Source: an uncultured Candidatus Woesearchaeota archaeon
GTDB lineage: Archaea > Nanobdellota > Nanobdellia > Woesearchaeales > UBA525
Direction of reading: 5' to 3'
Length of the DNA: 61,157 bases
NCBI GenBank assembly: GCA_963724455.1
Contig: CAVRUV010000006.1
Span: 1-61,157 of the forward strand
The notes under the pieces were generated by a model. That model had not been told where the DNA came from, ran no database searches, and saw nothing but the letters and a program-made list of their open reading frames with translations. This document shows positions 1-61,157 of this stretch, one piece after another; the first letter of the stretch is position 1; each line of letters starts with the position of its first letter. Made by a program: the position numbers and the translations under genes.

Positions 1-33
1 TGTTTTTACATACTCCGTCATCTTTTTCGTCTA

Positions 34-1923
34 TTACTTATGATCCATTGTGTATGCGCCATCCCAATCTTTGGGTGGATTCTCGATAAATGCCTTGCAT
101 CGCTCAATCATTGTGCTACTTGCACCATCACTAAGCGTTAAGAACTCCTTTAGTGCAAGATCGAACTTTCCTTCATAGTATAGTTTCAAAGCAAGCTCAT
201 ATTTCTCAATGTTCTTATACACCAAATCTCCAGCTTTCTTGCAAACGACTTCATAGATGACAACGGCTTTTTTCTTGCCTTTCACTTTAACAGAATCGAT
301 TTCGCGGAGCACAAACTCTTGTTTGAGCTTTTTCTTTGTCGATTCTGAAATAAGAATATCAACACCATACTCTTTTGTTAAACTTTCAAGACGAGATGCA
401 AGATTCACGCTGTCACCCATTGCAGTATATGAAAGCCTTTGCGTGCTACCAACATTGCCAACAATAGCGTCACCCGTATTTATGCCAATACCCACCCTGA
501 TTTTGTGCTTGCTCTTTAGATTAAAATTCTCAACAACAGCTCTTATTGCAAGAGCTGCAATGATGGCGTGGTCTGCATGATGTTCGTCGGTAATTGGTGC
601 ATTCCAAAACGCCATTATCGCATCACCGATGAATTTATCGACTAGACCTTTATGCTCCATTACTGCTCTAGTTGCGTGATCAAAATACTCATTAAGCACT
701 TCAACCAGTTCTTCAGGAGAAAGCGCTTCACTAAGAGTGGTAAATCCTCTAATATCGCAGAACAATATTGAAAGCTCTCTTTTTTCTCCACCTAATGTGA
801 TTTCTGACTGCATTATTTGGTCGAGCAAAACAGGACTCACATACTTGCCAAATGCTTCGCTTATCTTCTGGCGTTCATTGCGCGCCTGCATCAAATGCGC
901 ACTGCCTAAGACGAGCAAACTCAAGATAACAGTGAAGGGAACATAGATGAGATTCAATATCAATCCGTGTTCAAAGATAAATAATGCTATTGCAATATAA
1001 GATATTATTATTCCAATGCCGACGCCAACAACAACGATGATATGGAATTTTTCTATTAAAAACGCAAATAAAATAACAATTGAAATTATCAATAGAATCG
1101 TCACCCAATCTGGAATTGTGCTTAACGATGAGTGTAATAACATTGTTTGTAGTGCATTTGCGTGTATCTCAATACCGGGCATTGGTACACCATTGCTCGT
1201 CGGTACAATTGCATCATCGTGGAAATCACGAGCAACAGCGCCAAACAAAACTATCTTGTCTTTGAATGCTTCCTTTGGAACTTTGCCATTGATGACATCT
1301 GCTGCGCTGTATCTTGTGAATGTGCCCGGAGGACCGGCATAATTGATTAGGAATCTATCATCTTTTGGCGCAGTTGTCTTGATATAAGATTCATATAATG
1401 CAGAGCTGAATGCTCGTTCTTCGCCGAGATTCAAATTAAGCGCACGAACGACTCCGTCTGTATCGGTTACAATATTTGCATAACCGGTTTTTATTGTGAT
1501 ATTTGTAACATTCTCAAATGTTGGAAGCAACAATCCTATACCTACAGAATTTCCCTGTTCATCATTCTTGAATCCTGTATACTCGCTTACTAATACGATA
1601 TTCTTTCCTTTCAATGATTGCGCCAAACGCATATCATTTTTAGCATCGCTTTTTTCCAAAAACGCAATGTCCATTCCGATGACTGCCGGCTCTCCAAGAT
1701 TATCTATGAGCACTGAAAAGTTCGTTCTTGCCCACGGCCATCTGCCGATTTGCTGAAGACTATCGTCATCTACTCCCACTATTACAATATCATGCACTGC
1801 TTGCTTTCCGCCATAAAGGCTATCGGCTAGGCGATGCTGGAATGCTCCAAAAATACCTAGAGAGAAAAAAAGTATGCTGCATACAAGCACAATGCTTGTT
1901 GCTGCAATAATTAGTTTACGCAT
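34..1923 (-). CDS. CHASE2-domain class III adenylate/guanylate cyclase
   Basis: N-terminal TM, CHASE2 motifs (IVIVGVDDDSL..GRWPWAR, D.DGVVR, MPGIEIHANA), 3 TMs, then cyclase motifs FCDIRGFT, DKFIGDAIMAFW, GIGINTG, GDSVNLASRLE. Confidence 0.93.
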   Translation of the reverse strand: MRKLIIAATSIVLVCSILFFSLGIFGAFQHRLADSLYGGKQAVHDIVIVGVDDDSLQQIGRWPWARTNFSVLIDNLGEPAVIGMDIAFLEKSDAKNDMRLAQSLKGKNIVLVSEYTGFKNDEQGNSVGIGLLLPTFENVTNITIKTGYANIVTDTDGVVRALNLNLGEERAFSSALYESYIKTTAPKDDRFLINYAGPPGTFTRYSAADVINGKVPKEAFKDKIVLFGAVARDFHDDAIVPTSNGVPMPGIEIHANALQTMLLHSSLSTIPDWVTILLIISIVILFAFLIEKFHIIVVVGVGIGIIISYIAIALFIFEHGLILNLIYVPFTVILSLLVLGSAHLMQARNERQKISEAFGKYVSPVLLDQIMQSEITLGGEKRELSILFCDIRGFTTLSEALSPEELVEVLNEYFDHATRAVMEHKGLVDKFIGDAIMAFWNAPITDEHHADHAIIAALAIRAVVENFNLKSKHKIRVGIGINTGDAIVGNVGSTQRLSYTAMGDSVNLASRLESLTKEYGVDILISESTKKKLKQEFVLREIDSVKVKGKKKAVVIYEVVCKKAGDLVYKNIEKYELALKLYYEGKFDLALKEFLTLSDGASSTMIERCKAFIENPPKDWDGAYTMDHK

Positions 1924-1930
1924 ACATCCT

Positions 1931-2035
1931 CAAACTATTCTCGAAACGATCTTTAAAACTATTTTCAAAACCATTTTCAAAACCATCTTTGACCATTTTC
2001 AAACCATCTTCGAGCTAATGTTCGCACCATTGTCC
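1931..2035. repeat. Degenerate 10-12 bp tandem minisatellite (consensus ~AAAACCATTTTC, about 9 units)
   Basis: caaactattctc gaaacgatcttt aaaactattttc aaaaccattttc aaaaccatcttt gaccattttc aaaccatcttc gagctaatgttc gcaccattgtcc fills the fecR-cyclase spacer. Confidence 0.7.
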
Positions 2036-2042
2036 TAAAGGA

Positions 2043-2894
2043 TTAACTTTGAAGAAGCGCGATATGCTCTATGATCTTTTTTATTTCTGCATTGTATGCA
2101 AAAATTGGTGCTGCAGATGGAATACTTCCTACTTGCGAACGAAGCTCTTCATCAGTTTGAACTCCATCATCGATATCTTTTAGGTACTGCGCAATCTGCT
2201 CATCAGTTGAATGATATCTTGACTGGATGATTGACATTATCATATCATTCTTCTTTATTTCTCGTAAACGCAAATCTCGCAACGTGCTAATTTCCAATCC
2301 TAACTGCTCTTTTAGCTCTTTGCGCTCTTCTGGAGTCATGTTGCGCTTAATGTATCCATCACCAGTTTTCTCAAGAACTTCACCGCTAGAAACATTAAAT
2401 GATAATTCGCCTTCGCCGGCAACAACAATGCCCTCGCCGACAAGCAGTTTGTATGGCTTTGCCATTGTTTCAAGAGTTGTACCACGAACAGTAGCTGTAG
2501 TTGTTGGAGTTTGTATTTTAAATTCTTCAACACCGCCGAGCTTTGTTACTTTAGTCCAAACAGCACCAGAGTTTTGCTGCAAGAGTTGATTTTTTTGAGA
2601 GAGTTCATCAATTGAGATTTCAGTATTTGAAGCGAGCCTTACAAGCACGCTATCATATAGAACAACAACTGCGCTCGCGTCATTGCCGGTTTTAATTGAT
2701 GCGCCTTGTTTTAAGAGCTGATCTTGCTGTGCTGCAACATAACCGCTTCCCAGATTCACTTGAACATCGCCGGAAACAGTGCTGATTCTAGCAGGCACTT
2801 TGCCGTTTGGCCATATCATAACGACAAATATTATTGCAATAATCAATACTAACGCTACTGGAATGTAAAACCAAGGTTTTTTGTAAAAGCTCAT
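2043..2894 (-). CDS. FecR-domain membrane-anchored protein
   Basis: N-terminal TM; FecR-like motifs (L.QG.SIKTG, VRLASNTEI, FKIQTPTTTATVRGT); directly upstream of the cyclase. Confidence 0.8.
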   Translation of the reverse strand: MSFYKKPWFYIPVALVLIIAIIFVVMIWPNGKVPARISTVSGDVQVNLGSGYVAAQQDQLLKQGASIKTGNDASAVVVLYDSVLVRLASNTEISIDELSQKNQLLQQNSGAVWTKVTKLGGVEEFKIQTPTTTATVRGTTLETMAKPYKLLVGEGIVVAGEGELSFNVSSGEVLEKTGDGYIKRNMTPEERKELKEQLGLEISTLRDLRLREIKKNDMIMSIIQSRYHSTDEQIAQYLKDIDDGVQTDEELRSQVGSIPSAAPIFAYNAEIKKIIEHIALLQS

Positions 2895-2990
2895 GAGGAC
2901 CCCTCTTAGAGCTGAAGATGCACTTATAGTTTAAAAATGTAGTGGAGAAATGTGAGGTATGAGAAGAATATGAATAATATTAGAATACTT

Positions 2991-3141
2991 TGTCGCCTTG
3001 GAGCAAATCCTAGAAATTCCTCCGATTCATGCAGGAGGAATTTCCTAAACTCTCTGAGGGACGCGAAGGATTCGAAGAATCCTTGCGCAAGAATTCAAGT
3101 AATCATGTTGAATTCTTCGCGAAGAGCAATTCTCCGCGACA
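2991..3141 (+). repeat. Structured intergenic element, copy A
   Basis: tgtcgc-CTT-ggag...ctcc-gcgaca outer stem; gaaattcctcc-GATTCATGCA-ggaggaatttc hairpin; two further internal hairpins. Confidence 0.8.
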
Positions 3142-3160
3142 TGAAAAATGAAATAAAAGA

Positions 3161-3529
3161 TCACTTAAAGAATTCTTTTCCAGGATCCACTTCATTCATA
3201 CTCATTGATTTTTGATGTTCTGGAGTATAGATCTTGATTATAATGAATTTTCCAGAAGTTGTTTTTGTATCGGCATGGATTGTCTGTTCGATGATTAGAC
3301 AATGACCCCAATACAACCATTTGCCATCTATATTATGCACTAGAAAACATCTAATGGGCGCAGGATGAAATATTCTCATATTCGGTTTATTTTTGAATGA
3401 GAATGTTTTTCCTTTGAAATAATCTGCAGTGAATTGTTTTTTCAAATGTTTTTTCAAGTCCAGCTCTTCTGGAAATCCCTGTTCTGTTGTCAGTTGCAGT
3501 GTATCATTTAATTCAATATAACTTCCCAT
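3161..3529 (-). CDS. Conserved hypothetical protein
   Basis: 122-aa ATG ORF with globular protein-like composition and an upstream TATA-like TTTATA. Confidence 0.7.
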   Translation of the reverse strand: MGSYIELNDTLQLTTEQGFPEELDLKKHLKKQFTADYFKGKTFSFKNKPNMRIFHPAPIRCFLVHNIDGKWLYWGHCLIIEQTIHADTKTTSGKFIIIKIYTPEHQKSMSMNEVDPGKEFFK

Positions 3530-3609
3530 AGATTTAGATAGAACTTATTCGGATATAAATTAATCGATAAGTGGATTTGTTAATATTGATATTTCTCAAT
3601 ACCACATCT

Positions 3610-4143
3610 TTACTCTATAATATATTCCCAACCAGGTTGCCAGTTTTTTGTATTTCTCCAATCATTTGCAATCGCATCTTCCCAAGTCATTTTCTTGCTC
3701 AAGACATCTAGTGCCAATTGCGGGCCTTGATGTGAAACAATTGCAACGTGCATACCATCATAATTCTCTTTTAAGAATTGTAAAAATGAATCCATTCTTT
3801 TCTGGACATCCAAATAACTCTCGCCATTAGGATATTTTATCTTAATATAATCTGCAATCGACCATGTCTTGTGCTTTTGCGTCAAATCGCCATAATCGCA
3901 TTCTCTAAGTCTTGAATCCTTGATGTGCGGGCACCTTTTGTCAAACGCGAGTTTAGCAGTATCAATGGCTCGTTTCAAATCAGAAGTGAACACAACATCA
4001 AATTTATCTTTTCTTTGAATACCTAATTCTTTTCCTTCCTTTATTCCTTTCTCAGACAATTCTATATCGTTGTGACCCGAAGCTAAATGATCGATATTGT
4101 CTTGAGTTGTTCCATGAACAAAATAAGTTATTTTTACAACCAT
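3610..4143 (-). CDS. Histidine phosphatase (phosphoglycerate mutase-like) family protein
   Basis: TYFVHG (variant of RHG), TSDLKRAIDTA, LRECDYG, PNGES, IVSHQG; start placed at MVVKITY. Confidence 0.85.
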   Translation of the reverse strand: MVVKITYFVHGTTQDNIDHLASGHNDIELSEKGIKEGKELGIQRKDKFDVVFTSDLKRAIDTAKLAFDKRCPHIKDSRLRECDYGDLTQKHKTWSIADYIKIKYPNGESYLDVQKRMDSFLQFLKENYDGMHVAIVSHQGPQLALDVLSKKMTWEDAIANDWRNTKNWQPGWEYIIE

Positions 4144-4223
4144 AACTCCGCAAAAGAATGTCATGATATAATAATTTCGTAAGATTTGATAGAACAAAGC
4201 TCATAATAAGAACAAAATAATAA

Positions 4224-4703
4224 CTACTTTAACAAATACCCGCTGACGAACTTTGTCGGTTTTTTTGCAAGTTTTTGATGTGGTAGAATTAATCCTCTGC
4301 AAGTCTTGTGACCGCACAAGCAATCCATATCCCAAGAATGATAATTTGTAAATAATGAATAATCTGCAGTTATTTCTTCTCCCTTTTCAATCGCTCTTCT
4401 TGCGTATAACGTATCATGATCAAAATATGCATTCGATTCGCAAGAATGATTCAGATACCAAATTATTGAGAATCGAAACGGTTCGATGAATACATCCTTA
4501 TTCGAAATCTTTCCTTTTGTAGTATTTCTTTTTTCAATTTGTATTGCGCGATGAGAAAGCTTAGGATTCTTATCAGTCATCTTTGTTCCTGTGACTTTGC
4601 AGAGCAATTCGCCTTTCTTATAATTTCTTGCTGCAAAAAATCCAAATCCTTTAGGACCAGTATGGTCTACTCTAAATCCTTCAACAACTCTAGGATATTT
4701 CAT
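4224..4703 (-). CDS. SET-domain protein-lysine methyltransferase with post-SET Cys motif
   Basis: KGFGFFA, YLNHSCESN, I.KGEEITADY, CLCG..TCRG. Confidence 0.88.
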   Translation of the reverse strand: MKYPRVVEGFRVDHTGPKGFGFFAARNYKKGELLCKVTGTKMTDKNPKLSHRAIQIEKRNTTKGKISNKDVFIEPFRFSIIWYLNHSCESNAYFDHDTLYARRAIEKGEEITADYSLFTNYHSWDMDCLCGHKTCRGLILPHQKLAKKPTKFVSGYLLK

Positions 4704-4754
4704 ACTTCTGCTCCCATACCTTCACTTTAAAAAGATATCTTACTTCCCAGCAGT

Positions 4755-5732
4755 ATGACCCGCCTTAAGCAGAAAAAAGAGCTTACAGGAACACCTAGCG
4801 ATGTTCGTTTTGGAACCCCTGAACTTGTTGCAAACTACAGGGCAAAACGCCTTGCAAAGTTCCAACCAGATACTATCATAGATCTTGGCGCGGGAGTGGG
4901 TTTTCAGAGCAATGCATTTGCAAAGCTCGTAAAGAACGTCATTGCAGTAGAAATTGATGCTCAAAAAATATCACGAGCAGGACTAGATAAGAACGTCATT
5001 GCAATTACTGGTGACGCATTAGATCCTAAAGTAATAGAGCAAGTAACAAAAGCGTGCGTGGGAAAAGTGATATTATTCTTAGACCCTGAAAGACCAGCAA
5101 GTTCTGAACGACGTACACTTGCTGAAATAAAACCAGATATTCAAAAAATACTTACTACATACGGTAAAATCACAAAGGAAATAGCAATAGAAATGCCTCC
5201 ATATTTGTCAAATGAAGAACTCGATAAACTACCAAAGCACGAGCGAGAATACCTATCAATTGATTGCGTGCTCAACAGGCTTACATTATATTTTGGCGAG
5301 CTTCGAGAAGAAGTGGTTTCAGCAGTGCAATTACCAAAAGAGCACCGCATCGCTGCAAGCATACTAGAACCAATAAGAAATGTACAAGTCTTAGAACACC
5401 ATTTGTTAGAGCCAGATGCTGCGCTTCTCAAAGCAGATCTTGTTGGTAACGCGCTTTGCAATCTAGCTGTAATGGTTGAAAACATCGGCAACAAATCAGT
5501 ATATATCAGCTCAAGAAATACAACAAGTCCGTTCTTTAGAAAATACAAGGTAATTGCGCACGGTAATAGAAAACTTATAGAAAAACGATTATTCAAGCAC
5601 GGCAGTGTAATCCTGCACGGCAAATTAAGCGCAGAAGAGCAGCGTGAGTTGCAGTTTGGGTTAAGAAAGTTCTGCCGCGGAAAAGACAAGGTTCATCTAT
5701 TTATTGGAAGGCAATGGTATTTAGCGCAATAA
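4755..5732 (+). CDS. SAM-dependent methyltransferase (Tgs1-like, probable RNA methyltransferase)
   Basis: RFGTPELVA..RAKRL, IIDLGAGVG, VIAVEID, FLDPER. Confidence 0.75.
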   Translation: MTRLKQKKELTGTPSDVRFGTPELVANYRAKRLAKFQPDTIIDLGAGVGFQSNAFAKLVKNVIAVEIDAQKISRAGLDKNVIAITGDALDPKVIEQVTKACVGKVILFLDPERPASSERRTLAEIKPDIQKILTTYGKITKEIAIEMPPYLSNEELDKLPKHEREYLSIDCVLNRLTLYFGELREEVVSAVQLPKEHRIAASILEPIRNVQVLEHHLLEPDAALLKADLVGNALCNLAVMVENIGNKSVYISSRNTTSPFFRKYKVIAHGNRKLIEKRLFKHGSVILHGKLSAEEQRELQFGLRKFCRGKDKVHLFIGRQWYLAQ

Positions 5733-5815
5733 ATTATTGAGTTATTTAATATTTGAATTATTATATATCTGAGTTATTATTAGAATTGTTACTAAAATTT
5801 TAACTTCTTTAATTT

Positions 5816-5964
5816 AGAATGCGGAGATTTAGTCCTCCCTCCCTCGTCACTTCACTGCGTTCGTTCCTGCGGTTTCGCTTCTTTGAACCGAAACGGTCCG
5901 GGGTTTTACGAAATCTCGTCTGCACCAATCAACGAGATTTCTGCTCTTACTCCAAGGCATTTTA
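5816..5964 (-). repeat. Structured intergenic element, copy B
   Basis: Minus strand: aatgc-CTT-ggag...gaaatctcgtt-GATTGGTGCA-gacgagatttc-gtaaaa...ctcc-gcatt; 3' half near-identical to copy D. Confidence 0.85.
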
Positions 5965-6004
5965 CTTAGACTTAACTTTTACTTAGAACTAACTATCTCT
6001 GAAA

Positions 6005-6457
6005 CTAAATATTACCAGAAAGCTTTTTCATATCACTTCCTATCTCGAATTCTGCAGTATTCTGATCGCTTTTTCTCAAAGTACCTGTGCGTATATCGTT
6101 CATTGTTTTCTCAAGAGAAGATATAACTTCTTCAAGGCTTGTTTTCTCAATATCAACGTATACAAATATGCCCGCATAATACCCTTTGATACCAACATAA
6201 TTATTCAATAAAAATACCTTATCTATTACGCCGGAAAGATTTTCAAGACCTAAACGCGCAACATAACCTTGGGCATCAATATTTGTTCGAAGAATTCCTG
6301 CAAAAGAAAGGGGTACCCCATTTAATCCAACAAATCCTGTTATAGGATAGCATGTTGAAGCTCCTTTCTTGAATGCTATATCTGAATGAATATCCAAACT
6401 ACCAACGTAGCCTGCAAACTTTTCTTTTTCTACCGTTCGAATAACACATGGGTGCAT
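6005..6457 (-). CDS. Hypothetical protein
   Basis: 150-aa ATG ORF preceded by GGAG; no recognised motif. Confidence 0.6.
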   Translation of the reverse strand: MHPCVIRTVEKEKFAGYVGSLDIHSDIAFKKGASTCYPITGFVGLNGVPLSFAGILRTNIDAQGYVARLGLENLSGVIDKVFLLNNYVGIKGYYAGIFVYVDIEKTSLEEVISSLEKTMNDIRTGTLRKSDQNTAEFEIGSDMKKLSGNI

Positions 6458-6647
6458 ATTATCTCCGTCATTATTTTCTCAGCCGCACTAAGAACTGAGG
6501 AATAAAAGGAATTCTGAGGAAAAAGGAATACAAATGCGATTAAAGGCAATACAAAGAGAAATCTTCATTCATTTATATCGATTATCATAATCTCTCCTCG
6601 TCAGTTGTGACGAAGACATAAAAAGCCTCCCGACCGAACTCCCGACT

Positions 6648-8369
6648 ATGGATGAACTAACCCCAAATCAGCGACTTATTGCATACTACTCTATGGAAAT
6701 CGGTCTGCGCCAAGATATCCCAACCTACTCAGGTGGCCTTGGAATGCTAGCAGGAGACACGTTAAAAGCATGTTCTGACCTCAAAGTCCCTGTTGTAGGA
6801 GTCACCCTTGTTTCATCCAAAGGATACTTCCTACAACATCTAAACAAGAACGATGGCTGGCAAACAGAATCGCCAGTCGAATGGGACTTGCACGAAAAGC
6901 TTACACTACTAAGTCCAAAAGTTGTTGTACACATACAAGGAAGACCAGTTACCATTAGAGCTTGGCAGTATGATGTTATCGGAGTTAATGGATTCAAAGT
7001 ACCGGTCATTTTCTTGGATACAAACCAGCCAGAAAATAACGATTTTGACAAAACACTAACAAATCAGCTCTACGGTGGAGACCGATTCTATCGCTTATGC
7101 CAAGAAGTAGTCCTTGGCATTGGTGGAACAAGAATGCTCCACATATTAGGATATACGAATCTTAGCAGATACCATATGAATGAAGGCCATGCTGCACTTC
7201 TATCCTTGGAGCTTGTCAAAGAAAAAGCAATAATGACTGGCGTGCATATTGAAGATTTCGAGAGCGCAAAAGAGTGCATCGAATATACAAGAAAACATTG
7301 CGTGTTCACAACACATACGCCGGTTGCAGCTGGACACGATAAATTCGATTATGATATGGTGCAAGATGTCATGCGTAATTATCTTCCAACACCGTTCATC
7401 CAGCATTTGGCTGGAGAAGACATGCTGAATATGACACTTCTTGCGCTTAACTTAAGCCATTTCGTTAATAGCGTAGCAAAAAAACACATGGATATCAGCT
7501 CGCATCTATTCCCAGGATATCATTTCAATAACATCACGAATGGTGTTCATAGCAGTACTTGGACCTCACAAGAGATGCAAAAGTTATTCGATAATTACAT
7601 TCCTGGCTGGCGACAAGATAGCTTTGAATTGCGCCACGCACTCGTAATTCCAAAACACGAAATCTGGGATGCGCACCAAGCAACAAAGCAAAAGCTCGTA
7701 GACTACATCAACACCAATTATAATGCTGGTTTTGATAAGGATGTATTCACCATTGGATTTGCCCGTCGAGCAACTGCATATAAGCGCGCAAACTTATTGT
7801 TCTATGATATTGAACGCCTTAAAAAAATTGGCGCAAAGCAAAAAATACAAATTGTTTTCGGAGGCAAGGCCCACCCAAACGATACAGAAGGAAAAGAATT
7901 AATCAAAACTATTTTCTGGCACATGGGCGAATTGCGCGATATCATAAAAATAGTTTATGTAGAAAATTACGATATTGATCTTGCAAAATTAATGGTTGCG
8001 GGTGTTGATATCTGGCTCAATACTCCTGCTAGACCACATGAAGCATCTGGCACTTCTGGCATGAAAGCTGCGCATAACGGAGTTCCACAACTATCAATAC
8101 TTGATGGTTGGTGGATCGAAGGACATCTAGAAGGAATTACTGGATGGCGACTCGGCCCCACACCAACCGAAGAAAATGAGTATGCAAATGACGACGCTGC
8201 AGATTCTGATGAACTCTACGACAAGCTCGATAATATCATCTTAGCATTATACTATTATGATAACAAGAATTGGCAAAGAGCAATGCGCAACACCATTGCA
8301 TTCAACGCATCATACTTCAACACACATAGAATGGTACAACAATATGTACTCAATGCGTATTTGTTGTAG
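6648..8369 (+). CDS. glgP: Alpha-glucan (glycogen/maltodextrin) phosphorylase
   Basis: YSGGLG.LAGD, HMNEGH, FTTHTPV.AGHD, FARRATAYKRA, PLP-binding EASGTSGMKAA. Confidence 0.95.
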   Translation: MDELTPNQRLIAYYSMEIGLRQDIPTYSGGLGMLAGDTLKACSDLKVPVVGVTLVSSKGYFLQHLNKNDGWQTESPVEWDLHEKLTLLSPKVVVHIQGRPVTIRAWQYDVIGVNGFKVPVIFLDTNQPENNDFDKTLTNQLYGGDRFYRLCQEVVLGIGGTRMLHILGYTNLSRYHMNEGHAALLSLELVKEKAIMTGVHIEDFESAKECIEYTRKHCVFTTHTPVAAGHDKFDYDMVQDVMRNYLPTPFIQHLAGEDMLNMTLLALNLSHFVNSVAKKHMDISSHLFPGYHFNNITNGVHSSTWTSQEMQKLFDNYIPGWRQDSFELRHALVIPKHEIWDAHQATKQKLVDYINTNYNAGFDKDVFTIGFARRATAYKRANLLFYDIERLKKIGAKQKIQIVFGGKAHPNDTEGKELIKTIFWHMGELRDIIKIVYVENYDIDLAKLMVAGVDIWLNTPARPHEASGTSGMKAAHNGVPQLSILDGWWIEGHLEGITGWRLGPTPTEENEYANDDAADSDELYDKLDNIILALYYYDNKNWQRAMRNTIAFNASYFNTHRMVQQYVLNAYLL

Positions 8370-8469
8370 ATGCTGAATTTATTTTCGTTTATTTATTTTT
8401 TATTTGTGTCTTATTTAATTTTAATAATTCTGGAAAACCTTCTTAAAGAAAAGATACAGTTCTATATTT

Positions 8470-8934
8470 ATGAAATCTTCAATAATGATCTTATTTGCAT
8501 TTTTACTTATGACAGGTTTCTTGCTTATTGCATGTTCAACAAATAATGTGCAAACTGCACAATCTAATTTACCATCTACTCCCTCAGGAGATACAACGGC
8601 CCTTACGTCACCACCACAAACAAATCCATCCGCAAACACACCAACCACCACAAAAGCACATGAAATAAGCATTAGCGCAGTCCAGTTTGCATTTGACCCC
8701 GCTACAATTACAGTAAAGAAAGGCGAGCTTGTCAGATTGACTCTCACTAGCAAAGATGTTGCTCATGCAATAGCGATTCCAGAATTCGGAGTTTCGACAG
8801 ATCCGGTTAGTGGTGGAGAAAGCACAACAGTTGAATTCACACCAACAAAAGTTGGTACATTCCAATTCCGCTGCAGTGTTCCTTGCGGTCCAGGACATCG
8901 CGACATGACTGGTACCATTACCGTAACAGAATAA
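8470..8934 (+). CDS. Lipid-anchored cupredoxin with CuA-type ligand motif
   Basis: Signal/lipobox LLIAC, Pro/Thr linker, DVAH and CSVPCGPGHRDM. Confidence 0.82.
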   Translation: MKSSIMILFAFLLMTGFLLIACSTNNVQTAQSNLPSTPSGDTTALTSPPQTNPSANTPTTTKAHEISISAVQFAFDPATITVKKGELVRLTLTSKDVAHAIAIPEFGVSTDPVSGGESTTVEFTPTKVGTFQFRCSVPCGPGHRDMTGTITVTE

Positions 8935-8949
8935 GATTTTATTATTTTA

Positions 8950-9273
8950 TCACATTATTTTCTTTAATTTTTTCAGATCTTTTATTGCTTGTCTATATCC
9001 TTCATATCGCGACATAGAATCTCTCACTAAATTAGAACGCAAACACTCTTCTTCTAAGATAATACAATACTCATCTAGAATCCTGCCGACTTGTCGCTTA
9101 TTTGGTGCGTGAAGAGCGTACAATTGTATGCACTCAAGATAACCTTCTTTGAAGGCGGGTGTGCCATCTGGAATCCTAATAGCTGCAACAACATCAGTTC
9201 TTATATGATGATCTTGCTCTATTTTCTTTTTAGGAATCCTAGTTCGCATTGGAATATCGCGAGTCATAAACAT
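8950..9273 (-). CDS. Hypothetical protein
   Basis: 107-aa ATG ORF filling the space between neighbours. Confidence 0.5.
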   Translation of the reverse strand: MFMTRDIPMRTRIPKKKIEQDHHIRTDVVAAIRIPDGTPAFKEGYLECIQLYALHAPNKRQVGRILDEYCIILEEECLRSNLVRDSMSRYEGYRQAIKDLKKLKKIM

Positions 9274-9377
9274 CTAAAGAGATCTCTTGCATATATTGTT
9301 ATGCATATCCCATAATAATTTTACCTGTAAATCGATTTATTATATTTATTATCTTCCCTCATCATTTCATCTGTACT

Positions 9378-10184
9378 TTAAAGCATCGGCACTTCAACAA
9401 TTATGAATCTGGCAGATTTAGTAATTTTGAAATTAATAGATACACCAGCTAAAACTTCTGAAATTCCTATTGCGTCTCGCTTATGCAGAACCTCATCATC
9501 AATAACTATTTCTCCATCAATTACAAATACAAAAATTCCTTTATCTTTTGATAACTTGTAGTTAAAAGTTGATTTTTTATCATTTTTATCATATGACCCG
9601 AAGAATACCTGTGCACCCTGATGAATGTATAATGAATCATCATCCCGTTCTTCTTGTTCTTCTTGTTCTCCTCGTTTACCAGATACGATTTTGGTTAAGG
9701 TATTTTTATTTTTTTCAAAATCAAATTGTTTTTTATCATGACGAGGTTTAATGTTCTTTTCTTTAGTCTCTATCCATAATTGAAGTAATTCTAATTTATT
9801 TTTCGAGGAGTTATTATGCTCTGAATGTATGATACCAGAACCGGCAGACATTACTTGAATATCTCCATAAGTTACGACTTCAGTCACACCGGTACTATCT
9901 TTATGCTTTAGTTCTCCTGCTAGAACTATGGTTATTATCTCCATATTCTTATGCGGATGTGAATCAAAACCTTGCGCAGGTGCAATAATATCATCATTAA
10001 GAACGCGCAGCTTTCCAAAGCCCATCCTAGCAGGATCATAATAATCTGCAAAACTAAAACTAAATCTAGACAAAAGCCATCCTAACTTACTAGTTCCTCT
10101 AGATTCAGCTCTGTAGATTATTTTTTTCATAATATTTTCCATAACAAATTGATGTTGTTCAAAATCTATAAATATGTTATCCAA
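9378..10184 (-). CDS. Pirin family protein (YhhW-like); true start probably near 10130
   Basis: FSFADYYDP, LRVLNDD, HPHKNMEI, QVMSAGSGIIHSE, LLQLWI. Confidence 0.92.
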   Translation of the reverse strand: MDNIFIDFEQHQFVMENIMKKIIYRAESRGTSKLGWLLSRFSFSFADYYDPARMGFGKLRVLNDDIIAPAQGFDSHPHKNMEIITIVLAGELKHKDSTGVTEVVTYGDIQVMSAGSGIIHSEHNNSSKNKLELLQLWIETKEKNIKPRHDKKQFDFEKNKNTLTKIVSGKRGEQEEQEERDDDSLYIHQGAQVFFGSYDKNDKKSTFNYKLSKDKGIFVFVIDGEIVIDDEVLHKRDAIGISEVLAGVSINFKITKSARFIIVEVPML

Positions 10185-10250
10185 AATATATACTAATTAT
10201 ACGCTATTTTATACGCTATTTTTTTAAAACAACCAGTAATACTAGTCATT

Positions 10251-11504
10251 ATGGAAGATATAACTGCAAAAAAATACGAGATAATGGCTCCTGTAGGAAC
10301 CTTTGATTCACTTTCTGCAGCAATTAAAGCAGGAGCAGATTCGGTATATTTTGGCATAGAACAGCTCAATATGAGGGCTAGATCCACAAATAACTTTACA
10401 ACTGAAGACTTGAAAAATATAGTTATAATATGCAAAAAAAACAATGTTGGATCATACCTAACTTTGAATACAATTGTCTATGATCACGACATAGCACTAA
10501 TGAAGAAAATTTGTGATGTTGCAAAAAAATCAGGAGTATCGGCAGTTATTGCAAGTGATATGGCAACAATACAATATGCCAACTCAATAGAATTAGAGGT
10601 GCATTGTAGCACGCAAATTAATGTCACAAATATCGAAGCAGTAAAATTCTACAGCAAATTTGCAGATGTGATTGTTCTAGCAAGAGAACTTACACAGCTA
10701 CAAATAAAGAAAATTTGTGCTGAAATAAAAAAACAAAATGTGCGAGGACCTGGCGGAAAATTAATCCAAATAGAGATATTTGTGCACGGAGCATTATGCG
10801 TTGCAATATCTGGAAAATGCTACATGTCGCTTGCCACTTACAATTCTAGTGCGAATCGTGGAGCTTGTCTGCAGAATTGTAGACGAGCATATAGAGTAAT
10901 AGATGAAGAAACGGGCGATGAACTAAAAATTGAGAATAAATACATCATGTCGCCATCTGACTTATGCACCATAGGATTCATGGATAAACTAATAGATGCT
11001 GGCGCTACAATATTCAAAATTGAAGGAAGAGGAAAACCTCCGGAATATGTTTTTACGACAGTCAAATGCTATAAAGAAGCAATTGAATCTATTAAGGCAG
11101 GAACTTATACAAAAAAGAAAATTGAAGGGTGGGAAAAAGAACTTGCCACCGTATACAATAGAGGATTCTGGCAAGGCGGCTACTACATGGGGAAAAAGAT
11201 TAATGAGTGGTCGGCAACTTACGGTGCAAAAACTACAAAAGAAAAAAAGAATATTGGACCAATAGAACATGTTTATACAAAAACATTAGTTGCACAAATT
11301 AACGTTCAAGAAAATGAATTCAAGATTGGCGACGAGCTAGTAATCACAGGTCCTACAACCGGCATTGTGAAAATGAAAGTTGATAATATAAAAGATTACG
11401 ATGGCAAAGAAATTAGTGAAGCAAAAAAAGGAACTATTGTCACAATAAAGACTCCCGAACTAGTAAGGAAAAGTGATAAGGTCTATGTATTCAAAGATAA
11501 ATAG
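10251..11504 (+). CDS. Peptidase U32 family Fe-S protein (TrhP/RlhA-like RNA hydroxylase)
   Basis: GADSVYFG, VHCSTQ, HGALCVAISGKC, ANRGACLQNCRR, KIEGR. Confidence 0.92.
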   Translation: MEDITAKKYEIMAPVGTFDSLSAAIKAGADSVYFGIEQLNMRARSTNNFTTEDLKNIVIICKKNNVGSYLTLNTIVYDHDIALMKKICDVAKKSGVSAVIASDMATIQYANSIELEVHCSTQINVTNIEAVKFYSKFADVIVLARELTQLQIKKICAEIKKQNVRGPGGKLIQIEIFVHGALCVAISGKCYMSLATYNSSANRGACLQNCRRAYRVIDEETGDELKIENKYIMSPSDLCTIGFMDKLIDAGATIFKIEGRGKPPEYVFTTVKCYKEAIESIKAGTYTKKKIEGWEKELATVYNRGFWQGGYYMGKKINEWSATYGAKTTKEKKNIGPIEHVYTKTLVAQINVQENEFKIGDELVITGPTTGIVKMKVDNIKDYDGKEISEAKKGTIVTIKTPELVRKSDKVYVFKDK

Positions 11505-11545
11505 TAAAAATAAATAGTTTAAATCGTAAAGTTCTTTTTTTTAAA

Positions 11546-11642
11546 GAGGTTGCCTTGAAATTAAATCAGGAGAAGACCCGATTCATGCAGGGTCTTCGAC
11601 GTAAAACTTCGTACGGAGTACGAATATAAATTTCGCAACCTC
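11546..11642 (+). repeat. Structured intergenic element, copy C (shortest)
   Basis: gaggttgc-CTT-gaaa...tttc-gcaacctc outer stem; gaagaccc-GATTCATGCA-gggtcttc; gacgtaaaa junction; ttcgtac-gga-gtacgaa hairpin. Confidence 0.85.
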
Positions 11643-11691
11643 AAAAAAAGAATATACAAATAAAAATTAAATAAAAAAATATGTTGATAAA

Positions 11692-11931
11692 ATGATAAAG
11701 ATAATACACTACAGGGAAAAATGCATAGGATGCAACAGCTGTGTAGAGCACGCTCCAAATACCTGGAAAATAGACGAGACTGACGGCAAAACAACACTCG
11801 TTGGTAGCACAAATATAAAAGATATCTATATTCTTGAAATAGATGAATCAGTACTAGAAGAAAACGAAAAAGCTGCGCAAGATTGTCCAGTAAATATAAT
11901 TAAAATAAATAAGTCTGGCAACAATAAATAA
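11692..11931 (+). CDS. Single-cluster ferredoxin
   Basis: CIGCNSC...AAQDCPVNII; adjacent to the U32 gene. Confidence 0.88.
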   Translation: MIKIIHYREKCIGCNSCVEHAPNTWKIDETDGKTTLVGSTNIKDIYILEIDESVLEENEKAAQDCPVNIIKINKSGNNK

Positions 11932-11942
11932 TTTAAAAAAAC

Positions 11943-12443
11943 TTATATTTCAAAATTTTGTACTATTCTAAAATCATATTTGTCCACAGTCTTGCCGTCT
12001 TCTTTCCAGATGAATTTTCCAATGAGTTTTTCTCCTCTCAATACTGGTGGAAACCATATTCTATCTGACGCCCACATTTTCGGGTAATAAGAATCTATTT
12101 CACCAAGATTAATCCACAAAGGCGCCATCTCTTTTGTCTCCTTTGGCTCGCCAGTTATTTTACGCACAAAAAAAACATGGACTTGCTGATCGAACTTCGG
12201 CGTGTATGGAAAAACAAAATCAATGATTGCTACTTTTTCTAAATCATCAATCTTTGCCCTGACATTGGCTTCTTCATACAGCTCTCTTATTGTTGTATGA
12301 AGTATTGATTCATCAGTCTCTTCTTGCTTTCCGCCAAACCCGTTATAATTTCCAGCGCCCTGTCCTTCTTTTTTCAAGCCTAATAGAATATTGTTATTCA
12401 CAATTGGAAAAACTAACGACCTTTGCCTAGGATTTTCTCTCAT
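11943..12443 (-). CDS. NUDIX hydrolase (MTH1/8-oxo-dGTPase-like)
   Basis: LLGLKKEG.G.G.YNGFGGK, RELYEEA Nudix box, MWASDRIW. Confidence 0.88.
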   Translation of the reverse strand: MRENPRQRSLVFPIVNNNILLGLKKEGQGAGNYNGFGGKQEETDESILHTTIRELYEEANVRAKIDDLEKVAIIDFVFPYTPKFDQQVHVFFVRKITGEPKETKEMAPLWINLGEIDSYYPKMWASDRIWFPPVLRGEKLIGKFIWKEDGKTVDKYDFRIVQNFEI

Positions 12444-12517
12444 AGCAATTTACCTTATTAAAAAAAACTATATTATAAGTAAATAAAAATAAGTAAATAA
12501 AAAAATTAATAATTATG

Positions 12518-13255
12518 CTAATCGTTATCTACTCTTGGAGCTAAAATAAACATTAATTCCATCTTGTCCATAAGTTTGTAATCAAGCTTTAGAGGATAAT
12601 CCTTGCTGAAGCTGACTTCAACGATTGGTGCGAGCTTTCCGGCAGGTACCATCTTCTTTAGGTATTCAATGCTGTACTTTGAGCGGACTTCAACTGCTGC
12701 CTTGATCTTTGTTTTTTCGTCAGCGAGTATTTCAATAACTGCTTTTGATAGGTCAGAACTTGAACTTACAGTGAACGCTTCGGCATCTGCTGAGAAAATT
12801 ACACTCTCGCCGATAATATCAGCATCATCGATTGCGTCGCTGAGCACATCAGAGTTTGTGTGTACGACTGCTGTGAATGATAGGTTAGGAATTTTTTGTT
12901 CTCGCTCATCGATGTCGATAAGTGGTAAGTAGAACTCACGCTTACTGCCGCCTTTTAATGTGACTTTTAGTTTGTTCTCAGCAAGTTCTAGAGTCATTGT
13001 ATCTTGAGGCTTGGTTCTTCTAAAAACACCCTTAAGGTCGTTGAGGTTAACCCCGATGTAAGATGTGGTTGTAACGTGATACTCCGAGAATGCGCTGGAG
13101 AGAAGCTTGTAGATGACCATTGCAACATTAGCAGGATCCATTGCGATAAGTTCCATGCCATCTGGCGATATCTTGAATCGTACTTCGTTAACAAGGTCTG
13201 CGATTATTGTAGTGCTATCTTTGAGAAGCTTTGTTTCTGCAAGTGTGATTTTCAT
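12518..13255 (-). CDS. pcn: DNA polymerase sliding clamp PCNA
   Basis: AMDPANVAMV, SKYSIEYLKK, DYPLKLDY, FILAPRV; 245 aa. Confidence 0.96.
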   Translation of the reverse strand: MKITLAETKLLKDSTTIIADLVNEVRFKISPDGMELIAMDPANVAMVIYKLLSSAFSEYHVTTTSYIGVNLNDLKGVFRRTKPQDTMTLELAENKLKVTLKGGSKREFYLPLIDIDEREQKIPNLSFTAVVHTNSDVLSDAIDDADIIGESVIFSADAEAFTVSSSSDLSKAVIEILADEKTKIKAAVEVRSKYSIEYLKKMVPAGKLAPIVEVSFSKDYPLKLDYKLMDKMELMFILAPRVDND

Positions 13256-13291
13256 GATTAACCCCTACTAAGCTGTAGAGTCACTACGACG

Positions 13292-13307
13292 TATATAAAC
13301 ATTTTCG
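13292..13307 (-). promoter_or_regulatory. BRE/TATA promoter of pcn
   Basis: Minus strand CGAAAATG-TTTATATA about 37 nt upstream of the ATG, with a GGGGGT SD-like site. Confidence 0.65.
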
Positions 13308-13344
13308 TAGGTTTATAAGGGAAATTTGAGAAAAGTACGTTAAG

Positions 13345-13495
13345 TGCCGCCTTGAGACCAACCAGGAGAATTGCCGATTGGTGCAGGCAATTCGACGCAA
13401 AACCTCGGACCGTTTCGGTTCGAATGTAATGAGACGCGAAACCGCAGGAACGAACGCAGTAAGTGACGAGGGAGGGAGAATAGATGCTCGCGGCA
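13345..13495 (+). repeat. Structured intergenic element, copy D
   Basis: tgccgc-CTT-gag...ctc-gcggca; gaattgcc-GATTGGTGCA-ggcaattc; gacgcaaaa; 3' module shared with copy B. Confidence 0.85.
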
Positions 13496-13717
13496 AAGAA
13501 ATAAAAAAGAAAATAATTCTTCGCGCCTAAAAAAATAAAAAATTCTAAAATTCAAACTAAACTAGAACTAGTAAATTCTAACTACTAAACTGGAAACTAG
13601 AACTATTAGAAAATCCTACTGACTATCTTGAGAACAACAATCAACACTCACCTCTTGCACACAGAGCATATCATTTATAAATAGAAAATAGAATGTGTGG
13701 GGTGGTGGGAAAATATA

Positions 13718-15220
13718 ATGACAACTCAAGATTCTAAAGTAATTTATGATTACATAATAATCGGCGGCGGTTTTGGAGGGCTAGCTATAGGCGCGCTTTT
13801 AGCAAAAGATGGAAAGAAAGTTTTGCTACTTGAAGCAAATGATGCTGTCGGTGGTCACGCATATACACTCAAAAAAGGAAAATTTCAGTTTTGCCATGAC
13901 GTACAATACTTGATGGGTTGCCAACCTGGCGGTCCTATGCACACACTCCTTACAAAACTAGATCTTGAAAAAACAGTTCAATTCAATAAAATGAACTCAA
14001 AATCATACGATATCATTTCTGTAAAGAATAAAAAAATAGAAGTACCATTTGGAATAGATAATTACTGTAATGAACTTTGCAAATTATATCCTGAGCACGA
14101 AGTAAGTCTGAAAGAATTTTTTGAATTAGAAAAGAAATCTTTCTTTGAAGCAGATGGATATCACAAAGTACTATCAAAAACAGATATCCTATTAAGACCT
14201 TGGAAATATTTTACTATCATACGCCACTTCAATAAAACACTTGATGATATGTTCAATCAGTTCAATTTTCCAACAGAACTACGTGCAATACTTGCTGGAA
14301 GAATGGGAAATTTATCAGCAAGACCTCATGAGGTTTCTTTCTTAATGTATGCGGGGATGGATGTCGCATATTCCGAATCAGGATATTTCCCAAAAAAAGG
14401 AATGTTGTTTCTTGTTGAAAGCATAAAAGACATTATACTTCAAAATGGTGGAAAAGTTATTGTTAACTCAAAAGTTATCTCGATAAATACTGTTGATGAA
14501 CGAGCTACATCGGTTGAAACAACAACAGGAGTTTATTCTGCAAATAAATTCATTTCAAATATCGACCCACAATTAACATTGCATTTAGCAAAAGAAGAGC
14601 ATTTGCCTAAGAAATACTTATATCAGTATAGTGACTCAATATTTTGTGTATATTTGGGAATAAAAGGAATTGATCTTTCTAAACATTTTTTAAACAAACA
14701 GAATATCTGGCATCATTCCCAAAAAGATCTTGATAGCGAGTATTGGTCAGTAATCAAGCACGATGATTTTAGCCATCCGTGGCTATTCATATCGGCTCCG
14801 TCGATGTTGGCTGATCCTGGATTTATTTGCCCAAAAAATAATCATACACTAGAAATTCTTACATTTACAAATTATGACCATTTTAAAAAATTATATATAA
14901 CTAATAAAAAAGAATATGATAAATTTGTTAAAAAAATAACTGCCGAACTCATAAAAATTGTAGAGAAAAACTATATACCAAATTTATCAAAAAAAATTGC
15001 AGTAAAAATAGTCCATACCCCAATTGATATGGAGCGAGTCCTCGGTCTTCCCAATGGAAATGTGTATGGAAGCAGAATTACGCCATCTAATTACAATCTA
15101 AATAGAATTACATACACAAGCCCGATAAAGAATTTATGGTTTGTCGGCGCAACAGCATCATTTCCAGGAATCATGGGTGTGACTGTTGGTGCAATGGAAT
15201 TATTTGAAAAGTTAAGATAA
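13718..15220 (+). CDS. FAD-dependent oxidoreductase, phytoene desaturase/retinol saturase family
   Basis: IIIGGGFGGL..LLLEA..VGG, YFPKKG, TP.D.ER..GNVYG, NLWFVGA..PG. Confidence 0.85.
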   Translation: MTTQDSKVIYDYIIIGGGFGGLAIGALLAKDGKKVLLLEANDAVGGHAYTLKKGKFQFCHDVQYLMGCQPGGPMHTLLTKLDLEKTVQFNKMNSKSYDIISVKNKKIEVPFGIDNYCNELCKLYPEHEVSLKEFFELEKKSFFEADGYHKVLSKTDILLRPWKYFTIIRHFNKTLDDMFNQFNFPTELRAILAGRMGNLSARPHEVSFLMYAGMDVAYSESGYFPKKGMLFLVESIKDIILQNGGKVIVNSKVISINTVDERATSVETTTGVYSANKFISNIDPQLTLHLAKEEHLPKKYLYQYSDSIFCVYLGIKGIDLSKHFLNKQNIWHHSQKDLDSEYWSVIKHDDFSHPWLFISAPSMLADPGFICPKNNHTLEILTFTNYDHFKKLYITNKKEYDKFVKKITAELIKIVEKNYIPNLSKKIAVKIVHTPIDMERVLGLPNGNVYGSRITPSNYNLNRITYTSPIKNLWFVGATASFPGIMGVTVGAMELFEKLR

Positions 15221-15227
15221 TCGAAAG

Positions 15228-15983
15228 CTATTTCTTCTTTCCAACAAAGATAAATCCGTCTGCTTTGATTTTTTTCAAAGGACCAGTGATGAACTTCTTC
15301 TTGTCGTAATCCATGTAATGCTCTTCTACAACATCCAGTCCTGCTAGTTCAAAAGACCTGCGAAATTCGTGTGGAGTATAAAGGTGGTTGAACATCTGCG
15401 CTAGATTGTTGTAGTCTGAGAGAATATCTCCGCGCTCAAATCCTTTTGATGGCTTTATTGTGTTGCCAACGACCCACAAAAAGAATTCTTTTTCAAAGAA
15501 TGCATCAAGCCTGTTGTGAGCGTGCACGATAACAAGACCGCCTTTTTTGGTATGTTTAGCGAGCTGATTCATAATCTGCTGCCTGTTCTTTGAACGTGGA
15601 ACAGTTCCTACTGCGCTAAACATTGCAATGGTCATATCAAAATTCTTCGGCACGTTCTTGAGTGTTCTTGCGTCACAACATGAGAACCATATCTTCGTAG
15701 AATCAAGCTTTGCTTTGCGAGAATCATCACGAGCTAGAGCCACCATGTGTGGATTTAAATCGTTACCCCAAACAAAAGTGCCACGTTTCGCATAACGAAT
15801 CGCATGACGGCCTTTACCCATCATTGCATCAAGCACGCGAGTCTTTGGTTTTATTTTTGCATCAAGAAATGGTGTATCTAACTTCTCAAATACCTTGCTG
15901 ATATCGTCTTCTATCTTCTCATAGTTCTTGGCATACCATGCGGCCTTCTCGCCTTCTACTACTGGAGATATTTGAAATGTCAT
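15228..15983 (-). CDS. Class I SAM-dependent methyltransferase
   Basis: VLDAMMGKGRH, GNDLN, DAR, FDMTIAMFS, KKGGLV. Confidence 0.82.
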   Translation of the reverse strand: MTFQISPVVEGEKAAWYAKNYEKIEDDISKVFEKLDTPFLDAKIKPKTRVLDAMMGKGRHAIRYAKRGTFVWGNDLNPHMVALARDDSRKAKLDSTKIWFSCCDARTLKNVPKNFDMTIAMFSAVGTVPRSKNRQQIMNQLAKHTKKGGLVIVHAHNRLDAFFEKEFFLWVVGNTIKPSKGFERGDILSDYNNLAQMFNHLYTPHEFRRSFELAGLDVVEEHYMDYDKKKFITGPLKKIKADGFIFVGKKK

Positions 15984-16013
15984 AAATCACGTTTTATTGC
16001 GTTTAACATATAT

Positions 16014-17345
16014 CTATGGAACTAACAACAATTTCTTTCCATTGTACAATATATGCACTTTCTCTTTTTTATAACCAAGCTCGCGTGTAGCTAGATCCTT
16101 GAATGCTTCAAGTTGTTTGATTCCACCGTGTGTTGGAATGATATTCTCTGGTTTAAGCAATTGCAATAAGACTCTGTGATCTTCGCGCGCGCCGTGGCCG
16201 GAGACGTGAACGTCGTTGAATACGCGAACATGTTTTTTGTGCAATATCTCGTCGAGCTTTGCCTTATTCTTTACATTGTCGCCAGCAGGAATTGTCTTGC
16301 TTGAAAATACAACAATATCATCTGGGCGTAATTTCAATTTTCCTTCTGTAATAATTCTTGACAAGACTGCTTTTGGTTCACCCTGGTGACCGGTTGCTAC
16401 AAGCAAATATTTTCCAGGATCATCCATCTTTGCTAGAAAGCCTTCAATCTTATCACGATAAGCATACATCTTCACTTGTCCCTTGAACGAATGAATTCCT
16501 GCACGTTCTGATGCAGCAGTATACTTATCGATGCTTCTTCCTAAAAAAACAACCTTACGATTCAACTGTTCGCCAAGTCGCACTATTGCTTTTAATCTTG
16601 CAATGTGGCTTGAGAATGTTGTAACTATAATCATTTTTCCTTCTGTATCTGTTCCGAGCAATGTATCATAGAGCATTTGCTCAGCAATTTTCTCAGATGG
16701 GCACTTTTCATTTTTATGAGCATAAAGACTATCGATAATTAATGCTTTAACTCCTCGTAATTGTATCAAACGTTTTGTGTTTGTCTTTTGCCCAAGAGTT
16801 GGGCTTACATCGAATTTGAAATCATTCATGTAAATTACAGTACCATCTCTTGTATGTACTGCTATTGCTACTGTTTCTGGTATGCTATGTGTTACGTTGA
16901 TAAATTCCAAATCGATTTTTCTCGTCAATCTGAATCTGCTATTGATTGGGTGTCTAATTATTTTATTCTTTAGCGGAAGCCCATCTCTATTGGATAATGA
17001 TTCTATCACTTCAGCAGTAAACGGTGTTGCGTGGATATCTGCATCAAACTTGTTGCTCAGAAATGGTATTGCTCCGACGTGATCTAAATGTCCGTGTGTT
17101 GCACATATTGCAACAACATATTTTTTCAAGTCGCCTAAGATATTCATATCTGGTGCTGCACCTATCTGGATTAATTTTTTACCATTAATCATTGATCGTT
17201 GCTGGTCTATGCTTTCTGTAAATTCAATGTACTTATCGAGCATCAAACCCATATCGCAAATTACGATTTCATCATCGTGTTTTATTGCGACGCAGTTTCT
17301 GCCGACTTCACTAAATCCTCCTATTGGGATAATTTCTAATGTCAT
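16014..17345 (-). CDS. rnj: Ribonuclease J (MBL/beta-CASP)
   Basis: PIGGFSEVGRN, HGHLDH, THSIP, DFK, TTFSSHIAR, TGHQGEP, HVSGH, PTHG. Confidence 0.92.
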   Translation of the reverse strand: MTLEIIPIGGFSEVGRNCVAIKHDDEIVICDMGLMLDKYIEFTESIDQQRSMINGKKLIQIGAAPDMNILGDLKKYVVAICATHGHLDHVGAIPFLSNKFDADIHATPFTAEVIESLSNRDGLPLKNKIIRHPINSRFRLTRKIDLEFINVTHSIPETVAIAVHTRDGTVIYMNDFKFDVSPTLGQKTNTKRLIQLRGVKALIIDSLYAHKNEKCPSEKIAEQMLYDTLLGTDTEGKMIIVTTFSSHIARLKAIVRLGEQLNRKVVFLGRSIDKYTAASERAGIHSFKGQVKMYAYRDKIEGFLAKMDDPGKYLLVATGHQGEPKAVLSRIITEGKLKLRPDDIVVFSSKTIPAGDNVKNKAKLDEILHKKHVRVFNDVHVSGHGAREDHRVLLQLLKPENIIPTHGGIKQLEAFKDLATRELGYKKEKVHILYNGKKLLLVP

Positions 17346-17575
17346 ATATTTCTCCGAAAAACTATTTTATGTTAACAATAATATCAATGCATAATGCAAT
17401 TGAGGTATTATTGGAGGATTTGCAAGAAAGTAATTTTGTTATTTTCCCGGGTAATCCCCGAAACTTATGTTTTTCTCTGTTTTAGCTATTAAGAATGAAT
17501 CTCTATTTATAAACATATTGGTGAATCATCGTCGAGAAATGGTTTATCTATCCAATATGGCATTAATACCAAGGT

Positions 17576-18046
17576 TCAGCTTTGGAACTTCTGATAGATG
17601 AATGGTGAAGCTATCTCAAAGATCTTTTCTTGCTGTTTTTTCGTCAAATAGCGTGCACCGCAAATCTCTTTTAGACAGCCAGTCTTCTTGCAATTGCACA
17701 TGAACTTCTCATCTAAATCCCACTCTGTTGTGGTATAATCCCTACAAATTTCTTCTCCTGCTTTTATGTTGCGTAGTGCGGTGAATGCTATACGAGGCTT
17801 GTTTCTAGAGAAGAATTGCACTTTTATGTTTGGCTGACATGAATGATTGAAGTAATTGTTAATGAGTTCGCCACGCAAACGCTCTCGATTATTGATCTGT
17901 ATGGTGTATTTATCGTTCTTTTCAACGATTTTACCTTCCATGTCGATGATGATATCTCCTTCAACGATTGGGTCCTTTGTAAAAACCCCTTTTCCTGAGA
18001 TTTTTGATTTTTTTACAACCAATTTTGAAGAAATAAATGCTTCCAT
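17576..18046 (-). CDS. SET-domain protein-lysine methyltransferase (second copy)
   Basis: SKISGKGVF, FNHSCQPN, ALRNIKAGEEICRDY, CNC..GC; start placed at MEAFIS. Confidence 0.88.
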   Translation of the reverse strand: MEAFISSKLVVKKSKISGKGVFTKDPIVEGDIIIDMEGKIVEKNDKYTIQINNRERLRGELINNYFNHSCQPNIKVQFFSRNKPRIAFTALRNIKAGEEICRDYTTTEWDLDEKFMCNCKKTGCLKEICGARYLTKKQQEKIFEIASPFIYQKFQS

Positions 18047-18097
18047 ACTCACTGGTGTGACGGTAAATTTATAAGAGTTCCCTAATAAGTGCAAGTT

Positions 18098-19258
18098 ATG
18101 ACAGCAAACGCGACTGCTAAAGTCGATCCATGGGCAGATATCCAGGGTAAAATCGATTATGACAAGCTCATAAAGGAATTTGGAACAGAACGATTAGATA
18201 AGGCACTACTCGAACGACTCACGCACGATGCAAAAAAGAAAGGAATGGAGCTCCACCATCTTATCCGTCGAGGGATATTCTTCTCCCATAGAGACCTTAA
18301 ATGGATTCTTGATGAGTATGACAAAGGAAACAAATTCTTCTTGTATACAGGACGTGGTCCATCAGGAGATATGCATTTAGGACACTTTATCCCGTGGATA
18401 ATCACAAAATGGTTACAGGATGTCTATGATGTAGAACTATGGTTCCAGATGACAGACGATGAAAAATTTTTATTCAAACCAGAATTAACACTCAATGAAT
18501 CAAATCGTCTTGCTCACGAGAATGTACTCGACGTATTAGCTGTAGGATTCGATACTAAAAAAACAAAGATATTCATCGACTCAGAATTTAGTGCAACACT
18601 ATACCCTATTGCAATACAGATTGCTAAAAAAATTAATTTTTCAACAGCTAAGGCAGTATTCGGATTCACTAATGAACATAATATCGGAGCAATTTTCTAT
18701 ACTAGCATGCAGTCAGTTCCTTGCATATTGCCAAGCGTTCTAGCTAAAAGAAATATTCCTTGCTTAATTCCTTATGCAATCGACCAAGATGCGCACTTTA
18801 GAGTAACGCGAGATGTTTTACCAAAGCTTGGCTATTACAAACCTGCAGCAATTCATTGTAGATTCTTGCCGCCGCTAAGCGGTCCTGGAAAAATGAGCAC
18901 AACAGGATCTGAAAAGAATTCAACAATTTTCATGAATGATGATCCTGCAACAATACGTAAAAAAGTCATGAAATATGCATTCAGCGGTGGAAAAGATACT
19001 GTTGAAGAGCATAGAAAGCACGGCGGAAATGTCGATGTTGATATGTCATTCCAATGGCTAACATACTTTGAACCAGATGATGAAAAACTAGCTGAAATAA
19101 AAGTAAAGTATGAATCTGGAGAATTGCTCTCTAGCGAACTAAAACAAATTCTTGTAGATACAATTGTTCCAATAATTCTAGCACATCAACACCGTCGTGG
19201 TGAAGCACGAAAGCATGTTGGTGATGTTTTAATTAACGATACTGTTTGGAATGGATGA
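18098..19258 (+). CDS. trpS: Tryptophanyl-tRNA synthetase (archaeal/eukaryotic type)
   Basis: VDPW, LYTGRGPS..MHLGH, QMTDDEK, IDQDAHFR, KMS, YAFSGG. Confidence 0.96.
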   Translation: MTANATAKVDPWADIQGKIDYDKLIKEFGTERLDKALLERLTHDAKKKGMELHHLIRRGIFFSHRDLKWILDEYDKGNKFFLYTGRGPSGDMHLGHFIPWIITKWLQDVYDVELWFQMTDDEKFLFKPELTLNESNRLAHENVLDVLAVGFDTKKTKIFIDSEFSATLYPIAIQIAKKINFSTAKAVFGFTNEHNIGAIFYTSMQSVPCILPSVLAKRNIPCLIPYAIDQDAHFRVTRDVLPKLGYYKPAAIHCRFLPPLSGPGKMSTTGSEKNSTIFMNDDPATIRKKVMKYAFSGGKDTVEEHRKHGGNVDVDMSFQWLTYFEPDDEKLAEIKVKYESGELLSSELKQILVDTIVPIILAHQHRRGEARKHVGDVLINDTVWNG

Positions 19259-19478
19259 GATGAAATTTTGATTTAATTTCTAATTATTATTTCTAACCAT
19301 CTTTACTATTTTTAACAGTTTTTACTTCTAACTTTCAATCGTTCATATTTCTTAATAAGAAAAACCTGATACTTGTTACACAAAAAAATATAATAATTTA
19401 CTACAGTGTCGTTTAAGAATTTTAAAACAAAAAATAGATAATAAAAAATGAATAAAAAATAGGAAAGAAATTAAGGAC

Positions 19479-19892
19479 TTATTGCTGTTCTTCTTCCTCT
19501 TCATTATCAGAAGATTCAGAAGGGTCATCACCGAAGTCTTCAGAATCAAGCTCTTCATTTGATTTGAACTCTGGTTCTGGTGCTCTTTGCGGTCTTGATT
19601 CTACAGCGTCAGCAGTTGTTGTTGCTGGACCTAGAACTTGACCGAAACCGACTTTTGCAAGTACGCGTGTAATCTTAATGTGCACGCGTTCTCCGGCCTT
19701 GGTGTTTGGGATGAAGAGTACAAAGCCTTTCTGCTTAGCAATACCGTCGCCTTTTTCTCCGACAGCTTCGATTGTTACATCGATCTCTTCGCCTTCACGT
19801 ACAGGAGGCGTCATTTGCCTATCTGAATCTTGCCTATCGTTGTTTCCGCCGCGATTGCCACGGCCGCCTTCATAATTTCTTTCTCCGTACAT
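19479..19892 (-). CDS. TRAM-domain RNA-binding protein with acidic tail
   Basis: PPVREGEEIDVTIEAVGEKGDGIAK..GFVLFIP.T..GERV.I.IT.V; Gly/Arg-rich N-terminus. Confidence 0.9.
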   Translation of the reverse strand: MYGERNYEGGRGNRGGNNDRQDSDRQMTPPVREGEEIDVTIEAVGEKGDGIAKQKGFVLFIPNTKAGERVHIKITRVLAKVGFGQVLGPATTTADAVESRPQRAPEPEFKSNEELDSEDFGDDPSESSDNEEEEEQQ

Positions 19893-19904
19893 TTTGTAAC
19901 CTGG

Positions 19905-19932
19905 GCATTCCTGAACTTAAGCTCAAGAACGC
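19905..19932 (-). promoter_or_regulatory. 5' UTR hairpin of the TRAM gene
   Basis: mRNA strand GCGUUCUUGAGC-UUAA-GUUCAGGAAUGC: 12 bp including 3 G-U pairs, between TATATAA and the start codon. Confidence 0.55.
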
Positions 19933-20130
19933 AATACAAGGCTGGAGCCATCTCTTATATAGGTTTTGCCTAATTTTGGAGAAAATCATACCACAATTGT
20001 AGTTCTATAATATAACTCAAAACTTATGACTTAAAATTTCACCAAAACACCTTCAGATTGACTTCGAATTTGGATTAAATTAGGAGAGATTATCGAAAAC
20101 TAATTTAAACAAGGTACAACCCCTATATAC

Positions 20131-21288
20131 ATGGTAAATACAATCAAAAATCTGTTCTCAAATGGCACAATACGCCTAGCAATGCTTCCTGACGCTAACG
20201 ATTACTTACTACGTGATGATGTATTAAAGAAAATCGCACAAGGAGATCTAAAAAGAACAGAACTTAGTGGTGGAGTAAACGACCTTGATCTTACCAAAAT
20301 CGACAAGCTTGATGGTCTAGTTCTTACTCTTATAAAGAAAGATTATCCTGCAATCTCACCTAAGATGTGGAATGCCGTTTATCATGAAATAGAACAACAA
20401 CATGGAAAACACTTTCAACGAGTATTTGCTGTCGGACAACCAGATGAGCAGACCATTCGCGCATTCCTTGAAGCTGTGCGAGACGACCCAATATGTGTTG
20501 GTGGAGGAGCAGGCGCAGGATTCAAGGATAAAATAATTCCATTCTTTGCAGATTATGGTGCACTGCATCCATTGACAAAAAAAATCGGTGCTGCAAATGT
20601 AATACATAAAGAAAATGGAAAACTCGTTGGGTACAATAGCGATGGAGAAGGATTTGTTGATGGACTAATGACTCAGCTTTCTGAACATAAAAAGACTATT
20701 GCTGGATCTAAAATAGTAATTCTTGGCGCAGGAGGAACGAGTGCTGCAATAGCATTCACCTTGCTAGAATACAATCCTAGAGAAATACTCATAATAAATA
20801 GAACTGTAGAAAATGCAGAAAAAATTGTAGAAAGAATCAATGATTACTACACAACCAAAAAAGTACATGCCGTGGGAGAAGATGCTCTTAAAAATGCACT
20901 ATTTGATGCTGATGCAATAATCAATACTTCAGATAAAGGCGGTGAAGGATACCTATCAAAATATTCTGCATTTGGTCCAGTATCTACAGATGAGACTGGA
21001 CATATCGTTGAACAAAAATTCGAAAGTGATCTTGAAATCGCACTTGCAAATATGCACCATGTACAAAAAAGTGCTTTGATTGCCGATGTGAATCTGACAA
21101 AAGAACTCCCTACAACTCTACAATATGCAAAGGCTGCAGGATACAATAACTTGCAAGATGGATTAGAGATGGTTGCAAGGCAAGCAATAATACAATTCGA
21201 ACAAAGACATCCTGGTATGCTAGACGCTAAGACGGTAAAAGATATAATGTTCAAACAGGCCGGCATTTATGGAAGACACGACTCATAA
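20131..21288 (+). CDS. Shikimate dehydrogenase-like protein (divergent AroE family)
   Basis: IGAANVI, GYNSDGEGF, ILGAGGT, INRT, DGLEM..RQA; substrate-binding domain atypical. Confidence 0.75.
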   Translation: MVNTIKNLFSNGTIRLAMLPDANDYLLRDDVLKKIAQGDLKRTELSGGVNDLDLTKIDKLDGLVLTLIKKDYPAISPKMWNAVYHEIEQQHGKHFQRVFAVGQPDEQTIRAFLEAVRDDPICVGGGAGAGFKDKIIPFFADYGALHPLTKKIGAANVIHKENGKLVGYNSDGEGFVDGLMTQLSEHKKTIAGSKIVILGAGGTSAAIAFTLLEYNPREILIINRTVENAEKIVERINDYYTTKKVHAVGEDALKNALFDADAIINTSDKGGEGYLSKYSAFGPVSTDETGHIVEQKFESDLEIALANMHHVQKSALIADVNLTKELPTTLQYAKAAGYNNLQDGLEMVARQAIIQFEQRHPGMLDAKTVKDIMFKQAGIYGRHDS

Positions 21289-22204
21289 TCAAACTAATAA
21301 CCAAACCAGCCAAAATGAAAAAAACATTGTGCTTGTGGGGTTTGGCGGAGCTGGCAAGACAACAATCGGCAGATATCTTGCTACTCGTTTTGATAGAGAA
21401 TTTGCAGATGTAGATGAAGAGATAAGCAAAGTGCTTGGCTATCATCATGATCAATACATCAAGACACATGGTTGGGAAGCATTTCGCACTTTGGAACGCG
21501 AAGTTGTCCAACAACTTGCTCAAAGGAAGAATGTGGTAATTGCGTGTGGTGGTGGAACAGTAATTGATGATCGCAACATAAAAACATTCCATGATCATGA
21601 TGGAAAGATTTTCTTTATTGATGTTCCTTATGAAGAATTATTGCGACGTACAAGAAGTAGACTTGATAGGCCTGTAGCCAATGCTTGGAGTGATGAAGAA
21701 GTAAGTCATGCATATCACGAGAGACTTCCTGGATATTCTAAGGCCGATGCTAGCGTTTATGTTAATGGTTGCAATGTTGAAGAATCAGCAGATCGCGTAA
21801 TGGATGCAATATTTGCGCAGGGATTTGCTCAAATTCCTTATGAATTATGGTTTAGAAAACCTTACTTGCCATTACTAGAGCAACAAGCAATGACTACTGC
21901 AATACGCCCCGGGAATAGAAAAAGACCAAACCCGAAAGGAACAAGTGTTGGAGAAGATATCAAATTACGTTTACTTGATGAGGCTGGAAATGAATCATCA
22001 TTACCAAGATTCAATAGTTTTACTGCAAATGCCAGAATCACCTCTATTGATGTAAAAACGTTGGAAGAAATTACAGATGAGGATCTTGTTGGTACAAGCC
22101 CCGATGCTAGCAGAAAAGAATTACTACCATATCACTTAGGACTCATCTATAATAGGGCTCTTAGTAAAAAAGAACTTGTTTCTGTTATCAAATTCTCATA
22201 TTAG
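21269..22204 (+). CDS. Shikimate kinase-like P-loop kinase fused to an ASCH/PUA-like domain
   Basis: GFGGAGKTT, D.D, GWEAFRTLE, VIACGGG, RP; C-terminal TTAIRPG...ITSIDVKTLEEITDED...VSVIKF. Confidence 0.78.
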   Translation: MEDTTHNQTNNQTSQNEKNIVLVGFGGAGKTTIGRYLATRFDREFADVDEEISKVLGYHHDQYIKTHGWEAFRTLEREVVQQLAQRKNVVIACGGGTVIDDRNIKTFHDHDGKIFFIDVPYEELLRRTRSRLDRPVANAWSDEEVSHAYHERLPGYSKADASVYVNGCNVEESADRVMDAIFAQGFAQIPYELWFRKPYLPLLEQQAMTTAIRPGNRKRPNPKGTSVGEDIKLRLLDEAGNESSLPRFNSFTANARITSIDVKTLEEITDEDLVGTSPDASRKELLPYHLGLIYNRALSKKELVSVIKFSY

Positions 22205-22261
22205 CCTAAATCACTAAATTCCGACTAAACTTTTTTAAATAGAATACTCTAGAGAACATAT

Positions 22262-23062
22262 ATGTCTAATACAGTATACAATGCAAAGCAGTATGTTACA
22301 TTCTCGGCAAATGAATTTATTGCGATGATGGTAACTGCTTTTTTTGCTTCATTTGCATTAACATTCAATGATTGGGGAGATACAGTCTTTGATGCGGGTT
22401 CTGGAGTGCGAGCTTTAGCACTCATGTTCATGGCCACTCTCACCATACTTATCATAACAATATGGATTTGCAAGATTGTAGCCATACGTTATGGGTATAA
22501 GGTGCACTACAAAGCACATTATTTTGGTTTATTCATTGGTGTTTATGTCACAATACTTAGCAAAGGATACTTGCCAATGTTTTTACCTGGAGGATTCAGC
22601 CTTGAACAACCAGAGCGCTTACGTCTTGGAAAATTCCACGGATTTTACAAAGGATGGGAGATTGGAGTTGTTGCTGCAACATTCCCTCTAGCTATATTAT
22701 TATGGACATTATTATTCAGCCCATTATATCTAGCAACAGGATCTGTATTCTATTTGCATCTTATCGTAGCAGTATGCCTATTTGCAATATATGCCTGCAT
22801 TCCTATACCATTTATTGAGAAAAGCACGAAAGGCCGCGCATTCGATATTTTCAAGTATTTCAGAGGAGCATCATTCGGTCTTGAAGTGTTCTTATCTAGT
22901 GGCACGTGGTATATTATCATGACTGCAACAGTACTCATCTTTGCAGCACTTAGCTATTTACTTACAGTCCTTTCTGTACAAATAGGCATAATCCTCTATG
23001 TTATATCATTATTATTGGGCATGCTTTGCTTATGGGTATATAACCAATTCTTCAAGCATTAA
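22262..23062 (+). CDS. Multi-pass membrane protein
   Basis: Several hydrophobic segments; 266 aa. Confidence 0.75.
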   Translation: MSNTVYNAKQYVTFSANEFIAMMVTAFFASFALTFNDWGDTVFDAGSGVRALALMFMATLTILIITIWICKIVAIRYGYKVHYKAHYFGLFIGVYVTILSKGYLPMFLPGGFSLEQPERLRLGKFHGFYKGWEIGVVAATFPLAILLWTLLFSPLYLATGSVFYLHLIVAVCLFAIYACIPIPFIEKSTKGRAFDIFKYFRGASFGLEVFLSSGTWYIIMTATVLIFAALSYLLTVLSVQIGIILYVISLLLGMLCLWVYNQFFKH

Positions 23063-23124
23063 TTACGATATTAAAATAATATTAAACTTCAAAATATTTA
23101 CAGGAGCCATGCAAGTTATATTTC

Positions 23125-23391
23125 TTAGAAGAAAGATATTATTCCCTTAAACCCAAGATAAACCGCTATTGCAAGAGCAAGGGTTGGCATGCTTGCCCAA
23201 AAAAGAATAAAGAGCATTATGCCGCAAATAATATCGAGCCAACTTACAACATCGTCATAGAATACTATTCCTTTTAGAATAAGACCCAGTGCTGAAGCTG
23301 CCTGCAAAGAATAGAGGGGAAACCCTAATGCAATCCCTGCGGCAGATATTGCGCCTAACATATCTATTAGTGCTAAAATCCATATAAGCAT
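23125..23391 (-). CDS. Small membrane protein
   Basis: 88-aa almost entirely hydrophobic ORF with an upstream TATA. Confidence 0.65.
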   Translation of the reverse strand: MLIWILALIDMLGAISAAGIALGFPLYSLQAASALGLILKGIVFYDDVVSWLDIICGIMLFILFWASMPTLALAIAVYLGFKGIISFF

Positions 23392-23494
23392 AGATATTTT
23401 GAACCTTTAGCCATTATATAATATTGTGGTCGAGAATGGTAAATGTATGACTAAAGACTCGTCGGAGTTAATATTTTTCCATATAGTAATTATT

Positions 23495-23599
23495 TTTCTC
23501 GACAATCAATCCGTCGAGAAATTCGAAAGGTTTAAAAGCAAATATTACCGGGAGTAGTATTGTCGAGGGGAACATATCCTCACGACTAACACCGTGAGG
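23495..23599 (+). promoter_or_regulatory. Operator-like inverted repeat, BRE/TATA and structured 5' UTR
   Basis: TTTCTCGAC-N9-GTCGAGAAA (23495-23521), CGAAAGG-TTTAAAA (23524-23537), CCTCACG-N8-CGTGAGG hairpin covering the SD. Confidence 0.55.
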
Positions 23600-23607
23600 T
23601 TGAAATT

Positions 23608-23835
23608 ATGGCACAAAAAGTACAAAAAGTAGGAGTAAAGAAGGACAAAGGTTTCCTATACTTCATCGACAAGGTTGGAGACGTTAGCAGAGCAAAGATG
23701 GCACGTGGTGGCAAGAAAGGCGGAAAGCAAGAGAAAGTCACTAAAGTCGGCATCAAGAAAGAGAAGGGATTCCTATACTTCCTTGACAAGCAAGGCGACG
23801 TATCACGTGCAAAGATGGCACGCGGCCGCAAGTAA
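23608..23835 (+). CDS. Small, very basic two-repeat protein (candidate nucleic-acid-binding protein)
   Basis: Two 31-aa repeats identical at 26 positions; 18 Lys + 5 Arg in 75 aa; GAGGT SD. Confidence 0.85.
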   Translation: MAQKVQKVGVKKDKGFLYFIDKVGDVSRAKMARGGKKGGKQEKVTKVGIKKEKGFLYFLDKQGDVSRAKMARGRK

Positions 23836-23845
23836 GCTCGTAACC

Positions 23846-23879
23846 TACTCGCAACTCTCGCTTCTGCGAAACGCGAGTA
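23846..23879 (+). terminator. Hairpin downstream of the small basic protein
   Basis: TACTCGC...TCGC-TTCT-GCGA...GCGAGTA followed by T-rich sequence. Confidence 0.4.
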
Positions 23880-23980
23880 AGTTTAACTTACATTGTTTCC
23901 TTCTTTTCATTCTTATTTTCATTTCTTCTAACAAATTGATTATTGACAACACAAGATTTATCTATTAGATTAAAGTAGTT

Positions 23981-24328
23981 ATGAAAATGGAAAAGCACAG
24001 CGGTAAAGGAACTGGACTTAGAACGCAGATGATGATCAGTTTTATCGTAGCTCTTGTATTATTTATCATTTTAGTTGCTGACCTAATTTATCTCATACCA
24101 AAGATTATTGACAATTCATTCTCACTAATATCGAGCAAGATATTCATCTGGCTTGCAATAATATGGTTGCTAATAGTATTCTATAACTTTATCATCGATA
24201 TACTGTATATGAGAAAATACAAAGAAAAAACTCTTGCCGTATTTGGTTTTGTTTTATCTATTATTGTTCTTTCAATCCTGATATTGATATTCATTCTTAG
24301 TCTAATTTTTAGCGCCATTGCAAAATAA
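23981..24328 (+). CDS. Three-TM membrane protein
   Basis: Three hydrophobic helices. Confidence 0.65.
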   Translation: MKMEKHSGKGTGLRTQMMISFIVALVLFIILVADLIYLIPKIIDNSFSLISSKIFIWLAIIWLLIVFYNFIIDILYMRKYKEKTLAVFGFVLSIIVLSILILIFILSLIFSAIAK

Positions 24329-24366
24329 GCAACATTCTACATACCTTTTTTATACCTCACATTATT

Positions 24367-25134
24367 TTGTATGATGTGGCTGAACTAAAAAAATTAGAAG
24401 ATCATCATGAAATGCATGCTGAACATCATGAGCTTATAATTCCTAAAGCAACCATCCATATCGTCGGAACAAGCCATATTGCTGAAGCTTCAGCAAAGCA
24501 TATTCGAGATTCGGCTGAATCCATAAATCCTGATATTATAGCAATTGAACTAGATAAAAACAGATTGCAAGCGCTAAAAGATAAGGCCGCGGGTAAGAAA
24601 GACGAACGCCTTCCATTATCGATGATAAAGCAAATTGGCGTTACAGGATATATGTTTGCAGTACTAGGACGTGCTCTGCAAAAAAAACTTGGTGGAATGG
24701 TAAAAGTCGAACCCGGTATCGATATGCTCGAAGGCGTTAAGATTGCAGAAGAAAAAAACCTGAAACTTGCTCTTGTCGATCAAGATATTGCCATTACTCT
24801 TAGAAGATTGTCGCAAGAATTCACATTCAAGGAAAAAATGCGAGTGGTTTGGGATGTTATAAGTGCTCCATTCTCAAAAAAGAAATACGCTTTTGATATG
24901 AGTAAAGTTCCCGATGACAAAATGATTGAGTTCTTGCTGGACCTTATGAAAAAACGTTATCCAAATTTGCATAAAGTCCTTGTTGAAGAAAGAAACATTG
25001 TAATGGCGCGAAACATAGATTCTCTTGTACGTAAAAACCCTGGAAAGAAAATATTACTAATCATAGGAGCTGGACACGGAGAAGACCTTCGTGCAAGACT
25101 ACGACACATCTCGCATTTGGCGACGATTGAATGA
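24367..25134 (+). CDS. TraB/GumN family protein; start uncertain
   Basis: IVGTSHI, PD.IAIELD..R, PGIDM, LVDQDI.ITL, LVEERN..MA, IIGAGH. Confidence 0.88.
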   Translation: MYDVAELKKLEDHHEMHAEHHELIIPKATIHIVGTSHIAEASAKHIRDSAESINPDIIAIELDKNRLQALKDKAAGKKDERLPLSMIKQIGVTGYMFAVLGRALQKKLGGMVKVEPGIDMLEGVKIAEEKNLKLALVDQDIAITLRRLSQEFTFKEKMRVVWDVISAPFSKKKYAFDMSKVPDDKMIEFLLDLMKKRYPNLHKVLVEERNIVMARNIDSLVRKNPGKKILLIIGAGHGEDLRARLRHISHLATIE

Positions 25135-25251
25135 ATGCGTAATATCTTCTGCAATAACTCCAATCCTAGTTGCATTCTTGCGAAATGATTTATATACGTC
25201 TTACTTCTTATTATCTATATGAAAACAAATAAAGCACAAAAAGGTGAAACT

Positions 25252-25998
25252 ATGGACCTAAACAAGGGATTATTAGGATTATTATTCTTGGCAGTCTTTA
25301 GTGTAATGGTTGTTGCAATCGTTGCAGTAGATAATGCTCATGAAAAACAAAACCAACAACAAAATTCGTTATCTGTTTCTGGAACGCAGGTTCTAGAAGT
25401 TGCTCCGGATGAAGCAGTAATTATGCTATCTGTTGATACTAGAGGAAAAGATGCTGCCACAGTAAGTGCAGAAAATAAAGCAATTATGCAAAAAGTAAAT
25501 GCTGCATTAGCTGCTCAAGGCCTTACAAAAGACCAGATTGAAACAACCGGATTCACATTACAAAGATGGGTAGAATGGAACGGCAAAGATCAAGTAAATG
25601 AGGATAAAGGCTACTTGCAACAAAATACAATTAAGGTTACAACAGATAATCTTGATAAAGTTGGTGCAATCTTAGACGCTGCAGTACTTGCTGGAGCTAA
25701 CAATGTACAAGATGTTAACTTCAAATTAAAAACAGCAACAGAAGAGCAGTACAAAAAACAAGCTTTGATTCAAGCAACTGCAATTGCAAAATCAAAAGCA
25801 GAAACACTAGCTAAAGCAGCTGATACAAGACTTGGAAAAGTCACATCAATTAGCGAATCAGGAGGATACCAACCATGGTATTACAACTCCAAAATGGACG
25901 CCGGCTTAGCAAATGTTGCAGGATCAACTCCGATTAGTCCACAAAAAGTATCATTAAGCATGACTGTTAGCATGACATATGATCTTGGACGAGACTGA
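25252..25998 (+). CDS. SIMPL domain (DUF541) protein
   Basis: Signal/TM, LSVSG..VAPDEA, LDAAV.AGAN, AKSKAETLA...LGKV.SISE; GGTGA SD before this ATG. Confidence 0.9.
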   Translation: MDLNKGLLGLLFLAVFSVMVVAIVAVDNAHEKQNQQQNSLSVSGTQVLEVAPDEAVIMLSVDTRGKDAATVSAENKAIMQKVNAALAAQGLTKDQIETTGFTLQRWVEWNGKDQVNEDKGYLQQNTIKVTTDNLDKVGAILDAAVLAGANNVQDVNFKLKTATEEQYKKQALIQATAIAKSKAETLAKAADTRLGKVTSISESGGYQPWYYNSKMDAGLANVAGSTPISPQKVSLSMTVSMTYDLGRD

Positions 25999-26137
25999 AG
26001 AGATTAATTAACTAAGAATTCTTTTTTTAATTTATTTTTTTAATTATTGTTTTTATTAGATTATTATTCTTATTAAATCCACACCAATACATATATAAAT
26101 TTCTACCACATAATCATATCAATTAGGGGGTTGATTT

Positions 26138-26887
26138 ATGGCAATTGAGGTTTATGTCGGAGTTATAGTTGCATTATACATATTCGCAAGTCTTCGAGTA
26201 ATAAAACAATACGAAACTGGTGTTGTATTTACTCTTGGAAAATATACAGGCACCAGAGAAGCGGGTCTGAGATTAGTTTTTCCAATCTTTCAAAATATGA
26301 CTAGAGTTGATATGCGTATTCGCACAATAGATATTCCAAAGCAGCAGATGATGACAGAAGACAACGTTCCTGTTAGTGTCAATGGAGTTATTTATTTCAA
26401 AGTAAAGGATGCAAATACTGCTGTAATCAAAGTGCAAGATTATGAGTATGCAATAACAAACTATGCTGAAACCGCTTTACGTGATGTTATCGGTGGAATG
26501 TCATTAGATTCTGTTCTTGCAGAACGAGAAAAGATTGGCGAGAAGATAGGTTCTAATGTTAAGAAAGAAACTAGTGGTTGGGGACTAGATGTTCATCATA
26601 TTAAACTGCAAGATGTAGAAGTTCCTGACGACCTAAAGCGCATAATGAGCAGACAAGCAGGAGCAGAACGTGAAAAAAGAGCAACCGTAATTAAAGCAGA
26701 AGGAGATATGATGGCAGCAAAGAGCTTAGAAAAGGCTGCAGAGATCATGAATAAGCAAAGAGGTGCAATGCAGCTAAGAACTTTGCAAACAATTGATGGT
26801 CTTGGACCTTCAGCATCTAATACTGTAATTGTTGTTCCTGTAGAACTTGCAGAAATGATGGGCGCAATGGTTAAATTGAAGAAATGA
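26138..26887 (+). CDS. SPFH/stomatin (band 7) family protein
   Basis: YETGVVFTLG, VDMRIRTIDIPKQ, TALRDVIG, QAGAEREKRA, AMQLRTLQT. Confidence 0.93.
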   Translation: MAIEVYVGVIVALYIFASLRVIKQYETGVVFTLGKYTGTREAGLRLVFPIFQNMTRVDMRIRTIDIPKQQMMTEDNVPVSVNGVIYFKVKDANTAVIKVQDYEYAITNYAETALRDVIGGMSLDSVLAEREKIGEKIGSNVKKETSGWGLDVHHIKLQDVEVPDDLKRIMSRQAGAEREKRATVIKAEGDMMAAKSLEKAAEIMNKQRGAMQLRTLQTIDGLGPSASNTVIVVPVELAEMMGAMVKLKK

Positions 26888-26932
26888 TTTTTTTATAAAT
26901 TATTTTTTAATTTCTTTTTCTATTCTTTCTAA

Positions 26933-27262
26933 TTATTTTGCTTCATACATTTTTAATATTTGCTCTCGTTTTTCTTTATATTCATCTAAATCTATTTTCC
27001 ATCTATTAAGAAAATCTAATCTATAATCTGCGCGCTCAACATCATTAAGAAAATCATTTTCTAAATTTCCATTACGAAAGACAAAACCTTTACGTTCTCT
27101 ATTATATATGCTTGCGGCAGAATCAAAATAATTAAACAACATATTTATTGGTCTAGATACAACTAATTCTAGTACAATGGGTTCCGGCACAAATCCTTTA
27201 AAACTCAATGCAATAGGTACTTTTTGTTTTGGAACAAGAACCGCTTCTAAATTGTTTGCCAT
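26933..27262 (-). CDS. Hypothetical protein
   Basis: 109-aa ATG ORF with an upstream TATA. Confidence 0.55.
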   Translation of the reverse strand: MANNLEAVLVPKQKVPIALSFKGFVPEPIVLELVVSRPINMLFNYFDSAASIYNRERKGFVFRNGNLENDFLNDVERADYRLDFLNRWKIDLDEYKEKREQILKMYEAK

Positions 27263-27310
27263 AAAAAAATAATACCGAGAATGTATATTATAAACTCTTT
27301 GATTATCAGT

Positions 27311-27571
27311 TCATCTCTTATACGCCGGTTCTAAAATGGCGACTTCTAAACCTGAGGGTTTGGGATTCGATAAAGTACAATTATCATCATTGCTAACAAC
27401 ATACTGACTTTCATATACAACTCTGTGAGTATTCTGTTTTGCTGCGCCAATAAAAATTGTTGTCACTATGCTTACAGCCATTGCTCCCACAATAAGTTTA
27501 TTGTAAAAGTCTTTTTGCGCAGTTTTTGGACCATTTTGTAATGTGTAATCATATGCTATTTTACTGACCAT
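27311..27571 (-). CDS. Hypothetical single-TM protein
   Basis: 86-aa ORF with a GAAGGTG SD-like site and one hydrophobic segment. Confidence 0.55.
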   Translation of the reverse strand: MVSKIAYDYTLQNGPKTAQKDFYNKLIVGAMAVSIVTTIFIGAAKQNTHRVVYESQYVVSNDDNCTLSNPKPSGLEVAILEPAYKR

Positions 27572-27659
27572 AAAAACACCTTCAATATTTATTATACTAT
27601 AACTTGATAATGTGCTATAACTTAATAATATGATTTGGAAATTTCATTTATAATAATTG

Positions 27660-28832
27660 TTATTGCGTTTTCAATTTTATTTTGCTCTTTCGTTTGGCTT
27701 TATCGGCATACATTCCAAGATCTGATTGTTTTATGAAAAAATCAATATCTTCTGTTGCATTAGGCTCTCGTAGTGCGAATCCGGCAGAAAATTCTATATT
27801 ATACTTTATATCGCGGTTATTGAATCTGTTATAAAGCTGCAATTTCTGCCTTATTCTATCTATAACTTTTTTACGAGTCCTCATGTCTGCGCCTGGAAGT
27901 AATATTAGAAATTCGTCTCCGCCAAATCTTATTGCATAATCACATTCTTTTAATTCGGAACTAAACTGGTGCCCAAAAGTTGCTAAAACCTTATCCCCCC
28001 TGTCATGCCCCCAAGTGTCGTTTAATGGTTTGAAATTATCAAGATCCATTTGGATAATTCCTAAATTTTGGTTATTCGCCTGACAAGAAGATACTATCTC
28101 TTCAATATTCCTATTATAAAATCCTCTGCTGTATAGGCCGGTTAAAGAATCTCTATCACCAAACTCTTTGAGCTGTTTTTCTAGTTCTTTGCGAACAGTA
28201 ATGTCCTGCATGATTCCTTCATAGAACAGAACATTTCCTGTAGCATCTCTTACTACTCTTGCGCTTTCGGAAACCCATATTTTTGAACCGTCTTTTCTTT
28301 GCAAATGCAATTCTAAACCATGAACGCTTCCTTTCTCGTTAAGAATGCTTAAGAAATTCTTTCGTGCATCAGGATCTGCATATGTATTAGCTACTGACAA
28401 TAGTTTTTCTTTTAGATCCTCGATAGAGTCATAGCCTAGCATTTGTGCCAGTGCGGGATTTGCAAGCAACAGTTCTCCTGTTGAAGAGGTCTGATATATC
28501 CCGCCGTTAGTCTCTTCGAATAATGTTTTGTATTTTTGTTTAGAAGCTAGTAGTTTTTCATGTTTCTGCTTATTTTTCAAATCATTATATGCGCCGTATA
28601 ATCCAACTCCTGCAATTATTGCTTCACTTATTGCGAGTTGTACAAAATCTCCCGCAGTACTAAAAGATGTTTCGTGTGTTCCATGCATTTTGTTTGAAAC
28701 GTAAGTATTGGCGTATTCTGCAAATATTGGTGAAGCGAGTAATGGTGCTGCGAATTTCCAAGAAATATTCTCATATGCTTTACCAACTACTTCGGATAAT
28801 TCGCCTACTTTCGTCTGAAGTTTGTTCATCAT
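27660..28832 (-). CDS. Membrane PAS-GGDEF diguanylate cyclase
   Basis: PAS/PAC (ANPALAQMLGY, RKDGSKIWV, YEGIMQDITVRK), DSLTGLY, DLDNFKPLNDTWGH..GD, RFGGDEF. Confidence 0.92.
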   Translation of the reverse strand: MMNKLQTKVGELSEVVGKAYENISWKFAAPLLASPIFAEYANTYVSNKMHGTHETSFSTAGDFVQLAISEAIIAGVGLYGAYNDLKNKQKHEKLLASKQKYKTLFEETNGGIYQTSSTGELLLANPALAQMLGYDSIEDLKEKLLSVANTYADPDARKNFLSILNEKGSVHGLELHLQRKDGSKIWVSESARVVRDATGNVLFYEGIMQDITVRKELEKQLKEFGDRDSLTGLYSRGFYNRNIEEIVSSCQANNQNLGIIQMDLDNFKPLNDTWGHDRGDKVLATFGHQFSSELKECDYAIRFGGDEFLILLPGADMRTRKKVIDRIRQKLQLYNRFNNRDIKYNIEFSAGFALREPNATEDIDFFIKQSDLGMYADKAKRKSKIKLKTQ

Positions 28833-28942
28833 ACTAACTCTGAGGAAGAGATGAACCAAGGAGCATTTATATATGTTACTACTCTAGAAGGGTATTTTTA
28901 TTAATAAATAGAAATTAAAAAAATAAAGAAAGAAATTGATAT

Positions 28943-29956
28943 TTACACATCGATAAGCCCTTCTTCTGTGACTTGGAAGATTGCTTCATCATCAGGTAAG
29001 TTTGGTGCGTCGACAAGCTTAGCAACACGAGTTCCTTTCTTGCCTCTACGTAAATACAACCTGAAGGTACTATTGTGGCCCACGATATTGCCGCCGATAG
29101 CTTCAGTTGGATCGCCAAAGAACGCGTCCGGCTTTGCCATGACTTGATTCGTCACATAAATTGCAAGATTATGCATATCAGCAAGTTTTGCAAGCAAGTG
29201 CATGTGTTTATTGATCTTCTGCTGTCGAACAGCTAATGTTCCACGACCAACAAATTCAGCTCTAAAATGCGCAGTCAAACTGTCAACAATAACGAGTTTG
29301 ACATTTGCTCCGCCCTTGATTAGATCATCTACTTTTTCAGCAAGCAACATCTGATGATCAGAATTGTAAGCACGCGCAACACGAATTGACTTTAGAACAT
29401 CATTTCCATCCAGTCCTCTGCCTTTTGCAAATTGTACAATGCGTTCGGGTCTAAACGTATTCTCAGTATCAATATACACACTAACAGCAGTTGGATCTTC
29501 AGCATATACATTTACAGCAAGCTGATGAGCAACCTGGGTCTTTCCAGAACCATATTGGCCGTAGCATTCAGTAATACTACCCGTCTCAAATCCTCCGCCG
29601 ACAATCCTGTCAAACTCTTTGACGCCGGTGGAGATTTTCATGACTAAAGCGCGCTTTTTTAGAAGGTCTTCGCCAGAACTGAATCCCATATCGAGACTCT
29701 CTCTTGCGGCTTGAATTATCTTTCGTGCAACAGCTTCACTCATGCCAGCAGCATCAACTAATTCTCCCGGTGTTGCAACAGCAATTGACATTAAATTGTC
29801 AAAGCCTACAGATGCTAGCTTTTCTGCAGTAGCTCCGCCAACGCCCGGAAGATCGGTAATTTCAGCTTGTTTCACACTTTTTGCCTCTGCTTTTGATTTT
29901 TTGATTGGTTTGATTTCTTCAACATCCATCTCTTCGAATACAACTTCTTGTTTCAT
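28943..29956 (-). CDS. radA: DNA repair and recombination protein RadA
   Basis: DLPGVG HhH, GQYGSGKTQ, IDTENTFRPER, DSLTAHFRAE, RQQK, TNQV; start placed at MKQEV after a GAAGGTG SD. Confidence 0.96.
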   Translation of the reverse strand: MKQEVVFEEMDVEEIKPIKKSKAEAKSVKQAEITDLPGVGGATAEKLASVGFDNLMSIAVATPGELVDAAGMSEAVARKIIQAARESLDMGFSSGEDLLKKRALVMKISTGVKEFDRIVGGGFETGSITECYGQYGSGKTQVAHQLAVNVYAEDPTAVSVYIDTENTFRPERIVQFAKGRGLDGNDVLKSIRVARAYNSDHQMLLAEKVDDLIKGGANVKLVIVDSLTAHFRAEFVGRGTLAVRQQKINKHMHLLAKLADMHNLAIYVTNQVMAKPDAFFGDPTEAIGGNIVGHNSTFRLYLRRGKKGTRVAKLVDAPNLPDDEAIFQVTEEGLIDV

Positions 29957-30099
29957 TAGTACACCTTCCGTCTTTTTATTAGTTTGCGAAATTTGTTCAT
30001 TCATCACACATTCCGTCATTAATCCAGACGAATTGCTAGATGAAGAATCGTAATTTTCCAACGATTTTCTCTTCATGTTGCGATTGTTTATTTTCATCA

Positions 30100-30501
30100 T
30101 CATGCCTCTATATCGTCGTGTTCTACTAGTATCAAGTACTCGTAGGCTTTTTGTAGAATTAGCGTTGCGCGAGGTAGATCGTTTAAACGCAGGCTATTGG
30201 TGCTTTTCCAAACACCAGACTTATCTTTATAGCGTCTATCGAATGAAACTGTCTTGTAAGTCTTTGGTAATCCATCTTGGCCTAGTGTTTCATTCTCCCA
30301 AATAGAGACTTGTATAGAACCAGACTTGAAGCTCTTTATGGGCATTGTGTGCGCTGAAGAAGAAGCATGTTGTTCTTGATTATCAACACGCTTTTCTGCA
30401 TAACTTTCCTTATACTGTTCTTGTTTTCCAAATTCTTGCTTTGTTCCAAATTCAAACTGCGCTGGCGCAGCCTTTGGCCGATATGTTGTGTTTGTTTGCA
30501 T
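30100..30501 (-). CDS. Putative ssDNA-binding protein (PC4/Whirly-like), immediately upstream of radA
   Basis: SIQVSIWEN...VSFDRRYKDKSGVWKSTNSLRLNDLP aromatic/basic beta pattern; fold assignment is inference. Confidence 0.6.
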   Translation of the reverse strand: MQTNTTYRPKAAPAQFEFGTKQEFGKQEQYKESYAEKRVDNQEQHASSSAHTMPIKSFKSGSIQVSIWENETLGQDGLPKTYKTVSFDRRYKDKSGVWKSTNSLRLNDLPRATLILQKAYEYLILVEHDDIEA

Positions 30502-30554
30502 GTTTGCACCACCTTACGTTTGTGTTTTGTTTCATTCCGACCGTTGCATTGACT

Positions 30555-30660
30555 CACCAAAAGGGTGATAAAAAAACAGGAGCAAGGTCTCCCGCGATGG
30601 CAGCGGCGGGGGGGTCCTTAGCAAATTAGGGGTTGGAAGGGGTGCTGCCTTTCGGCAACA
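30555..30660 (-). promoter_or_regulatory. GC-rich structured leader or sRNA upstream of the ssb-like gene and radA
   Basis: UGUUGCC-GAAA-GGCAGCA hairpin, C-rich linker, GC-rich hairpin followed by U7, UCACC/GGUGA hairpin; TATTTAAG about 25 nt upstream. Confidence 0.5.
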
Positions 30661-30806
30661 AACTACATAGAACGCGCTCTGCTTAAATACGCCACGAGGC
30701 TTTGTCCAGTGGTCTATTTTTTGAGTTGTTGACGAGAAAGTGTGGACAGCTGAAACTTTTTTAAAAAATTTAGATTATTAATTTTTTATCTGTTTATTTT
30801 GTTAAT

Positions 30807-31754
30807 TTATTTTTTTGAATAGATTCTTTTTCTTCCTTCGCCCTTCTTGAGATTGGTGTATTTACGGAATTCGCATCCTATTCCTTCCCAATTCTCTGCC
30901 GAGAGAAGCAATGGTTTGTTATTATGAGTTAAACCAACATCGATTCTTATGTGTGTAAGTTCTGAAACTAATATTGAAGGATCTTTTTTATCATCGATTC
31001 TTTTCATTGTTGGTATTGCTCCTGGGCCTATCGGAAATCTTGCGAAAAGGTCAATGTACTCAGGATACTGATATGCAACATCAATTAATACTTCAGTCCA
31101 TAGAAATGAATGATTGTAACCAAACAACGGAAGGATTTTTTCTACACCATCATAGACTGATTTTTTATGCCACGTTCGTATTTCTTTTGCAACCAATTTC
31201 ATTATACTGGGTAAGTATTGTGTAAGAAACAATTCTCTTGTCGGAGTATTGCTTCTCATAATTGTGCTGATGGGAAATACATAAGGAACGCCGTACTTTG
31301 GTGAAGGACATTCGATAAGTTTTTTGTAAATAATCTTGTTCTTTTTCTCTTCATAAGATAATAATCCAACTTTAGATATTGTTTCTGGCATCGCAACAAG
31401 CCTGCAATAGAACATATTCAAAAGCCACAATTCGAAATCATCACGCAAAGGATTAAGCATTGTGTGAATTTCTATAGTTTGCCTGTCGAACTCTCGAAAG
31501 ATATTGCAGAAACGATATGTAGATAGGACTTTATCTTTTGTATATGGTGCTGATGCTTGTGAAGTTCTCTTTTTCCAAATAGATATTCTCTCATCTATAA
31601 ACCAACTCATTTCGTTGAAAAGATCCTCGTCTTTGAAAATGTCTTTTATAGATAATGTATCTTTTGCAGATAACGACTTATTATTTCTTACACCATCTAC
31701 AACATGGTAATTCCAATGTCGATACAATTTCTTTAGATTATCTGGAAGTTCCAT
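30807..31754 (-). CDS. Protein resembling the 5-hmdU DNA kinase helical domain / aGPT-pyrophosphorylase family
   Basis: FIDER..IW.KR...PYT.D.VL..YRFCNI.RE.DR.T N-terminal motif, GPGA, and a C-terminal E...CEFRKY motif. Confidence 0.65.
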   Translation of the reverse strand: MELPDNLKKLYRHWNYHVVDGVRNNKSLSAKDTLSIKDIFKDEDLFNEMSWFIDERISIWKKRTSQASAPYTKDKVLSTYRFCNIFREFDRQTIEIHTMLNPLRDDFELWLLNMFYCRLVAMPETISKVGLLSYEEKKNKIIYKKLIECPSPKYGVPYVFPISTIMRSNTPTRELFLTQYLPSIMKLVAKEIRTWHKKSVYDGVEKILPLFGYNHSFLWTEVLIDVAYQYPEYIDLFARFPIGPGAIPTMKRIDDKKDPSILVSELTHIRIDVGLTHNNKPLLLSAENWEGIGCEFRKYTNLKKGEGRKRIYSKK

Positions 31755-31867
31755 ATAGCAAATATCAATTATTAACTTATAAAAAATTCAAATATTTATA
31801 TTATCCTATCAAAAAAATCAATATTCCTAATCTAATCTTCTAATTCGCCATTCTTAAATCCGACAAC

Positions 31868-32602
31868 TTATCCTAGTCGCCATAATCCAGAATTGCTTTT
31901 TGCAACATAAATAATAAAGAGCCATGCTAATAAAAGCAATGCGATAATTATAGGATAAATTAATGTTAAAGATATGTCTGTCATAAAAGAAAATGATGTA
32001 TATGAAAGAATGATTATCAGGTTAATCGTCAATAGAATCATATAAAAAAAGAATGGCCGCATATCTCTGAACTTTGCATTCTTTTGCAGATCGTGTGTGT
32101 AAATGCTTCCGTTTAATTTTGCCGTACCAAAAGGAAATGCCCAATTGATGCCTCCTGGTGTGCACGAATCTTCAAGCATATGCAATAGTTGTCCTACATA
32201 AATGCCGATAAATACTGTTCCTAAACGCCACCAGCTTATTGCATTTGCAAAATACATTATTACGCCTAACAACCCCACGATGAACAATGTACTGAATAGA
32301 ATTCCGATCGGTGAATGCATGATGCCGCGATGCAAATCTTCAACATTGTGTTTTGTTGGAACAAATATTCTGAAGAATAATACTACTGGCTTTATGACGA
32401 GCAATCGCAATGCATAGTATAATGGTCTTGCTCGAGATATTGCAGGATTACCATCGGCATCAGCATCTGGAAGCAACGAGCCTAAAAATCCTGATGCCAA
32501 AAATACCATCAGGACACTAATATCATATCTTAGAAAGAACAAAGGCAAGACTATTGGTATGAGAGTCAATTGTGTCAAAATAATGTGCTGTCGTGCAAAC
32601 AT
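31868..32602 (-). CDS. Metal-dependent membrane hydrolase (YdjM-like)
   Basis: N-terminal His, GSLLPDAD, HRGIMHS, HMLEDSCTPGG, TM helices. Confidence 0.85.
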   Translation of the reverse strand: MFARQHIILTQLTLIPIVLPLFFLRYDISVLMVFLASGFLGSLLPDADADGNPAISRARPLYYALRLLVIKPVVLFFRIFVPTKHNVEDLHRGIMHSPIGILFSTLFIVGLLGVIMYFANAISWWRLGTVFIGIYVGQLLHMLEDSCTPGGINWAFPFGTAKLNGSIYTHDLQKNAKFRDMRPFFFYMILLTINLIIILSYTSFSFMTDISLTLIYPIIIALLLLAWLFIIYVAKSNSGLWRLG

Positions 32603-32771
32603 TATCTGATTTAGAGCACGTGAATTAAAAATGTAATGGAATTACAGTAATTCTTTGCAGCACGAAGTAAAAAAATTATTCTAAGTAACTAAAATTAAAC
32701 TATTACAAAATCCTACTTACTCTACACTATACTCTACACACACTCTGCATCAATTATCTCAGCATTAAAAC

Positions 32772-33080
32772 TTATTTCTTGTTAAGATTATACAAACTGT
32801 ATACTCCCCAAGCTACAAGTCCTATGGAGCCAACTATCATGATGACATTTAGTGGTTTTACCCAATTGCAATTATCTGCTACCATGCCAAAAAATGAGTT
32901 GCAAAACGAGTTTGCTGCATCAACACTATACCATTTTGTTATAGCTCCTGCACCGTATTGTACCGTCGGGATATAACGTAAAATAAACAACCCTGCACCT
33001 GCAGCGATATAGAAGATTGCATTTTTCTTTGCAACGCCATTATTATTGCTTTTTGATTGAATAGTTTTTGATTTTTTCAT
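32772..33080 (-). CDS. Small two-TM protein
   Basis: Two hydrophobic segments with a Cys pair in the loop; GAGGCG SD-like site. Confidence 0.6.
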   Translation of the reverse strand: MKKSKTIQSKSNNNGVAKKNAIFYIAAGAGLFILRYIPTVQYGAGAITKWYSVDAANSFCNSFFGMVADNCNWVKPLNVIMIVGSIGLVAWGVYSLYNLNKK

Positions 33081-33113
33081 GGCAGCGCCTCTTTCTTATC
33101 AATTAAATAATTA

Positions 33114-33563
33114 TTATCTAATAGAATTCATAAATGTTTCTGGAAAAAAAGCACTAATTCTTTCTGGAACTAAAACATTGATTTTATACTCTAAAGACTC
33201 TCCTTCCGGATCGGTTGCTGAAAGTATAAACTGTTGTGTATGCTTCGTATAGTGTCTAAGAGCATCATCAAAGCGACCAGTTACTTTAGGCAAAATTGTA
33301 AATGAATTTTGTCGTGATAATATTGGTTTTTGTGATGCAAGAATGAGTGCTAATGAAGTTAATGGCGACAATCTTGAATTTGCTAATTGATATCTTTCAA
33401 AATCATCTGGAATATAATTATAGGAACCTAATTTGCTAGATTTTTCTTTTGTTTGCGGGTATGCACCATTTGATACATCAAATTTTATTCTAGTAGAATA
33501 TGCATTATCTGTTAAACTCGATGGAGATTCTCCAAAGAATGTATTACTAGAACGCTCTAACAC
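33114..33563 (-). CDS. Hypothetical protein
   Basis: GTG-start ORF 9 nt after the RPA stop, with a GGTGG SD-like site. Confidence 0.55.
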   Translation of the reverse strand: MLERSSNTFFGESPSSLTDNAYSTRIKFDVSNGAYPQTKEKSSKLGSYNYIPDDFERYQLANSRLSPLTSLALILASQKPILSRQNSFTILPKVTGRFDDALRHYTKHTQQFILSATDPEGESLEYKINVLVPERISAFFPETFMNSIR

Positions 33564-33572
33564 GCCACCACC

Positions 33573-34721
33573 CTACAAATCATCAAGAGATACTACATCG
33601 TCTTGAATAACGTTTATTTCTTCGCCATCATTACTTTTTGATGCTGGCTTTACAATAGGCTTTTCTACATCTGCATCTGCAGCTGGAGTTGGCTTAGAGT
33701 TTCTCTGCTGCTCCATCTTCTTATCAAGATTCTGCAATTCAGCAGCAGGATCAACGTCGGTATAAACAAGTTGTGCTGTGAATTCCAATCTATCGAATGT
33801 TTCATTGCGCTTGACTTTGCCTACAACCTTGACAAATTCTCCAAGAAGATCATTTTTGATATCTTCAAATGTTAAAGGATCATTTTTGTATTGGGAGAAT
33901 TCCTTTTCTGACTTGCCAGATAGCTTCAATGATTGCTGTTTCCAAAAAGATGCTCGAATATTTCCAGTTCCATCATCGAGAATTGCACTCATGCTCCAAT
34001 TAAGTCCTGGAACTACTTCACCGTGTGTTGGACATTGGTTCTCACCAAGTACTTTCTTGTTGCACTGTGGGCAGCAATCGAAGAATCTAGGGTCATATAC
34101 TTGCAAGACTGTTGCAATGATTTCTACATTATCTTCACTGCCGTCGAGATCCTTAATGTATTTTTGTACTGCTGGAGCGCGTTCTTGTTGTGGGATATAC
34201 TCTTTTCGCTCCACAGTAACGCCTTCAGGATTCACTAATAATGTTGATTGAGTATTAAGCTGTAATTCCAATCTGTCCTTTTGGAATGATTCCTTTACAA
34301 ACGGATTGCGTACAACAACAATGTCTCCTTCTTGGAGCTGTATGAAGACATCGACTTGGTCATTCCAGAAGACTAATCTGCAAGAACCTGTTTCATCGCC
34401 AATAAGCATGGAGCCGACGCGGCCTTGCTTGCCATTTTTGTTGAATTCTTTGACATCGTATTTTTTTAGAACCTGTCCAGCTACAGAGATGCCTCTTGCG
34501 CCAATTTGCAATTCTTTGATTTTGTAGTCTCCGCCAGCTTGCGCTGGAGCAGATAACTGTACACCAAGTTCGTTTGCAATGATCTGAACTGCTCCATCTT
34601 GAGATAATAACCCAGAAAGCTGTTTGACTTTTGCTTGTATCCTGCTTTCAAGTTCAGCTATAGATAGGCCTGTTGCCTCATTGAGCTTTTTTATTGCCAC
34701 AGGATAAGGGATGTCAATCAT
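33573..34721 (-). CDS. rpa: Replication protein A (OB-folds plus zinc finger)
   Basis: GDETG..RLVFW, CPQC...CPTH, LDDGTGNIRA; start placed at MIDIPY. Confidence 0.88.
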   Translation of the reverse strand: MIDIPYPVAIKKLNEATGLSIAELESRIQAKVKQLSGLLSQDGAVQIIANELGVQLSAPAQAGGDYKIKELQIGARGISVAGQVLKKYDVKEFNKNGKQGRVGSMLIGDETGSCRLVFWNDQVDVFIQLQEGDIVVVRNPFVKESFQKDRLELQLNTQSTLLVNPEGVTVERKEYIPQQERAPAVQKYIKDLDGSEDNVEIIATVLQVYDPRFFDCCPQCNKKVLGENQCPTHGEVVPGLNWSMSAILDDGTGNIRASFWKQQSLKLSGKSEKEFSQYKNDPLTFEDIKNDLLGEFVKVVGKVKRNETFDRLEFTAQLVYTDVDPAAELQNLDKKMEQQRNSKPTPAADADVEKPIVKPASKSNDGEEINVIQDDVVSLDDL

Positions 34722-35014
34722 GATTTTAGGAGCTATCACGTATATTTAAGAGATTCGGGGCGCCTTAAAAGGGACCAGATACCTTTATATAACAAAATAC
34801 TCATATTACTAATTAACGGTATATTTTTTGTATACTAGTTATGTTGCCTCATTGAGCTTTTTTATTGCCACAGGATAAGGGATGTCAATCATGATTTTAG
34901 GAGCTATCACGTATATTTAAGAGATTCGGGGCGCCTTAAAAGGGACCAGATACCTTTATATAACAAAATACTCATATTACTAATTAACGGTATATTTTTT
35001 GTATACTAGTTATG
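34671..35014. repeat. Exact 171-bp tandem duplication spanning the RPA 5' end and the divergent promoter
   Basis: 34671-34843 equals 34842-35014 (tgttgcctcattgagc...gtatactagttatg). Confidence 0.95.
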
Positions 35015-35034
35015 ATGCCAAAAACAGAGACGTT

Positions 35035-35274
35035 ATGTTAACAGAAAAAGAACTTCAGATTCTAACTTTGCGAAAAGAGGGCTTGCTCCAGACAGAAATA
35101 GCAAAGCGTCTCAAAATGACGCAAGGAGCAATAAGCAGATTTGAAGCAAATGCCAAAAAAAAGATCCGGCAAGCAAAAGAAGAACTTGCAATGCTTGAAC
35201 GTCTCGGTATTGATATTGAGAATGAAGAGGCAATAGAGCAGAAATTACGTAAATTGCAAGGGGTGCATAAATGA
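35035..35274 (+). CDS. Tfx-like helix-turn-helix DNA-binding protein
   Basis: MLTEKELQIL.LR..GL.QTEIAKRL.MTQGAISRFE..A..KI; ATGA overlap with the next gene. Confidence 0.8.
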   Translation: MLTEKELQILTLRKEGLLQTEIAKRLKMTQGAISRFEANAKKKIRQAKEELAMLERLGIDIENEEAIEQKLRKLQGVHK

Positions 35275-37040
35275 CTAACGACCTCTTACGCGAACAAGCC
35301 TTGCAAGGACTACAAAATGGAATAATCTCACAATATGAATATGATGCACTCATAGAATCTTTAGGAACATTACCTATAAATCAGTATGAATTGGTAAATA
35401 AAAATATTGTAGAACAAAATAAAAAACAAAATTCTGATTCTAAATCAAATGAGCAAACACAAAAAATACATCTCAAAGACTTCATAAATACCAGAAAACA
35501 AACTATTGTTATTTCTGTTGTTTTCTTAATTGCTATTCTTAGCATAATCATAAGTATTGTAACGATAAATAATGGACTTTCAGGTTTTGCTACTTTTGAT
35601 GTTCCGCTTCAGAATTATACCGGCAATATGAGCATTCATGCTACGCAAGAATTTACCAGCATGAGAATCAGCGGAACGCTCTTTGGCGACGGAACTGCTA
35701 ATGTTTATTACAAAACAAACAATGGTACGCTTCTTATTGGAACAATTACCAGCAATGATGGAACACCGCACACAACAAAACCAAGCTATGCTGTGGGTGA
35801 AGAAGTCACTATACAGAACTCTCCTATTTCGTATAACTCATATCTAGATGACGGCGTTACAAATACACAAACACCAATACCATTCACCGCACCAGCAACT
35901 GATATGACACTGCTCATTGTAGCAAACGACACTGGCAATCTAACAACATACAGACTACCTATCTTAATCGGCTCAAGAGATAGAACAACAACATTCTCAA
36001 ATCTGTGCGTAGATACATGCACAATGCCAGCATCAGCCGGAGACATCATAATAGAAACAACAGGACCAACACAACTAACATTCACCAACATAGAAACAAC
36101 ATTAAAAGAAAATACTGCACCAATGTTGATAACACCATTCGAAGCGATTGCTATTAATCAAACAACAACTGTGAATCTTGCAGAACACTTTGTAGATACT
36201 GACGGCGATACAATATACTACAGCACCGAAAACACCAATCTTGCAACATTAACTATAGAAAATAATACACTAACTTTAACACCAATGCAAGACGGAAATC
36301 AAACAATAACAATATACGCAAGTGACCTAAAAGAAATAGCAACAGGAACAATTGAACTAAGTGTTGTAGGCGTTACTCCTCTTGAAACAAATATCACAAT
36401 AAACGAAACAACAAATACCACCACACAAACAAACATTACACTTGAGATAAACACAACAACAAATGAAACAACAAATAACACAATTAATACTACAAAAATA
36501 AATAATTCATTAAACGAAACAAATACTACAATAGACGCTAATACAACACTAAATACAAACGCACAAACAAATACTACAATAAATACTATACAAAATACAA
36601 CGCTCGATTGCTCCAATCAAAATCCTAATGAACGACCAATAGAGTGTTTACTCAATGGCACTACAAATTATTTCCTAGAACAAGATATTTTCTGGTTCGA
36701 TAATAATAGAGAACCTATTGCTAGATTTAGCACAGTTGGAAATTTACTTTTGACAGGAGATGTCGTGCAACATACAAACGCATCATCTAATAATAATAGG
36801 TTCTCAATTGGTTATGCCACCGATACCCTCGGGGTTGTACCAACCATTTGGATAGATGCGGCGGGTAACTTGCAATTGCGCGGAGCATTGCATGAGGAAC
36901 AAGGACAAATTGTGCCACCTCCGGGAACTGGTTCCTTCAATAATAAAAAAGGCATCACTCTAGCCTACGCGAATTTACAAACAGGTGATTTATACTTACG
37001 CGGCAACGTCATACCTTATAGAAAGAGTGTGATATCATGA
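35271..37040 (+). CDS. Membrane-anchored surface glycoprotein (Ig/cadherin-like domain, Asn/Thr stalk)
   Basis: TM followed by SGFA, NTAP..D.DGD Ig-like unit, NTT-rich linker, C-terminal G[ND]L.L.G x3 domain. Confidence 0.8.
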   Translation: MTNDLLREQALQGLQNGIISQYEYDALIESLGTLPINQYELVNKNIVEQNKKQNSDSKSNEQTQKIHLKDFINTRKQTIVISVVFLIAILSIIISIVTINNGLSGFATFDVPLQNYTGNMSIHATQEFTSMRISGTLFGDGTANVYYKTNNGTLLIGTITSNDGTPHTTKPSYAVGEEVTIQNSPISYNSYLDDGVTNTQTPIPFTAPATDMTLLIVANDTGNLTTYRLPILIGSRDRTTTFSNLCVDTCTMPASAGDIIIETTGPTQLTFTNIETTLKENTAPMLITPFEAIAINQTTTVNLAEHFVDTDGDTIYYSTENTNLATLTIENNTLTLTPMQDGNQTITIYASDLKEIATGTIELSVVGVTPLETNITINETTNTTTQTNITLEINTTTNETTNNTINTTKINNSLNETNTTIDANTTLNTNAQTNTTINTIQNTTLDCSNQNPNERPIECLLNGTTNYFLEQDIFWFDNNREPIARFSTVGNLLLTGDVVQHTNASSNNNRFSIGYATDTLGVVPTIWIDAAGNLQLRGALHEEQGQIVPPPGTGSFNNKKGITLAYANLQTGDLYLRGNVIPYRKSVIS

Positions 37041-37924
37041 TTGCCAAGTCATGCTTTTTTAGATTTTTTATTATTTCAATAATTGCTATTAGTTCTTTTT
37101 ATACAGTTATTGCTGCAAACAATCCAGGCCACGATTCATTGTATATACTGAAATTAGGAGATAATGTAACTGGAAATATAAATGTTACAGGAAGCTTTCT
37201 TGCAAATAACTTGCAAACAGCAACATTGCTATATGGCTCAGGTCTTGATATTCAAGCAAACGGTACACTGATTACACCTTCAAAACCAACCATACAATCA
37301 TGGAATAACGATTTATATTTTGATAGCTTCTCAGGAGATATACGTTTTGCTTCACAAACAGGCATATCAAATTATATTAGATTTGGAACAGGATCAATTA
37401 ACGTCATCGTTAATGGAACATTAAAACAATACGACCAATCGCTCTGCATGCAGAATGGAACAAACTGCCCTGGATCGCTTGGTGGTGCAAATATTACTGG
37501 AGCAGGAACATCTGGAACCATAACAAAATGGACGGGAACTGGAACTCTTGGAAATAGCATACTTACTGAATCTGGAAATACAGTAACTGTTAGTGGAAAT
37601 CTTACAACGACAGGAAATGTTACAGCAATAAACATCTACTCAAATGGAGCACAAGTATGTACTGCATCAAACGCGCTTTGTTCCTCAGCAGTTCCATATC
37701 AATCATCTGCTGCAGGTTGGACTAATACAACAACTGTAACTTCAACTTTGTTCAATGTTGGTGTAGGAACTGTTTCTCCCATGGTGAAATTTCAAGTTAA
37801 TGGTTCATCTAATTTCACTAATGGCAATGTTAGTGTTCAATCTACTTACAGTTTGTGCTTTAATGCAAATTGCACAGCAAGAATGTATCACAATGGAACT
37901 GCTTTGATAATAGAAGGACAATAA
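37037..37924 (+). CDS. Secreted fibre-like protein
   Basis: Signal peptide; tail-fibre-like motifs GTITKWTG..TLGNS and NVGVGT.SP; ATGA overlap with the upstream gene. Confidence 0.7.
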   Translation: MIAKSCFFRFFIISIIAISSFYTVIAANNPGHDSLYILKLGDNVTGNINVTGSFLANNLQTATLLYGSGLDIQANGTLITPSKPTIQSWNNDLYFDSFSGDIRFASQTGISNYIRFGTGSINVIVNGTLKQYDQSLCMQNGTNCPGSLGGANITGAGTSGTITKWTGTGTLGNSILTESGNTVTVSGNLTTTGNVTAINIYSNGAQVCTASNALCSSAVPYQSSAAGWTNTTTVTSTLFNVGVGTVSPMVKFQVNGSSNFTNGNVSVQSTYSLCFNANCTARMYHNGTALIIEGQ

Positions 37925-38080
37925 AATGACTAAATAAAAAATTATCAAATAAAAATTCAAAATCATAATTTCAAAAAATAGTAAAAAATAATCAATTGAA
38001 AAATATCCAACAATTGTTGACGGTAATCAAACTCAGAAAATAAACTCCGTAACCATAAAATACCACCAGAGTTGTAGAAT

Positions 38081-41000
38081 ATGAAAAAAGACAGCACTAA
38101 TCATAACATTATTTTTATTCTGATATTAGCTATTGCTTTTGTTTCATCCATATATCTTGTTTATGCTGCGCCAAATCCTAGTATTAGTTCTTTAGTTATG
38201 AATAGCACATCTGGACTAAATACAACGCTTGAAAATCTTACAGCATACGCAACTCTTGTGAATACGACTAACGTTATTTATGATTGGAGATTAAATGGAA
38301 CCTCTATTGCAGTTTTTAATGCGAATTTTGACGTGAATGATAGTGCAGGAGCTAATAAAACAAAAGATTACTCTTTATTACAAAACAACGGTACAATAAC
38401 TAAAGGTTTTGGAAATAATTTTCCTAATTGGGATGCGACAGGAGGAATAAATGGTACTGGTGCATTTGTATTCATGGGACTAGATGGATCAATTAGAATC
38501 AACAATAACACCGGATCGAATGTCTCTACTATAAGTGTATTATTTTGGATAAAACCTTCTACTAATGCAACAGGGTCTATTGAAGTAATAATAATTAAAG
38601 GAACTCAGTATAAAATATACTTAAACGCTAGCGATAGAAAACTTTCTTGGAGTGCAAGTGGAATATCAAATATATCTTCTTGGTCTCCTCCCTCGAACGT
38701 ATGGTCACATGTTGCAGTAACAAATAATGGAAGTAATCTTACTTTTTATGTTAATGGAGTAGTTAATAGTTCATTCTTATCGTCAATAGGATCACCTGGC
38801 ATTAATTCACCAGTCATTGGTGCAGACGCCGCAGATGGAACGGGCTTTAACGGCACATTAGATGAATTTAGAATATATAATCACATACTTTCTGCTCAAG
38901 AAATAAACACAATATACAATAATCGTTCAGATATTATAGTCAGTCAAGAATTGCAAATAGGAGATAACTGGACAGTGTGCGTTACGCCTAACAACGTAAC
39001 TACTGACGGAGTTACAAATTGTACAACGGGATTGCTTATAGTTAATCCTTATACCTCTTGTCCAAGCACAAATGGTAATTGGACAGTATCGCAAAATTAT
39101 ATTCTCAATAAATCTATAACTTGTGATAATGTAACAATAACAAATGGCAGTACATTCACTTTTGGAAATGGAACATATAGTTCTATTATAACAAATAATT
39201 TTTATTTAATTAATGCAACAATAACTGAAAATGGAAATAATGCAAGCATTGTGAATATCACTGCAAACATAATTACAATTGATAATTTATCAAGAATAGA
39301 TGTTAGAGCTAAAGGTTATATCGGTGGTGGTGTAATAGGGGGTAATGGGGAAGGTCCAGGTGGTGGCTGGTATGATTCATACTATGCTTGTGGCGGTGGC
39401 GCAGTACACGGTGGTATGGGGGGAGATAGTTGTCCTGCGGGTGGAGATCAATCTAATAGTGCTTCATATGATGACATAATTATTCCAACAATGTTTGGTA
39501 GCGGTGGTGCTGGTTGGTGGACAGGTCCTGGAGGAAAAGGTGGGGGAGTAGTTTTGTTGAATGCAATTTCAACCGTTATCATTAATGGATCAATTCTTGC
39601 TGATGGTGAAAATGGTACTGGTGGTGGAGTATATGATGGGGGAGGAGGTAGTGGAGGATCTATTCTTATTTATACTGCTACCTTATCTGGTAATGGTATT
39701 ATTTCTAATATAGGTGGTGTTGGCTCTAGAGGTAGTGGAGGTGGAGGTGGAGGAGGTAGAGTAAGTTTTAATTTTAAGAATAATACGTTCTCAGGAATTG
39801 TAAATATTAGTGGAAGTACAGGAAAACAAGCAGGAGGCATAGGAACTTTATTCCAATGTCAATCATTCGGCAATATGTCTTGTCCTGGAAATATAGGAAA
39901 CATATCACTTAATACAACATATGGAATAACCTTAAGCCAAAATATAACAAGAAATCTAACAACAGATTGGAACTATACAAACGCAATTTGGAATGAGACC
40001 GCAACAACTCCTGCAGCCGTGACATATTACATTTATAATCTAACAAATACAAACTATGATATAACATTAAATAATATTAACGTAGGAACATATAATGCAT
40101 CTAACAATATTTTAGGTCCATTTTATTTATCAATTAGTACATCGCAAATACAAATAAGTAATACCTCGTCATCAACTTGCAATAGAGTTTTCTTATTTAA
40201 CTATACTCTAAATACTACACTTAACTGTGAATATATTACAATCATGGGAGGTAGCGTATTTACCTTCAGCAATGGTACAAATAGTTCTATTAATGCAACA
40301 AGCGTCATAATAACAAATGCAACAGTGACTGCTAATAGTTTATCTATAGTAAATATTACTGCAATAAATTTGACAATTGATGCATTATCAATAATTAATG
40401 TTTCTGGCGATGGTTATGTAGGAGGTGTTGTTGGTGCAAGTGGTGCTGGTCCTGGTGGAGGAATAGATGCAACGTCTGGTTGCGGCGGAACTTACGGCGG
40501 TGTAGGAGGTGGTTGTGCATTTAGCGGTTATGGAAATGTTACTACAAACGGCAATATCACTAATCCTATTAGTTTTGGCAGTGGAGGAGGAGGTAGTAAC
40601 CAATTCTCAGGTGGATCTGGTGGTGGAATAATCTTGTTAAATGTAACATTGTTCGATCTTGAAGGAATATTATCTGCTAATGGTATTAGTGGGGGAGGAG
40701 GTAGTGGTTATCCTGGAGGAGGAGGTAGTGGTGGAACAATATACATCACAACAAACAACTTATCAGGAAATGGAACAATCAGCACAATCGGAGGCAATGC
40801 GGGTGGTGGGACTCTACAATATGGTGGTGCGGGCAGTGGTGGAAGAATAGCAATATACTACACGAACAATAATTTATCAGGCAACATACTAAACACCGGC
40901 GGTAATTATAGTACTGGCGGCAGTGGTGCTTCAGTTGGCGGAGCAGGAACAACATACTTATTAGATACTACAACGAATGACAGTACATTGATTATAACAA

Positions 41001-44000
41001 ATAACTTGTTAAGTAATATTGCATCAACAAATATATCCAGTACAATTAGTGATGGAAAATTTACAAATCTAAACATTACTAACGCAACAATATACGGTAT
41101 TGTGCTCAACATAACAAAAAAAGTAACATTCAACCCGGGAACAATATATTTTCACAATCAAATAATCGGTACATCAAATGTTACAATTTCGAATAATAGC
41201 ATCTTAAAAGTTAATGGTAATGCATTAAATTTTATTAATATTAGTGCAAATATCATTAATATTCTCGCGGGAGGATCGATTAATGTTTCTGGTAATGGTT
41301 ATGCGGGTGGTGGTGTGGGTGCAAATGGTGCAGGTCCTGGAGGAGGAATATATGCGGGTGCGGGTTGTGGTGGAACTTATGGGGGTGTTGGTGGAAATTG
41401 TTATTCGGCTAGCTATGGAAATGTTACTCCGAATGGCAACATTACTAATCCGATTAATTTTGGAAGTGGAGGAGGAGGAACTACGGGTGTGGGAGGAGGC
41501 AATGGTGGTGGAGTGATTCTATTAAATGCAATAACTATTAACGTCAATGGTTCATTAATTGCCGATGGAACTACTGCACCTAGTGGTGGTTATCCTGGAG
41601 GAGGAGGTAGTGGTGGAACAATATACATCACAACAAACAACTTATCAGGAAATGGAACGATAAGCACAATCGGAGGAAATGAAGGTGTAGGTACTCTACA
41701 ATATGGTGGTGCGGGTGGTGGAGGAAGAATAGCAATATACTATAACAACAATGATTTTTCAAATAATATATTAAACACCGGCGGTAATTTTAGCCGCGGT
41801 GGAAGTATTTCTGTCGGCGGAGCAGGAACAACATACCTATTTGACACAACAACAAACGACAGTACATTAATAATAAATAATGGAATATACAGCAATACTG
41901 CAATAACAAACATATCTAATACAATTAGTGATGGAAAATTCACAAATCTAAACATCACTAACACAACAATATATGGTACTGCGCTCAACATAACAAAAAC
42001 AGTAACATTCAACCCTGGAACAATATACCTAAACACTCCAATAATTGGAAATTCAAATGTTACAATAACAAACAATTCTATTTTAACAGTTACTGGCAAT
42101 GCTCTGAACTTAATCAATATTACTGCAAACACAATAAACATTGTCTCTGGCAGCGCAATAAACGTCACGGGAAAGGGTTATGCGGGAGGATCAAATACTG
42201 GAAATGGTGCAGGTCCTGGATATGGTATTGGTTCTAGTCTTGGTAGTTGTGGAGCATCATATGCGGGAATGGGCGGAAAAGGATACGGGGTCTGCACCAT
42301 TAATACAATCACTTATGGGGATATAATAAATCCTATGATGTTTGGAAGTGGAGGGGGATCTTCGCAAAGTGGGGGAACGGGTGGTGCGGGTGGTGGAGTA
42401 ATATTACTAACTGCAATTAATTTAGCACTAAATGGTACAATAATCTCTAGAGGAGAGAATGGTGCAAATGGAGGATCATATATTGGTAGTGGAGGTAGTG
42501 GTGGCAGTATCTATATTTCAGCAACTACAATAAACGGAATAGGTAGTTTTGATGTTAGAGGAGGAGATACAGTATCTAGTACTTGGCCCGGTGGCCCTGG
42601 TGGTGGAGGAAGAATAAGTATAATGTCCACTAATGCTGTAACAAATAATATTAGTGTTGGTAGTGGAAACGCTGCGAGTGGTTATCTTAATGGAACTTCA
42701 GGATCTGTTTTCTTATGCACCTCTTCAAGCAATGCTGTGTGTCCTGGTAATGTTGCAGGCATAGCACTTACTACAAATTTTTCTGTCAATACAACAATAA
42801 ATATTACGCGTAACATAACAACAACTTGGAATCAAACACAGATGATCTGGACTGATAATTCAACAAATAACTCTAACATTGGAACATATGCAATACAAAT
42901 GCTCATATATCCTAACTACAAACTTCTTTTTAATAACGTATTTAATAATAGCCTTTATACACCAAGCGGAATATTAGATAACTTTAGTAAAAATACTACG
43001 GGAATTATTATATCAGTTCTTGCGCCAAACGATACAGCCCCGATAGGGTTTAACATAACTATGAATGGCACGCTTAATAATCCTACTTCGTTGTACGCTG
43101 GCGAGAATTTCACTTGTTACGTTAACACATCCGATGTTGATGATTTTAATTCAAATGTGTATTTGACAATTTACAATGGCACGACGGCATATGCTCAAGC
43201 TACAAGCATCATCCCCGCAAATAACATATTTTATCCAGTGGGCTCTGTAGGTGAGGGCACAACTAATGCGGCAGAAAATTGGACTTGCCAAATAGTTGTT
43301 GGAGATGCATATTTTAACTTAACAGCACGTAATATCTCCAGAGTAACTGCCAGCAATTCAATACCAATAACCTATGACAACATCGTACCTGCAAGTGCAT
43401 TCACAAATGATACTTTGCTTGGTTGGTGCAATGGAACTGATGGCAATAATGATAAGCTTAGTTATTACTGGCAATGGTTCCGCAATGGAACTTCGTATAG
43501 TTCTGGCTTCGATAATAATGGTGGAAGCAATTATACTCAGGGAATAAATAGAAATTTAGCAAATGTTGATCAAAGCATAACTGCAAAAAATGAGAATTGG
43601 ACATTTAGCTGTTTAGCTTATGATGGACAAATAAATAGTACGTGGAAAAACACAAGCGTTCTAATTCAGAATTGGGTAACAAATATTCTTTTATTGCCGT
43701 TTAATAGCAGTCGAGGATTTAATACAACATTAGAAAATCTTGCCGTCTATCCGCAAATGAGTTCTGAAATAGATAATGATGCACTTCGTTATGCATATGA
43801 TTGGCGAGTGAATGGAACCAGTCTTGCAATTATTAACATGAATTTTGATATTAATAATAGTGCTGGACAAAGTATGACTAGAGATTATAGTATGTATGCA
43901 AATAATGGAACTATGGTTGGAAATGTTACTTGGAATGGTACTGCTGGATACAATGGCAGTGGTGCATATACCTTTGATGGTAGAGGAGGTATGTTGAATT

Positions 44001-47000
44001 TTTCTACTGTACCTACGCGTTCACTTAATAATTGGACTCTTGTAGCGTGGATAAAACCTGCCAACATTAATCAATATGGTGCTATAGTATACAACGGCTA
44101 TACTAATCCTGGTGTTGGTAATGGATATGCTGTTACTATAGGCAATTGTGGGGGTGCTGCAGGATCAAAACTTTGTGGACTTTTTGGAAGTGTTGTCTGG
44201 ATCGATTCGGGATATACTTTTTCAAGCCCTAATATTTGGTATCATGTAGTCATGACTCGTGATTCAACAAATACAAAATTTTATGTGAATGGTGTATTAA
44301 CAACAACACAAACAGCAGCTACACCCCTCACTCCAACAAGTTTTACCATAGGTGCAGCAAATAACGGAACAAATTATCCATATATGTCGTTTAATGGTTC
44401 GATTGATGAAGTAAGAGTTTATAATCGTTCATTAACTTCTGAACAAGTTCGTGAACTCTACAACAATAACACTAATAAAATAAATTGGCGTGAAATCAAT
44501 ACTGGAGAGAACTGGAGTGTGTGTGTTTATCCAAATGATGGACAAAATGAAAGCATAAGTAACTGCACTGGAAATATAACTATTCTACCAAGTAATTCAC
44601 CTATAATTACTGTGGCTATTAATTCATCTCGAGGACTCAATACCTCTGGAGAAAATATTAATTCATACAGCAATACTTCAGATGTAGAAAATGATACGGT
44701 TTTTACTAATTATGATTGGCGATTAAATGGAACGAGCATTGCTGTCTTAAATATGTATTTTGATTTAAAAAATAACTCTGGACTTGATAAGACAAGAGAT
44801 TATAGTACATATAACAATATTTGTAATCTTACTACAAATAGCCCGTTGTGGGATTCTGCCGGCGGAGTCAATAGCAGCGGTACATATTATTTCAATGGGT
44901 TAAATCAATATATTGACATTGCAAATAGCGCCGCATTCGATACGCAAAACCTTACTATTTCTGTATTCATAAATCCTCAAAGCATTACAACTCAAAATGG
45001 ACATATTTTTGAAAAAGGAAGTGTAAATACACAATACTCACTCTTCTTTTCAGGATCAATATTATATTTTAGAACGGTTAATAGTGTTGGAACGATGGAT
45101 GATTTAAGTGTTACAACAACAACTGCTGGAATAACTAATAATAATTGGTCACATATTGCAGCAGTCTATGATGGTAGTGCAAAATATATCTATGTAAATG
45201 GCATTCTTGTTGGTGAAAAAAATTATAATATGACATTAAAGACTGGACAAACAAATGAACGTATAGGTGCGTATGGTGGTGGAGCGCCATCATATTATTT
45301 CAATGGATATATAGATAATCTGCAAGTCTATAATCGCGCACTTTCTTGGCAAGAAATACAACTGCTTGATAATGTAAATTACAGCAGCATTCATGCTGAA
45401 GAATTACGTGTAGGTAATTGGAGCGTTTGTGCAACACCAAACGATCAAGGAAGTGACGGAGCAACAGTTTGCACAAATAATATTACTATAACACAAAGCC
45501 AGACACCGACAGCGACAATTGTTCTTAATTCCACCTTCAATACAAATACAACTGCAGAGAACCTTACTGCATACATAACATATACTGATGTAGAAAACGA
45601 TTCAACATATGCCTGTTATGGTTATGATTGGAGAATTAATGGAACGAGTCTAGCAGTTCTAAATATGAACTTTGATACAGATAATTCTGCCGGACCTAGA
45701 AAAGTAAGAGATTATAGTACGAATGGAAATAACGGAACAATGACTGATCTTTTATGGCGACCAGATATTGGTTTGAATGGAACTGGGGCATATAGATTTG
45801 GCGGCAGTGCTGTTTCTACTTCAAATTATATTACCGTTCCAAACTCACCTTCGCTTAACTTTACAAATAAATTATCCATCTCGGTATGGATGAATGCTTC
45901 AGCATCTTCGAGTAATGGTCTACTGATGAAAGGCGCATTAAGCAACTCACAGGGCGTTTATAGTTTAATATATGATACAAATATTTTATATTTCAGACTT
46001 AATGGAGTAACAACAGAAGGCATTGGACAAGTTACAACACCCTCAATACCACAATTAGTTGGCAATTGGACGCATATTGTAGCTACATATGATGGTGTGT
46101 GGCAAAAAATTTATGTAAATGGTGTACTTACTGCATCACAACCATATTCAACTAATATAACAGTAGATAACAATGCTCTTATTATCGGAGGATATTATAA
46201 TGCAGCAACATATCTTTTCAAAGGAACACTTGATAATCTAATGCTCTTCAATCGTTCATTATCTCAGCAAGAAATTACTGCAATTTACAATAACCAATCG
46301 AATATTATTGTCAGTAATGAATTACACGGCGGTGATAATTGGTCTGCTTGCATAACGCCGTGTGATGGTTCAAGCGAAGGAGAACAAGCCTGTTCAAATG
46401 GAGTTAGTATTATTTTCAATAATGCACCTGTTGCAACGCTTGTAATGAATTCTAGCAGAGGATATAATTCTACAACAGAAAATCTTACTGCATATGCAAC
46501 CGTTACTGATTCTGAAAATAACCCAACCAACACAATTTATGACTGGAGAATAAATGGGACAAGCCTTGCTGTAGTAAATATGAATTTTGATTTAGATAAT
46601 AGTGCGGGAGTAGGAAAAACAAAAGATTACAGCTCTTACGCGAATAATGGAAGTGTAACCGCACTATTCAACTCAAATGGCGGATGGAATGGTAGTGGTG
46701 CATACCAATTCAATGCTGTAAATACGCAAATAGATTTAGGCACTGGAATAAACCCATTAGGTAATGGGCAGGCAACACTTAGTGCGTGGATAAATTGCAC
46801 AAATCCATCTAGCAGTGGTCTTATAATATTCAAGGGTAATGATGCCACAACAAATTCATACGGGATATATATTTCTGGAACTTCTGCATATATAGAAACG
46901 TATCAAGCCGGTTTATATTATACATATTCCCCGGCGGGAAGTATAGCTGCAAATACTTGGTATCAGATAACTGGCGTATACAACAATGGTACAATGTATT

Positions 47001-49678
47001 TATACATTAATGGTGTGTTGATTAAGAGTGCTACTTATCCAAATACATTGGCCAATACTACAAACTCATTATGGATTGGTGCACAAAATAGAGGAGATCC
47101 ATACAAATACAGATTTAACGGAACCATAGATAATGTACTTATCTTAAATCGTGCATTATCTCCTGAGCAAGTTAGAAACCTTTACAATAATAATACACGA
47201 AGCATATTCTGGCGAGAAGTACAACCAAACGATAATTGGAGCGCTTGCGTAATACCAAATGATGGAACTTCAGATGGTGCAATGGTATGTTCAAATAATA
47301 TTACGATTGTAGCAAGTCAAGCTCCTACAACAACTCTAAATTTATACTCAACAGGTCGCGGAAATACTACTAATGAAAATATCATAGCGAACGCAACATT
47401 TGCAGATAATGAAAATGATCCTGTTGATGCTGCTTATGATTGGCGATTAAATGGAACTGGCTTTGCGGTTCTTAATATGAACTTTGATGTCCAAAATAGC
47501 GCAGGCACCAATAAAACGAGGGATTATAGTACCTCTCAAAATAATGGCACTATATATGGCACCGCGCTTTGGTATTCTGATTCTGGAGTAAATAATACTG
47601 GCGCGTATAGATTTGACGGAACTAGTACATATATTGCATCGGCGCCAAATACAATATTACAACCAGCAACAAATGTAAGTTTATCTGCTTGGATCTATCC
47701 TAAATCAACAAAAGTTCAATCGATTGCTCAATATGGAAAAGCTACAGGAGAAAGTTATGGTATTGCTGTTGATTTGTTTGCGGATACAACAAACAAAGTT
47801 CAATTTGCATTTTATAATGGTGCATGGAGAAGAGTTGATAGTGATGCAATCACATTGAATACGTGGACGCATGTTGTCGGAACATATGATGGCACTACAT
47901 TAAAGATTTATATTAATGGAGTTCTAAAAAATACAACGTCATATACAGGTACACTTGATTATACCACTCCTAACGGACTTAATATTGGAAGCTATTATGT
48001 TGCGGGAATGACTAATTATTTCAATGGAACTATTGACAACGTCATGGTCTTTAATAGAACATTAACACCTCAACAAATATTAGCAATTTATCAGAATACA
48101 CAAATGAATACAATTACATCTTCTGAATTGGTTGGAGGACAAAACTGGACATCTTGCGTAACGCCTAATGATGGTTATAGCGATGGAGCAACAACTTGCG
48201 CATCAATACTTACTATTTCGGGAACTAATATTTCTTCAGTAAACATAACATCACCAGCATATACTGATAGTAATTTAATTGGTTGGTGTAATGCAACATC
48301 AACCGCATCATCAAATGTTAGTTATTACTATCAATGGTATGAAAATGGAACTCTTTTCTCATCCGGATATAGCAACAATGGTGGGTTAAATTTTACGCAA
48401 GGAATTCTTGTAAACATGAATAATATGACTAATATTTCTAATACAACAAAAGGAGATAACTGGACCTTGTCTTGTACAGCATATGACGGATATGCTAATA
48501 GTTCGTGGGTGAATGCGAGTGTAATCATTAATAATACCCCCCCGATAATAAACAGTATTGTGCTTAACAGTACCAATGGTACAAATACTGCAATTGAAAA
48601 CCTAACAGCATATGTTATCAACAGTGATGCTGATAGTGATATAACAAGAACTTGTTATGATTGGCAACTCAATGGAACATCTATTGCAGTTCTTAATATG
48701 AACTTCGACGTGAATAATAGCAATGGCACTGGAAGAACAAGAGATTATAGTACATATGGAAACAATGGAACAGTTGTCAGCGCAACATGGAATGCGACTG
48801 GTGGATACAATGGAAGTGGTGCATATAATTTTAGTGGATCAAGATATATAGAAATGAATGCGAGCAGTAGCTTGAATTCTTGGGGTTCGAAAATAACTGT
48901 GTCTGCTTGGGTATACCAGACGTCGGCTGCAGCATCGCAAGTTATTGCTGCGCAAAGAGAAGGCTGTGCCGCGACAGGAAATTGGCAATTTTATTCCATA
49001 ACAGGAACTGGAATGTACTTTAACTTCTGGAATACGAGCAGTACAAGTCAAGCATGCCAATCAAGCGTAACAATACCACTAAACCAATGGATACATGTTG
49101 CTGCAACATATAATGGAAGCCTAATAGTATTATATCAGAATGGAACGGCGGTCTACAATTGTAGTGCGGTTGGACCAATAAAAACAACAGCACTAAAAAC
49201 ACGCATTGGAGATGAGTCCTGTAACAATTGGTTTAAAGGATATATGGATAATGTCCAAATTTACAATCGTTCTCTTTCTCCTCAACAAATCTCTGCACTA
49301 TACAATAACAGAACAGATTTAATAGTCAGCCAAGAATTGACTGTTGGAAATAACTGGAGTGTGTGTGCAACACCTAATGATGGATATAGCGACGGGAATA
49401 CTACTTGCAGCAATAATCTAATTGTTGTAAGCCCTGATTCTTGTACGCCGCCTGGTTCTGGAAATTGGAATATTAATGCAAAAGATAATTGTACAAAAAC
49501 AAATCAAAACATTGTGCTAAGTAGTGGTAAATTGATTATTTCAGGAGCACAAGGTGCTGGATCGCTAGCACTGCATAATACAAATATTACTGCAAATGAT
49601 TTCCAAGTAATTGGCGCTGGAAGCATTACGCAAATCATTCTTGACCAAAATAGTAAATTAATTAGGCCTGTAAGTTGA
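38081..49678 (+). CDS. Giant (3865 aa) secreted protein with 7 LamG/ConA-like modules and 4 Gly-rich repeats
   Basis: Signal peptide; repeated W.H[VI]...Y.NG and F.G.[IL]D...[YF]NR.L motifs; GY.GG..G.GPG..FGSGG repeats; dense NxS/T sequons. Confidence 0.9.
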   Translation: MKKDSTNHNIIFILILAIAFVSSIYLVYAAPNPSISSLVMNSTSGLNTTLENLTAYATLVNTTNVIYDWRLNGTSIAVFNANFDVNDSAGANKTKDYSLLQNNGTITKGFGNNFPNWDATGGINGTGAFVFMGLDGSIRINNNTGSNVSTISVLFWIKPSTNATGSIEVIIIKGTQYKIYLNASDRKLSWSASGISNISSWSPPSNVWSHVAVTNNGSNLTFYVNGVVNSSFLSSIGSPGINSPVIGADAADGTGFNGTLDEFRIYNHILSAQEINTIYNNRSDIIVSQELQIGDNWTVCVTPNNVTTDGVTNCTTGLLIVNPYTSCPSTNGNWTVSQNYILNKSITCDNVTITNGSTFTFGNGTYSSIITNNFYLINATITENGNNASIVNITANIITIDNLSRIDVRAKGYIGGGVIGGNGEGPGGGWYDSYYACGGGAVHGGMGGDSCPAGGDQSNSASYDDIIIPTMFGSGGAGWWTGPGGKGGGVVLLNAISTVIINGSILADGENGTGGGVYDGGGGSGGSILIYTATLSGNGIISNIGGVGSRGSGGGGGGGRVSFNFKNNTFSGIVNISGSTGKQAGGIGTLFQCQSFGNMSCPGNIGNISLNTTYGITLSQNITRNLTTDWNYTNAIWNETATTPAAVTYYIYNLTNTNYDITLNNINVGTYNASNNILGPFYLSISTSQIQISNTSSSTCNRVFLFNYTLNTTLNCEYITIMGGSVFTFSNGTNSSINATSVIITNATVTANSLSIVNITAINLTIDALSIINVSGDGYVGGVVGASGAGPGGGIDATSGCGGTYGGVGGGCAFSGYGNVTTNGNITNPISFGSGGGGSNQFSGGSGGGIILLNVTLFDLEGILSANGISGGGGSGYPGGGGSGGTIYITTNNLSGNGTISTIGGNAGGGTLQYGGAGSGGRIAIYYTNNNLSGNILNTGGNYSTGGSGASVGGAGTTYLLDTTTNDSTLIITNNLLSNIASTNISSTISDGKFTNLNITNATIYGIVLNITKKVTFNPGTIYFHNQIIGTSNVTISNNSILKVNGNALNFINISANIINILAGGSINVSGNGYAGGGVGANGAGPGGGIYAGAGCGGTYGGVGGNCYSASYGNVTPNGNITNPINFGSGGGGTTGVGGGNGGGVILLNAITINVNGSLIADGTTAPSGGYPGGGGSGGTIYITTNNLSGNGTISTIGGNEGVGTLQYGGAGGGGRIAIYYNNNDFSNNILNTGGNFSRGGSISVGGAGTTYLFDTTTNDSTLIINNGIYSNTAITNISNTISDGKFTNLNITNTTIYGTALNITKTVTFNPGTIYLNTPIIGNSNVTITNNSILTVTGNALNLINITANTINIVSGSAINVTGKGYAGGSNTGNGAGPGYGIGSSLGSCGASYAGMGGKGYGVCTINTITYGDIINPMMFGSGGGSSQSGGTGGAGGGVILLTAINLALNGTIISRGENGANGGSYIGSGGSGGSIYISATTINGIGSFDVRGGDTVSSTWPGGPGGGGRISIMSTNAVTNNISVGSGNAASGYLNGTSGSVFLCTSSSNAVCPGNVAGIALTTNFSVNTTINITRNITTTWNQTQMIWTDNSTNNSNIGTYAIQMLIYPNYKLLFNNVFNNSLYTPSGILDNFSKNTTGIIISVLAPNDTAPIGFNITMNGTLNNPTSLYAGENFTCYVNTSDVDDFNSNVYLTIYNGTTAYAQATSIIPANNIFYPVGSVGEGTTNAAENWTCQIVVGDAYFNLTARNISRVTASNSIPITYDNIVPASAFTNDTLLGWCNGTDGNNDKLSYYWQWFRNGTSYSSGFDNNGGSNYTQGINRNLANVDQSITAKNENWTFSCLAYDGQINSTWKNTSVLIQNWVTNILLLPFNSSRGFNTTLENLAVYPQMSSEIDNDALRYAYDWRVNGTSLAIINMNFDINNSAGQSMTRDYSMYANNGTMVGNVTWNGTAGYNGSGAYTFDGRGGMLNFSTVPTRSLNNWTLVAWIKPANINQYGAIVYNGYTNPGVGNGYAVTIGNCGGAAGSKLCGLFGSVVWIDSGYTFSSPNIWYHVVMTRDSTNTKFYVNGVLTTTQTAATPLTPTSFTIGAANNGTNYPYMSFNGSIDEVRVYNRSLTSEQVRELYNNNTNKINWREINTGENWSVCVYPNDGQNESISNCTGNITILPSNSPIITVAINSSRGLNTSGENINSYSNTSDVENDTVFTNYDWRLNGTSIAVLNMYFDLKNNSGLDKTRDYSTYNNICNLTTNSPLWDSAGGVNSSGTYYFNGLNQYIDIANSAAFDTQNLTISVFINPQSITTQNGHIFEKGSVNTQYSLFFSGSILYFRTVNSVGTMDDLSVTTTTAGITNNNWSHIAAVYDGSAKYIYVNGILVGEKNYNMTLKTGQTNERIGAYGGGAPSYYFNGYIDNLQVYNRALSWQEIQLLDNVNYSSIHAEELRVGNWSVCATPNDQGSDGATVCTNNITITQSQTPTATIVLNSTFNTNTTAENLTAYITYTDVENDSTYACYGYDWRINGTSLAVLNMNFDTDNSAGPRKVRDYSTNGNNGTMTDLLWRPDIGLNGTGAYRFGGSAVSTSNYITVPNSPSLNFTNKLSISVWMNASASSSNGLLMKGALSNSQGVYSLIYDTNILYFRLNGVTTEGIGQVTTPSIPQLVGNWTHIVATYDGVWQKIYVNGVLTASQPYSTNITVDNNALIIGGYYNAATYLFKGTLDNLMLFNRSLSQQEITAIYNNQSNIIVSNELHGGDNWSACITPCDGSSEGEQACSNGVSIIFNNAPVATLVMNSSRGYNSTTENLTAYATVTDSENNPTNTIYDWRINGTSLAVVNMNFDLDNSAGVGKTKDYSSYANNGSVTALFNSNGGWNGSGAYQFNAVNTQIDLGTGINPLGNGQATLSAWINCTNPSSSGLIIFKGNDATTNSYGIYISGTSAYIETYQAGLYYTYSPAGSIAANTWYQITGVYNNGTMYLYINGVLIKSATYPNTLANTTNSLWIGAQNRGDPYKYRFNGTIDNVLILNRALSPEQVRNLYNNNTRSIFWREVQPNDNWSACVIPNDGTSDGAMVCSNNITIVASQAPTTTLNLYSTGRGNTTNENIIANATFADNENDPVDAAYDWRLNGTGFAVLNMNFDVQNSAGTNKTRDYSTSQNNGTIYGTALWYSDSGVNNTGAYRFDGTSTYIASAPNTILQPATNVSLSAWIYPKSTKVQSIAQYGKATGESYGIAVDLFADTTNKVQFAFYNGAWRRVDSDAITLNTWTHVVGTYDGTTLKIYINGVLKNTTSYTGTLDYTTPNGLNIGSYYVAGMTNYFNGTIDNVMVFNRTLTPQQILAIYQNTQMNTITSSELVGGQNWTSCVTPNDGYSDGATTCASILTISGTNISSVNITSPAYTDSNLIGWCNATSTASSNVSYYYQWYENGTLFSSGYSNNGGLNFTQGILVNMNNMTNISNTTKGDNWTLSCTAYDGYANSSWVNASVIINNTPPIINSIVLNSTNGTNTAIENLTAYVINSDADSDITRTCYDWQLNGTSIAVLNMNFDVNNSNGTGRTRDYSTYGNNGTVVSATWNATGGYNGSGAYNFSGSRYIEMNASSSLNSWGSKITVSAWVYQTSAAASQVIAAQREGCAATGNWQFYSITGTGMYFNFWNTSSTSQACQSSVTIPLNQWIHVAATYNGSLIVLYQNGTAVYNCSAVGPIKTTALKTRIGDESCNNWFKGYMDNVQIYNRSLSPQQISALYNNRTDLIVSQELTVGNNWSVCATPNDGYSDGNTTCSNNLIVVSPDSCTPPGSGNWNINAKDNCTKTNQNIVLSSGKLIISGAQGAGSLALHNTNITANDFQVIGAGSITQIILDQNSKLIRPVS

Positions 49679-49843
49679 AAATGTGATAATATAATAATTT
49701 TAATTTTATTTAAAAATAGCACTGGACATTTATGCCAGAAATATATAAAGAAATAGATAATTCTCAATTAATGATTAAATTATTAATTTGAAATATGTGT
49801 TCACAAATTGTTATCTTACACAATAATAAGCTAGAGGTCAATA

Positions 49844-50719
49844 ATGAATAAAAAAATAATCATATATAAAAATGATATTCAAAACATGATTTATCTTATT
49901 CGCGGTGTACAAGTAATGCTTGATAAGGATTTAGCAAAACTTTACGAAGTAAAAACAATTCGTTTAAGAGAACAAGTTAAAAGAAATATTAAACGTTTTC
50001 CTTCAGATTTTATGTTTCAACTAAATAAATTAGAAGTAGAATTCTTGGTATCGCAAAATGCGATACCATCAAAAAAACATCTTGGAGGACATCTCCCATA
50101 TGCATTTACAGAACAGGGAATAGCTAATCTTTCAAGCGTACTTACTAATGACAAAGCAATAGAAGTCAATATTCACATAATGAGAACATTTGTTATCATA
50201 AGAAAGATTGTTTCATCTAATGTCCAAGTTTTTCAAAGATTAAATACAATAGAACAAAAAAATATAATTTATGATGAAAAATTTTAACAGATATTTAATG
50301 TAATAGAAAGCAGAAATATAACCCCAGAAAAAGGCATATTTTTTGATGGACAGGTATTTGATGCGTATAAATTCATTTCAGACATTATTAGAACTGCTAA
50401 TAAGTCCATAATCCTAATTGATAATTATGTCGACGATTCTGTTTTAACATTATTTATTAAAAGAAATAAAAATATACGAGTTACAATATTTACAAAAGAT
50501 ATTTCAAAACAATTAGGTCTTGATTTAGTTAAATATAACTCACAATATCCGTTAATTAAAATAAAAGAATTCAAACAATCTCACGATAGATTTCTCATTA
50601 TCGATAATAAAACAGTATATCATTTTGGAGCATCATTAAAGGATTTGGGCAAGAAATGGTTTGCGTTTTCAAAATTTGATAAAGAAGCAGTTAATTTAAT
50701 CAATAAATTAAAAACATAA
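49844..50719 (+). pseudogene. ORF6N DNA-binding plus PLD-like nuclease-domain gene broken by one in-frame TAA
   Basis: IRGVQVMLD.DLA.LY, RFPSDFMFQL, AFTEQG; TAA at 50285-50287, then the same frame continues GIFFDGQVFDAY...IDNYVD...SHDRFLIID...HFGASLKDLGKK to TAA at 50719. Confidence 0.85.
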
Positions 50720-50743
50720 ACAAATCTATAAGTTGAATTAAAT

Positions 50744-51121
50744 TCAGATCCTAACCTGTTCTGGCCGTCTAACATATTCCGGCACGTATAATCCAGTATC
50801 CGTTTGTTTTAGCTGAAGTGCTTTGTGGTTACCGAATATTGTCTGAAAATATAATTCAGTTGAATCAGTTAATAACTCAAATATTGCAGCCCTATCTCTA
50901 AAAAATATTTGGGCATTTGAAAGTCTAAGATAAACTTCTTCTCTAGAAAATTCCGAATTATGAAAAACTGGTTTGTTAAACAACACAGGAAATTCTAATT
51001 TATCACGAAGGCTTGCAACTATGCGCTTTCTGCCCGCGGTTTCAAGATCAATATGTTCAGCATAATCTTCTTTTGATGCGTAACGCGGTAATATAGTTTT
51101 AATATCTAATCTTTGATACAT
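50744..51121 (-). CDS. Hypothetical protein
   Basis: 125-aa ATG ORF with an AGGTG SD-like site. Confidence 0.6.
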   Translation of the reverse strand: MYQRLDIKTILPRYASKEDYAEHIDLETAGRKRIVASLRDKLEFPVLFNKPVFHNSEFSREEVYLRLSNAQIFFRDRAAIFELLTDSTELYFQTIFGNHKALQLKQTDTGLYVPEYVRRPEQVRI

Positions 51122-51191
51122 ATAACACCTTTGATGATAATTTTGTTTTTATTAATTATTTTTTTAATTATTTTTGTTAAATCTTTTATTT

Positions 51192-51833
51192 CTAATACCA
51201 AACACGAATATTTGGTTTAATATCTTTACGAACTCTTTTTACGCCAACAAGCAGGCTTTTACCATCGACGGGAAAATACCCGACAAGCGCTGAATTGCTA
51301 GCAACATCCATAACTCTTATGGGAAAGACTGTAGGAACTTGCGTTCCTGGATGTACACATACTTTTGCATAATCCTTGTCTTTACAAGCAATTACTTTAT
51401 CAGCAGTTGTATTGTGGCCTAATATTTTTCTGAGCATTAATTCTCTATTTACTCTTTTAGAATATTCGGATAATCCAAAACTTGGTACGACCATTCCTGG
51501 AGAACCTGATAATATTTCTTCAAATGTCTCTTTTGTAATCAAAAGTCCGTTGCCAAGCAAGTTTTTTTGAAAATATAATGGACTATCTACGTTTATTGCA
51601 AGCAATTGCTCTGAACGTCGCGAGAATTTGTACCTATCGCGCAAGGATAGGACTGCGCTGCAAGTATCTATTGCTTGATCCCGCCAAAATGATGGATTGT
51701 CTGTGTGGTCGCGATGCCAAAAAATGCTTTGTGCAGTAACTGGTTCATAGCCTTGCTCAATTAACAACGGCATTTCTACCCTGTATACTCCTTCAAACAC
51801 CTTACACTCGATTGTTCCTCTACGATCAAGCAT
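51192..51833 (-). CDS. Hypothetical protein
   Basis: 213-aa ATG ORF, tightly packed with its neighbour. Confidence 0.65.
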   Translation of the reverse strand: MLDRRGTIECKVFEGVYRVEMPLLIEQGYEPVTAQSIFWHRDHTDNPSFWRDQAIDTCSAVLSLRDRYKFSRRSEQLLAINVDSPLYFQKNLLGNGLLITKETFEEILSGSPGMVVPSFGLSEYSKRVNRELMLRKILGHNTTADKVIACKDKDYAKVCVHPGTQVPTVFPIRVMDVASNSALVGYFPVDGKSLLVGVKRVRKDIKPNIRVWY

Positions 51834-51842
51834 ATTCTCAAC

Positions 51843-52229
51843 TCACTTCTTTTCTAGAATTGGTTTATTTGGTTGGGATTTGTTTGCTTTATATCTAACT
51901 TCGAATGTTTTAGGATTTAGTATTGGCAATAACTCTGTTGGGGGAAATACTATCTTTCCAGCAGCTATTTCTTCTAGAATTCGTTTTTCTCCAGGGTGAT
52001 CTTTAATATCTATATGTCTTTTATCCCAATATGCAAGAATGCTTTCTCCGTTTTTAGATTCTCCTTTTAAGTAAATCTCTTTTGATTTGACATCGTAACC
52101 TATAGTTATAGTCGGTCTATAATACTCTTCATTATGGCGAGTGCCTGTAAGATAACCAGCAAGATATACAATAGAACCTGCACCAACTACGCCCGTTCCA
52201 ACCAATAATGTTTTAAGAGATTTGTTCAT
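51843..52229 (-). CDS. Hypothetical protein with N-terminal TM/signal
   Basis: 128-aa ORF with a hydrophobic N-terminus. Confidence 0.62.
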   Translation of the reverse strand: MNKSLKTLLVGTGVVGAGSIVYLAGYLTGTRHNEEYYRPTITIGYDVKSKEIYLKGESKNGESILAYWDKRHIDIKDHPGEKRILEEIAAGKIVFPPTELLPILNPKTFEVRYKANKSQPNKPILEKK

Positions 52230-52240
52230 AGTGTACCTAA

Positions 52241-52639
52241 TTATTCTTTTATAGCAATTCGTGAATATGCAATCATCATTTCTAATACTAAATCATTTGC
52301 ATCCGATAAACCTGAAATATCTTTTCCTGAATATCTTAGATTGACTTTTCCCGTCATATCTAATTCTACAACTATTTCCAAATCAGAATCATTTTTTCCT
52401 GATGCAGAAAGTTTTGAATAACGATCTGAATGTAAAAATCTGTCTGTGTGTAAACTGCCGTCTGTGCCCCACTTTGGAACTTCATAACCGCGTTTTTCTA
52501 AAAAGTCTGGAATAAATTCTCTTGGTGAATCTTTAGATATTGCTGCAAAAAACGAATAGAATACTTTAGCTCTTTCATTTGTAACTGAGACTTCATATCC
52601 TAATTCTCGCATTGTTAAAATTGGTACATTTGTAAACAT
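52241..52639 (-). CDS. Tandem-paralog family protein (copy 4)
   Basis: Shares FIPDFL..RGY and DLVLEMM with its neighbours. Confidence 0.78.
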   Translation of the reverse strand: MFTNVPILTMRELGYEVSVTNERAKVFYSFFAAISKDSPREFIPDFLEKRGYEVPKWGTDGSLHTDRFLHSDRYSKLSASGKNDSDLEIVVELDMTGKVNLRYSGKDISGLSDANDLVLEMMIAYSRIAIKE

Positions 52640-52653
52640 GGTATCGCCTGTAA

Positions 52654-53058
52654 TTATTTTTGTAGATATGTTTTCATCATTTCCAAAACAAGATCGTTGA
52701 GAACTGGTGCTTGAGAAAAATTTTGTCCTTGATATTTTGCATGAACACTTGAACTATAAAGGCCGATATCCAACAATACTTGTATTGATGAACTGTGTGG
52801 ACCCACTGCAAATAAAGATGATGATGTCGCCGTATGATTATACAGTTGTCCTTTTTCACCTTTTCTAACAAAAAAACCTTGCTCTTCTAAAAATTCTGGT
52901 ATGAACAAAGTAGGAGAACTTGTTCTTGATAATGGTGCGGAAAATGCATATGATAGTTTACAATATGAATCCCGCATTTTAATATTACAAGATAACGATT
53001 CTGCTTTTAGTACTTGTGGTAAATCACATAATATCGCTGGTTGTGTTGCTTGTTCCAT
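52654..53058 (-). CDS. Tandem-paralog family protein (copy 3)
   Basis: FIPEFLEEQGF, Y.GQNFS, DLVLEMMKTYL. Confidence 0.78.
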   Translation of the reverse strand: MEQATQPAILCDLPQVLKAESLSCNIKMRDSYCKLSYAFSAPLSRTSSPTLFIPEFLEEQGFFVRKGEKGQLYNHTATSSSLFAVGPHSSSIQVLLDIGLYSSSVHAKYQGQNFSQAPVLNDLVLEMMKTYLQK

Positions 53059-53072
53059 AATGTCGCCTGTAA

Positions 53073-53474
53073 TTATTTTCGTAAATATGTCTCCATCATT
53101 TTCAAAACAAGATCGCTAACATCTTCTACCGGCCAAGAATCGTGTTTAACTGAATAATCGATATTAACACAACCTTTTTTAAAATCTAATCTTACATGTA
53201 ATTCTAGGACACTTGTATTTTCTGCAGATAATTCCGATATGTTATCTCTATGTGTAAATCCTTGTGGTCTACCACATCTATCTCCTCTTATAAGATATCC
53301 TCTCTCGTGAAGAAAGTCTGGTATGAAAGTTATTGGTGTTGTTGCTCTGTGTAATGGTGCATTAAATTGGTAACTTATTTCTGTGTAATAAGTACGTACA
53401 CTAAATTTTCCTTCAAGCCCTTCTTGTACAATAATAGGCATTTGGAATATTTGAAGTTTAGTTTCTTGTTCCAT
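53073..53474 (-). CDS. Tandem-paralog family protein (copy 2)
   Basis: FIPDFLHERGY, DLVLKMMETYL. Confidence 0.78.
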   Translation of the reverse strand: MEQETKLQIFQMPIIVQEGLEGKFSVRTYYTEISYQFNAPLHRATTPITFIPDFLHERGYLIRGDRCGRPQGFTHRDNISELSAENTSVLELHVRLDFKKGCVNIDYSVKHDSWPVEDVSDLVLKMMETYLRK

Positions 53475-53512
53475 AAGTCACCAAATTATTATTTATTATT
53501 TATGTATAATAT

Positions 53513-53950
53513 TCAATCATATGCCATCATCTTCAATGCTAAATTAGTTGCAATATCCATTCCCGAAAAATTTTTTCCACGATATACTACGCTAAACGAT
53601 TCGTTATCTTTGTTAACACTAATTGAAGAATGCGCAAAACGGGCATCAGCTATTGCATACAATAAACATTCTAAATGAGAATGTGAGTTAGCAGAATCTG
53701 CAACATTTTGTGATTGAACCATATAGCCGAAGTATGCTACAAAATCATTCATGAATGCCACTGAAATATCTTTTTTTTGAGATTTGAATTTATACTCAGC
53801 AGAACAACGATTATTTGTTTGTAAATCATCTTTAGTGGATACAATGCACTCTAATCCTTCAACATTTGGAACTTTCACACATTCCATATCAGAACTATGA
53901 ATGTACTTTTTTTCGGATGGTAAATTTTGAGTCATAGTATCATCAAGCAT
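53513..53950 (-). CDS. Tandem-paralog family protein (copy 1, most diverged)
   Basis: EGLE, FMNDFV..FGY, YRGKNFS, NLALKMM. Confidence 0.68.
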   Translation of the reverse strand: MLDDTMTQNLPSEKKYIHSSDMECVKVPNVEGLECIVSTKDDLQTNNRCSAEYKFKSQKKDISVAFMNDFVAYFGYMVQSQNVADSANSHSHLECLLYAIADARFAHSSISVNKDNESFSVVYRGKNFSGMDIATNLALKMMAYD

Positions 53951-53986
53951 TTAGCAATATGAAAAATAAATTAAAAAATAATTAAT

Positions 53987-54802
53987 TCAGTTCTTCAACT
54001 TTACTTCTTTAGCGTCTTTCCAAGCGAGTTCGAAGAGCTGTGCTAGGGTTGCTGCAAAGAATGGTGTGTTTAGCCAAACTCCGATATCGTAGGTTGGGTG
54101 AACTGTCTCATCGTCAAGTAACATGAATAGGACTTCTTTTTTGTCTGCAATGCAGAATCTTGCTTTTAGTCCTCTTAAGTCCTTGATGGTTGCTATTGGT
54201 GCAAGATCAGCTATTGCTTTCTTGTTTAGTTCAGAAATAGGAACTGCTATTCTAATCTTAACGCCTCGTTCATGCGCCTTTTTTAATTGTCTAAAGAATG
54301 CGTCTGCCTTGCGAACGATTCCTTGTTCTGTTGAAACCATGATGAATTCTTCTTCACATGATTTTAACATTGCTTCAATTTGATCGTAAGAATTTGTTCG
54401 ACCGCGAAGTGCGCCTGTAATTTCTGCAGGATCTACCATTTCGATGCCGTTCTTATGCAATGACATGAGCTCTTGAAGTACTTCGCTTCCTTTTAGAGTA
54501 TCAAGTGTGTGCGCTTGCTGCTCTGCGTCCTTTGCAATATTCTTCTTTACTCTATCAACTACTTCTTCTGGATGAACTGCAATATACTTTATTGGCTTTC
54601 CAAGCTTCATTATGATAAAGCCCTTCTTCTCTAAGCTTTCTAGAACGTCGTAGCTTCTGCTGCGAGGAACATTTGCGATGTCAGAGAGCTCACCAGCTGT
54701 GGATACGCCTCTAGACAATAATGCTGTCCAGATCTTAGCCTCATAGCTGTTGAGTCCGAAGTCTTTGATTTTCTTTAGGAAGTCTTTTTGGACGATGCTC
54801 AT
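53987..54802 (-). CDS. TrmB-family transcriptional regulator/chromatin protein
   Basis: FGLNSYEAK.W.ALL, ANVPRSRSYDVLESLEKKGF, PIKY.AV.P; C-terminal effector-like domain. Confidence 0.92.
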   Translation of the reverse strand: MSIVQKDFLKKIKDFGLNSYEAKIWTALLSRGVSTAGELSDIANVPRSRSYDVLESLEKKGFIIMKLGKPIKYIAVHPEEVVDRVKKNIAKDAEQQAHTLDTLKGSEVLQELMSLHKNGIEMVDPAEITGALRGRTNSYDQIEAMLKSCEEEFIMVSTEQGIVRKADAFFRQLKKAHERGVKIRIAVPISELNKKAIADLAPIATIKDLRGLKARFCIADKKEVLFMLLDDETVHPTYDIGVWLNTPFFAATLAQLFELAWKDAKEVKLKN

Positions 54803-55031
54803 ATAGTATGGGAACCCTAACTTAATATTTAAACGTTTCTTTTTTTATCACTTATAAGAAGTTACATATTTCCGGTTTTGGTTTCAAAAAAGACTCATAA
54901 TGCCCTAATTTTCCGTAATTTTTATAAATACCGTATATAAAGAAACCGTCAGAGAACCATATTTCTACATATTAATATGGTTTTATAGTTGATGTACGCG
55001 CGCAGAATAGAAAACTGTCACCAGTGACCAC

Positions 55032-55340
55032 ATGAGTAAGCAGAAAATAACAATGACTATTGATGAGAAGACATTCTCCGCTTTCAAACGCTTGTGCAAT
55101 TCTCGTGCAATGAAAGTGTCGTCAAAAGTCGAACTTATGATGCAAGAGTTCATCGAAAATGAACTTTCTAGAGCAGACGCTGTTATGCCCGCTGTTGCTC
55201 TTGCAGAAAATAACGACAATAAAACTGAAACTAAAAAGAAAGAAAAAAATCCAAGACAAGAACACGAAAAAGAAAATAACAAAGGAAAAAACAACAACAA
55301 AAATAACGATAATACAGACGACGAGAGTGATGTGCGATGA
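55032..55340 (+). CDS. Ribbon-helix-helix-like DNA-binding protein with a charged disordered tail
   Basis: KQKITMTIDEKTF..FK..C...MKVSSKVELMMQEFI pattern; ATGA overlap with the next gene. Confidence 0.68.
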   Translation: MSKQKITMTIDEKTFSAFKRLCNSRAMKVSSKVELMMQEFIENELSRADAVMPAVALAENNDNKTETKKKEKNPRQEHEKENNKGKNNNKNNDNTDDESDVR

Positions 55341-58300
55341 GCCGTCGTACAATATTCATTGTTGTGTTAACGCTCTTATGCGCACCAATGTTGTTAGCGC
55401 TATTTGCAATATTATCAACAACGGTGCACGCTTCGCCGGTTGAAGGAACTTATGCAACAATTAGCAACAGCATAACTCCAAAAGATCAACTAGTCATCAT
55501 CAGAATACTTGCTCATCCTGGACGATCTCTTACAATTAGCATCTACGATGGGCTCAATACATTCAGATATAATGGGCAGACTGTTGGCACAGCAATTGGA
55601 TTTCACGCACAGCGCGAAGGCGAACATACATTACTCATAAAAGATGCAGATACTGGCCAAACACTAGAAACACTATATTTCCTAGTACAAAATCCTGCTC
55701 CCATCAGCATTGCTCCAGTAGATAATGTAGCAAGCATGCTAAATAACACCAATGGCGGCGAAATAAACGTAACTAATAATTCTAGTAATTCACTAAATAC
55801 TACTAATAATACTAATAGCACCATCAATACTACAATCACTACAATAAATTCTACAAATAATCAAACAAACAATCACACAACTAATCAAACAACTAACATA
55901 ACATCTAATGCATCTACAACATCAACCGATTCTTCGCAAGAAGTTATTTTGCCTACGAGAACCCGCCTAGTAGAAACCGACAAACAACATTACAAATTAG
56001 GCGAACAAGTGCACATACTCCTAAACGCCCCGTCTGCAGAACTTGAGAATCTAAAGCTCAATATCATCAATGGTCCTCAACTGTTACGTTTCATTGGGGA
56101 TATGCAAACAGATATGGTCTTTGAACCAAGAACTGCCGGAGCATATCGTGTAGTGGTATCTTCAGATACGGGAGACGCCATCGATTCATTCATTTTTGTA
56201 GTCGATGAAAATGAACAAACAGTATCAACAACTTCTGTAAACTCTACAAATTCTACAAATCCATCTAATGAAACTACCTTGGCAATTGTAGACAATACAA
56301 ATACAATCCCTATTGATGGAATTAATCTAAACAATAATGAGACACAGTACATCATAGATAGACAAGTAGCAATCAATAATCAACTAATTCTAAATGCAGA
56401 ATTCAAGAAAACAAAACAGACTCTAAAAATTGCAGACTCGGACGGCAATCCTATTGATGGAGGATTTGTAATAACAAAACGTAGTACAAAGGAATCATTT
56501 GCTGCGCCAACGCTTGATGCGCAAAGTTTTGTCATAAATGAACCTGTCGATGTAGACTTCACTCCAGCAAACACAACACCATACAACGATCCTATCATCA
56601 AACATGTTAGCGTCAAGAATCTAATAGGCTCACAACTCAAACTCGGATTAAACACTGTGCAAACAGCAACGCTTGAACTCCCTGCCGGAGTAGATGAACA
56701 CGATAAATCTTGGATTAATGCATATGCTGTAGATCCTACTTTACTCAATGCGAGCAATGTTACTATAACAGTAACTGCAACAGGAACAGAATTATACATT
56801 TGCAAAGATTGGGATTTTGCAAACAGCGCTTGTCTTGGCGTCTGGGTAAAACTGCGCGACGTTACGCCAGGACAAAATTATACAATCACACTTGATAGTT
56901 CAGATCCTGGTTTTGGAGAGAGCATCCCTATTCCGAGTGTTGGGTGGTCAAAAACAACTACAACCCCAAACGATCTTGTAACAATAAGAATGTGTTCGGA
57001 TGACAATTGCACACAAACGGCAACAAACTTCCAACCTGGAGATACAGTATTCATTGTAATAAATTCCTCTAATGGATTCATGTCTGGACGAGATGGAAGC
57101 CAATTAGATATTTATTCTGGTGCAGATACAAATATACTTGTATCATACAATTATCCTGATTGCCCTCTTGCTGTTGCAAATTATGTAAATAATTGCAGCT
57201 TGAATTTTACAATCCCTGATGATTGGACTGGTTGGTATTACATTGATTCAGATATACATCGTACTACGGGAGGAACTCGTTATATTAGTTTCAGAACTCC
57301 ATTTACTGTTGGCGATGAACCTGTTGTCGGTGATCAATTACAATTCTTTGCGGATGTTAACAGAACTCGTCCTGCGGATAAATTCGGCAGGAATTACCAA
57401 GTATATGTTAATTGGGAAGCAAATGTTGGAGTATTCGCAAATATTTCGTCAAACGCTGCAATAAAAAGTCCCCATTATAGCGCAGGCGTAGGAATTACAA
57501 GAATTGCAAATACCTCGATTACATTCACAAATAGAACTGGACCCTATTTATTTAATTTCAGTATGCCAACGACGCTTAGTGATGGTTATGGTGGTTGGTA
57601 TTATTTTGAGCCAAATCTTACGCGTAACGCAACTGATAATATCCCCGATGGGCCAGTAATATACGGCAGGATGATACAATATCAGAACAATACTGCTCCT
57701 AACTTAACAAACATCGTTGGTAATAGTCCAAATACCACCCCTGTTAGTGTTGGCATGGGCCTTATGTGGAATACTACGCTCAACGATACTGATGACGTAG
57801 ATAAACACGCACTCTATATCTGTAACAGCAGCGCATTTAATTATACGACATTTTCGTGTATGGGAAGTGTAGTTTGTAAAAATGAAACTTGGAGCCTAGG
57901 AAAGAACATTGATTGCAATGTTCCTGCGAATCGTAATATGTCATTCAATAATATTGGATATGCCTTTATTTGTGATCCTTGGAATTGCAGTTCATCTATC
58001 CAAACAAATTATTCAGTATATAACGATACAATATCTCCAAATGTTACACTAATAACACCAATAAATCCTACTACCATAAACGACTTTACAGCCACATTCA
58101 ACTATTTCCCGCAAGATGATTATGGATTTGTTAATTGTAGTCTTTATACTGATGCATACGGAGTTTGGCAATCGAATAATATTAGCGAAAGCATTACTAA
58201 TGGAACAAACAATTACTTTTCATATACTTTCCCTGACAATGGTGCATATGTTTGGAATGTATTATGTATGGATTATGCGGGCAATAAAGCATTTGGTTCT

Positions 58301-61157
58301 AGTAATTATACGTTATATGTTCAAGGACCACAAATTGTTAGACTAGGATACCCTCCAAATGATACTTACACCACACAATACGACATGAACTTCACATACA
58401 ATGTATCCTATAGTTCAAACATGGATACTTGTCAATTGCTCATCAATAACACTCCAGTACTCAACGATACTAATGTAAATGTTGGGGAAATGAAAAATTT
58501 CTTCTATACATTCCCGGTTGATGGTGCATTTGACTGGAACGTTTGGTGCAATAATACAGATGGTGTGGGAGTCTATGGAGATGGAGTATACAACGCAACA
58601 ATTCCGCGTTCAATATACATAGACACCACAGACCCTACAATATCATTGAATTCTCCAACACATAACAGCATACAGAATGAATCTACAATATATTTTACCT
58701 ACACCCCGTCTGATAATTTCGGAATTGGAAATTGTACATTATATGTTGACGATGCGCCAGTTGAAACAAGAACGACTATAGAAAATAACGTAAATGTAAC
58801 AACACCATATATAATGGAAAATGGTGTGCATTATTGGAAAGCTCAATGTTATGATCGTGCAGGAAATTTTGGTTCTTCTACAACGAATACCGTTACTGTT
58901 AATTCAAGCACTAGCGGCACTGGATTCACGTTATACGAAACAAATAATCTTCCTGGTAGTTATTCAAATTATACTTCTGTTGCAAATATTAACTTATCCA
59001 CCACAGTAGATAATCGTGAGAATCGTGTTGTGTATAATCTTGGTGGGGGAGCACTATATGCCTATGCAAACGCCATATCCTTGCCGTTTATGACTAATGG
59101 TGTACTCATCAATCCTAATACTCTTGTCAATTTTAGTGGTTATTTTAGCGCACAAACGGCAAATAATGGTTATGTAACTTGGAAATTCTATCGACATGTA
59201 GGAAGTACTGATCTACTTATTTGTGATTTTGGTAATGATTATACTGGAGGAAGAGTCATTAGTGCAACAGCAAAAACTGCATATCGTGCATCTTGCACAT
59301 CTCCAAATAATTATACTCGCATAAATGGCAATGAGTCGGTAAAATTAGTTGTAGATATTTACAATAGTAATACTGCTAGAAGAACATTCACTCATTTCTT
59401 CGATAACGTTTCTACATACGTGTCATTCAACTTTACAAGGTTGGGCTTCCTTAGTACAAATCTTAGTAGTCCCGCAGTCAATCTTACCGTCGGACTAAAT
59501 GATACTTTCAACATCACCTGTAAAGTAAACTGTACGGGAGGATCGTGTATTAATACACAAGTATATCTTGAAACAAATGCCAGCGGCGTTTGGGTACTTC
59601 TCAACTCAACAAAAACTCCAGTTATCCTCAACAATACAGAAACAAATCCTCACAATCTATCAATAATAGTTTTCCCAGGAAACACCACAGTATTCAAAGT
59701 GATTGCAAATGCTACAGGTGATTTGCTTATTCGATGTAATGCCACAAGTAATTATTCTAATGCGATTACAATGTACTCTGTAAAAATAAGCGTTCAAAAT
59801 ACTGGCGCGCCCACCATCATACTTACAAGTCCATTAAATGGCACTTATGTCTCAACAATTAATGTAAGCTTGAATTTTACGCCGTCTTCAGCTAAAACAA
59901 TACAGAATTGCTCATTATTTATCGGGGGAGTTTACAACAAAACAATGAATGTTACAAAAGATATTACCAACACATTCAATTTAACCAATCCTCCGGATGC
60001 AAGATATGATTGGCTCGTAAGTTGTATAGATTCTTCAAATAAAGTCAGCAATAGTTCTCAATACACATTCACTATAGATAAGATTTCTCCGCAAGTAAAC
60101 CTTTTCACCCCAATAAATAATACTAATTTTACCTCAACAAGCATTCAATTCATTTGGAATGCCACAGATAATGTAGATCCATCACTTAATTGCAATCTGA
60201 CCATAGATGGGTCTGTAAATTCAACGAATGTTGCAAGCCCCAATGGTACAAACGCAAACAAAACTATCAGTGGATTCATGCTTGGTGGGCATAGCTGGAA
60301 TGTAACTTGTATTGATGATGCGGGAAATTCAAATTGGAGTGAAACACGTTATTTCAACATAACAAATATTCCACCAAACGTCACTAATCTCATACCTCCA
60401 ACAAATACTTGGACAAACGCAAATGATATCACCTTTGGATATAATGTTTCAGAACCTGATGCTCCACTTTATGATTATACCAAAAACTATTCAGCAATGA
60501 TTGTCTATAGATCTACAACACTTTCAGGTACCAACTTTCCTAAATATCGTACATGGAGCGGGACTGCGTGGAGCGCAGAAACAGAAATGGCAACATCAGG
60601 AAGTCCTCTGCGCTGGATAAAGATGGCTTCAAGTACTTCATCGATTAGACCAAGAGAAAAAATAGCTCTTACCACAAGTAACGATGCCGGTATTGATGCA
60701 TATGTATGGAATGGTAGTAGTTGGGCGTTAACTGCGAATCTTTTTACAACGACTGCCGCTAGTGCTGCATATCATGATTTTGATATTGCATATGAAAAAC
60801 AGAGTGGACGCGCGATTGCTGTTGCAAATTACAATGCAGCATCGGCAGCTCAAGACTGGCAATATAGCATTTGGAATGGAACAGCATGGAGTGCAATCAC
60901 TATTGTAAATGATGGATCTTATGGTGGAGACGCACTCATTAGCTATATGCATCTTGCAAGCAGTCCCACCACAAATGATATGGCTCTTGCATATGTTGAT
61001 ACTGCATCTAATGATGCAAGAGTGATATTGTGGAATGGAACAAATTGGTACGCTCCGCGAAATATAAGTTTAAACTCTGCTAATAGCGCAACAGACTCTG
61101 TCGGTGTTGCTTTTGAGACTATCACTAATGATATTCTTGCTGTTGCGGCAGAAGGAA
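55337..61157 (+). CDS. Giant secreted surface protein, more than 1900 aa, truncated by the window end (absent from the ORF track)
   Basis: ATG 55337 reads MSRRTIFIVVLTLL... (signal peptide), then Asn/Thr stalks, LYICKDWDF...SDPGF, repeated Ig-like P..TL..P/W.V.C.D..GN units and W[NS]G..W repeats; the same frame is still open at the window end (..DILAVAAEG). Confidence 0.87.
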   Translation, partial: MSRRTIFIVVLTLLCAPMLLALFAILSTTVHASPVEGTYATISNSITPKDQLVIIRILAHPGRSLTISIYDGLNTFRYNGQTVGTAIGFHAQREGEHTLLIKDADTGQTLETLYFLVQNPAPISIAPVDNVASMLNNTNGGEINVTNNSSNSLNTTNNTNSTINTTITTINSTNNQTNNHTTNQTTNITSNASTTSTDSSQEVILPTRTRLVETDKQHYKLGEQVHILLNAPSAELENLKLNIINGPQLLRFIGDMQTDMVFEPRTAGAYRVVVSSDTGDAIDSFIFVVDENEQTVSTTSVNSTNSTNPSNETTLAIVDNTNTIPIDGINLNNNETQYIIDRQVAINNQLILNAEFKKTKQTLKIADSDGNPIDGGFVITKRSTKESFAAPTLDAQSFVINEPVDVDFTPANTTPYNDPIIKHVSVKNLIGSQLKLGLNTVQTATLELPAGVDEHDKSWINAYAVDPTLLNASNVTITVTATGTELYICKDWDFANSACLGVWVKLRDVTPGQNYTITLDSSDPGFGESIPIPSVGWSKTTTTPNDLVTIRMCSDDNCTQTATNFQPGDTVFIVINSSNGFMSGRDGSQLDIYSGADTNILVSYNYPDCPLAVANYVNNCSLNFTIPDDWTGWYYIDSDIHRTTGGTRYISFRTPFTVGDEPVVGDQLQFFADVNRTRPADKFGRNYQVYVNWEANVGVFANISSNAAIKSPHYSAGVGITRIANTSITFTNRTGPYLFNFSMPTTLSDGYGGWYYFEPNLTRNATDNIPDGPVIYGRMIQYQNNTAPNLTNIVGNSPNTTPVSVGMGLMWNTTLNDTDDVDKHALYICNSSAFNYTTFSCMGSVVCKNETWSLGKNIDCNVPANRNMSFNNIGYAFICDPWNCSSSIQTNYSVYNDTISPNVTLITPINPTTINDFTATFNYFPQDDYGFVNCSLYTDAYGVWQSNNISESITNGTNNYFSYTFPDNGAYVWNVLCMDYAGNKAFGSSNYTLYVQGPQIVRLGYPPNDTYTTQYDMNFTYNVSYSSNMDTCQLLINNTPVLNDTNVNVGEMKNFFYTFPVDGAFDWNVWCNNTDGVGVYGDGVYNATIPRSIYIDTTDPTISLNSPTHNSIQNESTIYFTYTPSDNFGIGNCTLYVDDAPVETRTTIENNVNVTTPYIMENGVHYWKAQCYDRAGNFGSSTTNTVTVNSSTSGTGFTLYETNNLPGSYSNYTSVANINLSTTVDNRENRVVYNLGGGALYAYANAISLPFMTNGVLINPNTLVNFSGYFSAQTANNGYVTWKFYRHVGSTDLLICDFGNDYTGGRVISATAKTAYRASCTSPNNYTRINGNESVKLVVDIYNSNTARRTFTHFFDNVSTYVSFNFTRLGFLSTNLSSPAVNLTVGLNDTFNITCKVNCTGGSCINTQVYLETNASGVWVLLNSTKTPVILNNTETNPHNLSIIVFPGNTTVFKVIANATGDLLIRCNATSNYSNAITMYSVKISVQNTGAPTIILTSPLNGTYVSTINVSLNFTPSSAKTIQNCSLFIGGVYNKTMNVTKDITNTFNLTNPPDARYDWLVSCIDSSNKVSNSSQYTFTIDKISPQVNLFTPINNTNFTSTSIQFIWNATDNVDPSLNCNLTIDGSVNSTNVASPNGTNANKTISGFMLGGHSWNVTCIDDAGNSNWSETRYFNITNIPPNVTNLIPPTNTWTNANDITFGYNVSEPDAPLYDYTKNYSAMIVYRSTTLSGTNFPKYRTWSGTAWSAETEMATSGSPLRWIKMASSTSSIRPREKIALTTSNDAGIDAYVWNGSSWALTANLFTTTAASAAYHDFDIAYEKQSGRAIAVANYNAASAAQDWQYSIWNGTAWSAITIVNDGSYGGDALISYMHLASSPTTNDMALAYVDTASNDARVILWNGTNWYAPRNISLNSANSATDSVGVAFETITNDILAVAAEG

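Follow-up and report, generated by a model that had tools for sequence, protein, structure and literature searches.

A family of folded repeats with covarying stems in a Woesearchaeota genome, very probably derived from mobile DNA

The 61,157-nucleotide stretch of Woesearchaeota DNA analysed here (the window) carries four intergenic elements, A to D, and the question was what kind of element they are. The original prediction described them as structured elements with a fixed loop and covarying stems; the sequences read as it described, and the stems always paired. The outer stems of A to D differed (tgtcgc/gcgaca, aatgc/gcatt, gaggttgc/gcaacctc and tgccgc/gcggca, respectively), and each was followed by a CTT bulge. 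The loop GATT(CA/GG)TGCA was closed by stems that differed in sequence and paired every time, and (G/C)YAAAAC, 3' of the loop-closing helix (P3), was followed by a variable hairpin domain.

The shared core was about 90 nt and consisted of a closing stem P1 of 6-8 bp, an invariant CUU bulge, a helix P2 of 4 bp, and a three-way junction carrying an 11-bp P3, capped by the GAUUNNUGCA loop (L3), and a variable P4. The stems, bulge and loop had been recognised in the original prediction, and P2, directly after the bulge, had not been named. Examples of P2 were GGAG/CUCC and GAAG/CUUC; by our own calculation, pairing past 4 bp was no commoner than chance. P3 was 11 bp long in 69 of 87 copies. C-CUU-G and 8 of the 10 loop positions had almost zero entropy, and both L3 and the P4 loop could carry optional inserted domains. 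The variable positions were all paired, and a free guide-like segment was absent. The pair after the bulge was G-C in 76 of 80 sequences and G-U in 4, and the next pairs covaried as Watson-Crick pairs. A kink-turn was rejected, as it would have tandem sheared G-A pairs at this place. Mutual information picked out the helices only, with no pseudoknot or tertiary covariation. When the sorted copy list was inspected by eye, the two variable letters of the loop did not visibly covary with the junction. Copies in the related genome G006 had, as read by eye, a second 3-nt bulge on the same strand.

Copy A (2991..3141, plus strand) was of the long form, with P1 at 2991-2996/3136-3141, the CUU bulge at 2997-2999, P2 at 3000-3003/3132-3135, P3 at 3013-3023/3034-3044, L3 at 3024-3033, CUAAAC at 3045-3050, and a P4 domain at 3051-3131 with two inserted hairpins. 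A covariance model built from 20 copies (R1) matched it at 2990-3090 with 56.7 bits, the match being shortened by the long P4 insertion. Copy B, also long (5818..5961, minus strand; R1 match 5868-5959, 42.3 bits), had P1 at 5961-5957/5822-5818, the bulge at 5956-5954, P2 at 5953-5950/5826-5823, P3 at 5941-5931/5920-5910 with one U-G pair, and L3 at 5930-5921. Copy C was of the short form (11546..11642, plus strand; 83.2 bits), with P1 at 11546-11553/11635-11642, the bulge at 11554-11556, P2 at 11557-11560/11631-11634, P3 at 11569-11579/11590-11600 with tandem G-A/A-G, L3 at 11580-11589, GUAAAAC at 11601-11607, and a P4 hairpin at 11608-11624; its RNA fold was calculated at -35.1 kcal/mol (z -5.8). 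In copy D, again long (13345..13495, plus strand; R1 match 13344-13437, 42.3 bits), P1 was at 13345-13350/13490-13495, the bulge at 13351-13353, P2 at 13354-13356/13487-13489 (3 bp), P3 at 13365-13375/13386-13396 with tandem G-A/A-G, and L3 at 13376-13385. Copies B and D had the same insertion of about 60 nt in the P4 domain. All four lacked recognisable ends or duplications and are bare cores.

The source genome, that of an archaeon by its PCNA, contained 108 copies in 1.26 Mb and 45 contigs (R1, E <= 0.001), a density of about 86 copies per Mb, and this one folded repeat made up about 1% of it. The four elements predicted within 11 kb were the only R1 matches in the window, and the family was genome-wide. 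The pattern exceeded chance by far: a search for GATTNNTGCA between the arms of a stem of 7 bp or more gave 87 sites in the genome, all with a CCTTG-like sequence about 20-30 nt upstream. The copies whose bounds could be set (n = 76) were 85-237 nt long, non-coding and nearly always intergenic, and no gene of the source genome was interrupted by a copy. Their orientation relative to the neighbouring genes was near random (same/same 28, same/opposite 19, opposite/same 14, opposite/opposite 13; 2 of the 76 had no downstream gene). Sequence homology of diverged copies ended at P1; beyond the 6-8 bp of P1, the flanks of source-genome copies paired no better than mismatched controls, and the 76 copies had no target duplication at any fixed offset. 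No TATA-like or promoter signal was found at a fixed distance upstream of the copies, and none of 113 candidate places held a copy with a decayed P3. In short contigs assembled from one DNA run, no joints or gaps were found at the elements.

Covariation was massive and supported the stems of the original prediction. When 81 distinct copies drawn from several genomes were compared, 95.9% of pair cells were paired, compared with 64.4% in shuffles (0 of 500 shuffles reached the observed value) and 37-48% in slid controls; double-changed cells numbered 556, compared with 157 in shuffles. RNAalifold on 20 copies gave 22 pairs, 19 of them with compensatory changes, and the distal 7-mers of P3 were of 61 different kinds among 74 parsed copies. 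G-U/U-G cells outnumbered A-C cells (46 vs. 13, p = 2e-5) in the multi-genome alignment, as the predicted one-strand G-U argument implied, where the alignment (A3) was fitted to the model and its pair counts and G-U/A-C ratio were biased toward structure. There were 38 G-A/A-G cells in that alignment, and tandem G-A pairs occurred. The G-U share was 2.6% of cells, which is low for RNA and would also fit folded DNA. The flanks of the element strand were A-rich in all four gene-orientation classes, against an intergenic background near 0. The excess of G-U over A-C, the tandem G-A pairs and the A-rich flanks indicate that one strand is the folding strand. For the copies called subfamily 1, the RNA fold was -45.5 kcal/mol in the sense and -35.0 kcal/mol in the antisense direction.

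Comparison with Rfam 15 gave no match at the gathering threshold in the window and none at E <= 10 in 2800-13700; single elements gave noise only (E 0.26-8.6, far under the gathering scores). The shared fold matches no described RNA family, and on this point the claim of an undescribed structured element stood. ARAGORN found no tRNA-like gene in the window, and at least 25 ordinary tRNA genes lie elsewhere in the source genome.

Of 18 further genomes in the same family, 10 had matches and 8 had none. Three genomes of the same genus had no pattern match, and no match was found in the 22 other families sampled. Among the sequences searched, the repeats were seen only in Woesearchaeota-labelled or related archaea; viral contigs gave 74 pattern matches, none of which was confirmed by the covariance model. 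The core was conserved across genomes with PCNA 65-82% identical. Out of 16 loci, 4 copies in G006 adjoined the same gene as a copy in the source genome, 3 of them in the same orientation, which exceeds only modestly a rough chance estimate of about 1.

In the genome G157 and in metagenome contigs, the core lay between terminal inverted repeats with target-site duplications, so that the term MITE-like is right for relatives of the window copies. At least three kinds of miniature transposon ends were found, with inverted repeats of 11, about 18 and 13 bp. In subfamily 1, a perfect 3-bp duplication was present in 18 of 20 copies, and in subfamily 2 a perfect 9-bp duplication in 7 of 14; in the third type (13-bp repeats), an 8-bp duplication was perfect in 1 of 3 script-matched copies and had one mismatch in a second. 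G157 contained bursts of near-identical copies. Its paired subfamily-1 ends were spaced 134 nt (17 pairs) or 175-177 nt (4 pairs), 5 left and 2 right ends had no matching partner, and no long autonomous element with these ends was seen there. Two stray right-end-like matches on C7 were 5.6 kb apart and faced outward. Young copies kept a set spacing to a TATA-like box, which was exactly 13 nt in subfamily 1 and 14-17 nt in subfamily 2; in the third type, it was 13 nt by eye at the 2 of 3 distinct sites that were measured. Empty sites in relatives, which the original prediction had proposed to look for, were not recovered in alignable form when the family to which G157 belongs was searched at the DNA level. 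At the PCNA locus, five relatives had no element and were too diverged to align past the promoter; the peptidase U32 gene had no match in these five.

A trans-acting HUH or RT enzyme had been suggested as one possible partner, and the genomes searched did not support it. Y1_Tnp (PF01797) was absent from the source genome, G006 and G004; its only full match was in G007, which is element-free, and G157 had only a 67-aa fragment. The TnpB-type domain (PF07282) and RVT_1 were absent from the source genome, G005 and G006, and a retroelement or omega-RNA reading was rejected. Moreover, duplications of 3, 8 and 9 bp are what staggered double-strand cuts would leave, rather than single-strand HUH transposition. 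Partners of the IS630, IS3 and IS4/5 types were also rejected. DDE_3 and rve were not found, and DDE_Tnp_1 had one gene in the source genome (C15), with nothing element-like in the inverted repeats around it, and one in G015; G006 and G005 had no DDE_Tnp_1, and G157 had none of the three families. No transposase family searched followed the distribution of the element.

Taken together, the family is very probably derived from mobile DNA. We consider it rather probable that A to D are old members of a MITE superfamily and that selection acts on the single-strand fold of its core, which is most likely a protein-bound RNA. Because the core lies inside MITEs with different ends and 3-, 8- and 9-bp duplications, the element would spread as DNA through trans-acting transposases making staggered cuts. 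The source-genome copies would be old, with ends and duplications past recognition and every core still paired. Selection would keep the core as a fold of one strand, the strand given above for A to D; the fold would be an RNA transcribed from the element, and a protein may recognise the CUU bulge together with the loop, whose spacing would be fixed by the lengths of the helices. The benefit may fall to the element or to the host. Several points weigh against this reading. The near-random gene orientation means that many copies would need their own promoter, and the upstream sequences show no TATA-like signal at a constant spacing. G-U pairs are rare, and the model-fitted alignment leans the counts toward structure. 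An autonomous partner with the same ends was not seen, and no transposase family tracks the element. A compact genome may also delete dead copies fast, in which case the absence of decayed copies is no proof of selection, and the intact copies, instead of being old ones kept in place, could have arisen recently from a diversified population of elements.

An unlikely alternative is a family of host small-RNA genes, paralogues that serve the cell much as C/D-box guide RNAs, present by the dozen, do in other archaea, with presence in transposons as a secondary capture. It would account for the pairing kept in all of about 108 copies, for flanks without ends or duplications, for conservation of the core over the observed PCNA divergence and across three end types, and for the copies beside the same gene in two genomes. 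However, a needed RNA would not be expected to be missing from the same-genus genomes and from 8 of 18 family members, identical copies occur in bursts in G157, no promoter signal lies at a fixed distance, and the fully paired variable positions leave no guide-like segment. Distinctly improbable is the REP-like reading raised in the original prediction, in which a structure-specific enzyme (HUH Y1, RAYT-like or a recombinase acting on folded DNA) would use the fold as single-stranded DNA: G-T and G-A pairs in DNA could give the same strand-specific pairing, the G-U share is low, and, by analogy, folded recombination sites have conserved loops and variable stems; yet Y1_Tnp was complete only in an element-free genome, TnpB was absent, and young copies carry fixed-length target duplications, which single-strand HUH transposition is not known to make. 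Action as RNA rather than as single-stranded DNA is fairly probable.

The exact helix lengths, the invariant bulge and loop, and the A-rich junctions would also suit a new class of self-cleaving or catalytic RNA that processes itself from read-through transcripts, and the 11 bp of P3 equal P2 plus P1 (4 + 7), so that by geometry the loop could reach the base of P1; no Rfam ribozyme family matched and tertiary covariation beyond the helices is absent, and we regard this class as very improbable, with protein binding preferred to catalysis for the RNA. Still further from likelihood is a bulge-helix-bulge structure, from an intron or a precursor of circular RNA, on which the tRNA splicing endonuclease would act. 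The 3-nt bulge and, directly after it, the helix of exactly 4 bp agree with this, but the second 3-nt bulge and inner helix are absent, J2/3 and J4/2 neither pair nor covary, no gene is interrupted, and the extra bulge in G006 is not on the opposite strand. Finally, the core may itself be the active module of the transposons, with its folded RNA or strand directing integration by a tether to the machinery of transcription start. Such a role would account for a common core in elements with unrelated ends and staggers (3, 8 and 9 bp) and the fixed distance of young copies from a TATA-like box; its logic resembles that of yeast retrotransposons, which are tethered to transcription factors. We think it improbable; if true, archaeal mobile DNA would here possess a device for targeting promoters.

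Known small repeats offer partial parallels to the favoured MITE-derived fold. Correia/NEMIS elements of Neisseria and BOX/RUP of pneumococci are small non-coding repeats that occur between genes in tens to hundreds of copies and have terminal inverted repeats and short target duplications; their transcripts fold to stable hairpins, and the BOX type has modular optional parts. The present family shares the small size, non-coding intergenic multicopy character, modular parts and, in related genomes, terminal repeats with duplications. It differs in what is conserved, an internal branched core whose bulge and loop are invariant; this core covaries across genomes of different families and rides on at least three unrelated end sets, and its host is an archaeon. 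With REP/BIME-RAYT and PATE/omega-RNA (IS200/IS605), it shares dispersed extragenic palindromes, a strand-specific fold and mobilisation in trans, whereas here Y1 and TnpB are absent from the source genome and G006, the duplications of young copies are of fixed length, and there is no guide. In a census of archaeal MITEs, a 'Woesearchaea genome' was among the richest, with 105 per Mb (PMC11602168), which fits the density found here; as far as its accessible text goes, the census gives counts, and no conserved fold, covariation or shared core.

The family provides a new RNA-like motif, ideal for structure probing because each genome holds over 100 natural variants of it, and can be used as a lineage marker. 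Its young relatives clearly illustrate insertion at a set spacing to TATA boxes. DPANN archaea with small genomes are believed to carry little DNA to spare, yet here about 1% of such a genome is one folded repeat, with pairing kept in every copy. MITEs usually have conserved ends and a drifting interior; in this family the pattern is reversed, and a conserved core with unrelated ends suggests that the fold itself has a function, whether for the element or the host.

Alignment of the four structured stretches A–D of the window showed that GCCTTG, AG(R)A, GATTnnTGCA and YAAAAC were common to all, with intervening stems that differed, as the original prediction had described; each of the four elements folded into the proposed shape. 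In the genome holding the window (G000), a genome-wide search returned 87 places where a stem of 7 bp or more flanked the loop, all with a CCTTG-like word about 20–30 nt upstream. A covariance model (R1) was built on 7 bp of P1, 4 bp of P2 and 11 bp of P3; at E ≤ 0.001 it matched the assembly (1.26 Mb, 45 contigs) 108 times, and the four matches inside the window were exactly A–D. RNAalifold analysis of 20 short copies aligned in 104 columns yielded 22 pairs, and compensatory changes were present in 19.

The core began with P1, of 6–8 bp, whose 5' arm was mostly U-G-Y-Y-R-C. The CUU bulge was invariant, with a C-G pair on one side and a G-C pair on the other. P2 was a helix of 4 bp; its maximal length was 3, 4, 5, 6 and 7 in 8, 38, 15, 11 and 1 copies, respectively, which by our calculation is the spread of a 4-bp helix extended by chance. 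The junction strand J2/3 was A-rich with CA at its end, and P3 measured 11 bp in most copies (69 of 87). The first four pairs of P3 were GAAA/UUUC; a 'GGAG/CGAC' variant had G-C, G-A, A-G and G-C pairs. The L3 loop was GAUUNNUGCA, in which NN was CA in 44, GG in 19, UA in 13 and other in 11 copies. The order 3' of P3 was (N)UAAAAC, P4 with several loop types, UAAAUN, P2' and P1'. Almost no variation (entropy about zero) was seen within C-CUU-G, the closing C-G and 8 of the 10 positions in the loop.

The set analyzed for covariation comprised 83 R1 matches, 81 of them distinct, drawn from the window, from portions of G000 and from loci in about ten further genomes, including the relatives G006, G157, G005, G015 and G018. 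Standard pairs occupied 95.9% of 1746 pair cells vs. 64.4% in shuffles (0 of 500 shuffles reached this value); this alignment was fitted to the R1 model and hence biased towards structure, and an independent MAFFT alignment agreed. In the same 83-match set, cells changed on both sides numbered 556 vs. 157 in shuffles, and pairing dropped to 37–48% when the 3' partner was slid by 1–3 columns. The top ranks of mutual information were helix pairs alone, and 61 different distal P3 7-mers were found among 74 parsed G000 copies.

The multi-genome alignment contained 46 G-U cells vs. 13 A-C cells (p = 2e-5), along with 38 G-A or A-G cells; G000 alone had 26 G-U and 13 A-C cells. A young element of G157 folded at −45.5 kcal/mol as sense RNA vs. 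−35.0 as antisense. Within 30 nt, both flanks were A-rich on the element strand (A 0.45–0.56, T 0.21–0.32), independently of the orientation of the neighboring gene, and intergenic DNA was generally free of such skew; because of these A-rich flanks, no oligo-T terminator lies 3' of the element. In young elements, A-rich linkers inside the element ran from P1 to the inverted repeats.

Among 40 relatives searched, matches came from the same family alone (10 of 18 genomes, with 41, 47, 38, 19, 9, 7, 4, 1, 1, and 1 matches); a sample of 22 other families of the order, one genome each, had none, and the sequence pattern had no instance in three genomes of the same genus. Carriers included G000, G005, G006, G015, G018 and G157; G001, G004, G007 and G009 did not carry the family. 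In a phylum sample, 6 of 150 genomes had matches, all of the same order. The pattern scan gave 4 loci in species representatives, each titled Candidatus Woesearchaeota, and 20 in metagenomes; R1 made 24 matches in 21 of these 24 loci, and 3 metagenome loci had none. The 74 pattern hits in viral contigs included none matched by R1.

Optional modules were found at two places in the core and beside it. The L3 insertion was a conserved two-hairpin module between GAUUC and (A)UGCA in about eight G000 copies (C17:2847–2988, C34:19021–19167, C18:11548–11685, C13:19534–19678, and others), and L3 was wholly different in some other copies. Both subfamilies of young copies in G157 had variants longer by 41–42 nt, with the extra piece within L3 in the one that was read (L069). 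The P4 loop was the second insertion place for optional domains (the long copies A, B, and D); copy C is a short form. A G-rich motif of about 35 nt with GGG runs (...GGGGGAUGGUGGG...) occurred six times in G000 (C1:49054, C7:18735, C10:1461, C13:61408, C29:6164, and C42:51410), each time in the orientation of a copy that lay 5–10 nt upstream. The motif may represent a facultative module of the 3' side, and a quadruplex could form from the G runs.

Nearly all G000 copies were intergenic. By crude gene calls, the upstream/downstream genes of 76 bounded copies were oriented same/same in 28, same/opposite in 19, opposite/same in 14 and opposite/opposite in 13, with 2 at contig ends. The genes adjoining A–D were ordinary (FecR-like, methyltransferase, peptidase U32, PCNA, and amine oxidase), and the presence of PCNA identifies the host as an archaeon. 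The window also encodes, at 34–1923 (−), a CHASE2 sensor domain fused to an adenylate/guanylate cyclase domain, a signaling protein in a small-genome archaeon. Diverged G000 copies lost homology at P1; in G000 as a whole, no pairing was found between flanks, no target duplication at any fixed offset searched, and no TATA-like signal at a constant distance. The bulge word and the loop occurred in correct spacing at 113 candidate places of G000. At least 9 of the 11 P3 pairs formed at 83 of them; the remaining 30 comprised 4 of an internal-loop variant and others that resembled, by eye, chance matches inside genes, so that no decayed copy was visible among these candidates. The copies at C9:5504–5597 and C27:59244–59337 were 98.9% identical, and their flanks matched perfectly over more than 100 nt on either side; this pair is a duplicated segment or contig-end assembly redundancy, not a transposition event.

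Many copies in G157 shared identical R1 scores and, with their flanks, formed two subfamilies. Subfamily 1 was 134 bp long, or 175–177 bp with the L3 insertion, and its ends were TAGTTAGCGGC... and ...GTCGTCGACTA, whose mutual pairing included three G-U pairs. In 18 of the 20 copies read, both ends directly abutted a perfect 3-bp direct repeat whose sequence varied from copy to copy. This subfamily had 26 left and 23 right ends; 21 were paired at 134 or 175–177 nt, and the others had no matching partner end. Subfamily 2 was 152–154 or 193–194 bp long and had 27 left ends; its inverted repeat spanned about 18 bp. Of 14 copies, 7 had a perfect 9-bp duplication and most others a near-perfect one. 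A third type, from metagenome contigs, was 150 bp long with a 13-bp inverted repeat, and its 8-bp duplication was perfect in one of three script-matched copies and had one mismatch in a second. In G006, 5 of 19 copies were bare, and the other 14 each lay inside a roughly 190-bp composite that had an additional helix, P0 (itself covarying), a G+C-rich hairpin and a further bulge of 3 nt.

Against a background of about 0.26 hits per offset, a TATA-like 8-mer lay at a distance of exactly 13 nt in subfamily 1, measured from the left end in 7 copies and from the right end in 9 (of 20), and at 14–17 nt, counted from the left end, in 12 of 14 subfamily 2 copies (G157 loci L067–L086 and L174–L193). 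The 150-bp type (metagenome loci L203, L208, and L212) showed the 13-nt spacing, by eye, in both of the sites measured, out of 3 distinct ones. The box was the promoter of a downstream tRNA gene in two subfamily 1 copies. These results suggest that young copies integrate just upstream of promoters.

Inverted repeats and fixed-length duplications show that the young copies moved by DNA transposition with staggered cuts, and therefore contradict the trans-acting HUH or RT enzyme of the original prediction; its undescribed structured element stood, with young relatives that are MITE-like in these same two features. TnpB-type and RVT_1 proteins had no match in G000, G005 or G006, and Y1_Tnp had none in G000 or G006; Y1_Tnp was present as a fragment in G157 and as a full gene in G007, a genome without the element. 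DDE_3 gave no match over the cut-off and rve none. DDE_Tnp_1 was found once in G015 and once in G000 (C15:18299–18820 (−), IS4/IS5-type, in a 397-aa open frame), and no inverted repeats like those of the element were seen around the G000 gene. None of the six enzyme families tried tracked the element in these incomplete assemblies (G000 is 83% complete).

Two models remain for the intactness of all G000 copies: per-site selection, or continual replacement, in which new copies come from a diversified population and dead copies are deleted fast. Four of 16 G006 loci had a neighboring gene in common with a G000 copy, 3 of them in matching orientation, with about one expected by chance on a rough estimate; in one such pair, the P3 arms differed by transitions alone. 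The shared neighbors weakly favor retention in place.

Transposases normally read element ends. Since the ends differ between subfamilies and the interior has been conserved through compensatory changes in genomes of different families, the core must be kept for its own sake. G-U/G-A asymmetry, A-rich single-stranded flanks and loop-borne optional domains are traits of functional RNAs, and on these grounds the core would be a transcript of the element that acts as RNA. Constancy of the bulge and the loop, and of the helical spacing between them, suggests a putative protein that would contact these two points; that they make a tertiary contact of a catalytic fold seems less likely.

Full-text searches of the literature listed no account of such a motif. 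Passages of a MITE census that put one Woesearchaea genome at 105 MITEs per Mb give no structural analysis (PMC11602168). A real, structured and undescribed repeat family is strongly supported. Its kind, MITE-like structured repeats, is already known; what is new is a conserved branched core common to different transposon ends.
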